The position numbers and the translations under genes were made by a program. Below the pieces are notes generated by a model, which worked only from the letters and a program-made list of their open reading frames with translations, was not told where the DNA came from and made no database searches. A stretch of DNA of 63,968 nucleotides, the filler included, from Choristocarpus tenellus KU-1152 (Eukaryota > Protista > Phaeophyceae): assembly GCA_964200185.2 (NCBI GenBank). It is 7 parts of 7 records of this genome, joined end to end, with 100 filler letters (N's around TTAATTAATTAA, not from the genome) between each part and the next. Parts side by side here need not be neighbours in the genome. Positions count along the whole stretch, not along the records: positions 42,578 to 59,172 come from CAXNAD020000805.1; 6 more parts are not named here. One strand, given 5' to 3'. Below are positions 1-63,968 of this stretch, piece after piece (position 1 is the stretch's first letter; each line of letters opens with the position of its first letter).

Positions 1-139
1 GGTGTCCATTTGGACCAAAATCAGGAAAAGCGCATTTACAGTATCCATCCGACATATGCAACCAAATAACCCAATAATCGCGACATATAAAAATTGACCC
101 CAAATGGACAGCTGCCACCCCCTCCCAGATACTTGAGCC
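1..139. mobile_element. MITE family B, partial copy (left end outside window)
   Basis: Colinear with the full copy at 36229-36407; ends CCCCTCCCAGATACTTGAGCC. Confidence 0.8.
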
Positions 140-801
140 TATATGGGTTGCAAGGCTTGTTATGAAGACAACTGTGAGTGACAATAACTTCAGAGGGAAT
201 CATGGTAGAAATATTTCCCATGGTACCTTTGTCTTGTCTCTTGAGTTTGATTGGAAACGAAGAAGAATTATTGATATCCTGCAAGTTTTACAGGTGACAT
301 CTGCTCTGTAGTTTAGGCAACCTATGGATATTTCATCATAATGTTTTGAAAATAAAAAGAAATGTAAAACCCCACAAACCCTGTACTTTTTTCAGATGGT
401 GGTGTGTGTGTTACCTAAGCAAAAAGAATTAAGAGCTAACAAGTGTTCTATTACAAAAGAGAAAGAGATCAGGGTTAGGGGTAGAGATGACATTGTGTCC
501 CTCACCAACCAATTTCGTTTATGAATATTGTTAGAATAATACATACTGTTTAATTCCTACTTTAAGTAGTTAGTGCTTAATAGAACACTATGAAGTCAAA
601 TCAAGGTTATAGGGGATACGTTGCAGGAGATGGACATCATATTGACCAATTTAATCCGAGAAATATTATTCTGGATTCAATTAATATTAATATTTTTCTG
701 GATTGATGCGAATGTCATGTACCATAGATACATTTCCCCTTAGTATCTCCTCAGTCCTGCCATGAAACCTATGTGTGGGGCCAGGGCCTGAACATACTAA
801 C

Positions 802-3800
802 CTCCTCCGGTATGGCTCGACCCAGCAACATCCTTTGCAAAATGGACATGCACTGCATCTTGGTCTCAAAGGAACCCGTCTTTCCGAGTATAATGATGGG
901 CTGGACAGCACCTGCGAGGATCATTGCCTGGTATGAATGTGTGTAGGAAGTTTTGAAAAAAAAGAGACATTTGTGTCAGGTGGATGAGCACCTAGCCCAC
1001 TTTTTCTCGTGAGTTGAGCTGCGGAAATTTCTGGGAAGTGAGATAGTACAGGATGATTTCGAAATGCAACTTTAAAAAAAAATCATTAAAAAGAAAATTG
1101 GGAAAGAAACAGCAACTCATGAAAAGAAAAAGAGATTTTGAAACTGGGTACTGTAGCATATGATTTCGTCTTCCTCTGCTGACCTCGACCAAGGTTTTAG
1201 GACACCAGAGATCAAATCGCTCATCGTTTGAAAAGCTATCAATTATAAACCTTTTTTCCACATTCAAACCAGCCAGCCAATTGAAATTGTACTTTTAATT
1301 CTGACATTTAATATCTACTCCAGAGTACAAGAGTGAAAGTATCTTAGAGGGTACAAGTTTTGCCCTCTTTGTCCATTTGGAGCTTGGCTTTCAACGGTTT
1401 TCAATGATATTTTACTTACTCCAAAATGTTTTGGAGTAGGTAAAAAGGATCCAATATGAAAAGGTGTGTCCGGAACAAGTATACTGACACTTCCTAGTAA
1501 ACACGATAGCCAAAATTACATTAAAAAAATTGCAACATTGGATTTTGGCCCCCAAATGGACACGGCTCCACCCTCTAAGATACTTTGGCTCACAACCTTG
1601 AATTCTATGTAGGACAATATCATAGTTTCTCCAATGAGAAGAGCCAAACTTCTCTCCATACAAATTACACTAAAGAATCACACTAATTTATAAATAGAAT
1701 AAACAAACAGCTAAACCTCTCTCACTTTCACTGGAACAAAACCAAGAACACCATGGACGGTGTGACCCTCTATATATATTGATCATTTCTAAACCACTAG
1801 GCTTCTACTGCAGCAGAGTATAGGAAACATATTGTACATGAACATGGGGACATTAGCCTTTTACTCATGGTGTAGTTGGGATGCTAAGAGGAAATTCGTC
1901 AGTTTTCTCATTTCGATGTTGTTGTGGAGTGTCTTTTTGTGATTGGGTAGGGGAACATTTTGGTAGTGCAAGCTTCACGAAGGAGGACACATACACTGGT
2001 GTGCAATGATTCAGGACTTTGAATCATAGGAGTGAGTGATAGAAAAAAAAAACTCAATAAAAATAGATAGCGATACAAACAATATCAATGATTGCATCTA
2101 ATTGGCTACATTTTTTTTTTCAAGGCGTTTTTTTGCCACATCTCCTACTCCCTTGACCTTAATGTCACCGTAATATTTTGTTACCAGTAACACTGAGAAT
2201 ATACACAAATGACCTTGGCATGGATCACATACGACTTGCACCTTGTAGTTTCTTAGAACTTGCCACTAAAAACCTCACACAAGAGCAATAACCAACACAC
2301 CCTATACAGCTCCAACGAGCCAAGAAGGAGAAGCGCAACATCCCCGCCCTCTCCCTGCAAAATATGCTTAACGTCCATAGCCCACGAAATGCAGCGAGTG
2401 AGATGGATTTGCAAATTCGAAACATTTCTGTTTGAATTCTGACCCTGAAGAGTTACCTGGCAGTTTTCTGGACATTGTGCCAAGTTGTACAGCGCTGCTG
2501 CACAATCTGCCTTAAGATCGAGATCAGTCTCAGTTTGCAAGAGCTCCTGCAATGTTGTTTTGGAGGTGTGATAAGCAAGAGATGTTTTCTGTATCCCCCA
2601 AAGGCGTTGATTTTTTCTGTTCTCATATCAGCACCGTAATCAGCAGCAACAATTTTAATATGACTCGTTCAAGAATAGTCTGGTCCCTGCGTATATCTGT
2701 GCTTGTGTACTCCTGCAAAAAAAGAAAAGTTGGATATTGCAATAATATGCGACAATACTATGTTGCATTTGTCTTACATGTAACTCAGATAGTGATGATC
2801 AGTCACCCATTTCAACCAGTGCATATCTATATATGTATGAGGGGGTCTTCCCTGCTGGAAGCAACTACTTTCCCACCATTTCAGTAAAAAATTATATTGC
2901 TCTCTGTGTTAGACACTGCATGACTGATTACCATTTCATACAACTTGTCTGCCGGAGCTGGAATGAGTGGATTGATCCCTGGCAAGCATCAACTGGGAAT
3001 TAGTACCATGGACTGATTGACAGGGTTCAAACTGCCACTAGCCACGATTAAGAGTGCATTCTGGCCACAATTGCACTGCCCAGTACCCATGTACCTCCTA
3101 GCTCTGGGTAGGAGGTAGGAAAATATGAGAGAAAATAGAGAGTACTAGGTTCCTACCAACGACATTCTGTTCGGGAACTACTGGAAGCCTGTGCAGGATG
3201 AACTCACCAACAGTACTGGGATGCTCTCAGATGCACTCTTTGCCCCCTTTGCACTCTGCAGCTCGAGGTTGGTGAGATTCCAAAAGGCAGCAACACACCT
3301 CTTGCGTGTGCTAGTATTGCTTACTCGACATAGATTTAGGAGAGCTCGAGTTACCTGTCCAAGGAACAGTGTATGTTTGTGTGTCCGAGTGTGTTTGTGT
3401 GCCTGAGCCTATGTCTGAGTGCCTCTTTCTGGGTGTATGGGTGTCGTCTATTTGTCTGTCTGACTCTCTCCCTCTCTCTCTCTGTATGAAGACAGAGAGG
3501 CAGTAGAATGTTATATACAGCTTCCCTGTCCATTGTTTGGCCACCATGAAGAGGGATGTTTAGGTGCAAACATGATTATTGGACTATATGGAAGAAGAAG
3601 GGGGGTATATGGTGTGACCAACGGTGTATAGGAGAGAGCAGAGAGGCGGAGAGGTGGGAAGATAGGTTGGGCTATGGCCAGTACTACTCTCACACCCCTT
3701 TGTTCTCCCTCTGCTCCATTCTCCTAAGGAGACCCAATATAGCAAGTGTGTTGTGTGAAGCTTTACAAACTGCAAGTGAGTTATTGGAATGATAAACGTT

Positions 3801-5426
3801 GAAAACATTATGAGGTACAGGATTTTTTGGTGACTTTGTCCTTTAGGCTTAATGCGGCGTTCAGACCACCTCATTCTAGTAAATACAGTTATTCATATCA
3901 TTGTCCCCTACCCCTTCAATCCTACTATAATTGTCATCACCATTGTCATCATTAAAATTATATCCAAGTACTAGTACCACCATAGAGTTGTTTTCATTTA
4001 AATTGACACTCATGGATGTTAATTGTTATCCACAGTATTACTCTACATGTTGTTACCATTCACGATAATTAAATAGTGAAAGGGGCATGAAAATGAAGCT
4101 TGAATCTTCCGTATTCACTGAGCAACCAGTCATGGGTTAACCTCTATTCAAGCACCAACCCTACTTGTCACTGCCTTGGTCATGCGTAACCCAACACACC
4201 AGTCACGTACTCTCCTGTGTTCGAGCCTCTCCCTTAGTTTTCTTTTTTGCCCACCTCGCGTGTGTCAATTTTCTTGGTGACCAGCGGCCGACAGAATAGA
4301 AGATAAAGGGCAGCAGCACAGCACTCCGCAGTCTTACTGTCTCCTGTTTCAGCGAGTTTCACTAATGGACCTACCACCCCTCTCTCGATAAGTTCATCCA
4401 GCTGGACAGCAAAGTGGATGAGGTGACACAGGCAGATGGCACAGCTGTCATCACCAGGATGTTTTGGACAAGGGTGTAGGAGGTAGAGTTTGGTTTGGCT
4501 TGGGCTTGAATAAAATAGGGATTAGTTCAATTGGACTGTCTTGGGAACGACTGAGAATGGGTGGGGTAGAGTTTGCTTGCTTTCCTGTATAAACTGTAGT
4601 GGTACAGAGGGTGGGGTACTGCTGAGGGGTAATTGAAGGACTGGGATTTGTGGATTGAGCCCATTGGGAACAAAAAAAAGATAGCAATCGTGTAATGTCT
4701 GAATCAACCTATACATGAATGAGGATATGAAAGAGAATATTTTTTAACGGTGGCAAGCGAAGATTTCTGCACTGTTGTAATCACCAAAGACAGCTCCTTT
4801 CCTATGTTTCTGCACACAGAGATAGGCAGCAAACAAACGGAACGAGTCAAAGGACGCCAGACATCTTCTTGGAGTATTTTTTAATGTGAAGCACCATCTG
4901 ACCACTGATATAATCATTGCGATCCCTTCAATCTTACTAGGAGCACTTTGTTGAGGAGTCTATTGCAGATACCTTCAAGTCAAAGGAGGAACAAGGGCTG
5001 TATGGTAACTCAGTCGGTATATCAACACCCATAATCGCTTCTCTGCCATTACCTATCTCAATAAACCTTACAGGAGCACTCTTAGGTAGTGAAAACATAG
5101 GTCAAAGTTTTTTTTGAAAATACAAATACCAAGCAACAACATCAAAGAAGGACAATTCCTATTGTCCACTTTGAATGTGTGTTTACAGATATGCACTAAA
5201 ATAGTCACTCTCCAGTGCTCAAATGGTCAGGTCTCTGAGCAAGACGTGCAGCATTGTTTAGAGGCTGTAAAGATTGCAAATGCAAGATTTGCATGCCCAC
5301 CTCAGACGAGTGGCATTATCCGTCACTTGAGAGAGCTTTATCACCCCCTCTACCGCTCCGCCCTCAACAATAATCTCTGCAAATTTTGGGTCAGCTGCAA
5401 GATTCCGAAATGCCAATGCAAGGTGC
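802..5426 (-). CDS. Armadillo-repeat protein, partial; exons 5426-5301, 4401-4255, 3354-3208, 2546-2457, 927-802
   Basis: GT-AG exons; the last four join in phase 0: LDELIERGVVGPLVKLAETGDSKTAECCAAALYLL..|VTRALLNLCRVSNTSTRKRCVAAFWNLT..SIPVLL|ELLQTETDLDLKADCAAALYNLAQCPENCQ|AMILAGAVQPIIILGK... Recurrent GxVxPLxxL and AxALxNL ARM motifs. One exon between the first two, and both gene ends, were not resolved. Confidence 0.8.
1331..1591. mobile_element. MITE family A copy 1 (261 bp), in ARM gene intron
   Basis: TIRs GAGTGAAAGTATCTTAGAGGGT / ACCCTCTAAGATACTTTGGCTC; flanks ACAA/ACAA. Confidence 0.9.
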
Positions 5427-5820
5427 CTGTATCACATGCACAGAACAATACCAGATGAGCACAGGGGATTAGGAGCACATCGAGTTGTGGAGGATGCAGA
5501 AAGACTAAGCTTACATTGCAGAGGACGTAGAGGTTGGTACCATTGTTATTAACTTAAGTGTCCCAGTCACTGTTTTTTGCTCATAGATTTACATCATTAC
5601 ACGCTAAAATCCAATGGCAAAACATTTATCCATAGTGACTATACTTCTACACCCACAGATTCCCAATGGAGGCTACCTGATTTCAGCTACGAAAATGGGG
5701 TGTCAGGCATCACACACTGTGTACATATAAGTCCCTTCACAACAAAATGGAGAATCTTCCCCTATCTCGCATACTTTTTCTCCGATCTTCAACTCAATGT
5801 GTATCCATCCCAGTGGATCC

Positions 5821-6081
5821 GAGCCAAAGTATCTTAGAGGGTAGAGTCGTGTCCATTTGAGGGTCAAATTCGAATGTTGCGATCTTGATGTAATTTTGGC
5901 TACTGCGTTTGTTAGGAAGTGTCAATATATCTATGTTTCAGACAAACCTTTTCATAACGTACACATTTTACCTACTCCTAAACATTTTGGAGTAGGAAAA
6001 TGTCATAAAAAAACCCACAGGAAGCCAAGCCCCAAATGGACAAACAGGGAAAAACTCGTACCCTCTAAGATACTTTCACTC
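5821..6081. mobile_element. MITE family A copy 2
   Basis: GAGCCAAAGTATCTTAGAGGGTA...TACCCTCTAAGATACTTTCACTC; opposite orientation to copy 1; no clear TSD. Confidence 0.9.
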
Positions 6082-6237
6082 TTTCATATCCCTAACCTCA
6101 TGCGCCTTGACCGATGGAGGTTTAAGTTTGCCCCACCCAAACCAAGACCTTGGAGGAAGATATTTCCTAGGCATCCTGGTGCACCTCAAGGTTGAAGTCT
6201 CAACCCACTCGTTCCTTGTCACATCAACCGAAGAGAT

Positions 6238-7488
6238 TCAGAAGGAATAATCAACGGCCGATAGGGTGCCCTTGCAATTCTCTTCCTCGTTGACTAGGTA
6301 GTAGAAGTCTGGTGTTGTTTGCAGGTAGTCCCCCACAGACAGGTAGGCACACCTACCTTTCACCAAATCACCCTGTAGATGGTCATCATAAGGCAGGGGA
6401 GGGGGGTACGATGAGGAACAGAAGATTGAGCTACAACATATAAGTGGAGTGCATGCACTCACCAGAAAGGATCCCCTCACTCCCCTCACACAACCACAAA
6501 ACCTCAGCAAAGCCAGCAAAGGACTACGAAAGAACAGAAAAGTCTTCTCCTTGCTCAGGCAGGGTCAGGCAGGGCGTAGCACGGGCTAACACCATGTGCT
6601 GTCTCACGATGTATTCCAGCATCTCGGTGAGCTTCTTCCTCCTGTCCATCTTCTCTTGCTCCTCGTCGATTATTGTTGTGCCCTGAATGAGGATACACAC
6701 CGTGCCACGCGATGCAAATAATTCAACAATAAAAAAAGTGATGAAGAGTTTTGTGTGATAAGAGGAAAGGATTTATTTATTCACCGAGAAATCAGGGGAA
6801 TACCAGGCAAGACATCATCATTTCAATACTGCCTAAACACAGTTAACAAACGAATTACACAATCCTATGCTCAACAAAAATGTCACCATTAAAAAGCTCA
6901 CCACATGTACCCAGTTCTCAAAAGTAATACCCTACACGAAGAAATGTGCCATTACCTCTAGTCCAACCACTCTTAGCCTACATGGGTCAATAAGGGAGAG
7001 GATTGGATGATGGGCTTAGTCCAATGCAACTCACCACATTTAGGTAGGGCCTCAGTCATTGCTGGTGGGATGAGCACAAAATACGGACCTTTGTCGGGCT
7101 GGAGAACCTAGGGAGTGGAACGGTTCAGATATGAACAGGGGAAGGAGGAAAATGTGGGGGAGGGAAGGGGGCATCATATTACACTGTACCCAAGTTTCAT
7201 AGAGTATAATGTCATGCTAACCCCCTAATTGAGCTAGAATTGATTATCGCAAAAAATATATCAACTTCGAATTTGAAGCACCTAGGAAGAGAGCTTTATT
7301 AGTGGGTGCAATACACCATACATGATATAAGAACATTATTAATTGAAGTACACGATGAAGATGTATCCCAGAAAGATCAGTCTCTTCTACGAGAAGAAGT
7401 TCGAGCTGCAAAATTGAAGTCGTACCTGAGAGATGGGAACATCTTCACCAGTAACCCACGATCGTCTCTTGGCATCACCTACATCCAT
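6238..7488 (-). CDS. Putative exons of an unidentified gene
   Basis: AG/GT-bounded open segments: MDVGDAKRRSWVTGEDVPISQ, VLQPDKGPYFVLIPPAMTEALPKC, GTTIIDEEQEKMDRRKKLTEMLEYIVRQHM, GDLVKG..VDYSF*. Phases not fully reconciled; no homology recognised. Confidence 0.35.
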
Positions 7489-7654
7489 CTGCACAGGTAG
7501 GGAAGCCAAGCATATTCCAAGAGGTGCAAGGAGGTCAGTGACAGTAGGATACAACACGCACACAGTGTATCATAGTACACACTGTGTTGTGCGAGTGGTC
7601 ATCCCAGCTTCATCAGAATCGTGTAACAAAAAAATAACTACATTGCGCAGCAAT

Positions 7655-7913
7655 GAGCCAAAGTATATTAGAGGGTAGATCCGCGTCCATTTGGGGGCCA
7701 CAATCCAATGTTGCGATTTTGTAGTTTTGGCTATCGTGTTGGTTAGGAAGTCTCTATATCCTTCTTCCGGAAACATCTTCTCATAACGTATACATTTCAC
7801 CTACTCGAAACGTCTTGGAGTAGGTGAAATGTAGTAAAAAAATATATGGGAAGCCAAGCCCCAAATGGACAACAAACAGGGCAAAACTAGTACCCTCTAA
7901 AATACTTTCACTC
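7655..7913. mobile_element. MITE family A copy 3
   Basis: Same TIRs; TSD AAT/AAT. Confidence 0.9.
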
Positions 7914-8635
7914 AATGTCAACCCCCCCCCCATAACTACTGGCGAAAAGAGAAAATTGTAAGGTTATCTTCAAGGGCCTACTGCGATTGAAGACCGAATG
8001 AACCTTTGTGTATACCATGTCATAGCCCATGCGCTAGAGACCATAGCAGCAGCCTCAAACGCTTCCCCGCATACCACTTGCTGTGTCCTGGACAAGATGA
8101 AAGGAGAGATATGAGGAAAGACAGGGGTAGGCGTAACTCGGGTTACCTGTACAGAGCATTTGACACTACACTAAAAAAAGAGCACGTGTAACAATCAGGT
8201 CTATTCAATAGAGGAGGCAGGGAAAAACCCCCAACACACCCCTTGCAGTATCTGCTTCCTAATTCCCTCAAAAATAGCAATCACAATTTTGGACAATGAC
8301 CCTATAGTGACGCTTGGAATAGTATCTGTTGGTGTGCACATTGGTTACCTTGCTGAGTTCGCATCACCACTGCTCGCTTTATGACCAAAACGGAGTCACA
8401 TAAACTCCTTCATGCTGATACCATTCACAGCTGTCCCATGGGACAGGGAGTTGTCGATGGAGGGGGTGGGTTTCACCACCTCATCTGATCGGGTGTCCTT
8501 TTATGGAAGGAATGGAAGGTGTCATTCTCACAGTAGAGTTATCCGTGAAAGAAGCTCACAGCAGCAGCACCCCACACAATACGTTGCACAAGGAAAACAC
8601 CCTTCCTTTGTTTGATGAAAGCAGTGGGTAAGGTA

Positions 8636-8894
8636 GAGTGAGAGTATCTTAGAGGGTACGAGTTTTGTCCTGTTTGTCCATTGAGGCTTGGGTTCCCTCG
8701 GGTTTTTTTAATGTCATTTTCCTATTTCATACTATTTCGAAGTAGGTAAAATGTGTACGTTACGAAAATGTGTGTCCGCAACAAGGATATTGACATTTCC
8801 TAACAAACACGATAGCAAAAATTACATCAAAATTGCAACATTGGATTTTGGCCCTTAAATGGACGCGGCTCTACCTTCTAAGATACTTTGGCTC
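8636..8894. mobile_element. MITE family A copy 4
   Basis: Same TIRs; TSD GTA/GTA. Confidence 0.9.
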
Positions 8895-9007
8895 GTATGC
8901 TTTCCAAGATGGAGTATGTTAAAGCATAAGAAGTGGAGTTAAAAGTTCACGTGTCCCACCTTTGCTGTACACCAAGCACGCCATTCACAAATAAACACAA
9001 CGGGGTC

Positions 9008-9189
9008 CCCCCAAAGTATCTGGGAGGGGGGGGGGGTCTACACCAGGGTGNNNNNNNNNNNNNNNNNNNNNNNNNNNNNNNNNNNNNNNNNNNNTTAATT
9101 AATTAANNNNNNNNNNNNNNNNNNNNNNNNNNNNNNNNNNNNNNNNNNNNCCAAATGGACAGCCGCCACCCCCCCCAGATACGTTGACC
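9008..9189. mobile_element. MITE family B termini on both sides of a contig spacer
   Basis: CCAAAGTATCTGGGAGGGG before the gap and CCAAATGGACAGCCGCCACCCCCCCAGATAC after it. Similar ends at about 12209, 12470, 42450, 59281 and 63893. Confidence 0.7.
9051..9150. other. Artificial contig spacer
   Basis: 44 N + TTAATTAATTAA (stops in six frames) + 44 N. Confidence 0.97.
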
Positions 9190-9547
9190 CGCAACCAACT
9201 GCTTGTCCCCAAGCGTGGATGATAGCCACACTCCAACCCTGCTCGTGTAGCACAGGTCAAAAGGAGCTTGAACCTCTTTCACCTGATCCTCAAGCTTGCT
9301 GAAGGTTGGGATGGATATAATACGATGCTGGCAACCCATCGTCTGATCCAGAGGTTAATTTGACCAGCCGTTCTCAACAGCTGTCTCAGACAGACTTGCT
9401 TAAGGCAGGGATGGTTGTTTGAATATAATCAATTGCAGACAAGGTTCAGAATAGTGGCAAAACATTACTTTTTATTTTTTATTTTTTTCCCACTCTATCG
9501 AAAGAGCATCTTCTTTCGTGAGGATAATTGTGTCATTATAATAGTAT

Positions 9548-9806
9548 GAGTGAAAGTATCTTAGAGGGTACGAGTTTTGCCCTGTTTGTCCATTTGGGAC
9601 TTGGCTTCCAGTGGGTTTTTTAATGACATTTTCCTACCCCAAAATGTCTAGGAGTAGGTAAAATGTGTACATTATGAAAAGGTGGGTCCGAAACATAGAT
9701 ATTGACACTTCCTAACAAACACATTAGCCAATATTACATCAAAATCGCAACATTGGATTTTGACCCCCAAATGGACGCGGCTCTACCCTCTAAGATACTT
9801 TGGCTC
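9548..9806. mobile_element. MITE family A copy 5
   Basis: Same TIRs; TSD TAT/TAT. Confidence 0.92.
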
Positions 9807-11709
9807 TATTTGCCTAAATTCATATTATTGTCATGGGAGAGGAAAAAGGAAAATACAATGATCAGCATCTGGAGATACAGAGTGTAGCCAAATTTTTGTG
9901 AGATGCCAATTTCAAAAAGAAATCGGAGACTTAAGTCGATTAAACATTGCAAAGCGGGTCAGTTAGTATAGATACACTGCCGCAACTGTAAGCCATTACC
10001 AACATGCTGAATAAAACTGTACATATATCGATTTCATTTACACTCATATCACACTGTCAACAAAACAGAAAACATAACAGCCCTAATCCATAGAGCACGC
10101 GACAAAATCAACGGCTCTATGAGTGTGCCAAAGAGTCACCGTCTAAGAAGCTCTAACTTACACGATGCAGGAGGTATTAATGCAAGGGTGGTAGAGCAGC
10201 ATAAATAAACACTTGCGCAAGAAGTCAATTGTTTTCGAGAACAGCTACTACTACATGATTCTACTCGATTTGTACCAGAGAGAAACAATATATGCTCAAG
10301 GGCAGGCAGATGCAAATAGTATAGAACATATGTGAGAACTATTCAGAACTCCAGGACTCTGAAGTATTCCACTATAGGGGGTCATATGGGCCCCAGCCAG
10401 GTGGCACAGGGGTAACTACAATGGAGATGGCACATCAAGCGTCTCCGCTGTCCTGCTGCTTGTGTGCCATGCTCATCTATACAAGCTGCTTCCCTTCTCA
10501 TATCTTCCTTTGGCAGTTGTATCTGTTATTCTTCTGTGCCTGGTCCATTGGACGCAATGACACACACTACACAGTAGTATACAATCTACAATCTCCACAG
10601 GACCCAGTTTTGTATTTGTATGACGGTATTATTATGCTTCAACAACCACATACACATGCCACTCCTATCACCATCCACATACATGAAGTTCGGATAACAA
10701 TCAGAAAGAAATACTACGCAGAATTGTACAACTTGGGGTAGTCTTTTTCACTGATCTTCCTAGTTGCTTTCCTCAACAGTTACATCCACATGTAGCTTGA
10801 GCTTCAACCACTCAAACCATTCAGGTATGTCAAATCATAGCACTCTTGACAGAGGTATGCATCTCAGAGGCCTGGAGCGCCCTAGAAGAACCCCTTAAAC
10901 GGAGTACAAGAGGTAAGGTGAAACGTAATAACCTTGAATTGGTCACTGTTACCGGCGACATCCTTGGTCTTCGCTGTTCCTCATCCTGGAATATTGGGCA
11001 GAATCAATCCAGAAGGGAGGACCATGTTCTTTTTTTGTTGCGTGCCGTCAGTCAAGGGTATCAGTCGCAAAAATGTAGAGTGTAGGCTTTGTTGTCGTTT
11101 TCAATTTTGCAGGGTAGCTGTGTATTCAATTGTTGTCAGCCTTACGCCAATTTGCACAGAAGTGGGAGTATGCCAAATATATTTAGGAATATTTGAACAT
11201 TTCTTCATCACTTTTTTTATTTTGGCTGTACCATCATTTATGGTACAAGTAAGGTAATGTCAGGTGGGAAAGAGCTATTTTGTACAAGAGGAGGAAGCAT
11301 CAGAGGTATGTGCCTTTAGTATATACTCGAGTGCTATTTCTAAACAACACTTTTCAACGAATCAGATTACAATAAACGTCAGTCTTCTTTGTCATGAACT
11401 GATGAACTGTCAAGGTTTTATTTCTTTACTCCATCCGAACAAGAGTCCCATGTTGAGCATTTGTTGCTCGATACCTAAGTGCCTGAGGACTCCAAACAAG
11501 TCACCACCTATTCGGCAAATGTTCAAGTCTTGTTTTGTTCAGAAACAGATCTAGAGTATTCTAGAGCAGATAGAGTATCCTCACGATGGCACATTGTTCA
11601 GAGAGCAGGACAAATTGTGGCCACATGCTTGTTGCACTGAATTAATTTTGGTGGTCGATTTAGGAGGAAAAAACGTGAGGGTGAAGCGGAGTTGGAGATA
11701 TTTATTTCT

Positions 11710-11982
11710 GAGTCAAAGTATCTTAGAGGATAGAGCTGTGTCCATTTGGGGGACAACATCCAATGTTGCGATTTTGATGTAATTTTGACTATCATGTTTG
11801 TTAGGAAGTGTCAATATCCTTGTTCCAGACACACCTTCACATACCATATATATATCTATTTATTTTTTCCTACTCCAAAACACATCGGAGTGGGAAAATG
11901 CAATAAAAAACCCGTGGGGAGCCAAGCCCCAAACGGACAAACAGGGCAAAACTCGTACCCTAACCCTAAGATACTTTCACTT
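11710..11982. mobile_element. MITE family A copy 6
   Basis: GAGTCAAAGTATCTTAGAGG at the left end; right TIR reads CCCTAACCCTAAGATACTTTCAC (4-nt insertion relative to other copies). Confidence 0.88.
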
Positions 11983-12281
11983 CAAGTCTGGGCAGTTCAC
12001 CTCCTTGATTTGGTACCAACATGGTCACAGGAGGCCTGCTCTGTTTGGTACACTCACAAACCTGTGTTTGATTAATCACGGCTGTTTAAAGACGAAGCAG
12101 AGACCCTACTGTTCATGAGGACTTTTTATTACTTCCACAACGCATTCTGATATGTCTCATGGAAGAGTATCCTCAAGTGAGTCGTGCATACATGACTTAT
12201 TCATCAAAGACCCAAAATATCTGGGGGGGGAGGGGGACTGACAAGATTACCTGTCTATGAATCATACACTGTATAAACTGC

Positions 12282-12381
12282 NNNNNNNNNNNNNNNNNNN
12301 NNNNNNNNNNNNNNNNNNNNNNNNNTTAATTAATTAANNNNNNNNNNNNNNNNNNNNNNNNNNNNNNNNNNNNNNNNNNNN
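12282..12381. other. Artificial contig spacer
   Basis: Same 100-nt N/TTAATTAATTAA/N linker. Confidence 0.97.
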
Positions 12382-13049
12382 CCGTTTGTGTCGGGGGGAT
12401 AAAATAAAGGCCCCCCCCCCGGTCCGGGCCCCAATGGGCCCCCCGATGTAGGCCCCCCCCCCCCCCCCCCAGATACTTCGAGTCTTGAAGTTGCAAAGTG
12501 TTTGCTCCTCGTACCCTCATTCTTTAGCATCCTCTGTTTCTACAAGACACAAGAAACCTATATACTGGCTCCATATACCTGTCGACTCGTATTCAGACTG
12601 ACCACATTGCTGCCCCCATACCCTCAGACACTGACCATGAGCTTGATGCAATGCTGACCACATTACGTCAGCCTCACGTGCATTTAGGCTTACTCACATG
12701 CTGATGCCCTACACTCGGACCTCGCAAAGCTTGATTGGTATGCTGACCACATACTGTCGACCTTTCGCTAATGGTATCCTGATGGGATATTCATTAGTGC
12801 TACGTGCATATATTGTACTTTATTTTTGTGATGAAGTTGTGTAATAGAATGATGCAATAGTACACTAACTGTCACACCTATTTCCTATCTTACTCCGAGA
12901 GCTCGCTTTTTGGTTGAGCCTAAATCATGTTACATGGTTTGAGGTCTATCTGAAGGGGGAGTGATGTAGAAAGCAAGGCTGCCTGTTATCGTACCGTTAT
13001 TGGCGTAGGACCTAAACCGTTATACTCTTTGAGGTTCCTTGTTAGGGAG

Positions 13050-14430
13050 GATATTTCGTGATACTGAACCATGGAATCTCTTTTCAAGAGACCAATCAAA
13101 CAACTAGTGAACTTCCCCTCACTCTGATACACCAATCATCAAATAGAATATTTGATATTAGGTCTTGTCACTCTGATGATCGACACTCTCATGAGATCCT
13201 CACCCCTCTGCAACCTTGCACTTGTCCAACCTCAACCTCATCCTCTCGGATAAGGTTCGTCTTGGTCTGTCTGATCCGTCTTGCCCGATAATGCCTGAGT
13301 GAATCACGCTGCAACATAGTCATATGGTTCGCAAAGATGTACCCCTCTAGAATGATGTCGAGCTGTCTCTTCTCTTCATCTCCCGAAGGAAGAATTGGAT
13401 CACCTATCGGTTGATACATGATCTGGCTGGTCTATTGAAGAGAAAGCTATCAATATTTTGGCCTCCTCAGAATGGTATTGAAGGAGGTGGAATGGACGGT
13501 TGAATAATACGTTGCTATGTGCATCCCTTCCTAGGTGGTTTCAATTGGTAATTGTTTTTCTATCTGCTATGACTATTGTGTTTCTGCATATAATACACAT
13601 GTACGTGTGATAAGAAGTGGAAGGCAAATTAGGTATGGGCAACAGGCAACGTCAATTATTGTTGTTATATTGATGATAGGGGTAGGCGAGGCACTATCCA
13701 ATAGCTACACAGTAGTAGCTGGATGAAGGTCACAAAGGGGTAGACACTGGTCATGCACGCACATGCCTCAGGGTTGGAGGACAAGTACGGCAGCTTGCCT
13801 GCGGTCAGGCATCTGGGCAGTGTTTGCCAACAAATGGATGTCTCCTGCACCCAGGAGGATGGAAGCTCCTTCACAAATAACCACAATTTCCGTGTATGGA
13901 TGTGGTAGTCCAAGTGGGGTGCACTTCTAATTCACCGACTGCCCTTTTCTGGGAAAGGAGCTTTACTCCTAGATATGACTTTTGCCGAGGCTCAAGTGGA
14001 CTGCTACCTCCAACAATCATCAGCTAATGACGCCATTTGTTACAGCTGCAATCGAGACCCCAAAGCGCAACCACTTTTGGAAGGATCTTTTGATCCCCTT
14101 AGTTTTAACCTCAAGGCTTTTTGTAATGGAAAGTTTCGGACGCCTAGGCGCACAGGTAGAGCAAAGGTAGAGCAAGATCTGGATTAGCTGGCAGTTGATG
14201 GCATGAGTAGTAGCCCTACAGGGGGCGGAGGGCTCTGGTTAGAAGGAAGCAGTGAAGGCACGCCTGCGACATATTGTGCAGTATCTGCTAACAGCAATCT
14301 CTAGACATTCCGCGCGTTTTGAAGGGGAGACACCGGGTCGATGGGCCAGGAGAGACTTGACTGACTTGTGATATTCTTCTCTTTCTTCTCTATCGCCTTC
14401 ATAGTGTGAATCTAAGAGTAGTTCCAACTA
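13050..14430 (-). mobile_element. Highly decayed LTR-retrotransposon-like relic
   Basis: Stop-riddled gag-like fragment and a possible chromodomain-like fragment (EDEVEVGQVQG...KYSI**LVY). Weak. Confidence 0.3.
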
Positions 14431-15033
14431 TTTTGTACTTCGAGCAGTTGTTCGAGTAGTTTTCTTGTTTTCACGTTTCTTGTTTTCGAACATACTGCAA
14501 CTCTTGTCGGTACATCTGTGTTTGTCCTTTTCTCTTCTCACCTAGTGTTTTTCCTTTAGAGACTATTGGATCTGCGGTGACTGTTTTCTGTACTTTTTAA
14601 TTATTCTTTTCTACCATGACATTCTCTGGAAAATATCAGAAGACATAATAATATGTACTATCTACGACATGATATGTACGTATGCATGTACATTATGATG
14701 TTGTGTGTGGCACATAGAACATACTACTACAACCAAACAATTCAACTTCAACAATGTTGATACTTTGTACTGATAGGAAATAAACCGTTTGAAGTGCAAT
14801 GGAGGGGTTCCACATTTTCTTGCACTACTTTTTCTCTACTTCAAACAACGTTATTTCCTCAGGGACTGCTTTGTTTGAGGAAAGTGATGATTAATTATAT
14901 TTCTTTGGATTTCAATTCGATGATTTTATCCTATCGACAATCAATAAAATGATACATCTTCGCTATACGTTGTTGCTGTGACTGCGTTGTATAGGATCTT
15001 GTCTCTGGGTGGTAACGACTTTTTCCCATCCTA

Positions 15034-15290
15034 GACTTAAAGCATCGAAGAGGGTAGGGCCAGGTCCTTTCAGGATCATAAATCCAATGTTGTGATTTTG
15101 ATGAATTTTGACTATTTGTGTTTGTTAGCAAGTGTCAATATCCTTGCTCTGGACACCCCTTTCATAGTCGTACACATTTTAGGAAACTGTGTTCACACAG
15201 AAAATCGAAAAAGGGCATAAAAAAAACATGGGAAGCTAAGCCCGAGCGGACAAACAGGGCAAAACTCCTACCCTTTAAATGCTTTGGGTC
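15034..15290. mobile_element. MITE family A, diverged copy 7
   Basis: GACTTAAAGCATCGAAGAGGGTAG...CTACCCTTTAAATGCTTTGGGTC; interior colinear with the other copies. Confidence 0.8.
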
Positions 15291-15679
15291 CCCGGGCAGC
15301 CTGCCATGCATCCACCTTCAGCCAGGTGTTGTGTAGGAAGACGAGTAGTCTTACGTTATCTACCCCGTTTGCTTCATTTTTAATCTTACAATATTTTGAG
15401 GTGTTGAAAACCTGGTCTCCAAATCTTCCCTTGTTGTGCAGCAGGAAAAAAAGGAGATTAGAAATTAGGTGGGCAAATTTGTCCAGGCACAGAAGAGTTT
15501 GAAACCCTTTCCCCACTAAGGTGGTACCTATAGCTTTGCCCTCTGTGGCAATCACCGGAATTACACAGCAGTCTTATAACATTGCATATATCAACTGAAA
15601 GGGTATGGCAAGAGCTTTTGAAGGTTTGTATGCACGAATGTCCAGCCTTTGGGGAACGGGACCTAGTTCCTGATCAAAT

Positions 15680-17470
15680 AATGGCAAAAAAGCGGGGGAA
15701 CATCACCGGCGCAACTTTGAAGGTGAAAACTCCAAAACGGACAAAAGTGAAGTGGTTGACCAAAGTCCTTGCACAAAACTGGTCCAGGATAGATCGCTGC
15801 CCAAGTTTGAGCGGTATGGCGATAAAGAAAAAAAAAGCAAGATTTCCAAACATCCTTTTCACGCCTTTTGCGGACTTTCTGTGAGCACACACACACGTGA
15901 CTTATACACCAACATGAACCACGACGGTGAGACAAGGAGAGCCGCCGAGTCCACGCTTCCCCCTGGATCTACCCTTGGCACCTTCTCTGTCGAGAGGCGA
16001 CGGAAATGCAAATGCCATGTGACACTCAGTGCGATGTTTGGTTACGAGAAAGTGCGAGTAGTGTGGCGCAGCAGCATAATCAAATCGCGAAATGGATCAC
16101 AGGGTCGTGACGCTGACGCTGAGAAAAGATGCATTGAAAGCATTACCACACCAACGTGGTTGGATCTTCAACCACGTCGGAGCACTGCTCTGCAGTCTCT
16201 GCCGGCTCGGGAAAGCAGGAAGGGAGCGGCGAGTCCATCACCAGGTGCTACAGTGACGAAGTCTGTGGGGAAGCCTGGTCACGGTGGGCGAAGGGAGAAC
16301 CGGGGTGGCCGCCCGAAGGGAAGATTGAGGAAGAGAGCAGTGCGACTGCGTGCCATTGCGCTCAGGAAACGCCTAAGCAAAACCCAGATGTAGAATATCT
16401 TAGTAGTCGACAGTCGCAGCAGGCCCAGGCTGTTCGTTTGGAAGCTATGCGAGCCAGAGTGGCTTAAGGAAACGAGAAAGAAGGTGTTAGGGTTGGGCTA
16501 CAAGGGCTCTGAAGTCAGAAAGAAGGTCGAAGGGACTCGCAAGGTGGGGGAGAAAGTGATCATAACAAAGGCAGCTGTGGAGACTTTGCGATACCACCAG
16601 ATCCTTTACTTCGAAGAGGTCGCGAAGCAGGTGGAGGTAGCCATTGACAAGGATGCCAGGGAAGAAGAGGAGGCGAGATTGAGACTGTTTGCACATCAGT
16701 GGTTTAGTGTCTCCCACTTCTTGCAAGATGCCGTACATTCGCCTTTCTTCCTGGACTTGGGGTTGGAAGTATAAAGTTGATTAAGGCTTTCTCCCAGTCT
16801 GCATTCATTCGAGACATCAACACAATTTTCGATCAACTTAAGCCTGTCCTCCCTCACCCTTGCACCTTGATGATAAAATATCACTTGTCCAGGAAACAAG
16901 GACAAAACCCATTTCCGGCGCTCAACAAGGAAACGTGATAGATATGACTCTAACAGTGCGAATCCTGGACGTATGTATGAACGACAGGAAAGACCGTCAA
17001 ACGGCGCTCAAGATTGCAGCAGGATATGCGATGGTCAGGTCGGAACTGTGGGTAAATGGGAGAGAGACTTCCTAAGGGCCATATCAAGGTGTCGGAGCAA
17101 GGAGCTATGAGAGGCGTTTCGCCCTGGGGCTCGACGAGGACATCCTTGCCGAGGTCAAAGAGTGGGTGCGCGAACACACAAGAAGAAAGGGTGGGGAGAC
17201 TTTTTCCCCGCCTAATCCCTGTAATCTAATCAAGTAATAGTGCATCTGTTTGCCACTCTTCGTGACCTACAATCCATGGTTCGAATCCCAATATGACCGC
17301 TCCTTCTTCATAAAAAAATAAATGGCGAAAAAAAAACGAAGACAGCAATCTGGAGGGCCTTGGCGGGCATGAAGAATATGCTATTATTTTTTTAATCGGA
17401 TGTCTATATCAAAAGTTATGAGGGGACAACCCCAGAGGGCGAAGCTAGTAATACCACTATACCACCTGAG
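15680..17470 (+). mobile_element. CpG-rich probable DNA-transposon derivative with broken ORFs
   Basis: CpG-rich relative to flanks. The fragment ..GARSYERRFALGLDEDILAEVKEWVREHTRRKG recalls the N-terminal region of some eukaryotic transposases. No catalytic domain seen; boundaries approximate. Confidence 0.3.
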
Positions 17471-17884
17471 CAGGATATTAAAATTTTCATCAATCATTGT
17501 TTCCCCATCACCCTCGGGAAGGCCTCAACCTCTCTCTACATGTGTTATCAGACGTGGTGGTCGAGAGTGGTTCCATCACCCCAGCAGTAGCAGCAGTTTA
17601 GCTACCTCTGCACGTTAGAGGGGAAGATCTAGCAAACCTCTTCCGTCTCTTCTGATCTCTTAATATTGGGCAGTAGATAATTTCATGTCACAAGTATCTC
17701 TTGCATATGTCAAATACATGGTGGATTTGTTCATTCGAATAAGGTTGTTTTACCTATCATTTTAATGAGAACGAACCCCCTAAATCTTGGGGGCAATATA
17801 TCCTTCAAGTTTTGGGGAGTGAAATTAAATGGTAATAAAAAAAAGATAAGTATCCTCATTGGTTGCAGACATCACCTCAGTTTG

Positions 17885-18165
17885 GATCCAAAGCAATTCA
17901 GAGGGTAGGAGTTTATCCCTGTTTGTCCCTTTGGGACTTGTCTTCCAACAGGTTTTTTATGCCCTTTTTTCGGTTTTCTGTGAACACAGTTGCCTACTCT
18001 GAAACATTTGGAGTAGATGAAATTTGCACGAATATGAAAGGTGTGTCTGGAGCAAGGATATTGACACTTGCTAGCAAACACGACAGCCCAAATTACAACA
18101 AAATCAAAACGTTGGATTTATGACCCCCAACGGACACGACCCTACCCTCTGAAATGCTTCGGATC
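17885..18165. mobile_element. MITE family A, diverged copy 8
   Basis: GATCCAAAGCAATTCAGAGGGTAG...CTACCCTCTGAAATGCTTCGGATC; TSD TTG/TTG. Confidence 0.85.
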
Positions 18166-18299
18166 TTGTTGTGCACAATTATGGTATATTAGACGGATTC
18201 CAGCATTGTAGTTTGCTGCATCCACTGGGATATTTGGGAGGAGCTTGCCTACCTCAGCCTTTTCCTAAGATGAGGAATTTCGAAGACGTTGTCACCCTT

Positions 18300-19270
18300 G
18301 GAACCCAGCACTTCACTATAGGCTGCGAAGAGGCTCTGCCAGATGCGCTTTAGTATCTCCCAGGAGTAAACATCGAATGCTTCCATTGTGGCCTCCACCA
18401 GCTCCTCTGTGTTGGTCACCCCCACATTTCCTTCCGTAGCTGGATGGAATGAAAGAATCCCAGGTCATTGACATTGAGATCACATTGTTGGCTCGCTGGC
18501 TCTGTGACGATGTTGTTCCCTGCCACCTCCTTGATTACCTCCGTGATCCCCCCCTCAGTGTGTGACTCTGCCCTGTCCTGCTGCATGAAGATGATGAATG
18601 CAGGCCTTAATTACCAGGATGGTATCCTTGACTATAAGCTTCTTATACCCCTCCCTGTCCACTGTGGCTGGCACAATCACCTTGATGCCCTTGGGGCCAT
18701 GTTTGCTGGAGCATTAAGCGACCTTAGTGTCCACAATCGGCCAGATCCAATTTTCCAATCGACCCACATCCTGTTGGAGAGCTTCCTAGGGCGGGCCACA
18801 GCCGCAAGGAACATCAGCTTTGTAATGTAGCGCTTAACCTGTGCCTGTGGGGGTTTTGGGGGGACTTTCAGTGGGGTGTAGGTACACACGTTGCCCATCT
18901 TTGAGGATGTAAAACCACTTCTTGACCACATACATACAGTCATTCAGATCGTCCACTAATATCCCACTCCCCCCCCTCCCACACGAGTGGATAATGACGA
19001 AACCCACCCTGTCGACTTTTACTGGTCTGAGAGGACTGGCTTAATCCACCGCTTGGCCTTCTTCATCTTCTCGTGTTTGAACAGTTCCCACAATAAAGCA
19101 AGGGAGACCCCAGCTTTGGCCTCCCAATTGTGGAATGATGTGTGGTGTACAGATGGGGCATCCCAAACGTCAATAATAGTTGTATGGCGGCCACATCACT
19201 GCTTGCGATGTCGTATAAGGTTCATGCATTCACCCTATGCAATGGCCACAGACATCCCCCGAGGCATCTG
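18300..19270 (-). pseudogene. Tc1/mariner transposase relic (plant-mariner DD39D-like)
   Basis: Motifs in the expected order: KKWFY, KRYITKLMFLAAVARPR..DWKIG, FMQQDRA, CDLNVNDLGFFHSIQ; frameshifted. Confidence 0.85.
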
Positions 19271-20543
19271 AGTGAGTCTGGACCCCAGACAGACTTGTGG
19301 GCTGAAGAGGCATCTGAAGAATTGGGACCGACCCGCGACCACAGGATGAGCGAGTTGTTCAAACGATGGGAGGACTTTATCCTAGGCATCCCAATAATCA
19401 CCCGCTTGAAAGTTTCATGATGATTTTGAACCCCATCAAAGGCAACTTGGTCGACTTTACACTGGTGGTCCTCCACAATCATGACACCTCACCATCTCAA
19501 ACTTTGTAAGACTTCCAATCTTTATGAGAACCAAGCCTTATTACAGGGTTTATCATGTAGGTCATTCCGATTTTTGTTACTTTGATGATTAATAAAAATA
19601 TCTTTATTACTTCACTACAATCACAATGAGTATATTTTTTGATTAGGGTTATTATGTTCTTCTCATTCCTCTTCTTCATATTACTATTGTTGTGAGATTG
19701 GCATTTCCAACCAGTTTTAGGGGGGTGATAAGAAACGATGGTTGAGAACAGAGCTTGCAAAATGTATTCTTATCAAGTTCCTAACCCTAACCCAACAGAG
19801 GAAGTAGTGGTTGCATGTAGTCCTAGTACTTGACGCAATAGATGACCTTTTGCATCACTACTCATTTAACATTTTCAGGTGGAAGATCTTTGGGGGGTAC
19901 ACAGTCAAAATACCACATGGTGGGAAGGAACTCAAGAGAGATGGAGGTCATGATCAGACTGTACTGGAGGCTCTTGTGATACACATATTTTCTGGTGTTA
20001 TTGTGGGCGTTATAGGGTGAGTTCGTGGCAAGCACAGCTGGCCTGTCAGTATTTCACTTCAAGAGGTAACAGAGCATTGTGTGCGGGTTTGGTACTGGAC
20101 CTTTCTTCCTTGTGTTGATCAAAACATGGAAAGTAAGGAGCAGGAAAATGTATGGGTATGTCAAGTCCAATATTCACCATGAACCCAAGGCCCGTTCAAC
20201 CCCGTCTCAAGTCTGTTGCACACTGTTTGTGATGTGGGATCAAGTACCTTGTCAGTTTGCTCCATGGCTGTGTTCATGAGATACAGCGAATGTATTTGAT
20301 GTCCACATACCATGCCAGAAGGAAGAGCAATGGTCAACACTTTAAAGCGTCACTGACTAAGGGATGAAGTAGCTTGTTTGGTATCTCCAACAAATTTCTG
20401 TACCAAGGATCAATGCCACTGCACACCAACGGAGATCAAAAGCACCTCTAAAGCTGTAATCCACAGTAAACACTGGACCATGTCAAAAGCTCTACATACC
20501 TACTGAAATCCATACATCTGAATTCATCACCACATGAAACGAT

Positions 20544-23500
20544 TTAGAAGATTACAGTATCAAGCATCGCTCCAAGGGACTGCACAATGTTTGCAGCCAT
20601 AAGGTCTGACACATCACTCTCCAGGTGGCGTTTTGGGTCTACTTTCCCCACGTTGAGCACGGCTAGCTCATCCAAAGTCTTTCCCTCCTCTTCCTGAACC
20701 CTCTCATTGTACTCCTTGGTCAGCTTGAGCATTGCCTGTTTTCAGGTGTACATATGCCGGTTGTCAATCACTGCCCACTAGCATTTACTTTGAAACATTC
20801 AGGTTTAGCCTCTAACATCTAGTACCCAGCTCAAGTACAAAGGTTTGTTGGTAGGGCTTCAAACAAATGTAATGTTGAAAAAAGGTGTGGTTCATTTTGT
20901 ATGGTAAAACAAGGATCAAAGTGGATACACACCACAAACATTGATCATGCCACATGCCATATGAAATAAAAGTCACTGTCTAGATTGTGTGCCAAGCCAC
21001 AGCCACCACAACGCATTGTGGCTAAACAATCTCTGTTGTCGTGAACAGGTATCTCTGCTTTGTACATGGCACTCCATACCCATGCGGGTCAAGATGATGA
21101 GACCAAGGAGGTGAGCTGTACTATTACAACGGCACCCATCAATTAAAGAGATTGAGAAGTACATCAGCGATGACAACAAGCTCCTGACTGGGCCAGCTAG
21201 GTTGATTTCAATCGGAGGCAATGTAGGCACCACAAAAAACAAGGAATTTCTGGTACAAGGCCATGGGAAAAGTGGGTCTACCCTTCTATACATGGTGGAT
21301 ACTCTTAAAAGCAGGTCCCAATCAATGAACCACAATCACTTCATCTTTTCTCAGAAAAAAGGCTGCCAATGCCTGTCAGAGGAGACGCGCAGCAATCACA
21401 ACATACGACAATAATAGAGAACTAACTCAATGCCGCAAATCCTTCAATATTCCAAGTAGACTCTTTGTTAACCTCAAGGCAAACGGTTCACCTCGAGAAT
21501 CTTCTCGTTGGAACTGTGGTGGTCTTCAAACCGCTTCATCACAAGCCCCTGTGTCCACTGCTCTCTGTGGAGATTCATGAGCATCTGTAATGGGTAGAAA
21601 ATGTGTGAATTAGATGGCAGCCAGTGACTGAAGTGTGAAAACAGCACTCACAAGGTCTATAGCCTCATACTACCCATCACAACTAATAGCACATTGCCCA
21701 GTACCATATCTGAACTAGAAAAAATAAATGCCAATGCTACTGCACCTGTACAAAATCCAACACCCTCTGTTAAAATTCATACTCAGACAGACACTCCACA
21801 ACATAAGTGGATCTACAAAATGGAACCATAGATATGTACACTGGCACCCCATCTCAAGCAAACCAGACTAATTTCCAAGTCAACAGTGCGCAAGCCTGAA
21901 TATGACATTTGCAGGTGTTGGAAGACCACACCAATCCACAAAATCAAAATCTCACTCAAGGCAAGTCACAGGCGATGAAACTAGCTTTTAACAGAAAAAT
22001 ATCCAACCTCTAATCAGGTTTCCCATATAGAATGTAGCCTATACAATACACTGATCAATAAGACACCCATAAAATTTCTCATGGGTCCCTCAAGGTGAGA
22101 CGTCGCACACCTCAACAGAGAGGCAATTCAAGCACACCAAAACACCTGTATGTCCCTATTGATTTGTTACAATTCCATTTCAGTCCTTATCCTCCCCTGA
22201 GACAATTCAACATCCTTGACTAACCCCTAGATTCAGCAAAACATGTAAGCAGGTCCACCATTCACTCTAACCCCCAACAAGCACCTGTTCCTCCAGCTCA
22301 TTTTTCCTGTAGTCAATCACTATGCTGTAATAGTGCCGGTTCAATCCGTGGATGAGTGCCTGTTCTTAAGTGATTCCAGGTCGTTTGAGTGAACACATAG
22401 GCATCAGCACATGAGAGGGGGAAGGTAAGGCGAGCTGTGAGGAAGTCATCAAACCACATACATGCATCAGTACCTATGAGTCAGTGCAATATCAACCTCT
22501 AGACTTTATACCAAAAAACAAGTCGGTAAACAATACTACTTCCTGACCATTTCAATAAACTATGCAGAGGTCAAAATCATTATTCATACCATCACATTTC
22601 TTAATCTTTACCCTGCCAAATATGAAACAAAGGATTGGTGACGCCTGGGCACATCAATGCATGGGTGCATGGACAGGGGATCGGTGCACTACCCACAAAC
22701 TGTTTCTAAGCTGTGAGAAACAAAAAGTAGTCTTCTCAAGGGGTGCAAATCAGTCCTGCAAAAACATTTGTGTATATGTACCTATCACAGCAATCAAGTC
22801 AGTTCCACCAAAGTTGTCTTGTGAGCTAGACCAATACAACGTAAGCAAAATTACATCTATGATCCACTTCATCATCACACTCAAGGTTGGGAATAGAGGG
22901 ACCCACTCTTTCTATGGTAGGAACTAGCACTGTTCTCCCAACTACTTTGTACCTGAATTGACGGCTTGTTGAGGTGTCCCACGTTGGAAGTGGTCTGCCT
23001 GGGCTCCTGACCAAGCATCATCATTTGTGGATTAATCAACCGAAATGCGTCGATGACCACCTTGCCCTTGACTGACTGAATTGGGTCTACCACTATAGAC
23101 ACCGCCCTTGTGTTGAGCTGCTCAAAGCTCTGCTGAGTATTGATGTCCACTCCTGAGAGCCAGCAGCCAAAACCTGGGTGGGAGTGGTACCATCCAACCA
23201 CCATCTGGTTTGTTAAGACAGGTGGGCAGGTATCAAGAAACGGGAGGGTTAACAAGAAGATTCGTACTGGAAGTTGGCCAGGAATAATGGTCGAACAAGA
23301 AATTGCATCTTCCACATTTGACCACTGCTAACCCTGAAGAGAAAAGATCCTTGAAGAGTGAGCAGAACAGCCTGTGTGTCACACACCTCGTGCCCACCCC
23401 ATCACGCAAAGGTTAGAAATACACCGGTAAAATACTCGCACTCGTTTAATATTTATTCTCAACCACAGTTTTCACCTCAGGTCGTCCCGTCTGCTTGAGC

Positions 23501-24021
23501 ATGTCGAGCATCTTTGTCTGAAATACAGGGTCAACAGCCTCCACGCTCACTGTAGTGCCAGACTGTGGCATCGCGAACACGTCGATGCAGTTAACTGTGT
23601 AATCATCCACGAACTGCCCCAGCATAAGTCCCATGACCTCCATTGGCACTCCCGCTCTTCCTAAAACCAAAAGTCGTGTAAGTTGCGAGGGGTAAGTAGT
23701 TATCACTAGGCAGATTTAACTGCGTGTCTATGGAAGATAAGATGGGTTGTGGTCGACACTCCGGGGGTAGACAGCCCAAAGCAGGATAACACCAGGGAGG
23801 GGAGCCCAATATCGTTCTTCTTCAAACTCAACTCTAATGGCATTAATAAGAAGATCGGTGAACTCCTGACATTTGTCAACAAACTCACCATGCTTAAGCA
23901 TCTTGAGCAGTGCAAGAGAGGAAATATGAACCTTTTCTGCTGTATCCACCACTGGTGCATCCGGTGCCCCTCCACCCTGTCCCATACCGGGGAGGTTGAA
24001 CAGCTGCTGAAAACGGTCCAT
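20544..24021 (-). CDS. RPN11: 26S proteasome lid deubiquitinase RPN11/PSMD14; exons 24021-23889, 23660-23476, 23204-22953, 22359-22285, 21584-21492, 20735-20544
   Basis: Six GT-AG exons sum to 930 nt (309 aa + stop). [24 protein letters not shown]; JAMM motif [17 protein letters not shown]; C-terminal [12 protein letters not shown]. Confidence 0.98.
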
Positions 24022-25222
24022 GCCCACGCCCTATCTGGAGGGCCTCTGGCCCTCCAAAGTCCACCACTTCTTAACAACTCAAATGGATTCTTGGTATGAG
24101 ACAACAAAGTTCTCGTCCTTGCAAAGCACCAGAATGGACACCGACCGACGGAAAGCACACCTTCTTACCCGAAGAGTAGCAATAAAACACTGGTAGGGTT
24201 ACAGGCTCACGGATAGGGTGATGACAAGTGCCAACACAGGTCAGGTACTCTGAGGTTTCGTGAAATCTGAAGAACGAGGGTTTACCAAAGGGTTAGGGAA
24301 TCCACCAGACCATCCATCCGTCCATCCCGTGGCTGTTCGTGTTCGACTAGGTTCCTCTCTTGGCCTCTGCGCTTTGGGCTATGTGCCAAGTATCCCGAAA
24401 AACGTCCCAGGGTCCCCTCGCCCTCATCATTTTACTTAGAGACACTTGAAGAAGGGAATTAAAGGGCATCGCTCGTTATCTGGATCAGCGCCTCACCAAT
24501 TTTTTGCCCTGTTCGAGGTGCTCTTTTGTCGTTTCCGACACATCTGACTCCCGTGACAACGTGACGTGTGGTCCTCGGTTATCGCTCGGGGTCGACGCTG
24601 CGATCGAAGGTGAGCTGTGCTATGGTCCATATCGCGTTCTATTGCTTCGATTCAGCATGAGAAACCATATAGAGAGCTATGTAGGGGTAGAGATCCAGTT
24701 ACCATGGAGACGAATGTCAAACACGTGCACGCAGCATCCTTCAGTGCTCCTTTATGAGCTTACCTGATCTTCGCATCGCGCGTGAAGTGCCATAGTAAAT
24801 AAGGCATTTGATTGTGATGTGCATATGCTCGGTTGAGCTGAGGTCATAGTACTTTTGGCGTCAAGTTTCTTCATGGGCGAGATTGGCTCGAGGTGCATGT
24901 CGGCAACCATTTCACACGAAAATGCAACTGGTATAGCGGTGTACAGTTTAACAAGCGGCCACACCCACTCATAAGAGAACCATGGTGCGCCTTCCTTACA
25001 TGATATCGGTGTTGAAGTCTATGCCCAATAGAGCGTGGTTAGGGAGTCTGCTTGGATACTCGAGTCGTGTACAATCCTTTTTGTCCACCTTGACTGTGCT
25101 CAGTCCTATGCCCAACTTGGATATTCAAACTTACACGCTATTTCGACACAAAGCTTTTCCATCCACTGTGTGTGTACCCTCTCGTATGCCCAGGGTAGCG
25201 TGTTCGGAACCCCTTCTAGAGG
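24022..25222. promoter_or_regulatory. Probable bidirectional promoter/5'UTR region between RPN11 and the SWR1-like gene
   Basis: 1.2 kb between divergent ATGs; locally CpG-rich, especially about 24300-24800. Confidence 0.55.
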
Positions 25223-28200
25223 ATGAATAGCAGTGATGCCCTTGTGAACACTGAAGCACATGGTTTGAATGAGGAGGAGGATGAGGACAGCGAGATTCGC
25301 ATTAATGAGGACATGGAAGACTTCTATTCTCTTGGTAGTGGTGACGAGGGTTCAAGCTCCGGCGGCGAAGTCGCTTTGGATGGTGTGTACCTAGTGTGTC
25401 AGCATCACGGAAGTCTTTCTATACTTCGCATACCACAGCATGCCTTGCAGATGCATCGTCACCATTCACTACCCCCCCCCGGCTCAGACTCACTTTCTTT
25501 GCCTGATGCTAGCACTGACCTCTTATATTTCTTTTACACCTACCTTACATCAAAATATACTCAGTTTATCTCATGCAAGTAAACCGTCCAATCTTGGTCA
25601 AGGTTTGTATGTTGGCTACTGTAACACAAGGCTTAGGATAAACTTCCTCTAGTGATGCAGCACAAATCTAAGGAAGATAGACATTCTAAATGGAGATTCG
25701 AGTAGTCTTAGCATCCAGTAAGGAGGAAGGTGCTTGAACTTTTTATGCCTCAGTTGCTATGCTAGACCCACGTTTTTCGCCATGGAAGGTTTTTTCAAAT
25801 GGAATGGATGTCGCTCAATATTCAAATTACACTGAAATACCTAACCTCCAACTGAATCTCCATGTCGCTATCCTCAAAAACCAGCAGATACATTTATGCA
25901 CTTTACATACATCCAGTTCTTTGTGTTCCAATCTCTCTCCCGCACCTATTGCCTAACCACCCTATTTTTGATTTTGTTTGCCAAGTGTCGGGCGATGATA
26001 GTGAATATGGGAGATCTCCTTACGCCCCTACTGAGACAGGGGGTGTAGAGGAAGGACCTGGACCCCCCAAATCCAAGACTTCCGCGCGAGCTACCCCTAA
26101 GGGCAAGTCTAAGGCGGGAAAACCAAAAGGTCTCAGCGCTGGCTCTGAGTCTGAGACCACAGGACAAATTAGTTCTGCCTCCAGGGGAGGTGGAAAGAAG
26201 AGGGCGCGGGCAGGCACTATGGACAGCAGTTCTGGCTTGTCGTCACGCCGGAGGGGAGGGGGGGGGGGGGAAATGCTCTTTCCTCGGCGCTGGGTGGTGA
26301 TTGGCAAGAGTGATGTGGAGGCCAATGCTGAGTCTGAACCGTGCCCTGTGGGAGACCAGGAGTTTGATGAGATGGTGCAAGGCTGCTTCCGGAATGAAGG
26401 GATGGAGAAGCTCAAGGACAAACGTGTTGTCATCATGAAGCGCTTACAGGTGAATAATGGAAGGGGAGGGGGAGAGAAGAGGTGGTTGGTGGGAATGGGC
26501 TTGATATTGAGAGGTTTTGGAAGAGGGGAGGTGACTGCCACAGGCCTTTTCATTCACTGTGTGCTTTCATGGGGCTCATCAGAGGACTGTTGCTTGGGGT
26601 TTCAATTGAATAATATTTACCATAGAATGTGAATATCAGATGTGAGAATGTTGAGGTAGTCCTAGGAGGTGAGTAAGGAGTAGATGCAGTAGCGAAGATT
26701 TATGAAAGCGAGCAGGATTGAATTCCAAAGGCAGGCCGCTAGTCCAGAGATTATCCTGAGCGTCTAAACCAGGAATTTCCCCCCTCGCCTGTGTACAAAG
26801 CAGCACTGTGGGTACTTGAATTTCTCCAATTTGTTTGATTTGTTGTAGGTCCGGTCTTGTCAAATGATACTCGAGGACTTAAGAAACTAACCAGTTGAAT
26901 AAAAGTTTGAACTTCTCTCAGCATGTGGTGCATCTGTACCTTTGACTACTCTGGCCCCTTGGTTCTAACCCTATGCCCCTGTGCGCTCCTTTCTATACTT
27001 GGACCGTCTATGATGGAGATAGGAGCTAACTGAATCTGTAGACCAAAGTTGAGACAAATGTGCTTGCTTTTCTCTTTGCCGAGGGTACCTGTATGTTCTC
27101 AAATCCGAACAACAGGCAAAGAGTGTCTTCATGCATCATGCATCCTCTCAACTTCTGTTTCCCTCGCAAAGTGAACCCTTTCACTCCTCTCAATAACCAC
27201 AAGCTCCTGTCTTTACTCTCCACTTGGTACACAGACGGAAAGGTCCATTAACCATTTTACTGCGCCAACGCAACCAAACACCCCTTAAAACTCTAGTAGT
27301 GCCCTACAAATAATGATGTGGTACCACCCACATGTCTTGGTCCCGACTACGGCTGTTTTTGTTGGACCAAAGGCAGCCTATTCATTTAACCCTTCTAGTG
27401 TGTTTTGAAGACTGCTTTTGTCATCCATACGAGATTTAAGCTTCAGCTATGTGATTCCGTACCTTGAACTCCATGATGTAGTAGTGACCTCAAGCCACAG
27501 TGATGAACTTTCAAACTATCCTTGAGAGACATGCAGTTTATTGAGGCAACTTTTGAATGTGGTGTGAAAATCTTTGACAAAATGCTGACGTTGCCACCCC
27601 TTTCTCTCCTAAGGATTGGCGGTAGGGTTCTCAAGTACAACATGTCCTTCAACATGTCCTTCACTGTTCAATTTTTGCGTCCTTTTCCCTCAATATATGG
27701 CAAGAGTCCCGTTATTTGGAAGACCTCCACAACACTTCATCAGCAGTTTGTTCACTTCTTATTTTATTCTGAAAAGTCAAGTCCATGCAACCCCTTAATC
27801 AAATGTATTAGGTGCCCTCTTGAGAGACCCTTGGTGCCTGCATGTAAGCTCTAACCTACTGTGTACCTGTGTTGCATGTATGCAACCGGGATTATCAATA
27901 TACTGAGACACTAAAATCACCTGGAACAATATACCACAATGTTGAAGGAACGGCATATTTAGGGTTTCCACCTGAACTCAAAGGCATGATCAGCAGTGAA
28001 GGCCCTCAGTGGTACCCATCCTTTTTTTTGTGTATGCTGGCTTGTCCGCTTGATGCCCAACCTGGCACCTGACACATATTCCCTGGATAGATCTTTTGTG
28101 AGCATTGACCCTCACCTGCTCTGCATCTTTTGAATGACCTAAACTTAGAGGCTTACGGGGGGCAAGGAGAGGGCTGATGTGATCGGTCGGGCACACAAGA

Positions 28201-31200
28201 GCTGTCACTGGGACTACCTCTTGAAGGAGATGATGTGGATGGCCGATGACTTTATGCAGGAGAGGAAGCGACACATGGTGGGTCAGAAATTTGATGTAAC
28301 TGAAAACCAGTTACATTTGATTTTTTGACTGTTGGTGTTGGTGTTGGTGCTGATTAGTTTGTTTGGATTGAGACTCTGTTTTTTGTGATTGAGAGTTGGA
28401 TTGAGGGTTTTATTAACGACAACTTTTGTTACATGTATTTTTGGGTAGATTTCACATTTTTTTTTCAGTAATGTGACAAAATAGCGTCAATATTTGTCTT
28501 GAAAAAGAAGAAACTATATAATGAAAAAGGAACACATTCCTGATGCCTTGTAGCCTACATCACCGAATGGATACTGTTCTACTGCACTGTAAGCTTTGGG
28601 TGTGATCTGATGTCGGTGGTTCTTGGACATGAGAGTGGCCTGAAATTTACACAAAACTGAATCTTTGCCTGCACTACCTTCTGCTGAAGAGTGGGTCATT
28701 GTATCTCCTCTAACTTACCTTTGCCTATCCCTTCCACAACCTTGTGTTGCATTGGTTGTACTACCTTAAGACAAATTCAAACCCACTATACAATGCCTAA
28801 TATATTTGAAGGCGTTCAACACTAATGACTACACACTAAACAACACTCATGACTACACACTAAACAACACTAATGACTACACACTAAACAACACTAATGA
28901 CTACACACTAAACGACACTAATGACTACACACTAAACAACACTAATGACTACACACTAAACAACACTAATGACTACACACTAAACAACACTCATGACTAC
29001 ACACTAAACAACACTCATGACTACACACTAAACAACACTCATGACTACACACTAAACAACACTAATGACTACACACTAAACAACACTAATGACTACACAC
29101 TAAACAACACTCATGACTACACACTAAACAACACTAATGACTACACACTAAACAACACTAATGACTACACACTAAACAACACACACGTGCGCACAGAGCC
29201 AGAGGAGGAAGCAGGCCAAGTCAGTGGTGCTTCACTTCAGGGGTAGGGAAGCCAGGGAAGCCAAGAAGATAAGAGAGGAGCAAGCAGCTGTCAGGCGTGT
29301 GGCATCTAGGGTAGCAAGAGAGGTCCGTGGGTTCTGGGCCAAGCTCAACAAGGTGGGTAAATTGCTGTTGGGTGGTCTAAACTGGCCTGAACTGTTGGTT
29401 GGTGTGTTATTACATTGCTAGTCTCCAGTTGGTGGTGTATGGATTGGTTGGTTGAAGTTTATCGGCAAGGATTTACTAGGTTGAGGTGTTAGGAAGGGGG
29501 GGGCAGGGTGAAGAGCAAGCATAAATATATGTGTTTTTTCATGTCTGGCTGGATTTATGCTGTGTGACCCAAACAGTCCTGTGTTAAGTCATTGTAGATT
29601 TCTCCACTGCGACTGTGGCTGTGCAGAATGCCTACTCTGTAGCGATATGTACTATGGCTCCAGAGCTGCTATGATGGCACTCTCGTGCTTTCACAGAAAC
29701 CAAAGTATTTTAGTGTTTGTAGAGGTTGGAAAAGCAGTGAAATGAGTTTGAGTTCGAGCAAGTTCTGATCATGGCAACATCAATAAAATTTGAGGGATTC
29801 TTGCGACCAAGGTGCAAATTGTTCCTTCTTTTGAACTATGGTTCTGGAACAGTTTTGGCCATCTCAAAGTGTTGGTTTTGGTGAAACATCCTCACTCAAG
29901 AAAAAAAGAAGCAAGTTCTATTTCAATGGCTTCAGTGGAATGACATTTTTTTCTATTTTTTTCTCCAAGAAGTTAACAAATAAAAAAAAGAAAATATCTT
30001 TTTGCTTGACATTAGGAATAGTCAATGACGAATACCAGGGAGTGTTGCACATTTTTCAATCCGACAAATGGTAAGGTATAAGGAGATCAGAGAGATGAAA
30101 TAGATCAAAGCAAAACTGGCATACTTTAAAAAAAAAAAAAACTGTCAGCATCAACGGAACTTGGTGGCAGTGCGAATAGATGCTGACCTAAAGAGTGACA
30201 CAGACTGTTTCAGAGTCAGCATCAGAGGCTTTGCGTGGCTGAAGTGTAGTTACAGTGAGAATAGATCAATAGGGGACAGGGTGGTTGGTGTTGACCTTCC
30301 TAGAATTAACTGCATTGAGTGACAACAAATTGCTCTTCTGGTTGCCTGCCACACACTATGGAATGGTAGGTGATTGCCTACAAGCAGAGGCTCGAGGCGG
30401 ATGAAACCAGGCGAAAAGCCATGGATAAGCACCTAGTGTTTCTGGTTAAGCAGACAGAGCGATACAGGTGAATCCCTGCCCCCACCCCCCCCATAGGCAA
30501 GCAGCAAAAATCTCACCTACATGCATATGACACTTTGTGGATCGAAGACTGCAGATGGATCTAAGTGATGGTGATGTACACTGATATGCTAATGGATGGA
30601 TCTAAGTGGGAATTGCTGACTGTTGGGATGAGACCTTTTTTGTCCTCTTTTGTCAATGTAGAGGGGTAGAGGGGTAGAGGTACACGGTGGAGATTGTGCT
30701 TGTTGAGGGATACATGAGAGGACGAAGGCGGTGTGCATTTCACCCAAGTATGACAAAAGTTCAAGTATGACAAAAGTTCAAGTATGACAAAAGTTCAAGT
30801 ATGACAAAAGTTCATGTATGACAAAAGTTCAAGTATGACAAAAGTTCAAGTATGACAAAAGTTCAAGTATGACAAAAGTTCAAGTATGACAAAAGTTCAA
30901 GTATGACAAAAGTTCAAGTGTGACAAAAGTTCAAGTATGACAAAAGTTTGTTGCGCTCGACGCTTAGAATTACGTAGCTCCTTGGAACATACCCCTTGAG
31001 TATTGTTAATGAATCCCCTGTCCCCGCCTGGATGCACTCAATTTTATTTTATTTTTTTTCTACTGTTTTATGCCTTCTCCCATTCCCATGACCATTTGCC
31101 CCCTCTGACATGCGTCCCTTGTTAACTGGCAATGCTTTTGTGTCAATGATGTTGAACTGACCATTAATAGCTCCATGCTTTGTGAGAATGGTCGGGCTGT

Positions 31201-33954
31201 TGATCTTGCAATTTTAGAGGAGGATGAAGACAGTGACCTCACGAGTACTTGGTTGGTCTCGGGGGATGTTGATTCTGTGAATAGGGGTGGGGGAGGGGGG
31301 GGGTCTGGAGGGGGGGGCACAAGCGGCAGAGCTTTGGCGAGCAGCTCTTTCGAAGGGGAGGGCAACAGGTGGGAGGAAAGAAGGTGGATGGGAGTCAGAG
31401 GGTCATGATAAGGTTATTTTTTGATTTGGTGTGAGGGTTTTGTGATTGTGGTTCAGCCTTTTTTTTATGTGTGTGTGTTGGGGGGTAAGTTCATTGATTT
31501 CTTTAGGAGGATACTATCCATAGGCTTTCTGTCTGTGTGTGTACTATACTGTAGTAGTGATATACAATAAAAAGGAAAATGGGTTAAGGTTAGGGTTAGG
31601 ATTCTGTTGTGTGGAAGGTACTGGAGGTGATGGAAAATGGAACTGTGAAGTGGCTTGCATGTGTTGAGTTGGGTATTAACTTTTTGGTTGAATTGGAGTG
31701 GGTCCTTATTTCAAGGGTACTGTGAAGGAGAGGAAGGTAAGGGGTTCTAGTGGCTCTGCTGTTTGTTCTCTGTGCAACCCAACTGAGTGCATTTACTGGA
31801 GTGGTCAGTGATGATGACCAATTGAGAAAGTTGTGATACCTCCTTTTGAAGGAAGTTGTCTCCACATGAGACTTGCTTGTGTTTGTTGATATTTGTTTAT
31901 GTTTGAGTATTCTTCTTTGGGAGGTTGTTGAGTAAGGCGTTTGTGAGTGGCTTTTGTATTTATGACATACTTCAAGGGCCTCCAATTAACAATATATATA
32001 TATATATATATTTATCCCCTCAACCTGTCATTGTCATTGTTCAGGCTATCATTGGGGTGCTCAACTTCCCCTTTCCCTACTGGAGTTGGTCAGAACTCAC
32101 CAGGGTGAGGGTCTTGAAGGCTATACATGTAGCTTTTTGGATAAGTTTGACATATGAAGATCACTACTTTTGAGTTTAGCATTATCAGTTTCAGGGTTAG
32201 GGTTGAAGAGTTATAGGGTTAAAATGTTAGAAAAAAAAATGTAATAGTTGATTAGAAAAAAATGAAGAAAAGGTTTAGACACAATCTACCCAGTGAATGC
32301 AAAGAAAAAGTGGTGAAGGTGGAAAATTATAGGCATTCATTTGGTCTTGAGTGAACATACACCAGTTCAACTTGCCCTGCCCTTCACCCCCTTCCTCTTC
32401 GCTTGACTTTCATCTCGTGCCCTTCCCTATTATTTCCTCCATCCCCCCTCCTGCTACATCCTCCACCCTTGTACGGTCCTCTCTTCACCTCGAATTGCTA
32501 ACCTTACCCTCAAATCGCCTCCACATAACTAACAATTCCAGTGATGTAGAATCTGAGGAGGGTGACAACAGCGACGTACCCAAACTGGGAATGAGGGACC
32601 TCGTTGAAGACAGTTTCCAGCAGTCTGGGGCTGTCTCTTTCCCGACCAGGAGCAGGGGCGGCTCCTGGAGTAGTGTGCGTGGTGGAACCAACATCGACAA
32701 TGGGAGCTTGGGAGTGGAGTCTGGGGAGGGGACGAGCTTGGCCGGTAGTGGGGAAAGTGATGACGAGTTTGAGGTATTGTCTGGAGAGGTGGATGTTGAT
32801 GATGAGACAACCCTGGCAGAGGTGAGTCTTTGCCGACATTCAGCAATGTGTGTGCTCCCTTTGCTTTTGTTGCATGTTGCCCTGCCTTTGTCTGTGAGGA
32901 GTCTTTATTACTGAAGGTTTGTTGTATCCCTGGGCAGAAAGTGATCTCCTTGGTTCGTGTTCATGGGCCACTGGAGGATAGACGTGTGTGAGTGAGGGTA
33001 GAGGGAGGGTATAGGGGGAGGATGTTGTGCTTGCGAATGCGTCTTCCTCCCATCCAGGAGAATTTTGAATAGTTCAAAGATTATTCGAGAGGCGTGTGTG
33101 TTTTGGTCTTTTTTTATACTTGGAAGTTTAATTTTTAATTTTTTTCAATTGAAAAAAAAAATGAAGGCATGAAAGCTTTTTAAATATGGTGTTGATAAGG
33201 ACGACTTGCTTCTGCAAACTGAGTTTACTCCCAATACAGCCAAACTGCACTCTACATATGTAAACTTTGTGCTTCAAAAAATACCAAAAGAAAGTCAGCA
33301 GGGGGCTTACAACCCAGTGGCACCCACCCCCCCCTTGGATACCTTGACTCCAACCCTAACCCTAACACCTGAATTTCCTACTCTCAATATTTGTCCCTTA
33401 TCCTAGACCTTAACCTGAGCATGACCATGTTGTAGAGTAGTATCTGCGATAACGATTAATTAATATCTTCTTGTTTATTTATTTTCTCCTAGCCCCAACT
33501 TGATTTTTTGTCAATTGCGAATGGCCGTTAGTATAGCATGTTCAACTCCAGCATAGAGAGTGAGATAGATGTCTTGTTGGGAAGGGGATACCATCTGAGG
33601 TGAGGTGGTGTGTTGCCTTTTGGATGCAGAGAGGGGGTCAGTAAGTAACTAATGCACCTTCTGTCTCTAGTGTGAGACCGTCTCTCACTCCTTGGCCAAA
33701 ACTAGAGGAACCTGAGAGGAGAAAGAGTTATTTAGTTGGACATGTTTTTGGTTTCTTAGACCCTAGTGAACATTTTGACCTATCACAACCCAAGAGCAGA
33801 ACTTGGTTTTTGTTTTTTATTGATGGCATTGCTTTGTGTCCACATTTGCATCCTTTTTTTGTTCTTTATGTGATATATGTGATATATGTGTCGTTTTTTT
33901 GACTGTTTGCCATATTGAAGTACTGTACTCCTTTGCCCTTTTGTGTGTGCGTGT

Positions 33955-33994
<40 letters not shown>

Positions 33995-34366
33995 TGCCAC
34001 TCTATGTGATTTTGATGTGATTTTGATGTGATTTTGAATATGTTGATGGCTATGGTTTGTGGGGGTGGGCAGGAGGAACAGCGTGCAGAGGAGGAAGGCG
34101 TTTCTTCCCTGGCTGCTGCGAAAAAAGAGATAAAGCTCCTGAAAGCAGATGTGTACCTTCCCATCACTGCTGTCATCAGTCGATACTACCCGGAGGGGGG
34201 GAATGGACAAGGACCACAAGGATCAGGGATGCCCCCACCAAAAGAGAATGGGAAGCACACTGAAGGGGGAAGAGACCGAGACCAGCAGGAAGGAGACAGG
34301 GGAGGGGAGGCGGGAGGAGCCGAGGGGTGGGTGGGAGGGGGGGAAGCGGGTAGAAAGGGCAATCAG
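25223..34366 (+). CDS. SWR1: SWR1/PIE1/SRCAP-like chromatin remodeler, 5' part; exons 25223-25382, 25986-26449, 28149-28277, 29197-29352, 30370-30467, 31171-31368, 32542-32821, 34073->34366 (runs into gap)
   Basis: Phase-consistent exons. HSA domain HKSCHWDYLLKEMMWMADDFMQERKRH, then VAREVRGFWAKLNKVIAYK, MDKHLVFLVKQTERYS, DDETTLAE, EIKLLKADVYLPITAVISRY, as in SWR1-family N-termini. The ATPase domain is not in the window; the first two exons are least certain. Confidence 0.85.
28818..29177 (+). repeat. Intronic minisatellite, 15 x 24 bp AACACT(A/C)ATGACTACACACTAAAC
   Basis: 360 bp of near-perfect units ending 19 nt before the exon at 29197. Confidence 0.97.
30745..30948 (+). repeat. Intronic minisatellite, 12 x 17 bp CAAGTATGACAAAAGTT
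   Basis: 204 bp; two units carry single substitutions. Confidence 0.97.
33943..33993 (+). repeat. (GT)n microsatellite
   Basis: Direct reading. Confidence 0.95.
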
Positions 34367-34466
34367 NNNNNNNNNNNNNNNNNNNNNNNNNNNNNNNNNN
34401 NNNNNNNNNNTTAATTAATTAANNNNNNNNNNNNNNNNNNNNNNNNNNNNNNNNNNNNNNNNNNNN
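34367..34466. other. Artificial contig spacer
   Basis: Same linker. Confidence 0.97.
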
Positions 34467-36228
34467 TTTTTCTGTTGGTTGTTCCACTCAAATAGATGGC
34501 TCCCCCCCTCCCCCCCCCCTCCTTCCCCATTGCTTTGCCCGTTCACTTGTGTGTCTTCTGTGTTGATTTCAGTTGAAGCTGAAATATGTCCCGAGAATAT
34601 CTGGGGATGTGACCAAGCTCTTGGATTTGGATTGACTCTTGCTCTTTTTTTTAAACTGTCATTTCGTAACTGACAATGTAAAACTGAGAGTAGCTGCTGC
34701 CTTCCTTCCTGTTTGGTGTTTGCAGTACTGAGCCTGAAACATTTGTTTGTGGATAGCTGTGTTTGTGTTCTATAATGGCGACAATTCAGCATTTCATTGA
34801 TACCAGTACTAACAGTATTATAGATAAGATTGTACACAATTCAGTCTCTGTTGCAAGTGGCAGAGGAGTAGAGCAATCCAGGGTGGGGGCTAATGTTAAG
34901 TAGGTAATCGATTCATCCAACAATCAGAGCCTATTCACATCCTATTCACATCAAAGGAAAGATTCATTTCGATGTGAAGTTGGATCTTTAACATTTTTAC
35001 ATATCTACTGCTTGGCTCATGCACTTTAAGATTTGCTGTTGGTTGGAGAGAATGCTTGAGGCAAATTATCCTAGAGAAAGGGCCTCTGTATCTGTCTTCT
35101 GAAAATGATGTTAAGTGTATGGAATTGTGTATTCAGGAACAAGCAGTTTCCTTTATGTAGACAAACCTTCTACATCCTCAGAATCCTAATGGGGGTTTCA
35201 GGCATTTGATCCGTGTAAGTATGGGGTGTGAGACTCAATGTGTTGTGAGCCCCTTCTGATCAAAATGGCCAAATTTAACCTTCCTATGGGATACTTACAG
35301 CTCTTTGATATTGGTTGGAATGTAGACTGCATTAAGGGGTACGTGATGTGGCAAATATGTGGAGTTGTAGGGGTTATGACAAGTACTCTTGTGCTCTCAT
35401 GATGTCCTGTCATGATATCCCGTGAGTTACTGCTTGAATAGAAAGAAATTATTTCCTGACTCGTTGGATGGAGATGAAACAAGCCTTGGTATTCTGGAAG
35501 TAGGTCTCATTGTGTATATGGTGCTCTGTGTCTGCCTTCCAGTACCTGTGTTCCCACCACTTAGAGGGCAATTTCAGTGGGACAAACGTTTGTCTCTTCA
35601 TCAGTTACAGCCCTTTGACTTGGGTTAACCTGCATCCTGGGTATGGGAATGAGGGTGTCAGGAAGAACGGTTTGTAAGCCCCTTATACCCAAAAGTGCCT
35701 AAATTGAACCCCCTCTAGGATACTGCGGCTCAACTCTTCCACTGCAAAATCCTGGTGTGGAGCATGCAATACATTTATTTTTTGTTGGTACTACATGCAA
35801 GCACTCTACTTTGCCATGGACCAGTTATTTCTGACTAAAGAGCTGCAACACCAGAAGTGGTCTTGATGGCGTAGTTTGATGCTTTGAAGAATCCCTCATC
35901 AAGGTTCTATTTCGAGCCACAAAGTCTCCATAGAGGAGTCACTTGGTGATAGCTCTTTATTCTACGAACATAACCCCTTGTGTGTAGTATGTCAGTAAAG
36001 ATTGACGTATCTATGACATTGTTGACATTTGCTCAAAATAAGATTGTACCATTGCTTACATGTCGGACACACAATGCTCGTTTCTCTTGATCGTAGAACG
36101 AGGGTTAGGGTTTACTAGATATTATTTGTAGAAAAAGAAGGGCAACCCCCTCCCCCCCCACAAAATGGGCATAAATATCCGTTCCATGTATCCAAAAAGC
36201 TGCAGGAGGTGTCCCACACAAGGAATCT

Positions 36229-36407
36229 GACCCAAAGTATCTGGGGGAGGGGGAGGGTCTACAGCACGGTGTCCATTTGGACCAAAATCAGGAAAAGCAC
36301 ATTTACATTATCCATCCGACGTGCGAAACCAAATCACCCAAAAATCGCGACATGAAAAAATTGACCGCAAATGGACACCCTCCACCCCCCCTCAGATACT
36401 TTGAGCC
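36229..36407. mobile_element. MITE family B, full copy (179 bp)
   Basis: GACCCAAAGTATCTGGGGG...CCCCTCAGATACTTTGAGCC; TSD TCT/TCT. Confidence 0.9.
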
Positions 36408-37527
36408 TCTGCTCAGGTGAGAAGATAATATGTCGACTCCAACATACTTGTCTGACTGAAAAGGGATACACTATGGTGTCACAGAGGAAGGTAAACATGC
36501 TATTATTTTGTTGGTTGTATCATGGGTGAAAATTCTAATGAAGTAGGCAAAAATTAGAACAAATCTTGCCCATGGGAGCTTAGTCAGTAGTGTGGATAGA
36601 CATGATACGTGGACATTCAACCTCTTGTGTAGAATAATGACCAACAGACCTTCGGGTTCACCTGGTTGGTATGCAGTCTTGACAGGAGAATATAGATGCC
36701 ATGATAATGGGTCAACATTAAAATTAGTAGTGGTAACGGAATCCATTTATTAGTTGTGAGTAGATCGTTGCCCATGTAGACACAAACAGAGCAGGTGGAT
36801 CACATTTTCACTACTATTGATAGTAGCAGACCATGAAAGCAGAAATAATCATATTCTATGTCATTCGTTCACAATACCCTAAAGTCAGTGTCGTGGTTCT
36901 TGATATAATTGATTGATTTGGTTGTAAGGTAGAATATATTTCCTGAATAGATAATTATTTCTGTTGAAATTTCAAAAAGGATAGAGGGTGTAAGAATAGA
37001 TGCATCTGTTCTTTATCAGTAACATATAACTCATGTGACATATATTTTTGTTGTTTTAAAGTACTGTTTTAATGAGAGTAAGTAGCACCAATCAAATATC
37101 TGTGACAAGTTGTAAGCTACTACATAATAGATGGATCTCGAATGATGGGTGATGGAATACGCACGAATTAGTCATATTTAATTCCAAAAGATGTTCGCAT
37201 TACCGCCACCACAGTTCCGATAGTGGGCACATACCAGTGTAGGTCTGTGGAGCTAGAAGAGTGTCCTGGATTGCTTGCTTCAGTACACAAACAACGTAAC
37301 AGTACATACATGTCGTGGAAGAGGAGATATACCTCTTGGCAATCAACCGTCACCATATCTTTTTTGTGTCCTATATATCCCACCATAATAATAATATTAT
37401 TATCAAATTATTATATTTATTTATTTTACAATTATTTGTGGAACAGGTGGAAACAGCCGACAGGTTCTTCGTAATGAGGGGGAGCGGGAAGACCCACAGG
37501 AGGACAGGTCAAAGAGAGACAAGGTCA

Positions 37528-37627
37528 NNNNNNNNNNNNNNNNNNNNNNNNNNNNNNNNNNNNNNNNNNNNTTAATTAATTAANNNNNNNNNNNNNNNNN
37601 NNNNNNNNNNNNNNNNNNNNNNNNNNN
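37528..37627. other. Artificial contig spacer
   Basis: Same linker. Confidence 0.97.
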
Positions 37628-37720
37628 GTTGTTGATAGACCCTTCGTGCCCACGTGCCCCACGTTCACAGTCCATGCCCCATCACTCTCACATCCACCTA
37701 CTGTTTTGCTTTGTTCACAG

Positions 37721-39886
37721 TCAATCTCAAGAGATAAGATGAGAGAGTGCACGTTTAGCCCTAAGCTTGTCACAAAGAAATCACGGACTGTGCCCGTGCA
37801 TGAGCGTCTGTTCCAGAAGACGCCCGCCGTACCTGTGCGGAAAAGACGTATAGAGGTGAGTTCTTAGTCAAGTTATTTTTTTCCCAGGATGGCTGAATAG
37901 ATTGTGATGTTACACAAACCTTTGAAGAAGATTCATTTAGTGAGTAAGAAGCACAAAATCAAAGGGTACTGCCTCCGTGTGATGTTGACTGGGTGAGAAA
38001 TGTTTTGGACCAAGTGTTTCCTGTGTGCTGCCATTGCATTCTGTCTTTCCCTCTCTCTCTTATTGTGTTCCACAGCATATTCACACTCATGGAAGAGATA
38101 CATCTTCAGAGCGTAACGTACCAGGGAAGGAGTGGGAGGTGTTTGTGTGTGCCTGTCCGTGTGTGTGTTGACTAAGTATGTTGGAATGTTGCTGATGTTC
38201 TGTAGGAACCCTTTTTGTGTTTCTTATCACTGACTGGCCCCCGCGCTAGGTACCCCTTAGTGTTGCCCCTTTGCTGATGGAGAAGGCTCACCTCGTGGCA
38301 TATTGTACGCTTGAATCCTAGGGATACCCTCAGAGTTTGAGGTGTGTAGAGTAGGGGCATTTTAAGAAATCATAGAACACCATACTTGCACGCAGGGGGA
38401 GAGTAGCTATGAGATATGCCCATGGGCATGTATGTCAAGGAGCTTACATACCACAACCGTGAAGAGGCCCATATCCACATTCATGATCATGGCATGCACG
38501 GACAGGCTAATAGTATACGCTAGAGGGTGTGTGGGGCATAGGAGAGGGAGAGGTTGTCCATTCTGGGCTTGATGGGGTATGATGAAAATGCCCAGGTTTG
38601 ATGCGCGTTTTGCATGTAATTTTCTCTTGGTATTTGGTCGAGGTAGGGGGATTGAGAAAGAAGGTGCATTAAGATGAAGGAAATTGCCGCTACGTCTAAC
38701 GTTTTCACCCATGCGACAAGGAAATCACTACAGGGTGACATTGGCCCCAATGGACGTCGGAGCCCCCTCTGGGATAGATACTATAGCCCACCACTCCCAC
38801 ATATCTCCATGACGGTTTGTCATCACATTGGGTTGACCGGTCATGAAACATACGTGTAGTATTAGCATCTTCTTTCTTCTTCCACCATCTACCAGAAACG
38901 CTGTCTTGACCCTGGCAGGTTATCCACTCGCTTGCCTCCTACAACAACCTCCTCCAAAGCAGGATCCCCAGCGCACTTTCCAGCCCCGATTCCGTCCAGA
39001 TTCATGGCATTGTTGTGGTCTCGTTCTGTGTCACACTTACCCGTGCTCTGTCGAGACATCAGTAGGGGCTTATGTCTTGTTAGAGCACGGGAAAATGTGA
39101 CACGGGACAAGACCGAATCAATGCCATGAATCTGGAGGGAAAAGGTAAAACAGGTGTGATCTTTTTTGCGGATATTTGGTGCCTTAGCTTCAGCTAACTT
39201 GTTGTACTAGTGGATATTTGCAATTTGACACTGATTTCAATGGCAAGCATTTGGCCTGGGTCGAAATCATGCAGTGAACCATTCTTGAGCGGATTCAACT
39301 CAACTGCGGAAGATGGTACTGGTGTCCCCGTCCAGGTGCTCTCTCACCTTGAACATACTTGACTATAACATACAGTAGTGCCACTTACATCGACAAACTT
39401 CGGACGGCCCAAAGTATGTGTCACAGTAATCAATTGCCCTAGGTGTATTCCCCTAGCCTCCCTTCCATGTTGGTACATACGGAGTAATGGCTCATTACCA
39501 AGCCAGATTTTGAGTAAGTGAGCTGCAGTCATCCCGATTTGGGTTTGTCTTGTTGCTGGTCGTGGGTAGGACAGGGGATGATTTTTTCTTTCAAGATCAT
39601 GCAACGAGATCATTCCTGCAAGCCATAGGTGGTGCCCTAAGCCTCCTCCTGGAGTTATAGACACCATAGTCAAATTGTGACCATGCAGTACACTACACTA
39701 CCATCAAAAGAATCTTCCCCCTACCCCTTGGTTCATCTCCCGGACTCCATAATCCATACACGTACTTCTCCTCCCCAACACTGCTTGTTCTCTCTCCTCA
39801 TTATGACAAGCTACTCTTTTGCTGAATGCACTTTCGCCCCATACACACAGAGTGAAGATCTGGAGTTTAGGGAGATCAATCACAGG
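37721..39886 (+). CDS. Exons of an ECTFxP/HERL-repeat protein (partial)
   Basis: Exon 37721-37855 (SISRDKMRECTFSPKLVTKKSRTVPVHERLFQK..) with good splice sites; a second ECTFAP segment near 39811-39886. Confidence 0.6.
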
Positions 39887-39950
39887 GTGCACTGTGTGGT
39901 GTTGGAGTGGCTATTAGGAGAGGACTGGAGAGTGAGGAGGGGAGCGGGGA

Positions 39951-40073
39951 GCAGAGAGGGCTTTCCTTGATTCAATTTGATTGTATATTATAGCAGAGAG
40001 GGCTTTAATTGATTCAATTTGATTGTATATTATAGCAGAGAGAGCTGTACTTGATTCAATTTGATTGTATATT
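39951..40073 (+). repeat. About 3 x 42 bp tandem repeat
   Basis: TTGATTCAATTTGATTGTATATT at 39967, 40009 and 40051. Confidence 0.9.
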
Positions 40074-40299
40074 GTCTAGGTGTTTCATTGCACAACCACA
40101 AGTGTAGTGGGTTTTGTGGTGAGAAGAGAGCTCCACGGAACTAGAGTACACCATCGTAGTCTCTTTGTTTATGCCTGAGAAGGGTAGAAGTGGTTTCGAA
40201 GAATGGGTGACAGTCGTGTACTTGAAGGCTTGTTAGTGTCGAAGAGACAATGAAAAGGCAGGAAGCGCAATCAAAGGAGATCCGGTGCGCTAGTGTGGG

Positions 40300-42400
40300 G
40301 TCAAGCACAGAGTTTTGTCCCAAGGGGCAGTTGTGTTGTAATGTTTCTTTGGGATATCCTGTGTTGTATAGTACTTGTATGTAGTTAGTGGTACAGCATG
40401 TGTGTATATTTGGTTGGCTTGGGTTGAAGATTTCAACCTCATACATCTGTTGTATGTATTGGACGTAGTGGTGGTTAGGTGTTTCTCTGCTTGTCTTCTG
40501 TCCCCCCCCGGAGGTAGCTGTTGTTCCAGGGGTAACGAACCAAGATGCTTCTTGGGGAGAAAGGCAATCTGGTGTTCAAATTTGATATGGTGCATGCGTA
40601 TACTACTAGGTCGGAGAACATTGATGGAGCATGGTACTTATCTTCTAGTGGTACTGGGCACTTCTCAGTACGTTTATTGAGGGTTGGCTCACTACTGATA
40701 GGTGATCGTCGCCATACGTGTGTATCATTGGTACACACATGTTCGCAGATAGAAACAAGACTAGGAAATGGTTAGCCCGCGAAAGCTGGGCACTGTTTTT
40801 GCATGGGAGATAACCAGAGAAGATTATAGACACAGAAGCCTCCTCTACATCCACAATATTGGTTCAATCCTCGGGTAGAGTACCTCCAGTCAGACAAAAA
40901 CCGACAACAGGTGGGTTGTCCCTCTCTTGCGATGGAAGCAACAATGCAATATGTATGAGTTGAGTGCGCTATCACCGACGATTGGCAGGATGATTTGAAA
41001 TGAGTTACAGCGATAGTAAATCTCAGGAGGGTGCTATGTTCTTGATCAAAACAAACCTCAGTGCTGTAGTCGTATAGCAAAACACAGGGTTGAATTAGTT
41101 GACTTTATGCTGCGGTGAAGGTTTTGTTCAGAGGGGTGAGAAAGTATTAAGGAATCCACTCCGGAGTAATCAGGTGGCGTGTACTGTGGAATCAATGTTT
41201 CTAGAGTATCTTGACATGTTGTGTAGTCGAAAAGGGTATTTAGATATACGTATGCAAGAGCCTTTAGTACAACTCCGTGCACCGTGTATTCATCTTCGCA
41301 AATTCCAGATCCTCTTCGTTTATGTTTATGTGGTGAAACTTCATTGAGCAAGAGAAGCTTGTTACATATGGGGTAGAATGAACAATCAGTGTTGGGTAGA
41401 AGTATTTTATGGATTATGGAATCTAGGAGATAAGACAATGGCTAGGGGGAAGATCATTTTGATGATAGTGTAGATTACTGGACCATCACAATGTGATGAT
41501 GCTGCCAGCAACAAACAACAATGCGTACATGTATATACATGTAATACCGAACTACTCCTATTGTATCTTTTACTCATTGTGCCGCATTCCCCTTCTCAAT
41601 CCAACCAAAATAAGTATGTAGTCCCCTAGAGGAGATAGGGAGGTAAACCAGGTGCAAAGTAGTGCTGACTTGCCATGCAAGGCTTCTTCTTGGTAATCTC
41701 CGTATCACCCTTCGTTGGATAGAGGCTCTCAAATGGTTTTGCATTGCGTTCCTCGGCCTTGGTTTCACTTTGCATGAAAGTAGGTACATATTTTGTTGTA
41801 CATTTGAATGGATTAGCAAGGTATTTGTGTGCTTCTGTAACTCAATGACAATGGAAAGGGGGAGGATGAGAGGGGGGATGTGTAAGTGAATTATAGTAAG
41901 ATATCGCTTGCCACCCGTAGAGAACAGAGGTATCCCACAGTGGAATAAGGTGGACGAGAAGGGACAAATACGTTGATGGGGAGCCACACCTTCTCCAGTT
42001 GAAGATTGGAATGTGCACAGCATCGCTTCCTCATCATCTACTCGGTTGATGGCGTTGGTGGCATCACTGGGGTTCCCATCCCCGGAATCTTGAAAGGAGT
42101 ATGTTTGCAGCGTATTGAAGAATAGTAGAATGACTATTCAACGCTCACAAAAATGATCCAAGGGTTTGGAGAAACTGAGAGTTGAGCTGATGATCCATCT
42201 TGTTGGGGGAGTTCTATCTGCTGCCAGTCAGGTATTCCTTTCTCTGATATTGGATCAACACGGATCATGCTTTCAATGTTTATTCTCCAACACTTGTGTG
42301 TGATACTGTTGTGGTTAGTATAACAATATTGTACTGAAGTTTTAAGGTTAGGCAAACGCCTAACCTGGAATCAATCCAATCAGGTATATATTTGACTCTA
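40300..42400 (-). mobile_element. Decayed LINE-like reverse transcriptase relic
   Basis: TYGDDH at 40719-40702 (YADD-like), preceded by weak RQG-like and domain-2-like fragments; many stops. Confidence 0.4.
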
Positions 42401-42477
42401 TCATTTGAGCTCTTGGAAAGGTAAGCAGATGAGAAATTAACGAAAATACTCAAAGTATCTGGGAGGGGGTGGCGGCT

Positions 42478-42577
42478 NNNNNNNNNNNNNNNNNNNNNNN
42501 NNNNNNNNNNNNNNNNNNNNNTTAATTAATTAANNNNNNNNNNNNNNNNNNNNNNNNNNNNNNNNNNNNNNNNNNNN
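42478..42577. other. Artificial contig spacer
   Basis: Same linker. Confidence 0.97.
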
Positions 42578-44556
42578 AAGAGAGGCGGTAGGACCTCCAG
42601 CCTTCTATTTCATCACCCTAACCCTAGACTTGATGGGGTGTTGCAAAATATTCTAGTTTGATACCCATTCTGCAGGTGATTTCCCTTTGGATTTGGTCCA
42701 GGTAGGCAGATGGAAAAGGACGGTGCACCCACTCTTATATTTCACACGTACTGTCAAATGACCTGAAAATCACTACAGGGACACAAAGGCCCCAAATAGA
42801 CACCTGACCCCCCCACTAAGATATATGACCTAGAAATAGGGTGGATTGCTACATTCCAAAATGTTTTCAATTAATTTATAAAATGATGCTTCCGATGCTG
42901 AATTCATGTCAATGTTAACCCTTGTCTCACTTCTTCAAATTGCAAAACTGCACCACCCGGCAACAGGATGTGTAACCACCTCCCCATGTTATTTCTATTC
43001 AGGCAATTCTCATCCCAAGTTCCTCCAGGTTCCTCCTAATGATCTCAGCAACACCTACACCATCTTTCTGGTACAGTCAGTACCAGAGGTTTGCCACTGA
43101 GTCCAACCCGCACACACTCGTGGAGGACCTACTGTTGTCTTCTCCAGACAACAAATCCATAGGGACACATCCCACACCAAGTTTTGACAAGGGACAGGAT
43201 TCATTCTGTGTGTGTGGAGATACAATCGTTGGGAGGAGAGTATGTGGTGTTAAGTGTCATTGATGAAGAAAGACTTGTATACTCCATGGGTTACAAGGGT
43301 GAATGTGGTGATAAGTCCTTGCCCCGAGGGCCACGGTTGCACATGCTAGAGGAAGAGGTTGAGAAGGGCACCCAACTGCTACAAGAGAAGGAGAAGAGGG
43401 ACCGTGATACACTCAAAGCTCAATGCAAGGAGTGGCAGGAACGACATAGCCAGAAGGAGAATGGGAGGAGGACGAGGAGAACCAACATTGGAAGTTGTGC
43501 CCATGTTGGAGGAGACTACTCTTCTTCACAGTGCTGAGGCCACGAGACCCCACTTCTGGTTGAACAACAGTCAACGAGAGCCGTTTATTGCGGTTGTGGA
43601 CTCTTTTCTTTAGCCATCTCTTTATTGAGGTTCTTGTATTTTTATTGCGTTGGCCAATGAAATTTCCAGAAAACCCCTCATCCTTCTCCCTCATTTTTAT
43701 CCTTTCAAAAACAACACAGCAGATACATTGTAGCATGGTTGGTAATTCAGGAATGCTGAACACATGTTGGGTGTTATTACTGGCAAAGGCCAAACCAAAC
43801 GACAAAGCAAAAATGGAGAGCATCAAGCAGGTGGGTCCTGAGCTGCTACTCATGCGTCTTGGGTGCTTTCTACACATACTGCACTTGGCCATCCATGCAT
43901 GGTTGGAGAATTGTTCGTTTATGGACAAGATGGGAACGGGAAGTTGGGAAAAGTGGCCCTCTGATCACCTCGTGGCACTCCAGCTCTTCCTTAAGAGTCT
44001 TGGCAACCTTTGCTTGCTCAATCTCAATTGCAGGTAGAATAAGGTTTGGGTCAAAAGACTCAAGCTCCTTCCGAAGATTGTCAACCTTGATCTTCTCCCT
44101 TTGAGGTTATTTCTGGTCGTTTTCCTCCCTTTACTTTTGGAACTCCACCTTCAAACATTGCAATCTCTTCTTCAGGCACTGCTGACATCTCAGAGTGTTG
44201 ATGATAATTTTCAATACGAATATCAACCTCACGGTTCTTAGCAGATTAGTCTCTTCGTCTCTCATCTTCCTTATCAAACAATATAGTCACAGTAGCCTCT
44301 GAAGTGTTTTGCTCCTTCCTTGTCACAGTGGCCTCCATCATTGTGAAGGCTTGCTCAACTTTGCCCTCCACCTCTGCTTTCACTTTTTCAATATTCACTT
44401 CACTCACTGTACATAGTTTCTTTAGGTTATCTGACATCTGTTCATAAATGAATGAATTCTCCTGATTGTTGTGTGGGTGTGGGAAGTTTCACTTTTCCTA
44501 CTGTGATATAGAAAGAAGTGTGATCAGTGTGATCAGAAAAGTGCCTTCTGCTGTTC

Positions 44557-45874
44557 ATGTGTCTTAGTCTTCCATACACACCATTTTATTTTGGTGCACT
44601 TTACTATTGTGCTGTGACTATCATTCCCTACAAGAAGTTCTGGTTAAGAGACTATTTCAAAATGCGTGCTTCATCAGTTTTTGTGTATGATGACAATCTC
44701 CAAAATACCAAGTATGGATTTCAAATCTTGGACCTCTACACACACATCCTCCCATACGTTTTTGACAAAATGTCCACCCCAAAAAGTGTGATTCTCATAA
44801 ATTTTATTAAATCCGAAAGAGAGCAAAATGCAAAAAGGGATTCAATAAGTGGTGTTTTGCTACATTATTTCAAGTCCCAGATTGATAAATTGGGGAAAAA
44901 CAGGTATCATGTGAATAGCATGGTTCTTTGGTTCAACTTCACCACTGAGCACAAACTCATTCTGTCTAAACTGGTCCAAGCTGGGGATCCATGGAAGGCC
45001 CCACACTCGAGCATGGGACAAGATACGGGAGGAGTCCCTTCATATTTTCTATTTTCATGTTTGTGTGGGGGCATTGAGGGGAGACTTAATGTTCTCTTGA
45101 AGGGGTCAGAAGAGTTGGATGACACATTCACTCATAGGAGTGGGACCACAGAGAAGTTTGATCTGGAAGACCTCTACTCGAGATCTGGAGTAGTGGATTA
45201 CGCAAGAGAGTCTAAGTCGGAAGAAATGAAAAGACTGAGGACACTCGGAGAGGCAGGAAGTTTGAGGTAGAATATTCCACCATGATGAAGGCCAAGTCTG
45301 GACGGACGATGTCTCGGTGAATTAGTAATGATGAAGGGAAAGCTGGAGGTAAGGACAAGGGGGAAGGCAAATGCCACCAATTCAGGTACTGATGCCGACA
45401 GACTAAGTTCAGTCTCCTTTTCCCTATCAATGACAAGGAAGAAGCAGACTGTGCCCGTCCGCCTCTATAACCACAAGCCAGAGAGTGGTTGGAAACCCAG
45501 ATTTCAAGTCTCTTTGTTTTCTGAGAGTGGCGGAGGGGATGGAAGGAGGGAGGAGCTGGAACGAAAAGGAAGTTTCACCACGAGGAGGTGGAGCTCTAGA
45601 AGGAAACTATGCAGCAGGAGTCCAAGAGGAGCAAGGATCTATCTACAGGAGGATATGAATGAGGAGGGCGTTTTCCACCACCACCAACCAGCATGAGGAC
45701 ATGGTGAGGGAGAGGTTGGAGGAGAGGGGGAAGAGGGAGAGAAAGGGTGATTTGGACAGGATGGAGAGGGAGAGAAGGGACAAGTTGGACAGGGAACCGA
45801 AGTTGGATGAGAGGGTGGAAAGACAAAAGGTGAGAAGCGGGAAGGTGATTAGCATAAGACCACGGCAAACATGA
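44557..45874 (+). other. Intronless broken ORFs (237 aa plus charged tail), probably a retroelement gag relic
   Basis: Long, CpG-poor open frame with no splice pattern and no recognised domain. Confidence 0.25.
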
Positions 45875-46107
45875 TGTATGCCTTTATTGAGGGGGTGAGT
45901 AAGAAGCTGAGTTAAACTGAAGTGTTAACTGAAGTTTTGCACAGGTATGAGAGATTGATTTGTTGCGACCCCTTGGTTTGTGTTGAGAGTTTGAGGCATG
46001 TGTGTGTGTCTACAAGAAGCAAACAAAAACTTGTGGAACATAAAAAAAACTGAAAAAAATGGACATCTTCTCACTTCCCTGTCAAAATAAAATAAATTAT
46101 CACTTGC

Positions 46108-47193
46108 GAGTCAAACCATCTGAGAGGAGGCGGGTTGCATTGCAAGGATCCCGAGGAAGGGCAAAAAGAAGCAATTTTGTACAAGTCCAGAAATAGGTCG
46201 AATATCAATTCTGTGAACACTATTGTGCACATAAAGCATTGAAATAAAGCGTATTGCACAGGGGAAGAAAGATGGCTTAGAATGCACAAGGGCCCAAACT
46301 TGCCCGTATCTTGATTGATTTAGCTCTTGTGTGCATTTCCTGCTCATAAAGTACAAAACAAGACTAGGTACTGGTAGTCCACATAGATGTTCTACATCTT
46401 CATGGCACCACAAATTTGTTTGAGACTAGAGACAAAGCTCTTCCACTTTTGCATTATTTCTGAACAAATCATAGCAAAAAGATGTATATGGCCCTCCATT
46501 GTTGTGAAGGTAGTCGGTATGGAGTAAGAGGGATGAGTAAATTAAAAGTTGAGGATCAGGGTTGTGGTTTTGAATCAGAAACTGATGGAGAGTGTTCTAC
46601 AATGAGTCATGAATGTATCCTAAGGATCTGCCTTTTGACACAGTTTGTTGTCATAGGATAATGGTGTGGAGTTAGGTTAAGTGGATTAAAATTGTGAGTA
46701 AGCTGTAATAATCAAGTGAACATCTTGTGCTGTCGAATCTGCAGATATGGTAGACATTTTTTGTATGTTGTTGAGGCAGGGCCGTTGATGAAGTTCACAA
46801 TCTTCTCTATCAGTGAGTGTATAGGATTATTGCAATGGGTGATAAATGACATTCCAGAAGCCCAACGTGATATCTCATTTTCTGCTCTCGAGTGAGAACA
46901 GGAGTAACATACTAGTAATAAAATGTGAGGATGTTTGAGCCAAACCAATTGAGATGCGGCAAGTTTGGACCCTTTTACATTTTAAACCTTCCTTCTACCC
47001 CTGTCCAATACACTCTATTTCATTGCTTTATGTGCACAATAGTGCACACAGAATTGGTATTCGCTCTTTCCACGCACAAAGTGATACCACTATCCAGCAA
47101 AGACTCTGCAATTGCACAAAATGACAAAAAAATTTGCCCTTTCTTGAGATCCTTAAAATGAAACCCGTGCCTACCTCTCAGTTCGTTTGACTC
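46108..47193. mobile_element. 1.09-kb foldback/TIR element with diverged inverted arms of about 180-200 bp
   Basis: GAGTCAAACCATCTGAGAGG...CCTCTCAGTTCGTTTGACTC. The arms translate to near-identical peptides on opposite strands (PVQYALFQCFMCTIV / PVQYTLFHCFMCTIV). Confidence 0.75.
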
Positions 47194-48411
47194 TTTTTTT
47201 GTTTCATTATTTCTACCTTACATTATTGAGATGAAAGAATTAGGGGCCATACATTGCAAAGCACTCAGTGATGAGGGCTACACCCCAAAGTACTCCACCA
47301 TTTTGCCACCATACAGGCAGGTATGGATTCTGTTCAAGAGAGCCCTTATTGCACACACCTTGCCGATGGGTTGCAGGTGCAGGTTGAATTCTGCTTACCG
47401 CAAGGAACGCCAAACATGTTGCAAACCAGTAGTACAAGACCAGGTCATGTGTTTCATTCACGAGTTGAGGCTCGTAACTGTTGAAACCTGGGATTTAATG
47501 AATCGTTCTCTTCTACGGTGGCAGGTTGGTTGTGATGAAGGGGTGCACAGTGCAATGAAGCACCAGTGAATTCATGCTGATGAATCTGATGACATGATGT
47601 GCAGAGTCTGAGGTTATTTGGTAAGATGTGGGTATTCCTTGAGACGCTCAAAGAAAGAAGTACATGCTCTGAGTAGAAGGTTGGCACCTTGTGAAAAAGG
47701 ATTTATCAAGGTGTTATTTTTACTGGGAATATATTGCATCTTGGTGTGTAGGGGTACACTTAGTACAGAGTGAACTGCAAGTGTAAGTAGGGGCAAAGAC
47801 AACCAAAGAAAAAATAATAATCAAATGTGAGAGGGAACTGATGATTGTGATGTGAAAATAAAAAACTAAGAAACAAACTTGAATCAATATCTAGAACAAT
47901 TCATATGGCACATACTATGCTTGTATGTTTCACAGATGTCGACTGTTCCATGGTTCCTATCCACTATGATTTTCTAACAATAATTGATGATGCTATGATG
48001 AGGTACTAATGATGTAAACGTGACTAACGACCAGTTCCAATGTGCGAATCAGCAGTAAGTATGAACTGGTAATACTGTATCGTATCAAATATACAGAAGA
48101 GATGAGTAGTCTATGTTTTAACATTTGTCAAAATGGAACCGACTCCCCTCCCAACCTATAAAGTGTTTTAACTCTTGAACCAAACTCGTATGTGCCTTTG
48201 TAAAGGGTGCTTCGTCTGTCCATATCTTCTTACCAACTAAAACCTCCATAACAATATCCAATGAGGGCAACTGTGTTCGAAAACAAACGTCCTTCACGTT
48301 GACATATCCCCACTGCTAGTCCCTAACTCCTTCAAGGAACGATATGTGTGTCGCCAAAGTTTAATCGGAGAGGAGCCATTTTCAGCATTTAGAAGAATTT
48401 CGGTTCTGTGA

Positions 48412-51400
48412 ATGGGTTTGCTTGGAATAATCTGGGGTCGGATCAAGCACGTATTCGGAGTGAAGCAAGAGAGGACAAATATGGACAAAAATACAGAATG
48501 GAGGAAGGGCAGGCGAAGGACCCTAAAGAGAATAAAAACTCATATTAACTCGTTCGAGAGGTCTCTAATTTTTACCGCTAAGAGGAAAGAGTTCCTGGAC
48601 AAGGCGCACAAGAAGCGAGTGTTGCTTGCACGATTTCGCACACTTCAGAATCTGAGGAGAAAAGGGAAATTCGTGAAGTCGGCAGTACGAGAACTTTACC
48701 CCGAGGTACCCCATCGCTTTTTTTTACGTGCATGAAACTGACCTCCTCGATGACCACTGGTTCATACTGCCGCCACCCAAACCGTCAATTGGGGTTGCGG
48801 ACCTATGGAAACATGATATCAAAGAAAAAAAATGATCGTACACCACAGGAGTACAGTTCTAGAGGCCCAAGATCGTGTGCTTGGCAACAACAAGTCCCTG
48901 CGTCTGAGTGAGATGCGACTTTATACATAAATGCATGTCTGGAGATGCACTTGCAGGGCATGGTAGGTCTTTTCAAGGCTCCCATCGTAGAGTTTGACGG
49001 CCTATCTTGCATATTGTTCTCTGAGATATTATATATATATATCTCCATGTAAAAAAAGAGCAACTCTATCCATGGACCAAGGCTAGGCACAATTCTCATT
49101 CTATTCCACTTGTGGAAAATCGTGGTGTAGGAAAAGCCAATTCAAGAATATCTACTGTTTCAAATAAAATAGATTGGACAAATTGCGTCAGGGTTGTCAG
49201 CTGACACCACATGTCAGCCTATCTCGACTCCATGAAGAAGCACTGTGCCATGTAGTGAGTGACCAGAGAGTGTATCCAACCTTTCCAGGTACAAGGGGCT
49301 ATCTTTGACCTTCTCTTTGATGAGTTTGAATGCTATGGAGCAGAGGACAACTGTTTGGCCATGTTCACCCTTGCCACATTCCTGGTGAGCCTCTTGTGTG
49401 GTCTTAACATGTATTCATAACAAAGCAAAAATGGGAGATGAGAGTTGTAAGGTAGAGATCTAAAACAAATGCTTAAAGACGAGGCATTGCTGATTTTCTT
49501 GGATTCCATCTTGTGAAGAGGTGATGGTGACCAGTGAAACGAGATTGGAGCCACCTTTTTTTATCTCTAGGATCAGGTGCCCCACTCCTTGTTGGTCAAT
49601 GCCATATTGAATAGGTGGTTTGCCCACTTCAAAAATATTGTCTATATTTCAATTTGCATCTTAGTCTATGATCCATTGAAATATGTTCTTAGGATGAATA
49701 GTGAAAGAGATAGATTTCAGACTGTCAAATTATCCTTCGAGCATAGACCATTTGTGATTGATATTTCCCAAGAGATGTTTCTATAACTGATCGTGGCGGT
49801 TATTGTCCGCAGTGCTTACTATTCCATATGTGAACAATGAATTCACACCCTGGGCATAGGTTTCCAATAGATCTATCTAGTTGGGTCAAAATACATATTT
49901 TTGCTCCATTTCTTTGTTGATGACCTATAATTATAACCTCTGATCTATGCTTAGTATTTCTATTCTGCAACTTACATTCAACTCCAGACTATCCAAAATT
50001 GTACCCTCTCCTGCTTGGAAGAAAGGCTCTTCATCCACTCATTGTGAAGGACATTGAAAAATGACGCCCCCCTTGTTCAAATTGGCACCAGACTTTCATC
50101 TACATTATTTTATGGGTTCAATATCTTCCCAATCAATAAACTTCAAATGGAAATAAGCAACTACCACGAGAGCAACTCATACTCCTGCAATCAGACCTTG
50201 GTATTTCCTGTCAAAATGTGGTTGTCTTGGTTCAAATCCTAGGACTACCCAAGTGTGTTTTGTGCAAGTATGTGAAATTTTTGAAGTCTTTGATTCATCT
50301 CCACCCCCATTATGTACTCAGTTGCAAATGGAAGAAGACTATGGATGATGATAATCAGCATTTTGGGGGGGAAGGTTTTTTTTCACAAGGGTAGTTCAAG
50401 TGAAAGTTGATGTCGTTGAAGTTCACGATACCTCTAAATATTTAAAAACTGAACTTAATACTGTATTCTCATTCTGAGCCTTTGTTGCCTACAGACCACA
50501 ACCGAAACGGCAAGCTTTTGCGATGAGGTCGACTTGGGTTTCTCTGTTTTTGATGTCGATGGTAGTGGAGATATCAGCAGGGCAGAGTTCGGGATGCTTG
50601 TGAAGGCTTCAACTACAGCAAGCAATTTCAAATTCCGGAATAACCTTGACACTGCTAGAGGCAGGTACGTCTGATGGATCTGGTCTTAGGCTTCAGACAA
50701 AATTGTCCCTTGATGGGAAATTTGAAATAATCAGCAGGGGTCCAGTCATGATTCATACTCCACCATCCAAGTGCTACAGTAATCAACATCCTATCATACG
50801 TTACCTGAATGTACTATTTGACATTGTAGATTGATTGCACTATTTTACATTGTAGATTGTACTATTGCGTTTTGAATAACCATGTATGCAGGAAAGTGTA
50901 AGCTAGAAACCTGGACTACTTTCAGGCACCAATACATCTCCTCACTTGTCAGGGAACACTTTTTGAAACTGTGCAAGCATGAAACTGCACCAGTGGTTGT
51001 GGAGGCATTTGATGCTGTCAAGAGATTCAAGGGAACAAAAAATAATTGCACAGATGAAGCACTCAACATATTTGAAACATATTTCAAGGATGGGGCCCAT
51101 AAACAGGTGTGCAAACCTTCAGGTCAATCCACACAATTTTGAGCAATCCACAATCTTACTTTTTTGGGAAATAGTTGAGTTTCCAAGCGTAAAAGAGATA
51201 TATAATTATATGTTTATCTTGTGAGACTTAAAAATTTCTTGTCCAAGGAACTGTGGAGATATTGACACATTTTCAACCCTGATAACATCACTCCACATAA
51301 GTAGTTCCACAGGGTAACTTCCAACCGCTACAGAGAGCTGCAAAGTAACATACGTAGGCATTCAATGGTACTCTTGGCCACCCTTGCAGCACTAAAGATT

Positions 51401-54089
51401 CCCGTTCCTCAGAGAGCTCAAGGCTTGTGTCAGTCTATTTGCTGATGGTGCTAGTATTTTTTTACTTTTTTTCTTGGGTTTCCAATGCTTAAGAGGCTAC
51501 TCTTTTCTTGAGTAATAAATATTCTAGCTGGGACAATTGATATAATATTCCTTCTCTTTATTTGAGGCATCTAGTCCTTACCCAGTGCTTGGTTAGCCTT
51601 TGTAATCTTTTCATCATTGGCGCTATCATATCCTGCTGCTGCTAAGAGGATGGCATACACCATTTATATGTGGATGTGGACCTACTCTATTTCTTGAGGT
51701 CCCATTCCCATTTATTTGTTTCTGTGTGCCTTTAACATTCTGTAGCTTCCAAGTCAGAATTACTCATTGCCTCTGGAAGAGGCTCAACATTGCTTACTCC
51801 TTTCTTGACTATTGCTTCCTGCTGTGGCCTAACAATGTACCCACTGAACCCAGTATAAATTGAGCAGTATCTAGCCCCTGTTGATGATGGCAGTGCACTC
51901 ACAGATGTACCAATGTATGGGAAGAGAAAAATTTGTCCCTCACATTGTCTCACAACTTGTTTATGAAGGATAGATCTGCTTTGCAGTCTTTGTCCCCTTG
52001 GCAGTTAGTAGACCACTCTACTGCCTAGAAGCCGATGTTCAGTCATTCATTGACTGGTTTTCACAAAACACATATTACCATACTGTTCAACTTGTCTGTG
52101 TCTACCATTTCCTCATTGATTATGACAGGATTGCCATTCACATCCATCCTGGCAACTTGATCATTGTTATTATTATTTCTTATTTTTTTATTATTAGTAA
52201 TCTTATTATACCATCTTCACTTTAGATTGGGCACTATCCCAACCCATGGTCAGAGGTACTACACACTGCACTACCTCTCACACTAAATTTACTCTGAGTG
52301 TTGCACTATGACTAATGGTGATGTCTCCATTCCTTGCTTCTTGTGTGTTGGGTTCAGCCATCCCACAGCTCATTGCTCAGCCTTCTGCCTCAAATCTTTA
52401 ACTGGACCCACCTAAGTGCTGTTCCACAATTAAGCCTTACAATTTTCTTCTTGGTCAGGTGTTTTTATGGTATATACAACAGATAGGAGGATAGTACAGG
52501 TGTACAATCTATAGTGCTTGTCACATGGACTAGGTAATTGAAACCAAATTTCCCTGAAAAGAAGTACGGTGAAAGTGAGGTTAGAACGTACAAATTCATA
52601 CAGGGAACTGCTTCCATAACCACTCAACCACAAGAACACTCATGACATAGATTGTTAGGGTCTGTGCCAAAAGCATTCCCCCAAAACATTGTAGAGTTAG
52701 TTGCCTGGAGATTTCATCTCCAACCATCTAACATTTCCTTGAGTTATCTCAAGTGTGCTGAGGTCATTCATATTGAAATGAGACTTCAACTTGAAATTAA
52801 TGAAATAAAGCCTCTTGGGAAATGTCTAGACCTGTGGGAATCACCTGCCAGAGATGATATCTATGGTTGATGTTTCGTCAAAATATAAAATGTCTCCCCC
52901 AGAGTGGATGACTTGCACCCCATTCCTCATTCAATTCTTGAAAATCTGAAAACAGGTCCTTGCCAGAAAGGTAAGATCTTCCCCTATGGCGCAACCCTCT
53001 TGAAATGAACTGATTTTCATAATAGTCTCGCCAATATATGGATAGGCCAAAAAATCAATATTGTGAATCCCCTTATCTTGATGATATCAACTGGAAATTC
53101 AAGAGGTGTATCCCCCACCTCTTGGTTTTTAGTCCTTGAGATGATAGGATTGATAGGATTGATAGTGATCTTGGAAACACTTCTACTTGGCAAAGTTTGT
53201 CCTCTGTTGCACTCCTGTGAGCTTCAGAACAATTATCGGTGTTGCAATCATTTGTTTCAAAATATTTTGACCATAGACCTCAACAGGATGAATTGATACA
53301 TAACCCATCTCCATGTGTTTGTATTTCCATCAGCTGGAAGGCTTGTCCACTGATGCGAGTCTGAAGATGGGGGACGAACTTCAACAGGCAGTCGCTGGTA
53401 AAATGCCAATACAGTGGAATTTTTTTGACAAGGCCCTAGTAGAGGTGTGTAAAACGTTTCATAATTCGTGATCGCCCAAGAGAATTATCATTGAGGTTGT
53501 AAACCTGATCGAATTTACCTAGAAACTTGTCACAAGTGAGTAAATTGATGAAAAGTTGTCCTGCACTTGAACATGTTGTGCCGCCAGCATGACCTTGATT
53601 AACTATTGGTCATTATTTCCTGTCTTTGTGCAATAATCAATAATCAATAATCAATAATCAATGCGAAACTTTTAAATTTGAATCCTCTTGTACCATGCGC
53701 TTGTCAAGGTTTTGGGACATCTGGAGAAGGAATGTTTTGTTCGTTTTAAGGAAAACTCGCTTGAATTTCTTAACAAGACAAACCAATTGTTTGATATGGT
53801 GGATGCAGATGGAAGGTGAGAAAAAAACCATGCCAAATTATATGAGGATAATTCAATAAATAAGTGCAACCTTTTTTCCTTGACAGTTAACCATTTATGG
53901 ACTTCCATTTGCTTCCTTCCCTTGCCAACCTGTGTGTGTGTATACTGATTTGCCGATCCTTCTTTTCACAGTGGAGCGATTGTGCTGGAGGAATATATGG
54001 CATGGGCAAAAGAAAATCAGGACTGTATTGAGGGGATGTTTGACTTTCCACACACATCAGAGACAAGAGTTCAACCGTTTGACCGATAG
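48412..54089 (+). CDS. EF-hand (NCS/calcineurin-B-like) protein with inserted RGS domain, 349 aa; exons 48412-48705, 49289-49384, 50495-50664, 50953-51106, 53334-53444, 53709-53815, 53972-54089
   Basis: Seven phase-consistent GT-AG exons sum to 1050 nt. EF loops DVDGSGDISRAE and DADGSGAIVLEE. Between them: FRNNLDTARGREHFLKLCKHE..AVKRFK..EALNIFETYFKDGAHKQ..FFDKALVEVLGHLEKECFVRFKEN, which follows the RGS helix pattern. Confidence 0.85.
51700..53250 (+). mobile_element. Gypsy-like LTR retrotransposon relic in intron 4 of the EF-hand/RGS gene
   Basis: Zinc knuckle CFLCVGFSHPTAHC (CX2CX4HX4C) at 52335-52376; RT motif PRVDDL at 52898. Boundaries approximate. Confidence 0.6.
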
Positions 54090-54759
54090 TGTGAAAGTGC
54101 ATGCATCGTTTGTGGGGGATGGTGAAAGCAACCCAGAAAAAGTTCAGAACAAGGCAGGGGACAAACTTGCCATGCTCTTTTAATTAACACTCTACATGCA
54201 TTCTTCAAAGTGGAAGGAAATAAGAGTGTTAATGACGTTAATGACATTTATGAACAAGCCTTCACAGCCTGGCATCACCCAGCTCGAGTACATTAGATAT
54301 CCATAGTTCAGATATGAATGTAAGTGTGTCAGATTGGCAAGACGTTTCTGGCAGGGTAGGCGGTTCCTTCAACAGTGTTGTGTGTCTGTGTTTACTTCTG
54401 AGCGACATTTTGAGACTAGAGAAACATTTTGACATGTGTCAGTACATACGTACTGCAGATGTGCATACATACATAATACAGACTACCTTTTTCAAGCCAG
54501 CAAGCCAGCAATTAACAGAATTGATATGGGAGCAATGTATGTGTACATGCTGGTTTCATTCTTGTGTTCCAAATTCCACCCTAATTGAAGGGAGGATTTT
54601 GTTGAGGCTGCACAATAGGGTTGGGAATGTGGATATGAGTGGGAGGGCGGAGGTCAGCAAAAAAATGCAGGTTCAACTAGTGCAAATCACAAGTTTCTGC
54701 TCACCCATGCGAGGGAGCAGAGTGGGAATCAGAACTATGCCAGTTTTGTCCATTACAAA

Positions 54760-54890
54760 ATGAGGTACAAGAGCCCTGTGGGTAGCTTAAAAGGATTGGT
54801 CCTTGTAGTGTGCCCTGCACATTACATATGTGGACCACAGAAAGCTGATCCCCTGACCAAAGGCCTCCTGCTCACTCACAACTGACACCT
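54760..54890 (+). mobile_element. Copia RT/RNase H relic
   Basis: YKSPVGSL (YRSxVGSL-like) followed by QKADPLTKGL (QxADxxTKxL-like). Confidence 0.55.
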
Positions 54891-55618
54891 TGATAACAAG
54901 CAGGGAGACCATTCACTAGGGCATGCACTTGTCAAGAAAGAGCCTTGATCGGGTCCTGTTCACCTAGAATACTGGGTGCAATTCGCGTAGAGGAGATTAT
55001 GATGCTCTGTTCCACAACCACTTAAGTTCAGTGTACTGTACTGTAATTAAGTAATTTAAAGCGATGAACATCTCATAAAACCAGTATGTACAATAAAATG
55101 GAAGTATCCAACTATCATTGTATCTTGATTCTAGGGTTAAATTATTCTCCGCTTTCAGGGGGGCTCAGTGGAGGGTGTCAAATTGACATATGCTGACAAA
55201 ATATTCTTTGAGGTTCTCTGCAACACTTAGGGACCTTGAGATTTTATTCTTCACCCTCACCATAAATACTGTCAGCTGATGCCGAAAGGTCCCTGATGAC
55301 TAACTGTTCTCAGACAACAAAAAGAGTTCTGTAACACACATGAAAAAAAAGGTTGAAATCAGGAGGGTTATGCTGTCTGCTCACAGTTTCACACATCATC
55401 TGTTGAAGAGACTAATGATGGTTGTCAGGTCTTGCATGTGTGCTTGTGTCAAACACATGCACAATCCATGATGTGTAGCCAATTAACTGAATCTTGGACC
55501 AATTCTTACCAGTTGCATCTGATCACACACTACCAGCCCTTGTTGTAGTGCATACCATACCATACCGTGTTTTTTCCAAAAATTGTTTTAGCGTGCCGTA
55601 TTATATAGTTGTTAAAAA

Positions 55619-55773
55619 TAGTTCAATTGATATAAATCATTCTGGGATAGCCTTAATGGAAATTTTATTTGAACCAGATATAAGATCTCCTTATGAGGCT
55701 GGAGAATATGTGCAAAAGTTGCATAGCTTGTTATATAAGTTATATTAGATCTTGTGAGGGTAATATGGATCAG
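55619..55773 (+). pseudogene. gatB: Bacterial-type gatB fragment (short copy)
   Basis: [38 protein letters not shown], then frameshifted [11 protein letters not shown]. Confidence 0.85.
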
Positions 55774-56775
55774 CAATCTTCTGCTTATCATTTTAGTTAC
55801 AGGTCTGGTATGGTGCCTAGATCTGTTACAATTCAGCAACTTGATTAGGGGGGGTTGAAGACACACGTCATGATCTCTCTAATGACATACATCAGTGCAG
55901 ACACGTATCAGTGCAAGCAAGTACGTTAATAGATGAGATGTCTGTACAGTATTTTTATGGTAAATCCAATGGTTGCAAAGTCTTCCTCATCAACCTTCAT
56001 TGATGGCCTCCAATTCCATTTACCTATTTACTATAAGATCTTCCCCAAAAGTGTTAAATTTCCTTTGGGATCGCACATGATTGCTATTCTGGGCCATAAA
56101 CGTCATTTATGGCACCATCTCCATTGACATTGCTTCTACAGGAATGTTGGTGGCGTAACATCCCCAATAGTTGGTGACCTCTTGCACACTCTTTCTCCTT
56201 ACCTAACACGAAAAGGTGCCTGTTGACTCAATGCAATAAAGACCAAAGTTGCAAGTTGCGATGTTGTCACGATTTCCAGAAAAATCATTGGCTCTTTGAG
56301 TCGTGTCTTAATGAGTTTTTTTTGTGAGTTATAGACGCGAGGGACTTTTTAGAAATTGAAGGGGAAAAAAAAACGTGGTAAAGCCAATTAGTATTCCACG
56401 GTTCGTTCCTACACCAATAACAGTCACTAATTCCATAAAATATTTATTTGTCCTTCCAATTTCTCGTCTTCTTTCACATAGATATATTTCACAATAGATA
56501 CCTTACATAGAAACCAGGAGAGATCGTAAGACACAACGGTCTTTGGTGAAGGACAGATTGGAATCCTCAAGATTGCAAGTGCTAGTCCGCAGTGCGGGTA
56601 ACTGGCACACAGTTGATATTTCCACATCATGGATGACCTTACCCTACATGCATGTATCAAATCATTTTTTCCCTACGCGTTCCTTGAACAAATGACCATA
56701 TTACTGAAATGATATGTTAACCATTACAATAAGAATGTTTTTACCAAGGGCTGTTAAAAATTCATTGATGGAGCG

Positions 56776-57888
56776 CTGACCAATCTCAACATCAAACAAT
56801 CTTGCCTGATCAACTGCACCACTGCTTTCAATAAGTTCAACTTGTCTTATCACTTCATATTCAATGACTTAATATTTTTTATAGAATTTAAATTCTTGAT
56901 CTCACATCTAGTATCAACATTATCACCAGGGCGTCTAATCGAAACATTAACGTCACAACGCATCATCGATCCCTGATCCATATTCTAACGTAACAAGCTA
57001 CGCAACTTTTTTACGTATTGTCCAGCCTCATAAGGAGATCTTGTATCTGGTTCAGATAAAATTTCCATTAAGGCAATCCCAGAACGATTTAAATCAATTA
57101 AGCTATATACTCATGGTTGATCATGAATACTTCTACCATCTTGTTCTAAATGAACGACTAATTCTTATATTTTTTTCTGTTCATCTTCAGTTTGAATATT
57201 TAAATAACTATTCTGTGCAATTGGTATATAAAATTGTGAAATTTGGTAAGCTCGAGGTTGTGCAAAAAGAGCTGTTCGAAGAGAGTTTTTGCTTTATGTG
57301 GTATGAATGAATTTATTAGCAGAGTGAGCAACATCCCTCGAGGTGGGCACCATCCCTCGAGGTGCGCACCATCCCTCGAGGTAGGGGGGTGCTCTGCCTT
57401 GTTATCTATTGCGCACGTCAGCAGACAAGTCAGAACATGTCTGTTTCAGTAGCACTACGTCACTCGTTCTGCACCACTGGTACTATGTCAGTCATCCTAC
57501 CTACTACATCAGCATCTTACATTAAGCAGCAATAACAAATTAACCTGTCGAGATTCGAACATATTACTCTAAGCGTACGGAAACAAGTGATTGACAATTA
57601 ATCCACTCAGTCAACATTTATGTTACGTAATACTGGTTACCAAACACAGAAGAACCTATAGACTACCAGCCTATATTGCACAGAGATATATCAGAAAAAA
57701 AACAATTCTTACAAAGATAGATAACTTACTCATTTCTACATTAAGTATCGATAAATCCTAGGCACCGCAGCGTCGATCAATGAAAATTTTATATTAGGTG
57801 TTGCACTGAATTCAGACGCAGTAGTTTTCTGAAGTGAATCCCAGTTTAGTATTGATATTATTATTTACCTGTTAAGCCGACTTGCATT
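56776..57888 (-). pseudogene. gatB: Rickettsiaceae-like gatB pseudogene (N-terminal half), interrupted by a solo LTR
   Basis: Ordered motifs: GLTGK**Y..IH, SEFSATPNIKFSLIDAAVP, KNCFFSDI[LTR][90 protein letters not shown]-rich, intronless, with stops and frameshifts. Confidence 0.9.
57259..57682 (-). mobile_element. Copia solo LTR (424 bp)
   Basis: TGTGCAA...TTGCACA ends; flanks GAGGT/GAGAT (4/5 TSD); reverse complement of the LTR at 58235-58607. Confidence 0.9.
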
Positions 57889-58234
57889 TGTGCAATATAG
57901 GCTGGTAGTTTGTAGGTTCTTATCTGTTTGGTAACCAGTATTATGTAACAGAAATGTTGACCGAGTGGATTAATTGTCAATCACTTGTTTCCGTACGCTT
58001 AGATCAATAGGTTGGAATCTTGATGGGGTGATTTCTTACTGCTGCGTGACTGCGTTGCTGTAAGTGGCTGACGCAGGACGACTGACGCAGCTACGACTGA
58101 CACAAAACGACTGACATAGTACCAGTTACGCAGAACGACTGACGTAGTGCGACTGACACAGACACGTTCTGACGTGTCTGCTGACGTGCGCAATAGATAA
58201 CGAGGCAGAGCACCCCCCCACCATCGAGGGATAG
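57889..58234 (+). mobile_element. 3'-truncated LTR of the same copia family
   Basis: Starts TGTGCAATATAGGCTGG; colinear with the next LTR up to CGAGGGATAG. Confidence 0.88.
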
Positions 58235-59172
58235 TGTGCAATATAGGCTGGTAGTCTATAGGTTCTTATATGTTTGGTAACCAGTATTATGTAATAGAAA
58301 TATTGACAGTGGACCAATTGTCAGTCACTTGATTCCGTATGCTTAGAGTAATAGGTTCGAATCTCGATAGGTTGATTTGATATTGCTGCTTACTGTAAGT
58401 GGCTGACGTAGGCCGACTGAGGTAGTGCTAGTAACACAGAACGAGTGACGTAGTGCGACTGACACAGACACGTTCTGACGTGTCTGCTTACGTGCGTAAG
58501 AGATATCGAGGCAGAGCAACCCCCACCTCGAGGGATAGTGCTCACTCCGCGAATAAATTAATTCATACCACATAAAACAAAAATTCTATTTGAACAGCTC
58601 TTGCGCAGGTTATGAGCCTCACAAGTATGGAAGCGGACGTACGTAAGCTGCCACTATGGAGTGGTGCGCGTGGGCATACAAGGGAGAAGTGGGCAGAATG
58701 GCGGATGGCGCTGGTGAGCTATGCGGGCGGCAAGGGATTATATGTACCGCATCCTCCAACCAGCATACCACATCCCCGCACCTCCTATGGCTGATACATT
58801 GTTTGGGGAACGCAGCGCGTACGAGGAGTACGTCAAGCATCGCTAGTCTTATGGTTCCTGCTGGGCAAAGCCACGAGGGGGGCTGCAGCGATAGTGGTCA
58901 GCACCCACGAGAATAACGGCAGCCCCGACGGGAGGGCAGCCTGGCTCGAGTTGGAGCAGATCTATGGAGGAATGCTGTGGTCCAGCGGCCCATGCAGCTC
59001 ATAGCTCTCGAGATGAAGCTGAGCGACATGTGCTGCTCGTCAGTGGAGGACGCTGCCGACTTCGTCATCTGTCTCGATACGTCTGGACAGAGTACGAGCA
59101 GCTGGAGGCGACCAAGGAGTACCACACCAAGAAGGGGGGGGGGCTCTGATCATCGCCATCAGGAACAGCATG
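58235..59172 (+). mobile_element. Ty1/copia element 5' end: LTR 58235-58607, PBS 58608-58618, frameshifted gag from 58612/58627 to the gap
   Basis: TG..CA LTR directly followed by GGTTATGAGCC (copia-type half-tRNAiMet PBS). Gag-like LPLWSG..KWAEWRMALVSYAGGKGL and AAWLELEQIYG. Confidence 0.85.
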
Positions 59173-59272
59173 NNNNNNNNNNNNNNNNNNNNNNNNNNNN
59201 NNNNNNNNNNNNNNNNTTAATTAATTAANNNNNNNNNNNNNNNNNNNNNNNNNNNNNNNNNNNNNNNNNNNN
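59173..59272. other. Artificial contig spacer
   Basis: Same linker. Confidence 0.97.
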
Positions 59273-59391
59273 GACAGCCGCCCCCCCCTCCCAGATACTT
59301 TGAGCCATCTACAATATACAAGTCGTTACAGCTAGATGGAAAGGCAGTTGGGTATCTGTAGGTTTGGTATGTGTGATAGGGCAAGAGAATG

Positions 59392-59393
<2 letters not shown>

Positions 59394-59443
<50 letters not shown>

Positions 59444-59488
59444 TACACACACACACACACACCAACACACCAACACACCAACACACCA
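59394..59488 (+). repeat. Compound microsatellite (CT)n(CA)n(ACCAACAC)3
   Basis: Direct reading. Confidence 0.95.
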
Positions 59489-60099
59489 GCAAGCTACTAC
59501 TGATCGGGAAAGGTACTGAACTTGACAAGGATAGTCTTTCCTGGGTGTACCATGGTCTTCTCCGCAGTCTCTGCGTTTCTCCAGAGCGGCATATATACAT
59601 GTAACTGGTTCTTGGTCTTGGTCGTTTTGCGTGTCTCTACCACGATGTAGGTCCCTCACAGTGGACTCCGCCACTGCTTCAGGGGCCTCAGACAATTCAT
59701 TGTCATAGCAAGGGGCAAAGAAGATGTGGATCGTGTTGATTCCAACGTTCCTGGCGGTCCCTCCAAACCTACTGCACCTGTCAACTGTTCTTGAACTGGG
59801 TATCGCATCCATCATTGCAAATGTGGAACACCATCGATAACTGTCTGTGATGGTCCTATTCGCTTATGAGATTCAAAGGTGTGCTGAACAAACTGGTTGT
59901 CCTGTGTGGTGTCGCTGCTGAGAACCACGAAGCTATGCAACCATGCACTGAATCCACCTCCTGTTGTGGTTATCCCAGTAGGAAATATGTTAAGTTCGAT
60001 CAAGTAGGTGGTCCCTCAATGACGCAGAGATAGAGAGAGAGAGAGAGAGAGAGAAAGAAGCGTCAAATAAGTAAAGAGCTGGTACAGTGGCCTACTGCC

Positions 60100-63000
60100 T
60101 TTACTCTAAGAGGATTGTAGCTGAGAGAGGTCGCATAATCTCTCCACGATTAAAAATAGTGAACCTAGACCACACCCGTTTGTCAGTAACGTGTTTGGTT
60201 TCCTGACACAGTACCTCAGGCAAAATTCCCACCCCAAGGGGAACTAATGCTTTCTGAGTAAAAAAAGGTTCAGTGGGGTAAAAGTTCAAGATAACCCCCC
60301 AGGGAAACAAATACTCTATATAATTTTTGCTGAGCGGGAAAAAGTAAGTAGCGAGGTGAAGGTTCAGGAGATAGGAAAGGGTTGAAGATTCAAGTGAAGG
60401 AAGGAAGAATAGGTGGTAAGTGCAGCTGAAGAGGAGAGAGGTTAGTACCCAGTGGGAAAAGGAATAGGGGATATTAAGAGAGGAACAGTCCTGGTGTCAA
60501 GTCAATGCCTATCTACGTATTTTTCTTGGCTTGTCTATGGTCAAAAGAGGTACACCAAAATCCAAAACACAATTTGTTTTGTTGGGGGGAAGCTTGGCAG
60601 GTTGCTATTCTCCAAGGAGGGAATAACTGTGTAGTGAGTGTCTTCATTGGTCGGAGCGGCTTTACTAGGGGCTTCAGTAGTCAAACCATTCGACCCAGTC
60701 ATCTGTGGTCTCTCATTGGGTCAGCTGGAGGATAAATAATCTAGTTTCGAGAGAATCTACCCCTGATGTCTACGACATTGACAATTTCAACTCGATGTCA
60801 CAGGATGTAGGCGAGACAAAACCCAGATTATATTTCTGTTGATTTGTTATGGGTCTGATTGGTTGATACTGAGTTGTAGGGACAATATGCTGTGCCTTTT
60901 CAACCACTCTGTGGTTGCACACAGGTCAGCACCTATGGAATACCAGAGACTCCAAAAAGTAAACCAAGCACAGATGAATCTTATTATGCGCTCTCATTTC
61001 TTTGGCTGGCCAATGTGGGGCTGCCGTATGACTGCTCATATGGTCACTGTTCGGACATGGGTAAGAACATTCAGATTATGGATCCATACGAAATATATAT
61101 CATCTTCCTAGTAGGGGCCTGGGGTCAGAATAGAGAAGGTTGGTAATCCTCTCGTCTGTGTCTGTATGGTCAGTGATAGTTGTCTTCACTCTCCCATTCT
61201 TCATACCTGAGCTGGCACCTCCCCAATTAAATTGGTCATCCTTTCCCCCCACAGAAACAACCCGAACACCTATTCCCACCTAGGCTATATACTAAAAACA
61301 ACCTTTCCAAGTGATTTAGTTAGACTGCACAGCCTCCTCATGAATAAACCTCCCGTTCCCCCTTGTGGGTAAATGTTGGATTAAATAATAAAAGTCTCTT
61401 GACCATGCAAGGCACAACAACCTCACCCTGGATACATCATAGGAAATAGACCCCAGGAGTACAAATGGCAGTCCCAAATGTAGGTGCACTTCCATCACAA
61501 AAATGATGGGATGGGATATAATCTTGGACCCGTAAGTATCCATTATTTTACTCCAAATGAATCGGCCACAGACACAACACTGTATTTTTTGGCAACGCAC
61601 AGAATATGTTTGATACACCTGGTGAATTGGCAGTCAAAGCTTGGAATCGGTGGATCGTACACATCTACAAGAGTACAGAATCCCTATGAAAGCTGGGAAA
61701 GAAGTCCGTATCAGCCATAGTTTCCAGTCGCACCTGAGGCAAAAACGCTACCTTTACCTGATTTTGAACTCCTCACTTTGGGTATACCTGACTTATTCTA
61801 TTGCCCTAGAGCGGGCTGCACGCATTAATCCAAAGCAAGGAGCAGTTTATTGCTACACAATGTTAGAACTTCCAATCAACCCAATCTCACGCTCATCACC
61901 CCTTTTCAGAAGTCCCTGCCAATGGACTCATAGAGAGGTAGAGACGGTATACCCATCTATATAAGGACATAATGGACCAGACACTACAATTTTGAATATC
62001 CCAGTGTGGGCATATCCGCTCAAAGACCGTTGCAACCATGCAAAATATGTATCTAAGTCCTAACCCACCACACCACTCTAGAGCCACATCCTGGTGTGTT
62101 TCGCATAGCAAACTTCAACAGAAATATACCTACTCCTACATGTTGCTGCCTCTACCTGCCAGTCAGTGTCAACTACCCAATACAGTAGACCATGCTACTG
62201 CAATCTCCAACTGTTGACCGTATTGGCTCTGTGTTAATCCTGAGGAGACAATAACAGGCATGCACGGGATGGGAAACATCATGCACGATTCAAAAAGGGG
62301 GAAGCGGGCGTGCAAATGTGTTGGCAGAGAGATAAATAATGAGGAGAGTGGGGATGCGGAAAATGAAGTAGGTGCAGGAACAATGGATAGAGGAGTCAAG
62401 CACAAGGTGGATGTGGATAATGGAGATGAGACAATGATGGGAGAACCAGACTAGAGATCGAAAGTGGGCAAGTGACCTCTTGGAGCGAACCCTCGATCTT
62501 GGAGGCTGTCTACTGTGACACCTCCAGGAGAATGATCGCATGGGCAGACAAAATTTACGATGGGCTCAATAGATCTACATATGATGAGAGCTGTAATACT
62601 AGGTAGTACTACTAGCAGCTTTGGGTGGTAGGGTATGAACTTTACTATTTGTACCAATTGAAGAGCCCAAAGACCAAACTGATCCGAAAATTGGTTTGCC
62701 CTTTAACAACCCTTTGTCCTCAGTCTGAACACTACTATTGCCACTTATAAGAAATTTAATGCCTTAGCAAGCAAGAGCATGCATGAAATAAGCAATGGCT
62801 TGTATTGCCTTTGCCTTGAGAACTCAAAAGACTGAATTCAAGAAGTGCGGGGCATTCAATACCCTCTGGACGAAACTAGCCCACCATGTGCATTTCAAAA
62901 TTCAACTTTTCAAACCTCGCTGTCAACATCCAGCAGAAGGTCATGAGGAGAGACATCTCGCACAGGCCGGAAGGATCGCTGAGTGCTGACCTGCTCCACG

Positions 63001-63500
63001 TACAAAAAGCATGACATATGCCGGAATCGTCAGTCACAGCACCCAGTTGATAACCAGTAACAATGCAGGAATAGAGGAAGGCAAGGCACGCGTGTTGACT
63101 GGGGAATGGGTGGGACATGCATTTGGCGGAAACCGGTCAAAGGGGGGTGAGTTTCATTGTTGCCTTACAATAAAGAGCTGTGCAGCATATTTGATCCTCA
63201 ATAACCCCCCCCCGAACAATAGTAGGGGTACCTTCTAGTACCCACCTATCACCTGTTAGGTACCTCAGTAATTTGTCCTAAGAACTCAAATGGCCTACAC
63301 CCACTTCTTTCCAATTTTGATAGCTTTCGTCCCATTACTACTACTTGATATCACTATGGAGACAGGATGCACATTCGTAGGTTCGATGGAGATAATAACC
63401 ATGTTATTCAGCTCTGCATGCTGGCCTATGCTCTTGTGAGTTGGCGTCCTTGGTCATGTTGCTCTCTCAATTAATACTAGGATGCCATGTAGTACCAACT
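60100..63500 (-). mobile_element. Heavily decayed gypsy-like gag-pol relic
   Basis: Stop-riddled, CpG-poor stretch with weak zinc-knuckle-, RT- and integrase-like fragments in gypsy order; no intact motif. Confidence 0.35.
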
Positions 63501-63968
63501 GCGAACAAATAGCAGCACTTCAATTATTGGAATTTCCCCTGTCAGGATTGAAAAATCCAAAACAAAGGTCCCAATTCCACGACAAGGAGTTTTCCAGCAC
63601 CAGAAATTAATAAATTAATGCTCAGAACTCACGGGAGTTAAATACCGACAAGGAGCAGTATGTCCAAGACACCGACAATTTATTATGACAAAAAAACAAA
63701 CAGAACGTGAGATAAAAGATCTCAACCCCCTAAAGACAAGAAAGGCCATGTTGTGTACCAAGGTACTCCTGACCCCATAAAACCCCCTAAAATGATGGAA
63801 CCTGTACCATCCCTAGTGGTGAGGCTGGGATATATGTACCAGGGGCGTGCTGTGGCACTTGTAAGGCAAAATAGGATCCCACTTACATAATTTCAAAGTA
63901 TCCGGGGGGGGGGGGGGGCGGGCCCACGTTAACACACTCTATTAAACACAAGTACGAACACGAGCTAG

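Follow-up and report, generated by a model that had tools for sequence, protein, structure and literature searches.

An RGS domain between the third and fourth EF-hands of a calcium-sensor-like protein in the brown alga Choristocarpus tenellus

The brown alga Choristocarpus tenellus encodes a protein in which an RGS domain is inserted between EF3 and EF4 of a four-EF-hand body resembling those of neuronal calcium sensors (NCS) and calcineurin B, and the same layout recurs in a second lineage, Chrysoparadoxa australica. The protein is read here, with a probability of about 0.45, as a Ca2+ sensor that is tethered to the membrane and uses its C-lobe to gate a divergent RGS domain able to bind G-alpha. 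In animals, Ca2+ is linked to heterotrimeric G-protein signalling through separate proteins, as with calmodulin acting on RGS4. The layout in Choristocarpus could let Ca2+ switch G-protein signalling within one polypeptide, and it offers algae one direct and testable Ca2+/G-protein link, for example in the steering of flagellated cells. Positions are given along the window, the whole stretch of 63,968 nucleotides (filler included) that was analysed.

Gene model and relatives

The gene comprises seven exons on the + strand (48412-54089; Table 1), which add up to 1050 nt, or 349 codons and a stop. An earlier note, made from the DNA alone, had spliced these exons into a single 349-aa frame, and transcripts bear this out: 6/6 introns are seen as spliced joints in transcript contigs (run X3), all of them GT..AG, skipping 583, 1110, 288, 2227, 264 and 156 nt. 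With all seven exons joined, the possibility that they belong to different genes falls away. Contig depth at the locus is 70-160 over exons versus ~12 over introns, and a contig at exon depth extends ~350 nt 5' of the ATG, which an in-frame TGA immediately precedes. NCBI annotates the product at identical coordinates on CAXNAD020000805.1 as CAM9226419.1 ('unnamed protein product'). This is database protein P0001, which the translations of all seven exons match exactly, and every motif quoted in the earlier note is present in it. The gene is indeed missing from the ORF track, as had been remarked, but merely because it is spliced; the NCBI annotation holds the identical model.

Two other versions of intron 3, one with a GC donor at 50661 and an acceptor at 50892 (368 aa) and one with an acceptor at 50926 (358 aa), are ruled out by the transcript joint 50664>50953. 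Exon-skipping joints are absent among the spliced contigs, and no in-frame skipping of exons deletes the RGS domain yet leaves both EF loops intact.

Table 1. Parts of the gene and its protein, in window positions
Feature	Position	Strand	Description
Whole gene	48412..54089	+	349 aa; NCS/calcineurin-B-like four-EF-hand body, RGS inserted between EF3 and EF4
Exon 1, aa 1-98	48412..48705	+	Short hydrophobic N-terminal helix, polybasic stretch, long helix, degenerate EF1
Polybasic segment, aa 30-45	48499..48546	+	Basic in Chrysoparadoxa too; putative membrane/phospholipid tether
Exon 2, aa 99-130	49289..49384	+	Degenerate EF2, Ca2+ ligands missing
Exon 3, aa 131-187	50495..50664	+	EF3, EF3 exit helix, RGS start
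EF3 loop, aa 150-161	50552..50587	+	Canonical: D1, D3, S5, G6, I8, S9, E12
RGS domain, aa 176-292	50630..53759	+	Across exons 3-6; Pfam PF00615, VIA-align RGS4
Exon 4, aa 187-238	50953..51106	+	RGS helices 3-5
Exon 5, aa 239-275	53334..53444	+	RGS helices 6-7
Exon 6, aa 276-311	53709..53815	+	Last RGS helix, EF4 entry helix, first half of EF4 loop
EF4 loop, aa 307-318	53802..53993	+	Interrupted by intron 6; D1, D3, S5, G6, I8, E12 retained
Exon 7, aa 311-349	53972..54089	+	EF4 exit helix, NCS-like C-terminal helix, tail, stop

The earlier note had suggested a search of stramenopiles for the same architecture, and it was found in another PX-clade ochrophyte, Chrysoparadoxa australica, the nearest relative. 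Its protein has the identical layout at 41% identity with different introns, and the layout is therefore not an annotation artefact. Exon shuffling as the origin of the RGS domain is rejected on the intron positions in both species: in Choristocarpus, phase-2 introns fall at codons 187 (inside the RGS domain) and 311 (inside the EF4 loop), and the single intron of Chrysoparadoxa lies elsewhere, at codon 31. Three word-indexed protein searches returned P0001 and P0004 only, with no relative in other brown algae; since such searches reach proteins of 0.55-1.75x the query length and need exact 5-mers in common, this absence is suggestive. Scans of metagenome and viral contigs gave no relative. 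In the ESM Atlas, an unnamed cluster of 61 members (313 aa; RGS in 100%, EF-hand in 97%; haptophytes where known) ranks first in the feature search (0.92) and again in the shape search (TM 0.50/0.55 over 248 residues, query 46-339); it is likened on these two grounds and bears an automatic name only. The next matches by shape are GCAP1, KChIP and NCS-2 clusters, with CBL clusters also among them.

The EF-hand body and the N-terminus

Two canonical 12-residue EF loops (150-161 and 307-318) keep ligands 1, 3, 5 and 12 in both species, and position 9 of the EF4 loop is hydrophobic in both. The EF2 region (aa 100-135) is 67% identical to the homologue. The two loops are spaced 145 aa apart, or 136 aa in the homologue, whereas the spacing in NCS and CBL proteins is ~30-36 aa; the extra length therefore corresponds to one RGS domain.

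That the RGS domain sits in the EF3-EF4 loop, as the earlier note had proposed, agrees with the AlphaFold model (pLDDT 62.5 overall and ~60 in the RGS domain, from an input alignment of two sequences), where EF3 and EF4 pair around the RGS bundle as in an uninterrupted EF3-EF4 lobe. Across model 135-332, alignments of 69-80 residues are obtained with each of AtCBL2 118-197, the calmodulin N-lobe and polcalcin. The bodies of NCS-1 and recoverin align across ~62-347 and bypass the insert (Ncs1p 2l2e, chain 23-187, with 153 residues aligned to model 66-347, Z 7.8; recoverin 1iku with 148 residues, Z 7.6). Model helices 159-180 and 267-290/292-306 leave no long linkers at the EF/RGS joins, and the four EF-hands are predicted to lie in one globular two-lobed CRP-type fold. 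Sequence matches in the PDB are generic EF-hand proteins (calmodulin, MICU1), with none to NCS proteins above the generic EF-hand level, and a model of aa 28-175 built from the single sequence came out poor (pLDDT 51), matching long helices only.

The N-terminus differs from those of known families. Residues 1-95 contain 29 K/R versus 7 D/E. GxxxS, the N-terminal myristoylation motif of the NCS family proper (PMC4415241), is absent, as no Ser/Thr stands at the motif position and the homologue is without Gly2; Gly2 is thus not conserved, and neither protein has a Cys in its first 60 aa, so that a CBL-type site for N-myristoylation or S-acylation is lacking as well. CBL proteins have a first EF-hand of 14 aa, or in stramenopiles of 15 aa with a Q-H/N-E motif (PMC4990929). 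No such EF1 is present, the putative EF1 lacking the Q-H/N-E motif in both species.

The RGS insert

The ~115 aa of RGS-like helices described earlier between the EF-hands have both an HMM and a structural match over about residues 176-291. Pfam RGS (PF00615) matches aa 179-291 (E=1.4e-8; 35.6 bits versus a cut-off of 23.9; model positions 4-111/117), and it also scores above cut-off in the Chrysoparadoxa homologue (29.9 bits). Aligned with each other, the RGS domains of the two species score 105 versus a shuffled maximum of 51. In fold comparison with VIA-align, the predicted model matches RGS and RGS-homology structures at Z 7.6-8.7, including RGS4 1agr_H (Z 8.4, 107 aligned, rmsd 3.1), RGS16 (Z 8.3) and GRK2 (Z 8.7), where a Z of 8-9 is little above unrelated helical bundles. 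Foldseek with the whole model returned no significant match, searching the PDB by sequence with the RGS part brought up no RGS protein, and NCBIfam and Rfam gave no match. Two further matches to an exon-4 query that included 20 intronic codons are repeat proteins and spurious.

The RGS domain is the least conserved folded region between the two species, with 29% identity versus 55-68% for EF1-EF3, and ~9 residues are lost at RGS helices 1-2 in the homologue. The last RGS helix retains E275, V276, H279, K282, E283, F285 and F288 as invariant residues. Equivalents of three RGS4 residues were placed from a structure offset, HMM coordinates and an RGS4 sequence motif. In this inferred mapping, N88 corresponds to V202 (V in the homologue), N128 to E240 (M) and D163 to E283 (E). 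In RGS4 itself, Asn88, Asn128 and Asp163 contact switches I and II of G-alpha (PMC8252600). Judged from sequence and model, all three of the contacts that RGS4 requires to act as a GAP appear to be replaced, so that 'regulator' may mean a G-alpha binder or scaffold and not a GAP.

Proposed mechanism and alternatives

Gating of a G-protein regulator by Ca2+ binding to the EF pair, as the earlier note had put forward, is plausible. The sensor would be a membrane-associated protein of calcineurin-B/recoverin (NCS-like) fold, with an N-lobe (EF1, EF2) that would not bind Ca2+ and a C-lobe (EF3, EF4) that would take two ions. The N- and C-termini of the RGS domain are adjacent, and the domain would substitute for the short EF3-EF4 loop almost without linkers; in the model, RGS helix 1 is a continuation of the EF3 exit helix, and the EF4 entry helix follows on directly from the last RGS helix. 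Because these helices run directly between EF and RGS, opening of the EF3/EF4 lobe by Ca2+ would shift the RGS terminal subdomain and may thereby expose or reshape the G-alpha-binding face. The polybasic N-terminus would keep the protein at an anionic membrane. The outcome would be Ca2+ feedback on heterotrimeric G-protein signalling, exerted by a non-canonical GAP or a Ca2+-dependent G-alpha binder. Stramenopiles possess a full G-protein toolkit, with 47 RGS proteins in Ectocarpus (PMC3971589), and there are precedents in the control of RGS4 GAP activity by Ca2+/calmodulin, which takes two proteins (PMC3368389), and in the stramenopile sensor-RGS fusion helmchrome, a LOV-RGS protein (PMC8017926). 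More tentatively, the protein may represent an old, undescribed family of ochrophytes and haptophytes in which Ca2+ on the split EF3/EF4 lobe allosterically switches the inserted RGS domain on G-alpha, as a single-chain G-protein brake that the earliest-branching brown alga has retained and other sequenced brown algae apparently lack.

In the main alternative, the insert would act off G-alpha and serve for scaffolding or docking, much as RGS-homology domains do in Axin or SNX13/25. The working end, and the part conserved, would then be the EF1-EF3 hydrophobic target groove, bound to a kinase, channel or flagellar protein. This deserves serious weight, though we would sooner doubt it than adopt it. 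The GAP contacts are replaced in the inferred mapping, conservation is strongest in EF1-EF3, GRK2-RH, Axin, SNX13 and SNX25 match with Z-scores that differ by no more than 1 from those of RGS4 and RGS16, and certain RGS domains are known to lack GAP activity (PMC3971589). However, rapid evolution is general among RGS domains (PMC3307776), the two species show fair conservation of the last RGS helix, which contributes to the G-alpha face, and in another protist lineage, Naegleria, RGS domains are working GAPs (PMC9283941). Even if the insert is a scaffold alone, the interleaved fold is without a close match among solved structures.

It is unlikely that the protein is a constitutive RGS protein, its EF body a structural or targeting frame that is always Ca2+- or Mg2+-loaded and leaves the RGS face unswitched. 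Some EF sites of calcineurin B are structural, the hydrophobic residue at EF4 position 9 in both species fits such a role, and the body may accommodate the insert passively, given the adjacent RGS termini; but both loops are otherwise canonical and retained over a long divergence, and the tight helical junctions of the model favour coupling. An artefact, whether a fused or mis-annotated model, chance RGS-like helices or a contig of a co-cultured organism, is very improbable and already largely refuted. The contig is just 16.6 kb long, its GC content of 41.8% is below that of Ectocarpus, and word-indexed searches found no relatives in other brown algae. Against this stand the six transcript joints, an independent homologue with different introns, two Pfam RGS hits above cut-off, an RGS-RGS alignment well beyond the shuffled maximum and a nearest relative within the PX clade, and a wrong host label would leave the architecture standing.

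Protist RGS domains recombine freely (PMC3971589), and a new fusion as such is therefore unsurprising; the unusual part is the insertion geometry. In the literature that could be searched, no EF-hand/RGS insertion of this kind is described. Domain insertion into an EF-hand pair is a design used in engineered calcium switches; this protein is a natural case of such an insertion and thus a possible ready scaffold for Ca2+-controlled G-protein tools.

Comparison with known systems

Members of the NCS family (NCS-1/frequenin, recoverin, GCAP, KChIP) likewise have a four-EF globular body, a non-binding N-terminal EF-hand and a C-terminal helix. The Choristocarpus protein differs in its ~110 extra residues between EF3 and EF4, in an EF2 that is also dead, and in a 60-residue basic extension in place of the GxxxS motif. 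With CBL/calcineurin B proteins the likeness lies in the EF3-EF4 lobe, where AtCBL2 (1uhn 118-197) fits onto model 136-330, but the 14/15-residue Q-H/N-E EF1, the N-terminal Cys and the conserved Gly2 are lacking and the RGS insert is added. PF00615 and its fold are common to canonical RGS GAPs (RGS4, RGS16, RGS3) and RGS-homology domains (GRK2, Axin, SNX13/25); unlike in the canonical GAPs, the N88/N128/D163 equivalents appear replaced and the RGS domain is embedded within another fold. GRKs show the reverse arrangement, a kinase inserted into an RGS domain (PMC3307776).

Ca2+ controls an RGS domain in Ca2+/calmodulin-RGS4 and, reportedly, in RGS3, but sensing there falls to a second protein or to one motif beside the RGS domain, whereas in Choristocarpus a complete sensor and an RGS domain are interleaved in one polypeptide. 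In RGS3, an N-terminal EF-hand has been reported. Helmchrome and fungal RGS-LOV proteins are also sensor-RGS fusions; fusions of the helmchrome type occur in stramenopiles and haptophytes (PMC8017926), and in BcLOV4 a polybasic helix gives signal-dependent membrane binding (PMC6099885). These proteins, however, sense light and not Ca2+, and their domains are joined end to end and not by insertion.

An expressed gene with seven exons

Contig CAXNAD020000805.1 (16,595 bp; assembly GCA_964200185.2), which forms positions 42578-59172 of the window, includes an expressed gene that encodes an NCS/calcineurin-B-like body interrupted in its EF3-EF4 loop by an RGS domain, an arrangement conserved in two PX-clade lineages. 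The product is annotated as CAM9226419.1, 'unnamed protein product', from the brown alga Choristocarpus tenellus; this database record (P0001) was used for all whole-protein analyses. Choristocarpus belongs to the Discosporangiales, the earliest-branching brown-algal order.

The stretch is present in three runs of one study and is unspliced in two of them. In the third, the assembled contigs from which the splice joints were taken skip 583, 1110, 288, 2227, 264, and 156 nt, all at GT..AG joints, and contig depth is 70-160 over exons against about 12 over introns. The seven exons sum to 1050 nt (349 codons and a stop), an in-frame stop lies immediately 5' of the ATG, and all seven translations are identical to P0001. 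The seven-exon, 349-aa model that the earlier note had spliced from the sequence alone is, by these joints and the exact match to P0001, correct to the residue; that the arrangement is an artefact is highly improbable. Two alternative third introns were ruled out by the transcript joints. No exon-skipping joint giving an RGS-less form was seen among the spliced contigs of this one run, and none of the computed in-frame exon skips removes the RGS domain while leaving both EF loops intact.

Exons of the gene, in window coordinates
Feature	Position	Strand	Basis
Exon 1	48412-48705	+	transcript-contig joints
Exon 2	49289-49384	+	transcript-contig joints
Exon 3	50495-50664	+	transcript-contig joints
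Exon 4	50953-51106	+	transcript-contig joints
Exon 5	53334-53444	+	transcript-contig joints
Exon 6	53709-53815	+	transcript-contig joints
Exon 7	53972-54089	+	transcript-contig joints

Surrounding contig

The contig has a GC content of 41.8% (CDS 44.7%, GC3 48%); that of Ectocarpus is higher. Intron 4 contains a multi-copy repeat (52150-52520; summed contig depth 355 vs 21, with many loose ends). Upstream, an annotated 166-aa gene (44687-45270, +) lies inside a 237-codon ORF starting at 44557; it has no Pfam match and possibly derives from a decayed mobile element. A MITE-like inverted repeat pair (46199-46326 and 46937-47063; 106-128 nt, 84-86% alike) is separated by about 650 nt. Downstream are two decayed gatB fragments in inverted orientation (~55560-55860, +; ~56800-57170, -), intron-less, AT-rich (34-37% GC), and disrupted by frameshifts and stop codons (Pfam GatB_N, E=3.7e-8), which look like a piece of a bacterial gene lodged in the algal genome. 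Units of ~350 nt in nested direct and inverted repeats, 77-80% alike overall, fill 57267-58602 and have no Rfam match.

Domains and predicted fold

Pfam recovers the RGS domain that the earlier note had proposed (PF00615, aa 179-291, E=1.4e-8, 35.6 bits against a cut-off of 23.9), together with an EF-hand at aa 143-168 and a second EF-hand stretch. The parts are also recognized when searched alone, exon 3 as EF-hand_1 (E=1.3e-5), exon 4 as RGS (E=0.012), and the C-terminal part as EF-hand (E=0.004). Both EF loops (150-161 and 307-318) carry D1, D3, S5, G6, I8, and E12; we infer that EF3 and EF4 bind Ca2+ and that EF1 and EF2 lack Ca2+ ligands. The loops are 145 residues apart, against ~30-36 between corresponding loops in NCS and CBL proteins, and this surplus corresponds to one RGS domain. 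The N-terminus (aa 1-95) is basic, with 29 K/R vs 7 D/E (24 vs 7 in the homologue described below).

An AlphaFold2 model built from a two-sequence alignment (pLDDT 62.5, pTM 0.55) has regional pLDDT values of 77-89 in EF1-EF3 (one block 63), ~60 in the RGS, and 76-79 in EF4. Compared with 48,161 chains, its Z-scores are moderate, unrelated helical bundles scoring nearly as high; the best match is RGS4 (1agr_H; Z 8.4, 107 aligned, rmsd 3.1, model aa 174-292), followed by RGS3, Axin, SNX25, and SNX13, with GRK2 and RGS16 in a second comparison. Two-EF lobes that are uninterrupted in their own proteins can be aligned to the model on both sides of the insert: AtCBL2 118-197 (80 residues, model aa 136-330), that of polcalcin (69/69), and the calmodulin N-lobe (Z 8.4, 69/72). 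In the model, therefore, EF3 and EF4 form a pair around the RGS bundle, the geometry that the earlier note had envisaged. Whole four-EF sensors also align (Ncs1p 2l2e, Z 7.8, 153 residues, model aa 66-347; recoverin 1iku, Z 7.6, 148 residues), and an independent ESM Atlas model matches GCAP1 and KChIP. Foldseek with the model returned no significant match. Support for the predicted fold comes jointly from the HMM, the loop motifs, the homologue, and the two models, no single score being relied on.

Relatives and age of the architecture

The same architecture occurs outside Choristocarpus, in the one homologue retrieved, P0004 from Chrysoparadoxa australica (326 aa; 41% identity over 91%, E=1.7e-66). 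Its order of parts is identical, both EF loops are canonical, and the RGS and both EF-hands score above or close to the Pfam cut-off. The P0004 gene (5001-6091 of its genomic locus, between cullin and lipase-3 genes) has a single 110-nt intron, after codon 31, which matches none of the six Choristocarpus introns, so the EF-RGS-EF architecture predates the introns found today. Exon shuffling at those introns is rejected as its origin, since the homologue has the same layout with a different intron. The two loci have no neighbour genes in common.

Identity between the two proteins is 23% in the N-terminus, 55% in the helix plus EF1, 67% in EF2, 68% in EF3, 29% in the RGS, and 42% in EF4 and the last helix; the RGS, EF4, and N-lobe alignments each score far above 500 shuffles. 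The N-lobe (aa 56-135), without a Pfam match, is dead for Ca2+, yet is among the best-conserved parts (55-67%), which points to a conserved, putative binding partner.

An ESM Atlas cluster (61 members, 313 aa; RGS 100%, EF-hand 97%; Haptophyta for both members with a record) ranks first by features (0.92) and by shape, with TM 0.50/0.55 over 248 residues (aa 46-339) and 0.45/0.49 with the AlphaFold2 model. This suggests a wider family beyond the two species, of candidate homology and domain order. Within the limits of the searches, neither other brown algae nor the metagenome and viral contigs yielded a further relative.

Possible functions

In the model, no long linker separates the two domains, which are connected by the EF3 exit helix (159-180) and by the segment 267-306, so opening of the EF3/EF4 lobe would shift the terminal subdomain of the RGS, which contributes to the G-alpha face. 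Through its basic N-terminus the protein would be held at an anionic membrane, much as BcLOV4 is tethered via a polybasic helix (PMC6099885). G-protein partners are to be expected, because the G-protein toolkit is retained in stramenopiles and 47 RGS proteins are known from Ectocarpus (PMC3971589). We favor Ca2+-gated regulation of G-alpha, at slightly below even odds (about 0.45).

The chief reservation concerns catalysis. Judged by the 114-residue offset of the 1agr superposition, HMM coordinates, and what we take to be the RGS4 motif, the counterparts of Asn88, Asn128, and Asp163 of RGS4 are V202, E240, and E283 in Choristocarpus and V, M, and E in Chrysoparadoxa. RGS4 requires all three (PMC8252600). 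Because these contact residues appear to be replaced and RGS conservation is low, a canonical GAP is unlikely; the RGS may instead be a GAP of divergent type, bind G-alpha in a Ca2+-dependent manner, or form a scaffold that does not involve G-alpha. That the RGS serves as a scaffold within a Ca2+ sensor is a tentative but substantial alternative to gated regulation of G-alpha. Beside canonical loops in both species and domains joined by helices, EF-hands that are uncoupled or structural seem unlikely.

Comparison with known systems

The protein belongs to the RGS domain family and to the wider calcineurin-B/recoverin fold group. It lacks the 14/15-aa EF1 that defines CBL (PMC4990929) and the GxxxS of myristoylated NCS (PMC4415241), and falls outside canonical RGS GAPs by their defining test. 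No description of an RGS inside an EF lobe was found in the literature, where a supplementary figure may list one; the main text of the Phaeoexplorer paper mentions neither RGS nor EF-hand.

It would work like an NCS-type sensor, but joined to its target. A comparable control is exerted in trans on RGS4 by calmodulin (PMC3368389); here sensor and RGS share one chain, a sensor-RGS fusion akin to the LOV-RGS helmchromes (PMC8017926). Protist RGS domains often recombine (PMC3971589), which makes a fusion less surprising; what is unusual is that the insertion lies within a paired EF lobe and has left both sites in place, and this makes the proposal sharply testable.

Follow-up and report, generated by a model that had tools for sequence, protein, structure and literature searches.

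The window analysed here, a stretch of 63,968 nucleotides of Choristocarpus tenellus KU-1152 DNA, includes a 16.6-kb piece (positions 42,578 to 59,172) in which a broken gene resembling bacterial gatB is found next to LTR sequences, and the question raised by this locus is whether a rickettsial bacterium has left DNA in the genome of its algal host. Our analysis points to a non-functional gatB fragment that was derived from a Megaira-like bacterium of the family Rickettsiaceae and now resides in the host genome, most likely in the nucleus, and we put the probability of this reading at about 0.85.

A broken gatB gene

The gatB gene codes for subunit B of the GatCAB tRNA-dependent amidotransferase. 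Read on the minus strand, nucleotides 57888-57683 followed by 57258 to ~56767 correspond to residues 1 to ~268 of a 481-residue GatB (Table 1), and the GatB motifs TGK-stop-stop-Y (57872-57855), YQISQFYIPIAQN, SIHDQ and NSIKNI follow each other in protein order. Three separate stop-free pieces, which are colinear, scored above the curated Pfam cut-off of 23.4 bits for GatB_N (PF02934), the GatB/GatE catalytic domain, covering profile positions 82-112, 134-173 and 181-220 at 24.5, 44.2 and 43.7 bits, respectively (E-values of 1.9e-5, 1.8e-11 and 2.6e-11). A sequence-only reading of this stretch had described a decayed gatB with its motifs in N-terminal order; all of the motifs quoted there are located on the minus strand, the GatB_N domain is matched three times, and the proposed bounds, 56776-57258 and 57683-57888, agree with ours within ~10 nt.

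Table 1. Features of the gatB locus and of the adjacent retroelement sequences (positions along the window)
Feature	Position	Strand	Evidence or remark
gatB N-terminal segment, ~residues 1-95	57683..57888	-	nhmmer E 8.9e-9; several frameshifts
gatB main segment, ~residues 96-268	56767..57258	-	Pfam GatB_N, three matches; nhmmer E 7.8e-104
Inverted gatB fragment, 167 bp, residues 146-199	55613..55779	+	Pfam E 3.8e-8; nhmmer E 4.6e-28
Possible, very degraded gatB continuation, ~residues 335-423	56170..56445, perhaps to 55976	-	unconfirmed
Solo LTR splitting gatB, 424 bp, TGTGCA...TGCACA	57259..57682	-	alignment with two other copies
3'-truncated LTR copy adjoining the gatB start codon	57889..58234	+	repeat comparison
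Full LTR, with the retroelement interior next to it	58235..58607	+	repeat comparison
LTR element interior, 57% G+C, cut by the end of the piece	58608..59172	+	composition

A frameshift-aware alignment of residues 74-268 (57745..56767) with P0016, a Rickettsiaceae GatB of 481 aa, yielded 131 identities in 180 positions, with four frameshifts (near 57712, 57182, 57153 and 56867), in-frame stop codons at 57113-57111 and 56987-56985, and a six-codon gap, the main segment having lost about six codons beside 56987. The first ~70 residues are more decayed, and their alignment score was 94, as compared to 29 ± 4.5 for shuffled DNA; residues 1-28 fit two frames and were not used in the tree. One N-terminal reading begins with a possible ATG at 57887-57885 and gives M-Q-V-G-L-T-G-K-stop-stop-Y, in which the stops (57863-57858) occupy the W-E site of the relatives, which read ...TG(K/E)WEY. 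This ATG is situated 1 nt from the LTR that starts at 57889, leaving no space for a presequence, in line with the earlier remark that no transit peptide is visible before the adjacent LTR. Over its whole length, the gatB reading contains at least four frameshifts, at least five stop codons and one small deletion, and no intact frame with a C-terminal GatB_Yqey domain (PF02637) was found in it. The gatB of the window is confirmed as a genuine, broken and non-functional piece of a gene.

The AT-richness which had been noticed previously is also evident: the fragment has 33% G+C, as compared to 33-35% in Rickettsiaceae gatB genes and 42% in the whole piece. In a comparison with L005 and L001, two rickettsial relatives, the change on the branch of the fragment amounted to 0.106, 0.121 and 0.192 at codon positions 1, 2 and 3, respectively, versus 0.090, 0.019 and 0.192 on the branch of the intact L005, i.e. 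second-position change is sixfold higher in the fragment, while third-position change is equal. Such a pattern fits a loss of constraint lasting for ~0.1 substitutions per site. Among the changes private to the fragment, 25 were AT-to-GC and 16 GC-to-AT, that is, directed towards the composition of the host, and its terminal branch in the quick IQ-TREE protein tree measures 0.50 versus 0.11 for its sister. The G+C content and the excess of second-position change fit a bacterial origin with neutral decay afterwards.

An inverted second copy and the missing parts of the operon

A second gatB fragment is found in the opposite orientation ~1.2 kb away from the main one, to which it is 90% identical over 116 nt; the inverted arms formed by the two (repeat I2) are 116 nt long, 90% complementary and 1.26 kb apart. 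This copy has kept ~22 nt (...S-C-E-G-N-M-D-Q) that were deleted from the main gatB, indicating that the duplication took place after arrival in the host and that each copy has decayed separately.

In all four of the relatives examined, gatC and gatA directly precede gatB, whereas no such neighbours adjoin it in the window: when the gatC and gatA of L001 and L005, along with the genes next to them, were searched against the piece by tblastn, nothing was obtained below an E-value of 0.01, and none of the other Rickettsiaceae genes from four related loci matched it. The upstream side, where gatA and gatC would be expected, is masked by the LTR element and the contig end, beginning 1 nt before the gatB ATG. 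On the other side, similarity does not extend past residue ~268 of the 481, and neither blastn nor tblastn nor nhmmer detected a 3' half. A stricter frameshift alignment placed GatB residues 335-423 on 56445-56170, with 28 of 85 residues identical and three frameshifts; its score of 58, as compared to ~34 ± 5 in controls, was reached by none of 26 other host windows, one of 150 shuffled proteins and none of 150 shuffled DNAs, and nhmmer gave no DNA-level signal at 56170-56445. This doubtful remnant may represent the remaining 3' half of gatB, much more strongly decayed than the rest of the insert, or may be due to chance. A more lenient frameshift alignment of the 3' half, with ~20 frame changes, was judged to be overfitted and was set aside. 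What is clearly retained here is only the 5' ~55% of gatB. The inverted copy at 55613-55779, the truncation at ~268 of 481 residues and the lack of gatA and gatC, as well as the LTR target duplication described below, were absent from the sequence-only reading.

Relationship to rickettsial GatB

With one genome per bacterial species searched, the sole close match to the fragment was a Rickettsiaceae MAG (L001, 88% identity over 40 aa), and the next two were Alphaproteobacteria MAGs at 66-68%. A protein search seeded with the GatB of L001 collected 120 Rickettsiaceae-type proteins, with Ca. Megaira (Megaera) venefica in one of the clusters. Another 150 GatB sequences, more distantly related and including the mitochondrial ones of Acrasis kona, Capitella teleta and Lymnaea stagnalis, came from 1.84 billion representatives that were searched in addition. 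Identity of the fragment, calculated over 203 aligned positions, is 57-72% (median 66%) for 132 Rickettsiaceae-type GatB proteins, with 70% for Ca. Megaira venefica, versus 37-59% for 116 other representatives, the eukaryotic mitochondrial GatB being at 40-50%.

Phylogenetic analysis (proteins shorter than 400 aa, redundant rows and L004, an actinobacterial protein with a poor match, were excluded) placed the fragment with P0083 and P0016/P0026 in all three trees, namely FastTree, a quick IQ-TREE run with 150 rows and a careful one with 61 rows. The resulting four-row clade, composed of the fragment and three Rickettsiaceae-type GatB proteins, received an SH-aLRT value of 98 in the quick tree and ultrafast bootstrap/SH-aLRT values of 91/98 in the careful one, and is nested within a 32-row Rickettsiaceae-type clade (99/93), which also contains Ca. 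Megaira venefica as well as MAGs listed at NCBI as "Rickettsiaceae bacterium"; the previously suggested Rickettsiaceae-like origin is in agreement with this placement. Branch support near the clade of Megaira venefica is as low as 45/0. The mitochondrial GatB proteins of Acrasis, Capitella and Lymnaea fall elsewhere, and constraining the fragment to group with six eukaryote-type rows lowered the log-likelihood by 43.8 units, with a p-AU of 0.046, which is only just significant, although the other lines of evidence all point the same way. A grouping with eukaryotic organelle-targeted GatB, which had been named beforehand as an outcome that would refute the rickettsial origin, was not recovered.

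The closest intact counterparts, the GatB proteins of Ca. Megaira venefica and Rickettsiaceae MAGs (P0124, P0083, P0016 and P0001), show 70-72% aa identity to the fragment over the 203 positions and resemble it in N-terminal pattern and base composition; they are, however, intact at 481-483 residues and belong to a gatC-gatA-gatB operon, while the copy in the window is truncated, broken and alone. The nearest intact genes form ordinary gatCAB operons on bacterial contigs. At the DNA level, the nearest relative compared (L005) is only 76% identical over 504 nt, indicating either an old event or a donor from a lineage that has yet to be sampled. These comparisons support a donor of Rickettsiaceae type, which would be Megaira-like, in a tree set which has no named Rickettsia, Torix-group or Orientia sequences.

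LTR insertions in and beside gatB

The two segments of gatB are separated by a solo LTR, which has TG..CA termini and multiple copies in the genome, and is flanked by a 5-bp target duplication, gaggt (57254-57258) and gagat (57683-57687), with four of the five bases matching. When the LTR and one of the 5-mers are removed, the gatB frame becomes continuous (...S-D-I-P-R-A-Y-Q-I-S-Q...), indicating that a host retroelement was integrated into the bacterial DNA. Such continuity is to be expected from a target duplication made by an integrase. The k-mer depth of the LTR reaches hundreds to thousands in public runs, as compared to ~22 for the flanks, which identifies it as a member of a high-copy family. 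The element interior (58608-59172) had no Pfam match; its nearest ESM Atlas clusters, Retrotran_gag_3 and DUF4219, were at 0.80-0.81, under the trust level, and the resemblance to a copia gag should be taken only as a lead.

Some further details of the LTR sequences may be noted. At 57889-58607, a 3'-truncated LTR directly adjoins a full one belonging to the same family, after which the interior begins, an arrangement that is tandem or nested rather than a simple single insertion. The segments 57526-57682 and 57889-58045 form inverted LTR arms of 157 nt with 89% complementarity, the 206-nt N-terminal gatB segment being the loop between them, and a long hairpin would be possible if the region were transcribed. 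Short tandem repeats occur in the LTRs at 57324-57382, 58068-58175 and 58414-58481; they include a 19-nt unit, which is present three times in the solo LTR and once in the other copies, and 14/28-nt units of the CTGACG type. Copies of the LTR consequently vary in length (424 vs 373 bp).

Continuity with host DNA

Read support was sought in Logan contigs, not in raw reads, and the stretch is present in three runs, all from a single study. In run X1, a 5075-nt contig with a depth of 22.3 matches 54000-57311 with no differences, passing through the flank, the second gatB copy, further flank and gatB and reaching 52 nt into the solo LTR, and a 300-nt contig (57657-57955, depth 29) spans the N-terminal gatB segment together with its junction to the LTR on either side. 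In the second sample, X2, contigs covering 56672-56840 and 56970-57311 also show no differences, and their depth equals that of their neighbours. The gatB sequence is continuous with host DNA at host copy number, all junctions being bridged by contigs from the two samples. Support for its joining to host DNA is good, and at the same time not fully independent, as X1 and X2 belong to one study and one of them may be the source of the assembly itself.

A Pfam search of 20 of the longer ORFs and of the element interior revealed no ORF with a credible domain and no recognisable host gene in the 16.6-kb piece, which also lacks any tRNA or Rfam family, and exact look-ups of three ORFs yielded no record. 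In being poor in genes and rich in repeats, the DNA around gatB differs from a bacterial genome and has the usual character of intergenic DNA in eukaryotes. The host flank contains an unrelated inverted repeat (46199-46304 and 46958-47063; 106 nt, 86% complementary, 653 nt apart), which may be a small foldback or MITE-like element. In a third run, X3, the segment 54000-54600 has a depth of ~106 next to unique sequence at 0-4, while depth is flat in X1 and X2; a repeat or shared element of high abundance in the X3 sample alone is suggested by this contrast.

Origin of the insert

The identity of gatB, its Rickettsiaceae-type affinity, its lesions, the LTR with its target duplication and the contiguity with single-copy flanks are directly established, and from them we infer the way of entry, the order of events and the absence of function. 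DNA freed from an intracellular bacterium would have been joined to a host chromosome, and a 167-bp internal piece of gatB would have been duplicated and inverted at a distance of ~1.2 kb. Both gatB copies would have drifted neutrally, acquiring stops, frameshifts and small deletions and shifting to the base composition of the host, and a high-copy LTR family would have inserted twice, once into gatB, where the insertion later collapsed to a solo LTR, and once 1 nt upstream of the start codon. A nuclear location is most likely in view of the retroelement integration, the target duplication being the main argument for such a location. The proposal that rickettsial DNA was left in the host genome finds its backing in the disabled gene, the LTR with its target duplication and the contigs of single-copy depth across the junctions. 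The fragment would now be functionless, serving as a historical marker of association with a rickettsial symbiont, whether through past or present infection.

Rickettsia-like pseudogene inserts are documented in plant mitogenomes (PMC10027690), and the piece might likewise be organellar (mitochondrial) DNA with rickettsial inserts, as in the fern Haplopteris ensiformis; its G+C content of ~42%, the lack of long ORFs and the lack of a recognised host nuclear gene would be compatible with such an origin. However, the 16.6 kb yielded neither a mitochondrial gene nor any tRNA, rRNA or intron, and the contig breaks in a retroelement with a depth in the thousands. Insertion mediated by an integrase occurs in the nucleus, and the solo LTR, which is complete and framed by its 5-bp target duplication, sits exactly within the gatB frame and further argues against a mitochondrial piece, which we regard as improbable. 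An assembly chimera or contamination, in which reads from a living symbiont were joined to host repeats, might be suspected from the shortness of the contig, from its ends in repeats and from the occurrence in public runs of close relatives with an intact gatCAB operon. Against it stand the many stops and frameshifts, the absence of gatA and gatC, which accompany gatB in four of four relatives, the framing of the LTR by a target duplication, and the k-mer contigs from two samples, which bridge all junctions with no mismatch and with the same depth as the flanks; its probability is accordingly very low.

An origin from the organelle-targeted GatB of the host itself (PET112-type), by processing or decay of a copy, could be envisaged inasmuch as eukaryotic mitochondrial GatB is related to that of alphaproteobacteria and the AU test is marginal (p 0.046). 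Identity is nevertheless 40-50% to eukaryotic versus mostly 66-72% to Rickettsiaceae-type GatB, the eukaryotic constraint costs 43.8 log-likelihood units, the N-terminus lacks a presequence and is patterned as in Rickettsiaceae (M...TGKWEY), and the 33% G+C is that of Rickettsiaceae genes, so that this origin is extremely improbable. The inverted repeats I1 and I2 also call to mind a locus in use by the host, with hairpin or small RNAs from the inverted gatB or LTR arms directed against the retroelement or the symbiont; but the stretch was found in no RNA run, the decay looks neutral, and the layout is that expected from two chance TE insertions and one duplication, making such use scarcely credible. 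In a bolder version of the integrated-fragment reading, which we consider highly improbable as a whole, a Megaira-like bacterium infected a host lineage that has no known symbiont of this kind, the fragment is perhaps the edge of a larger insert, with gatA and gatC on the far side of the LTR element and the 3' half, in decayed form, at 56445-55976, and, more speculatively, the inverted gatB and LTR arms might give rise to hairpin RNA entering a small-RNA pathway, in the way known from integrated viral elements.

Comparison with other transfers

The gatB of the window is a further instance of a documented kind of event, with a tidy record in the form of a target duplication, a solo LTR and an inverted duplicate. 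In Volvox carteri, Rickettsiaceae genes were reported in 2015 from the nuclear genome (~9 kb with four genes; PMC4324946), and, as in our case, this is Rickettsiaceae DNA in the nuclear genome of a eukaryote; Volvox strains without the symbiont carry the DNA, which was read as a trace of an earlier infection (PMC4324946). In C. tenellus, by contrast, a single gene, gatB, is seen to only ~55% of its length; it is accompanied by a partial duplicate in inverted orientation and by inserted LTRs, and the host DNA has ~42% G+C. Nuclear inserts of Wolbachia are common in insects and filarial nematodes (PMC4558871, PMC2882956, PMC12693587), and they too are fragments of a Rickettsiales endosymbiont in host chromosomes, mostly pseudogenised, and are used as "ghosts" of past symbionts; the donor in that case belongs to Anaplasmataceae rather than Rickettsiaceae, and the Wolbachia inserts are often far larger. 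Degenerated rickettsial coding sequences with continuous coverage of the junctions were described in host DNA of Haplopteris ensiformis in 2023 (PMC10027690), where the top similarity is often to Caedimonas varicaedens and some inserts are closest to a Rickettsiaceae isolate; those inserts, however, reside in mitochondrial DNA, while retroelement integration points to the nucleus in the present case, with a donor of Rickettsiaceae type.

Although no new mechanism or gene function is revealed by the gatB fragment, integrated symbiont DNA constitutes a lasting record of who lived inside whom. The fragment implies that a Megaira-type bacterium was present in this host lineage ~0.1 neutral substitutions per site ago, and offers a PCR-testable marker for tracing the association across related species. 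It also warns annotators that rickettsial matches in this assembly are not all contamination. As for the nearest intact relative, P0083, it comes from a 7.7-kb gatCAB contig in another, very large NCBI assembly, GCA_024449895.1, whose accession number is next to that of a stonefly assembly (GCA_024449915.1, PMC12130441), and this contig probably represents symbiont or prey DNA within a eukaryote assembly.
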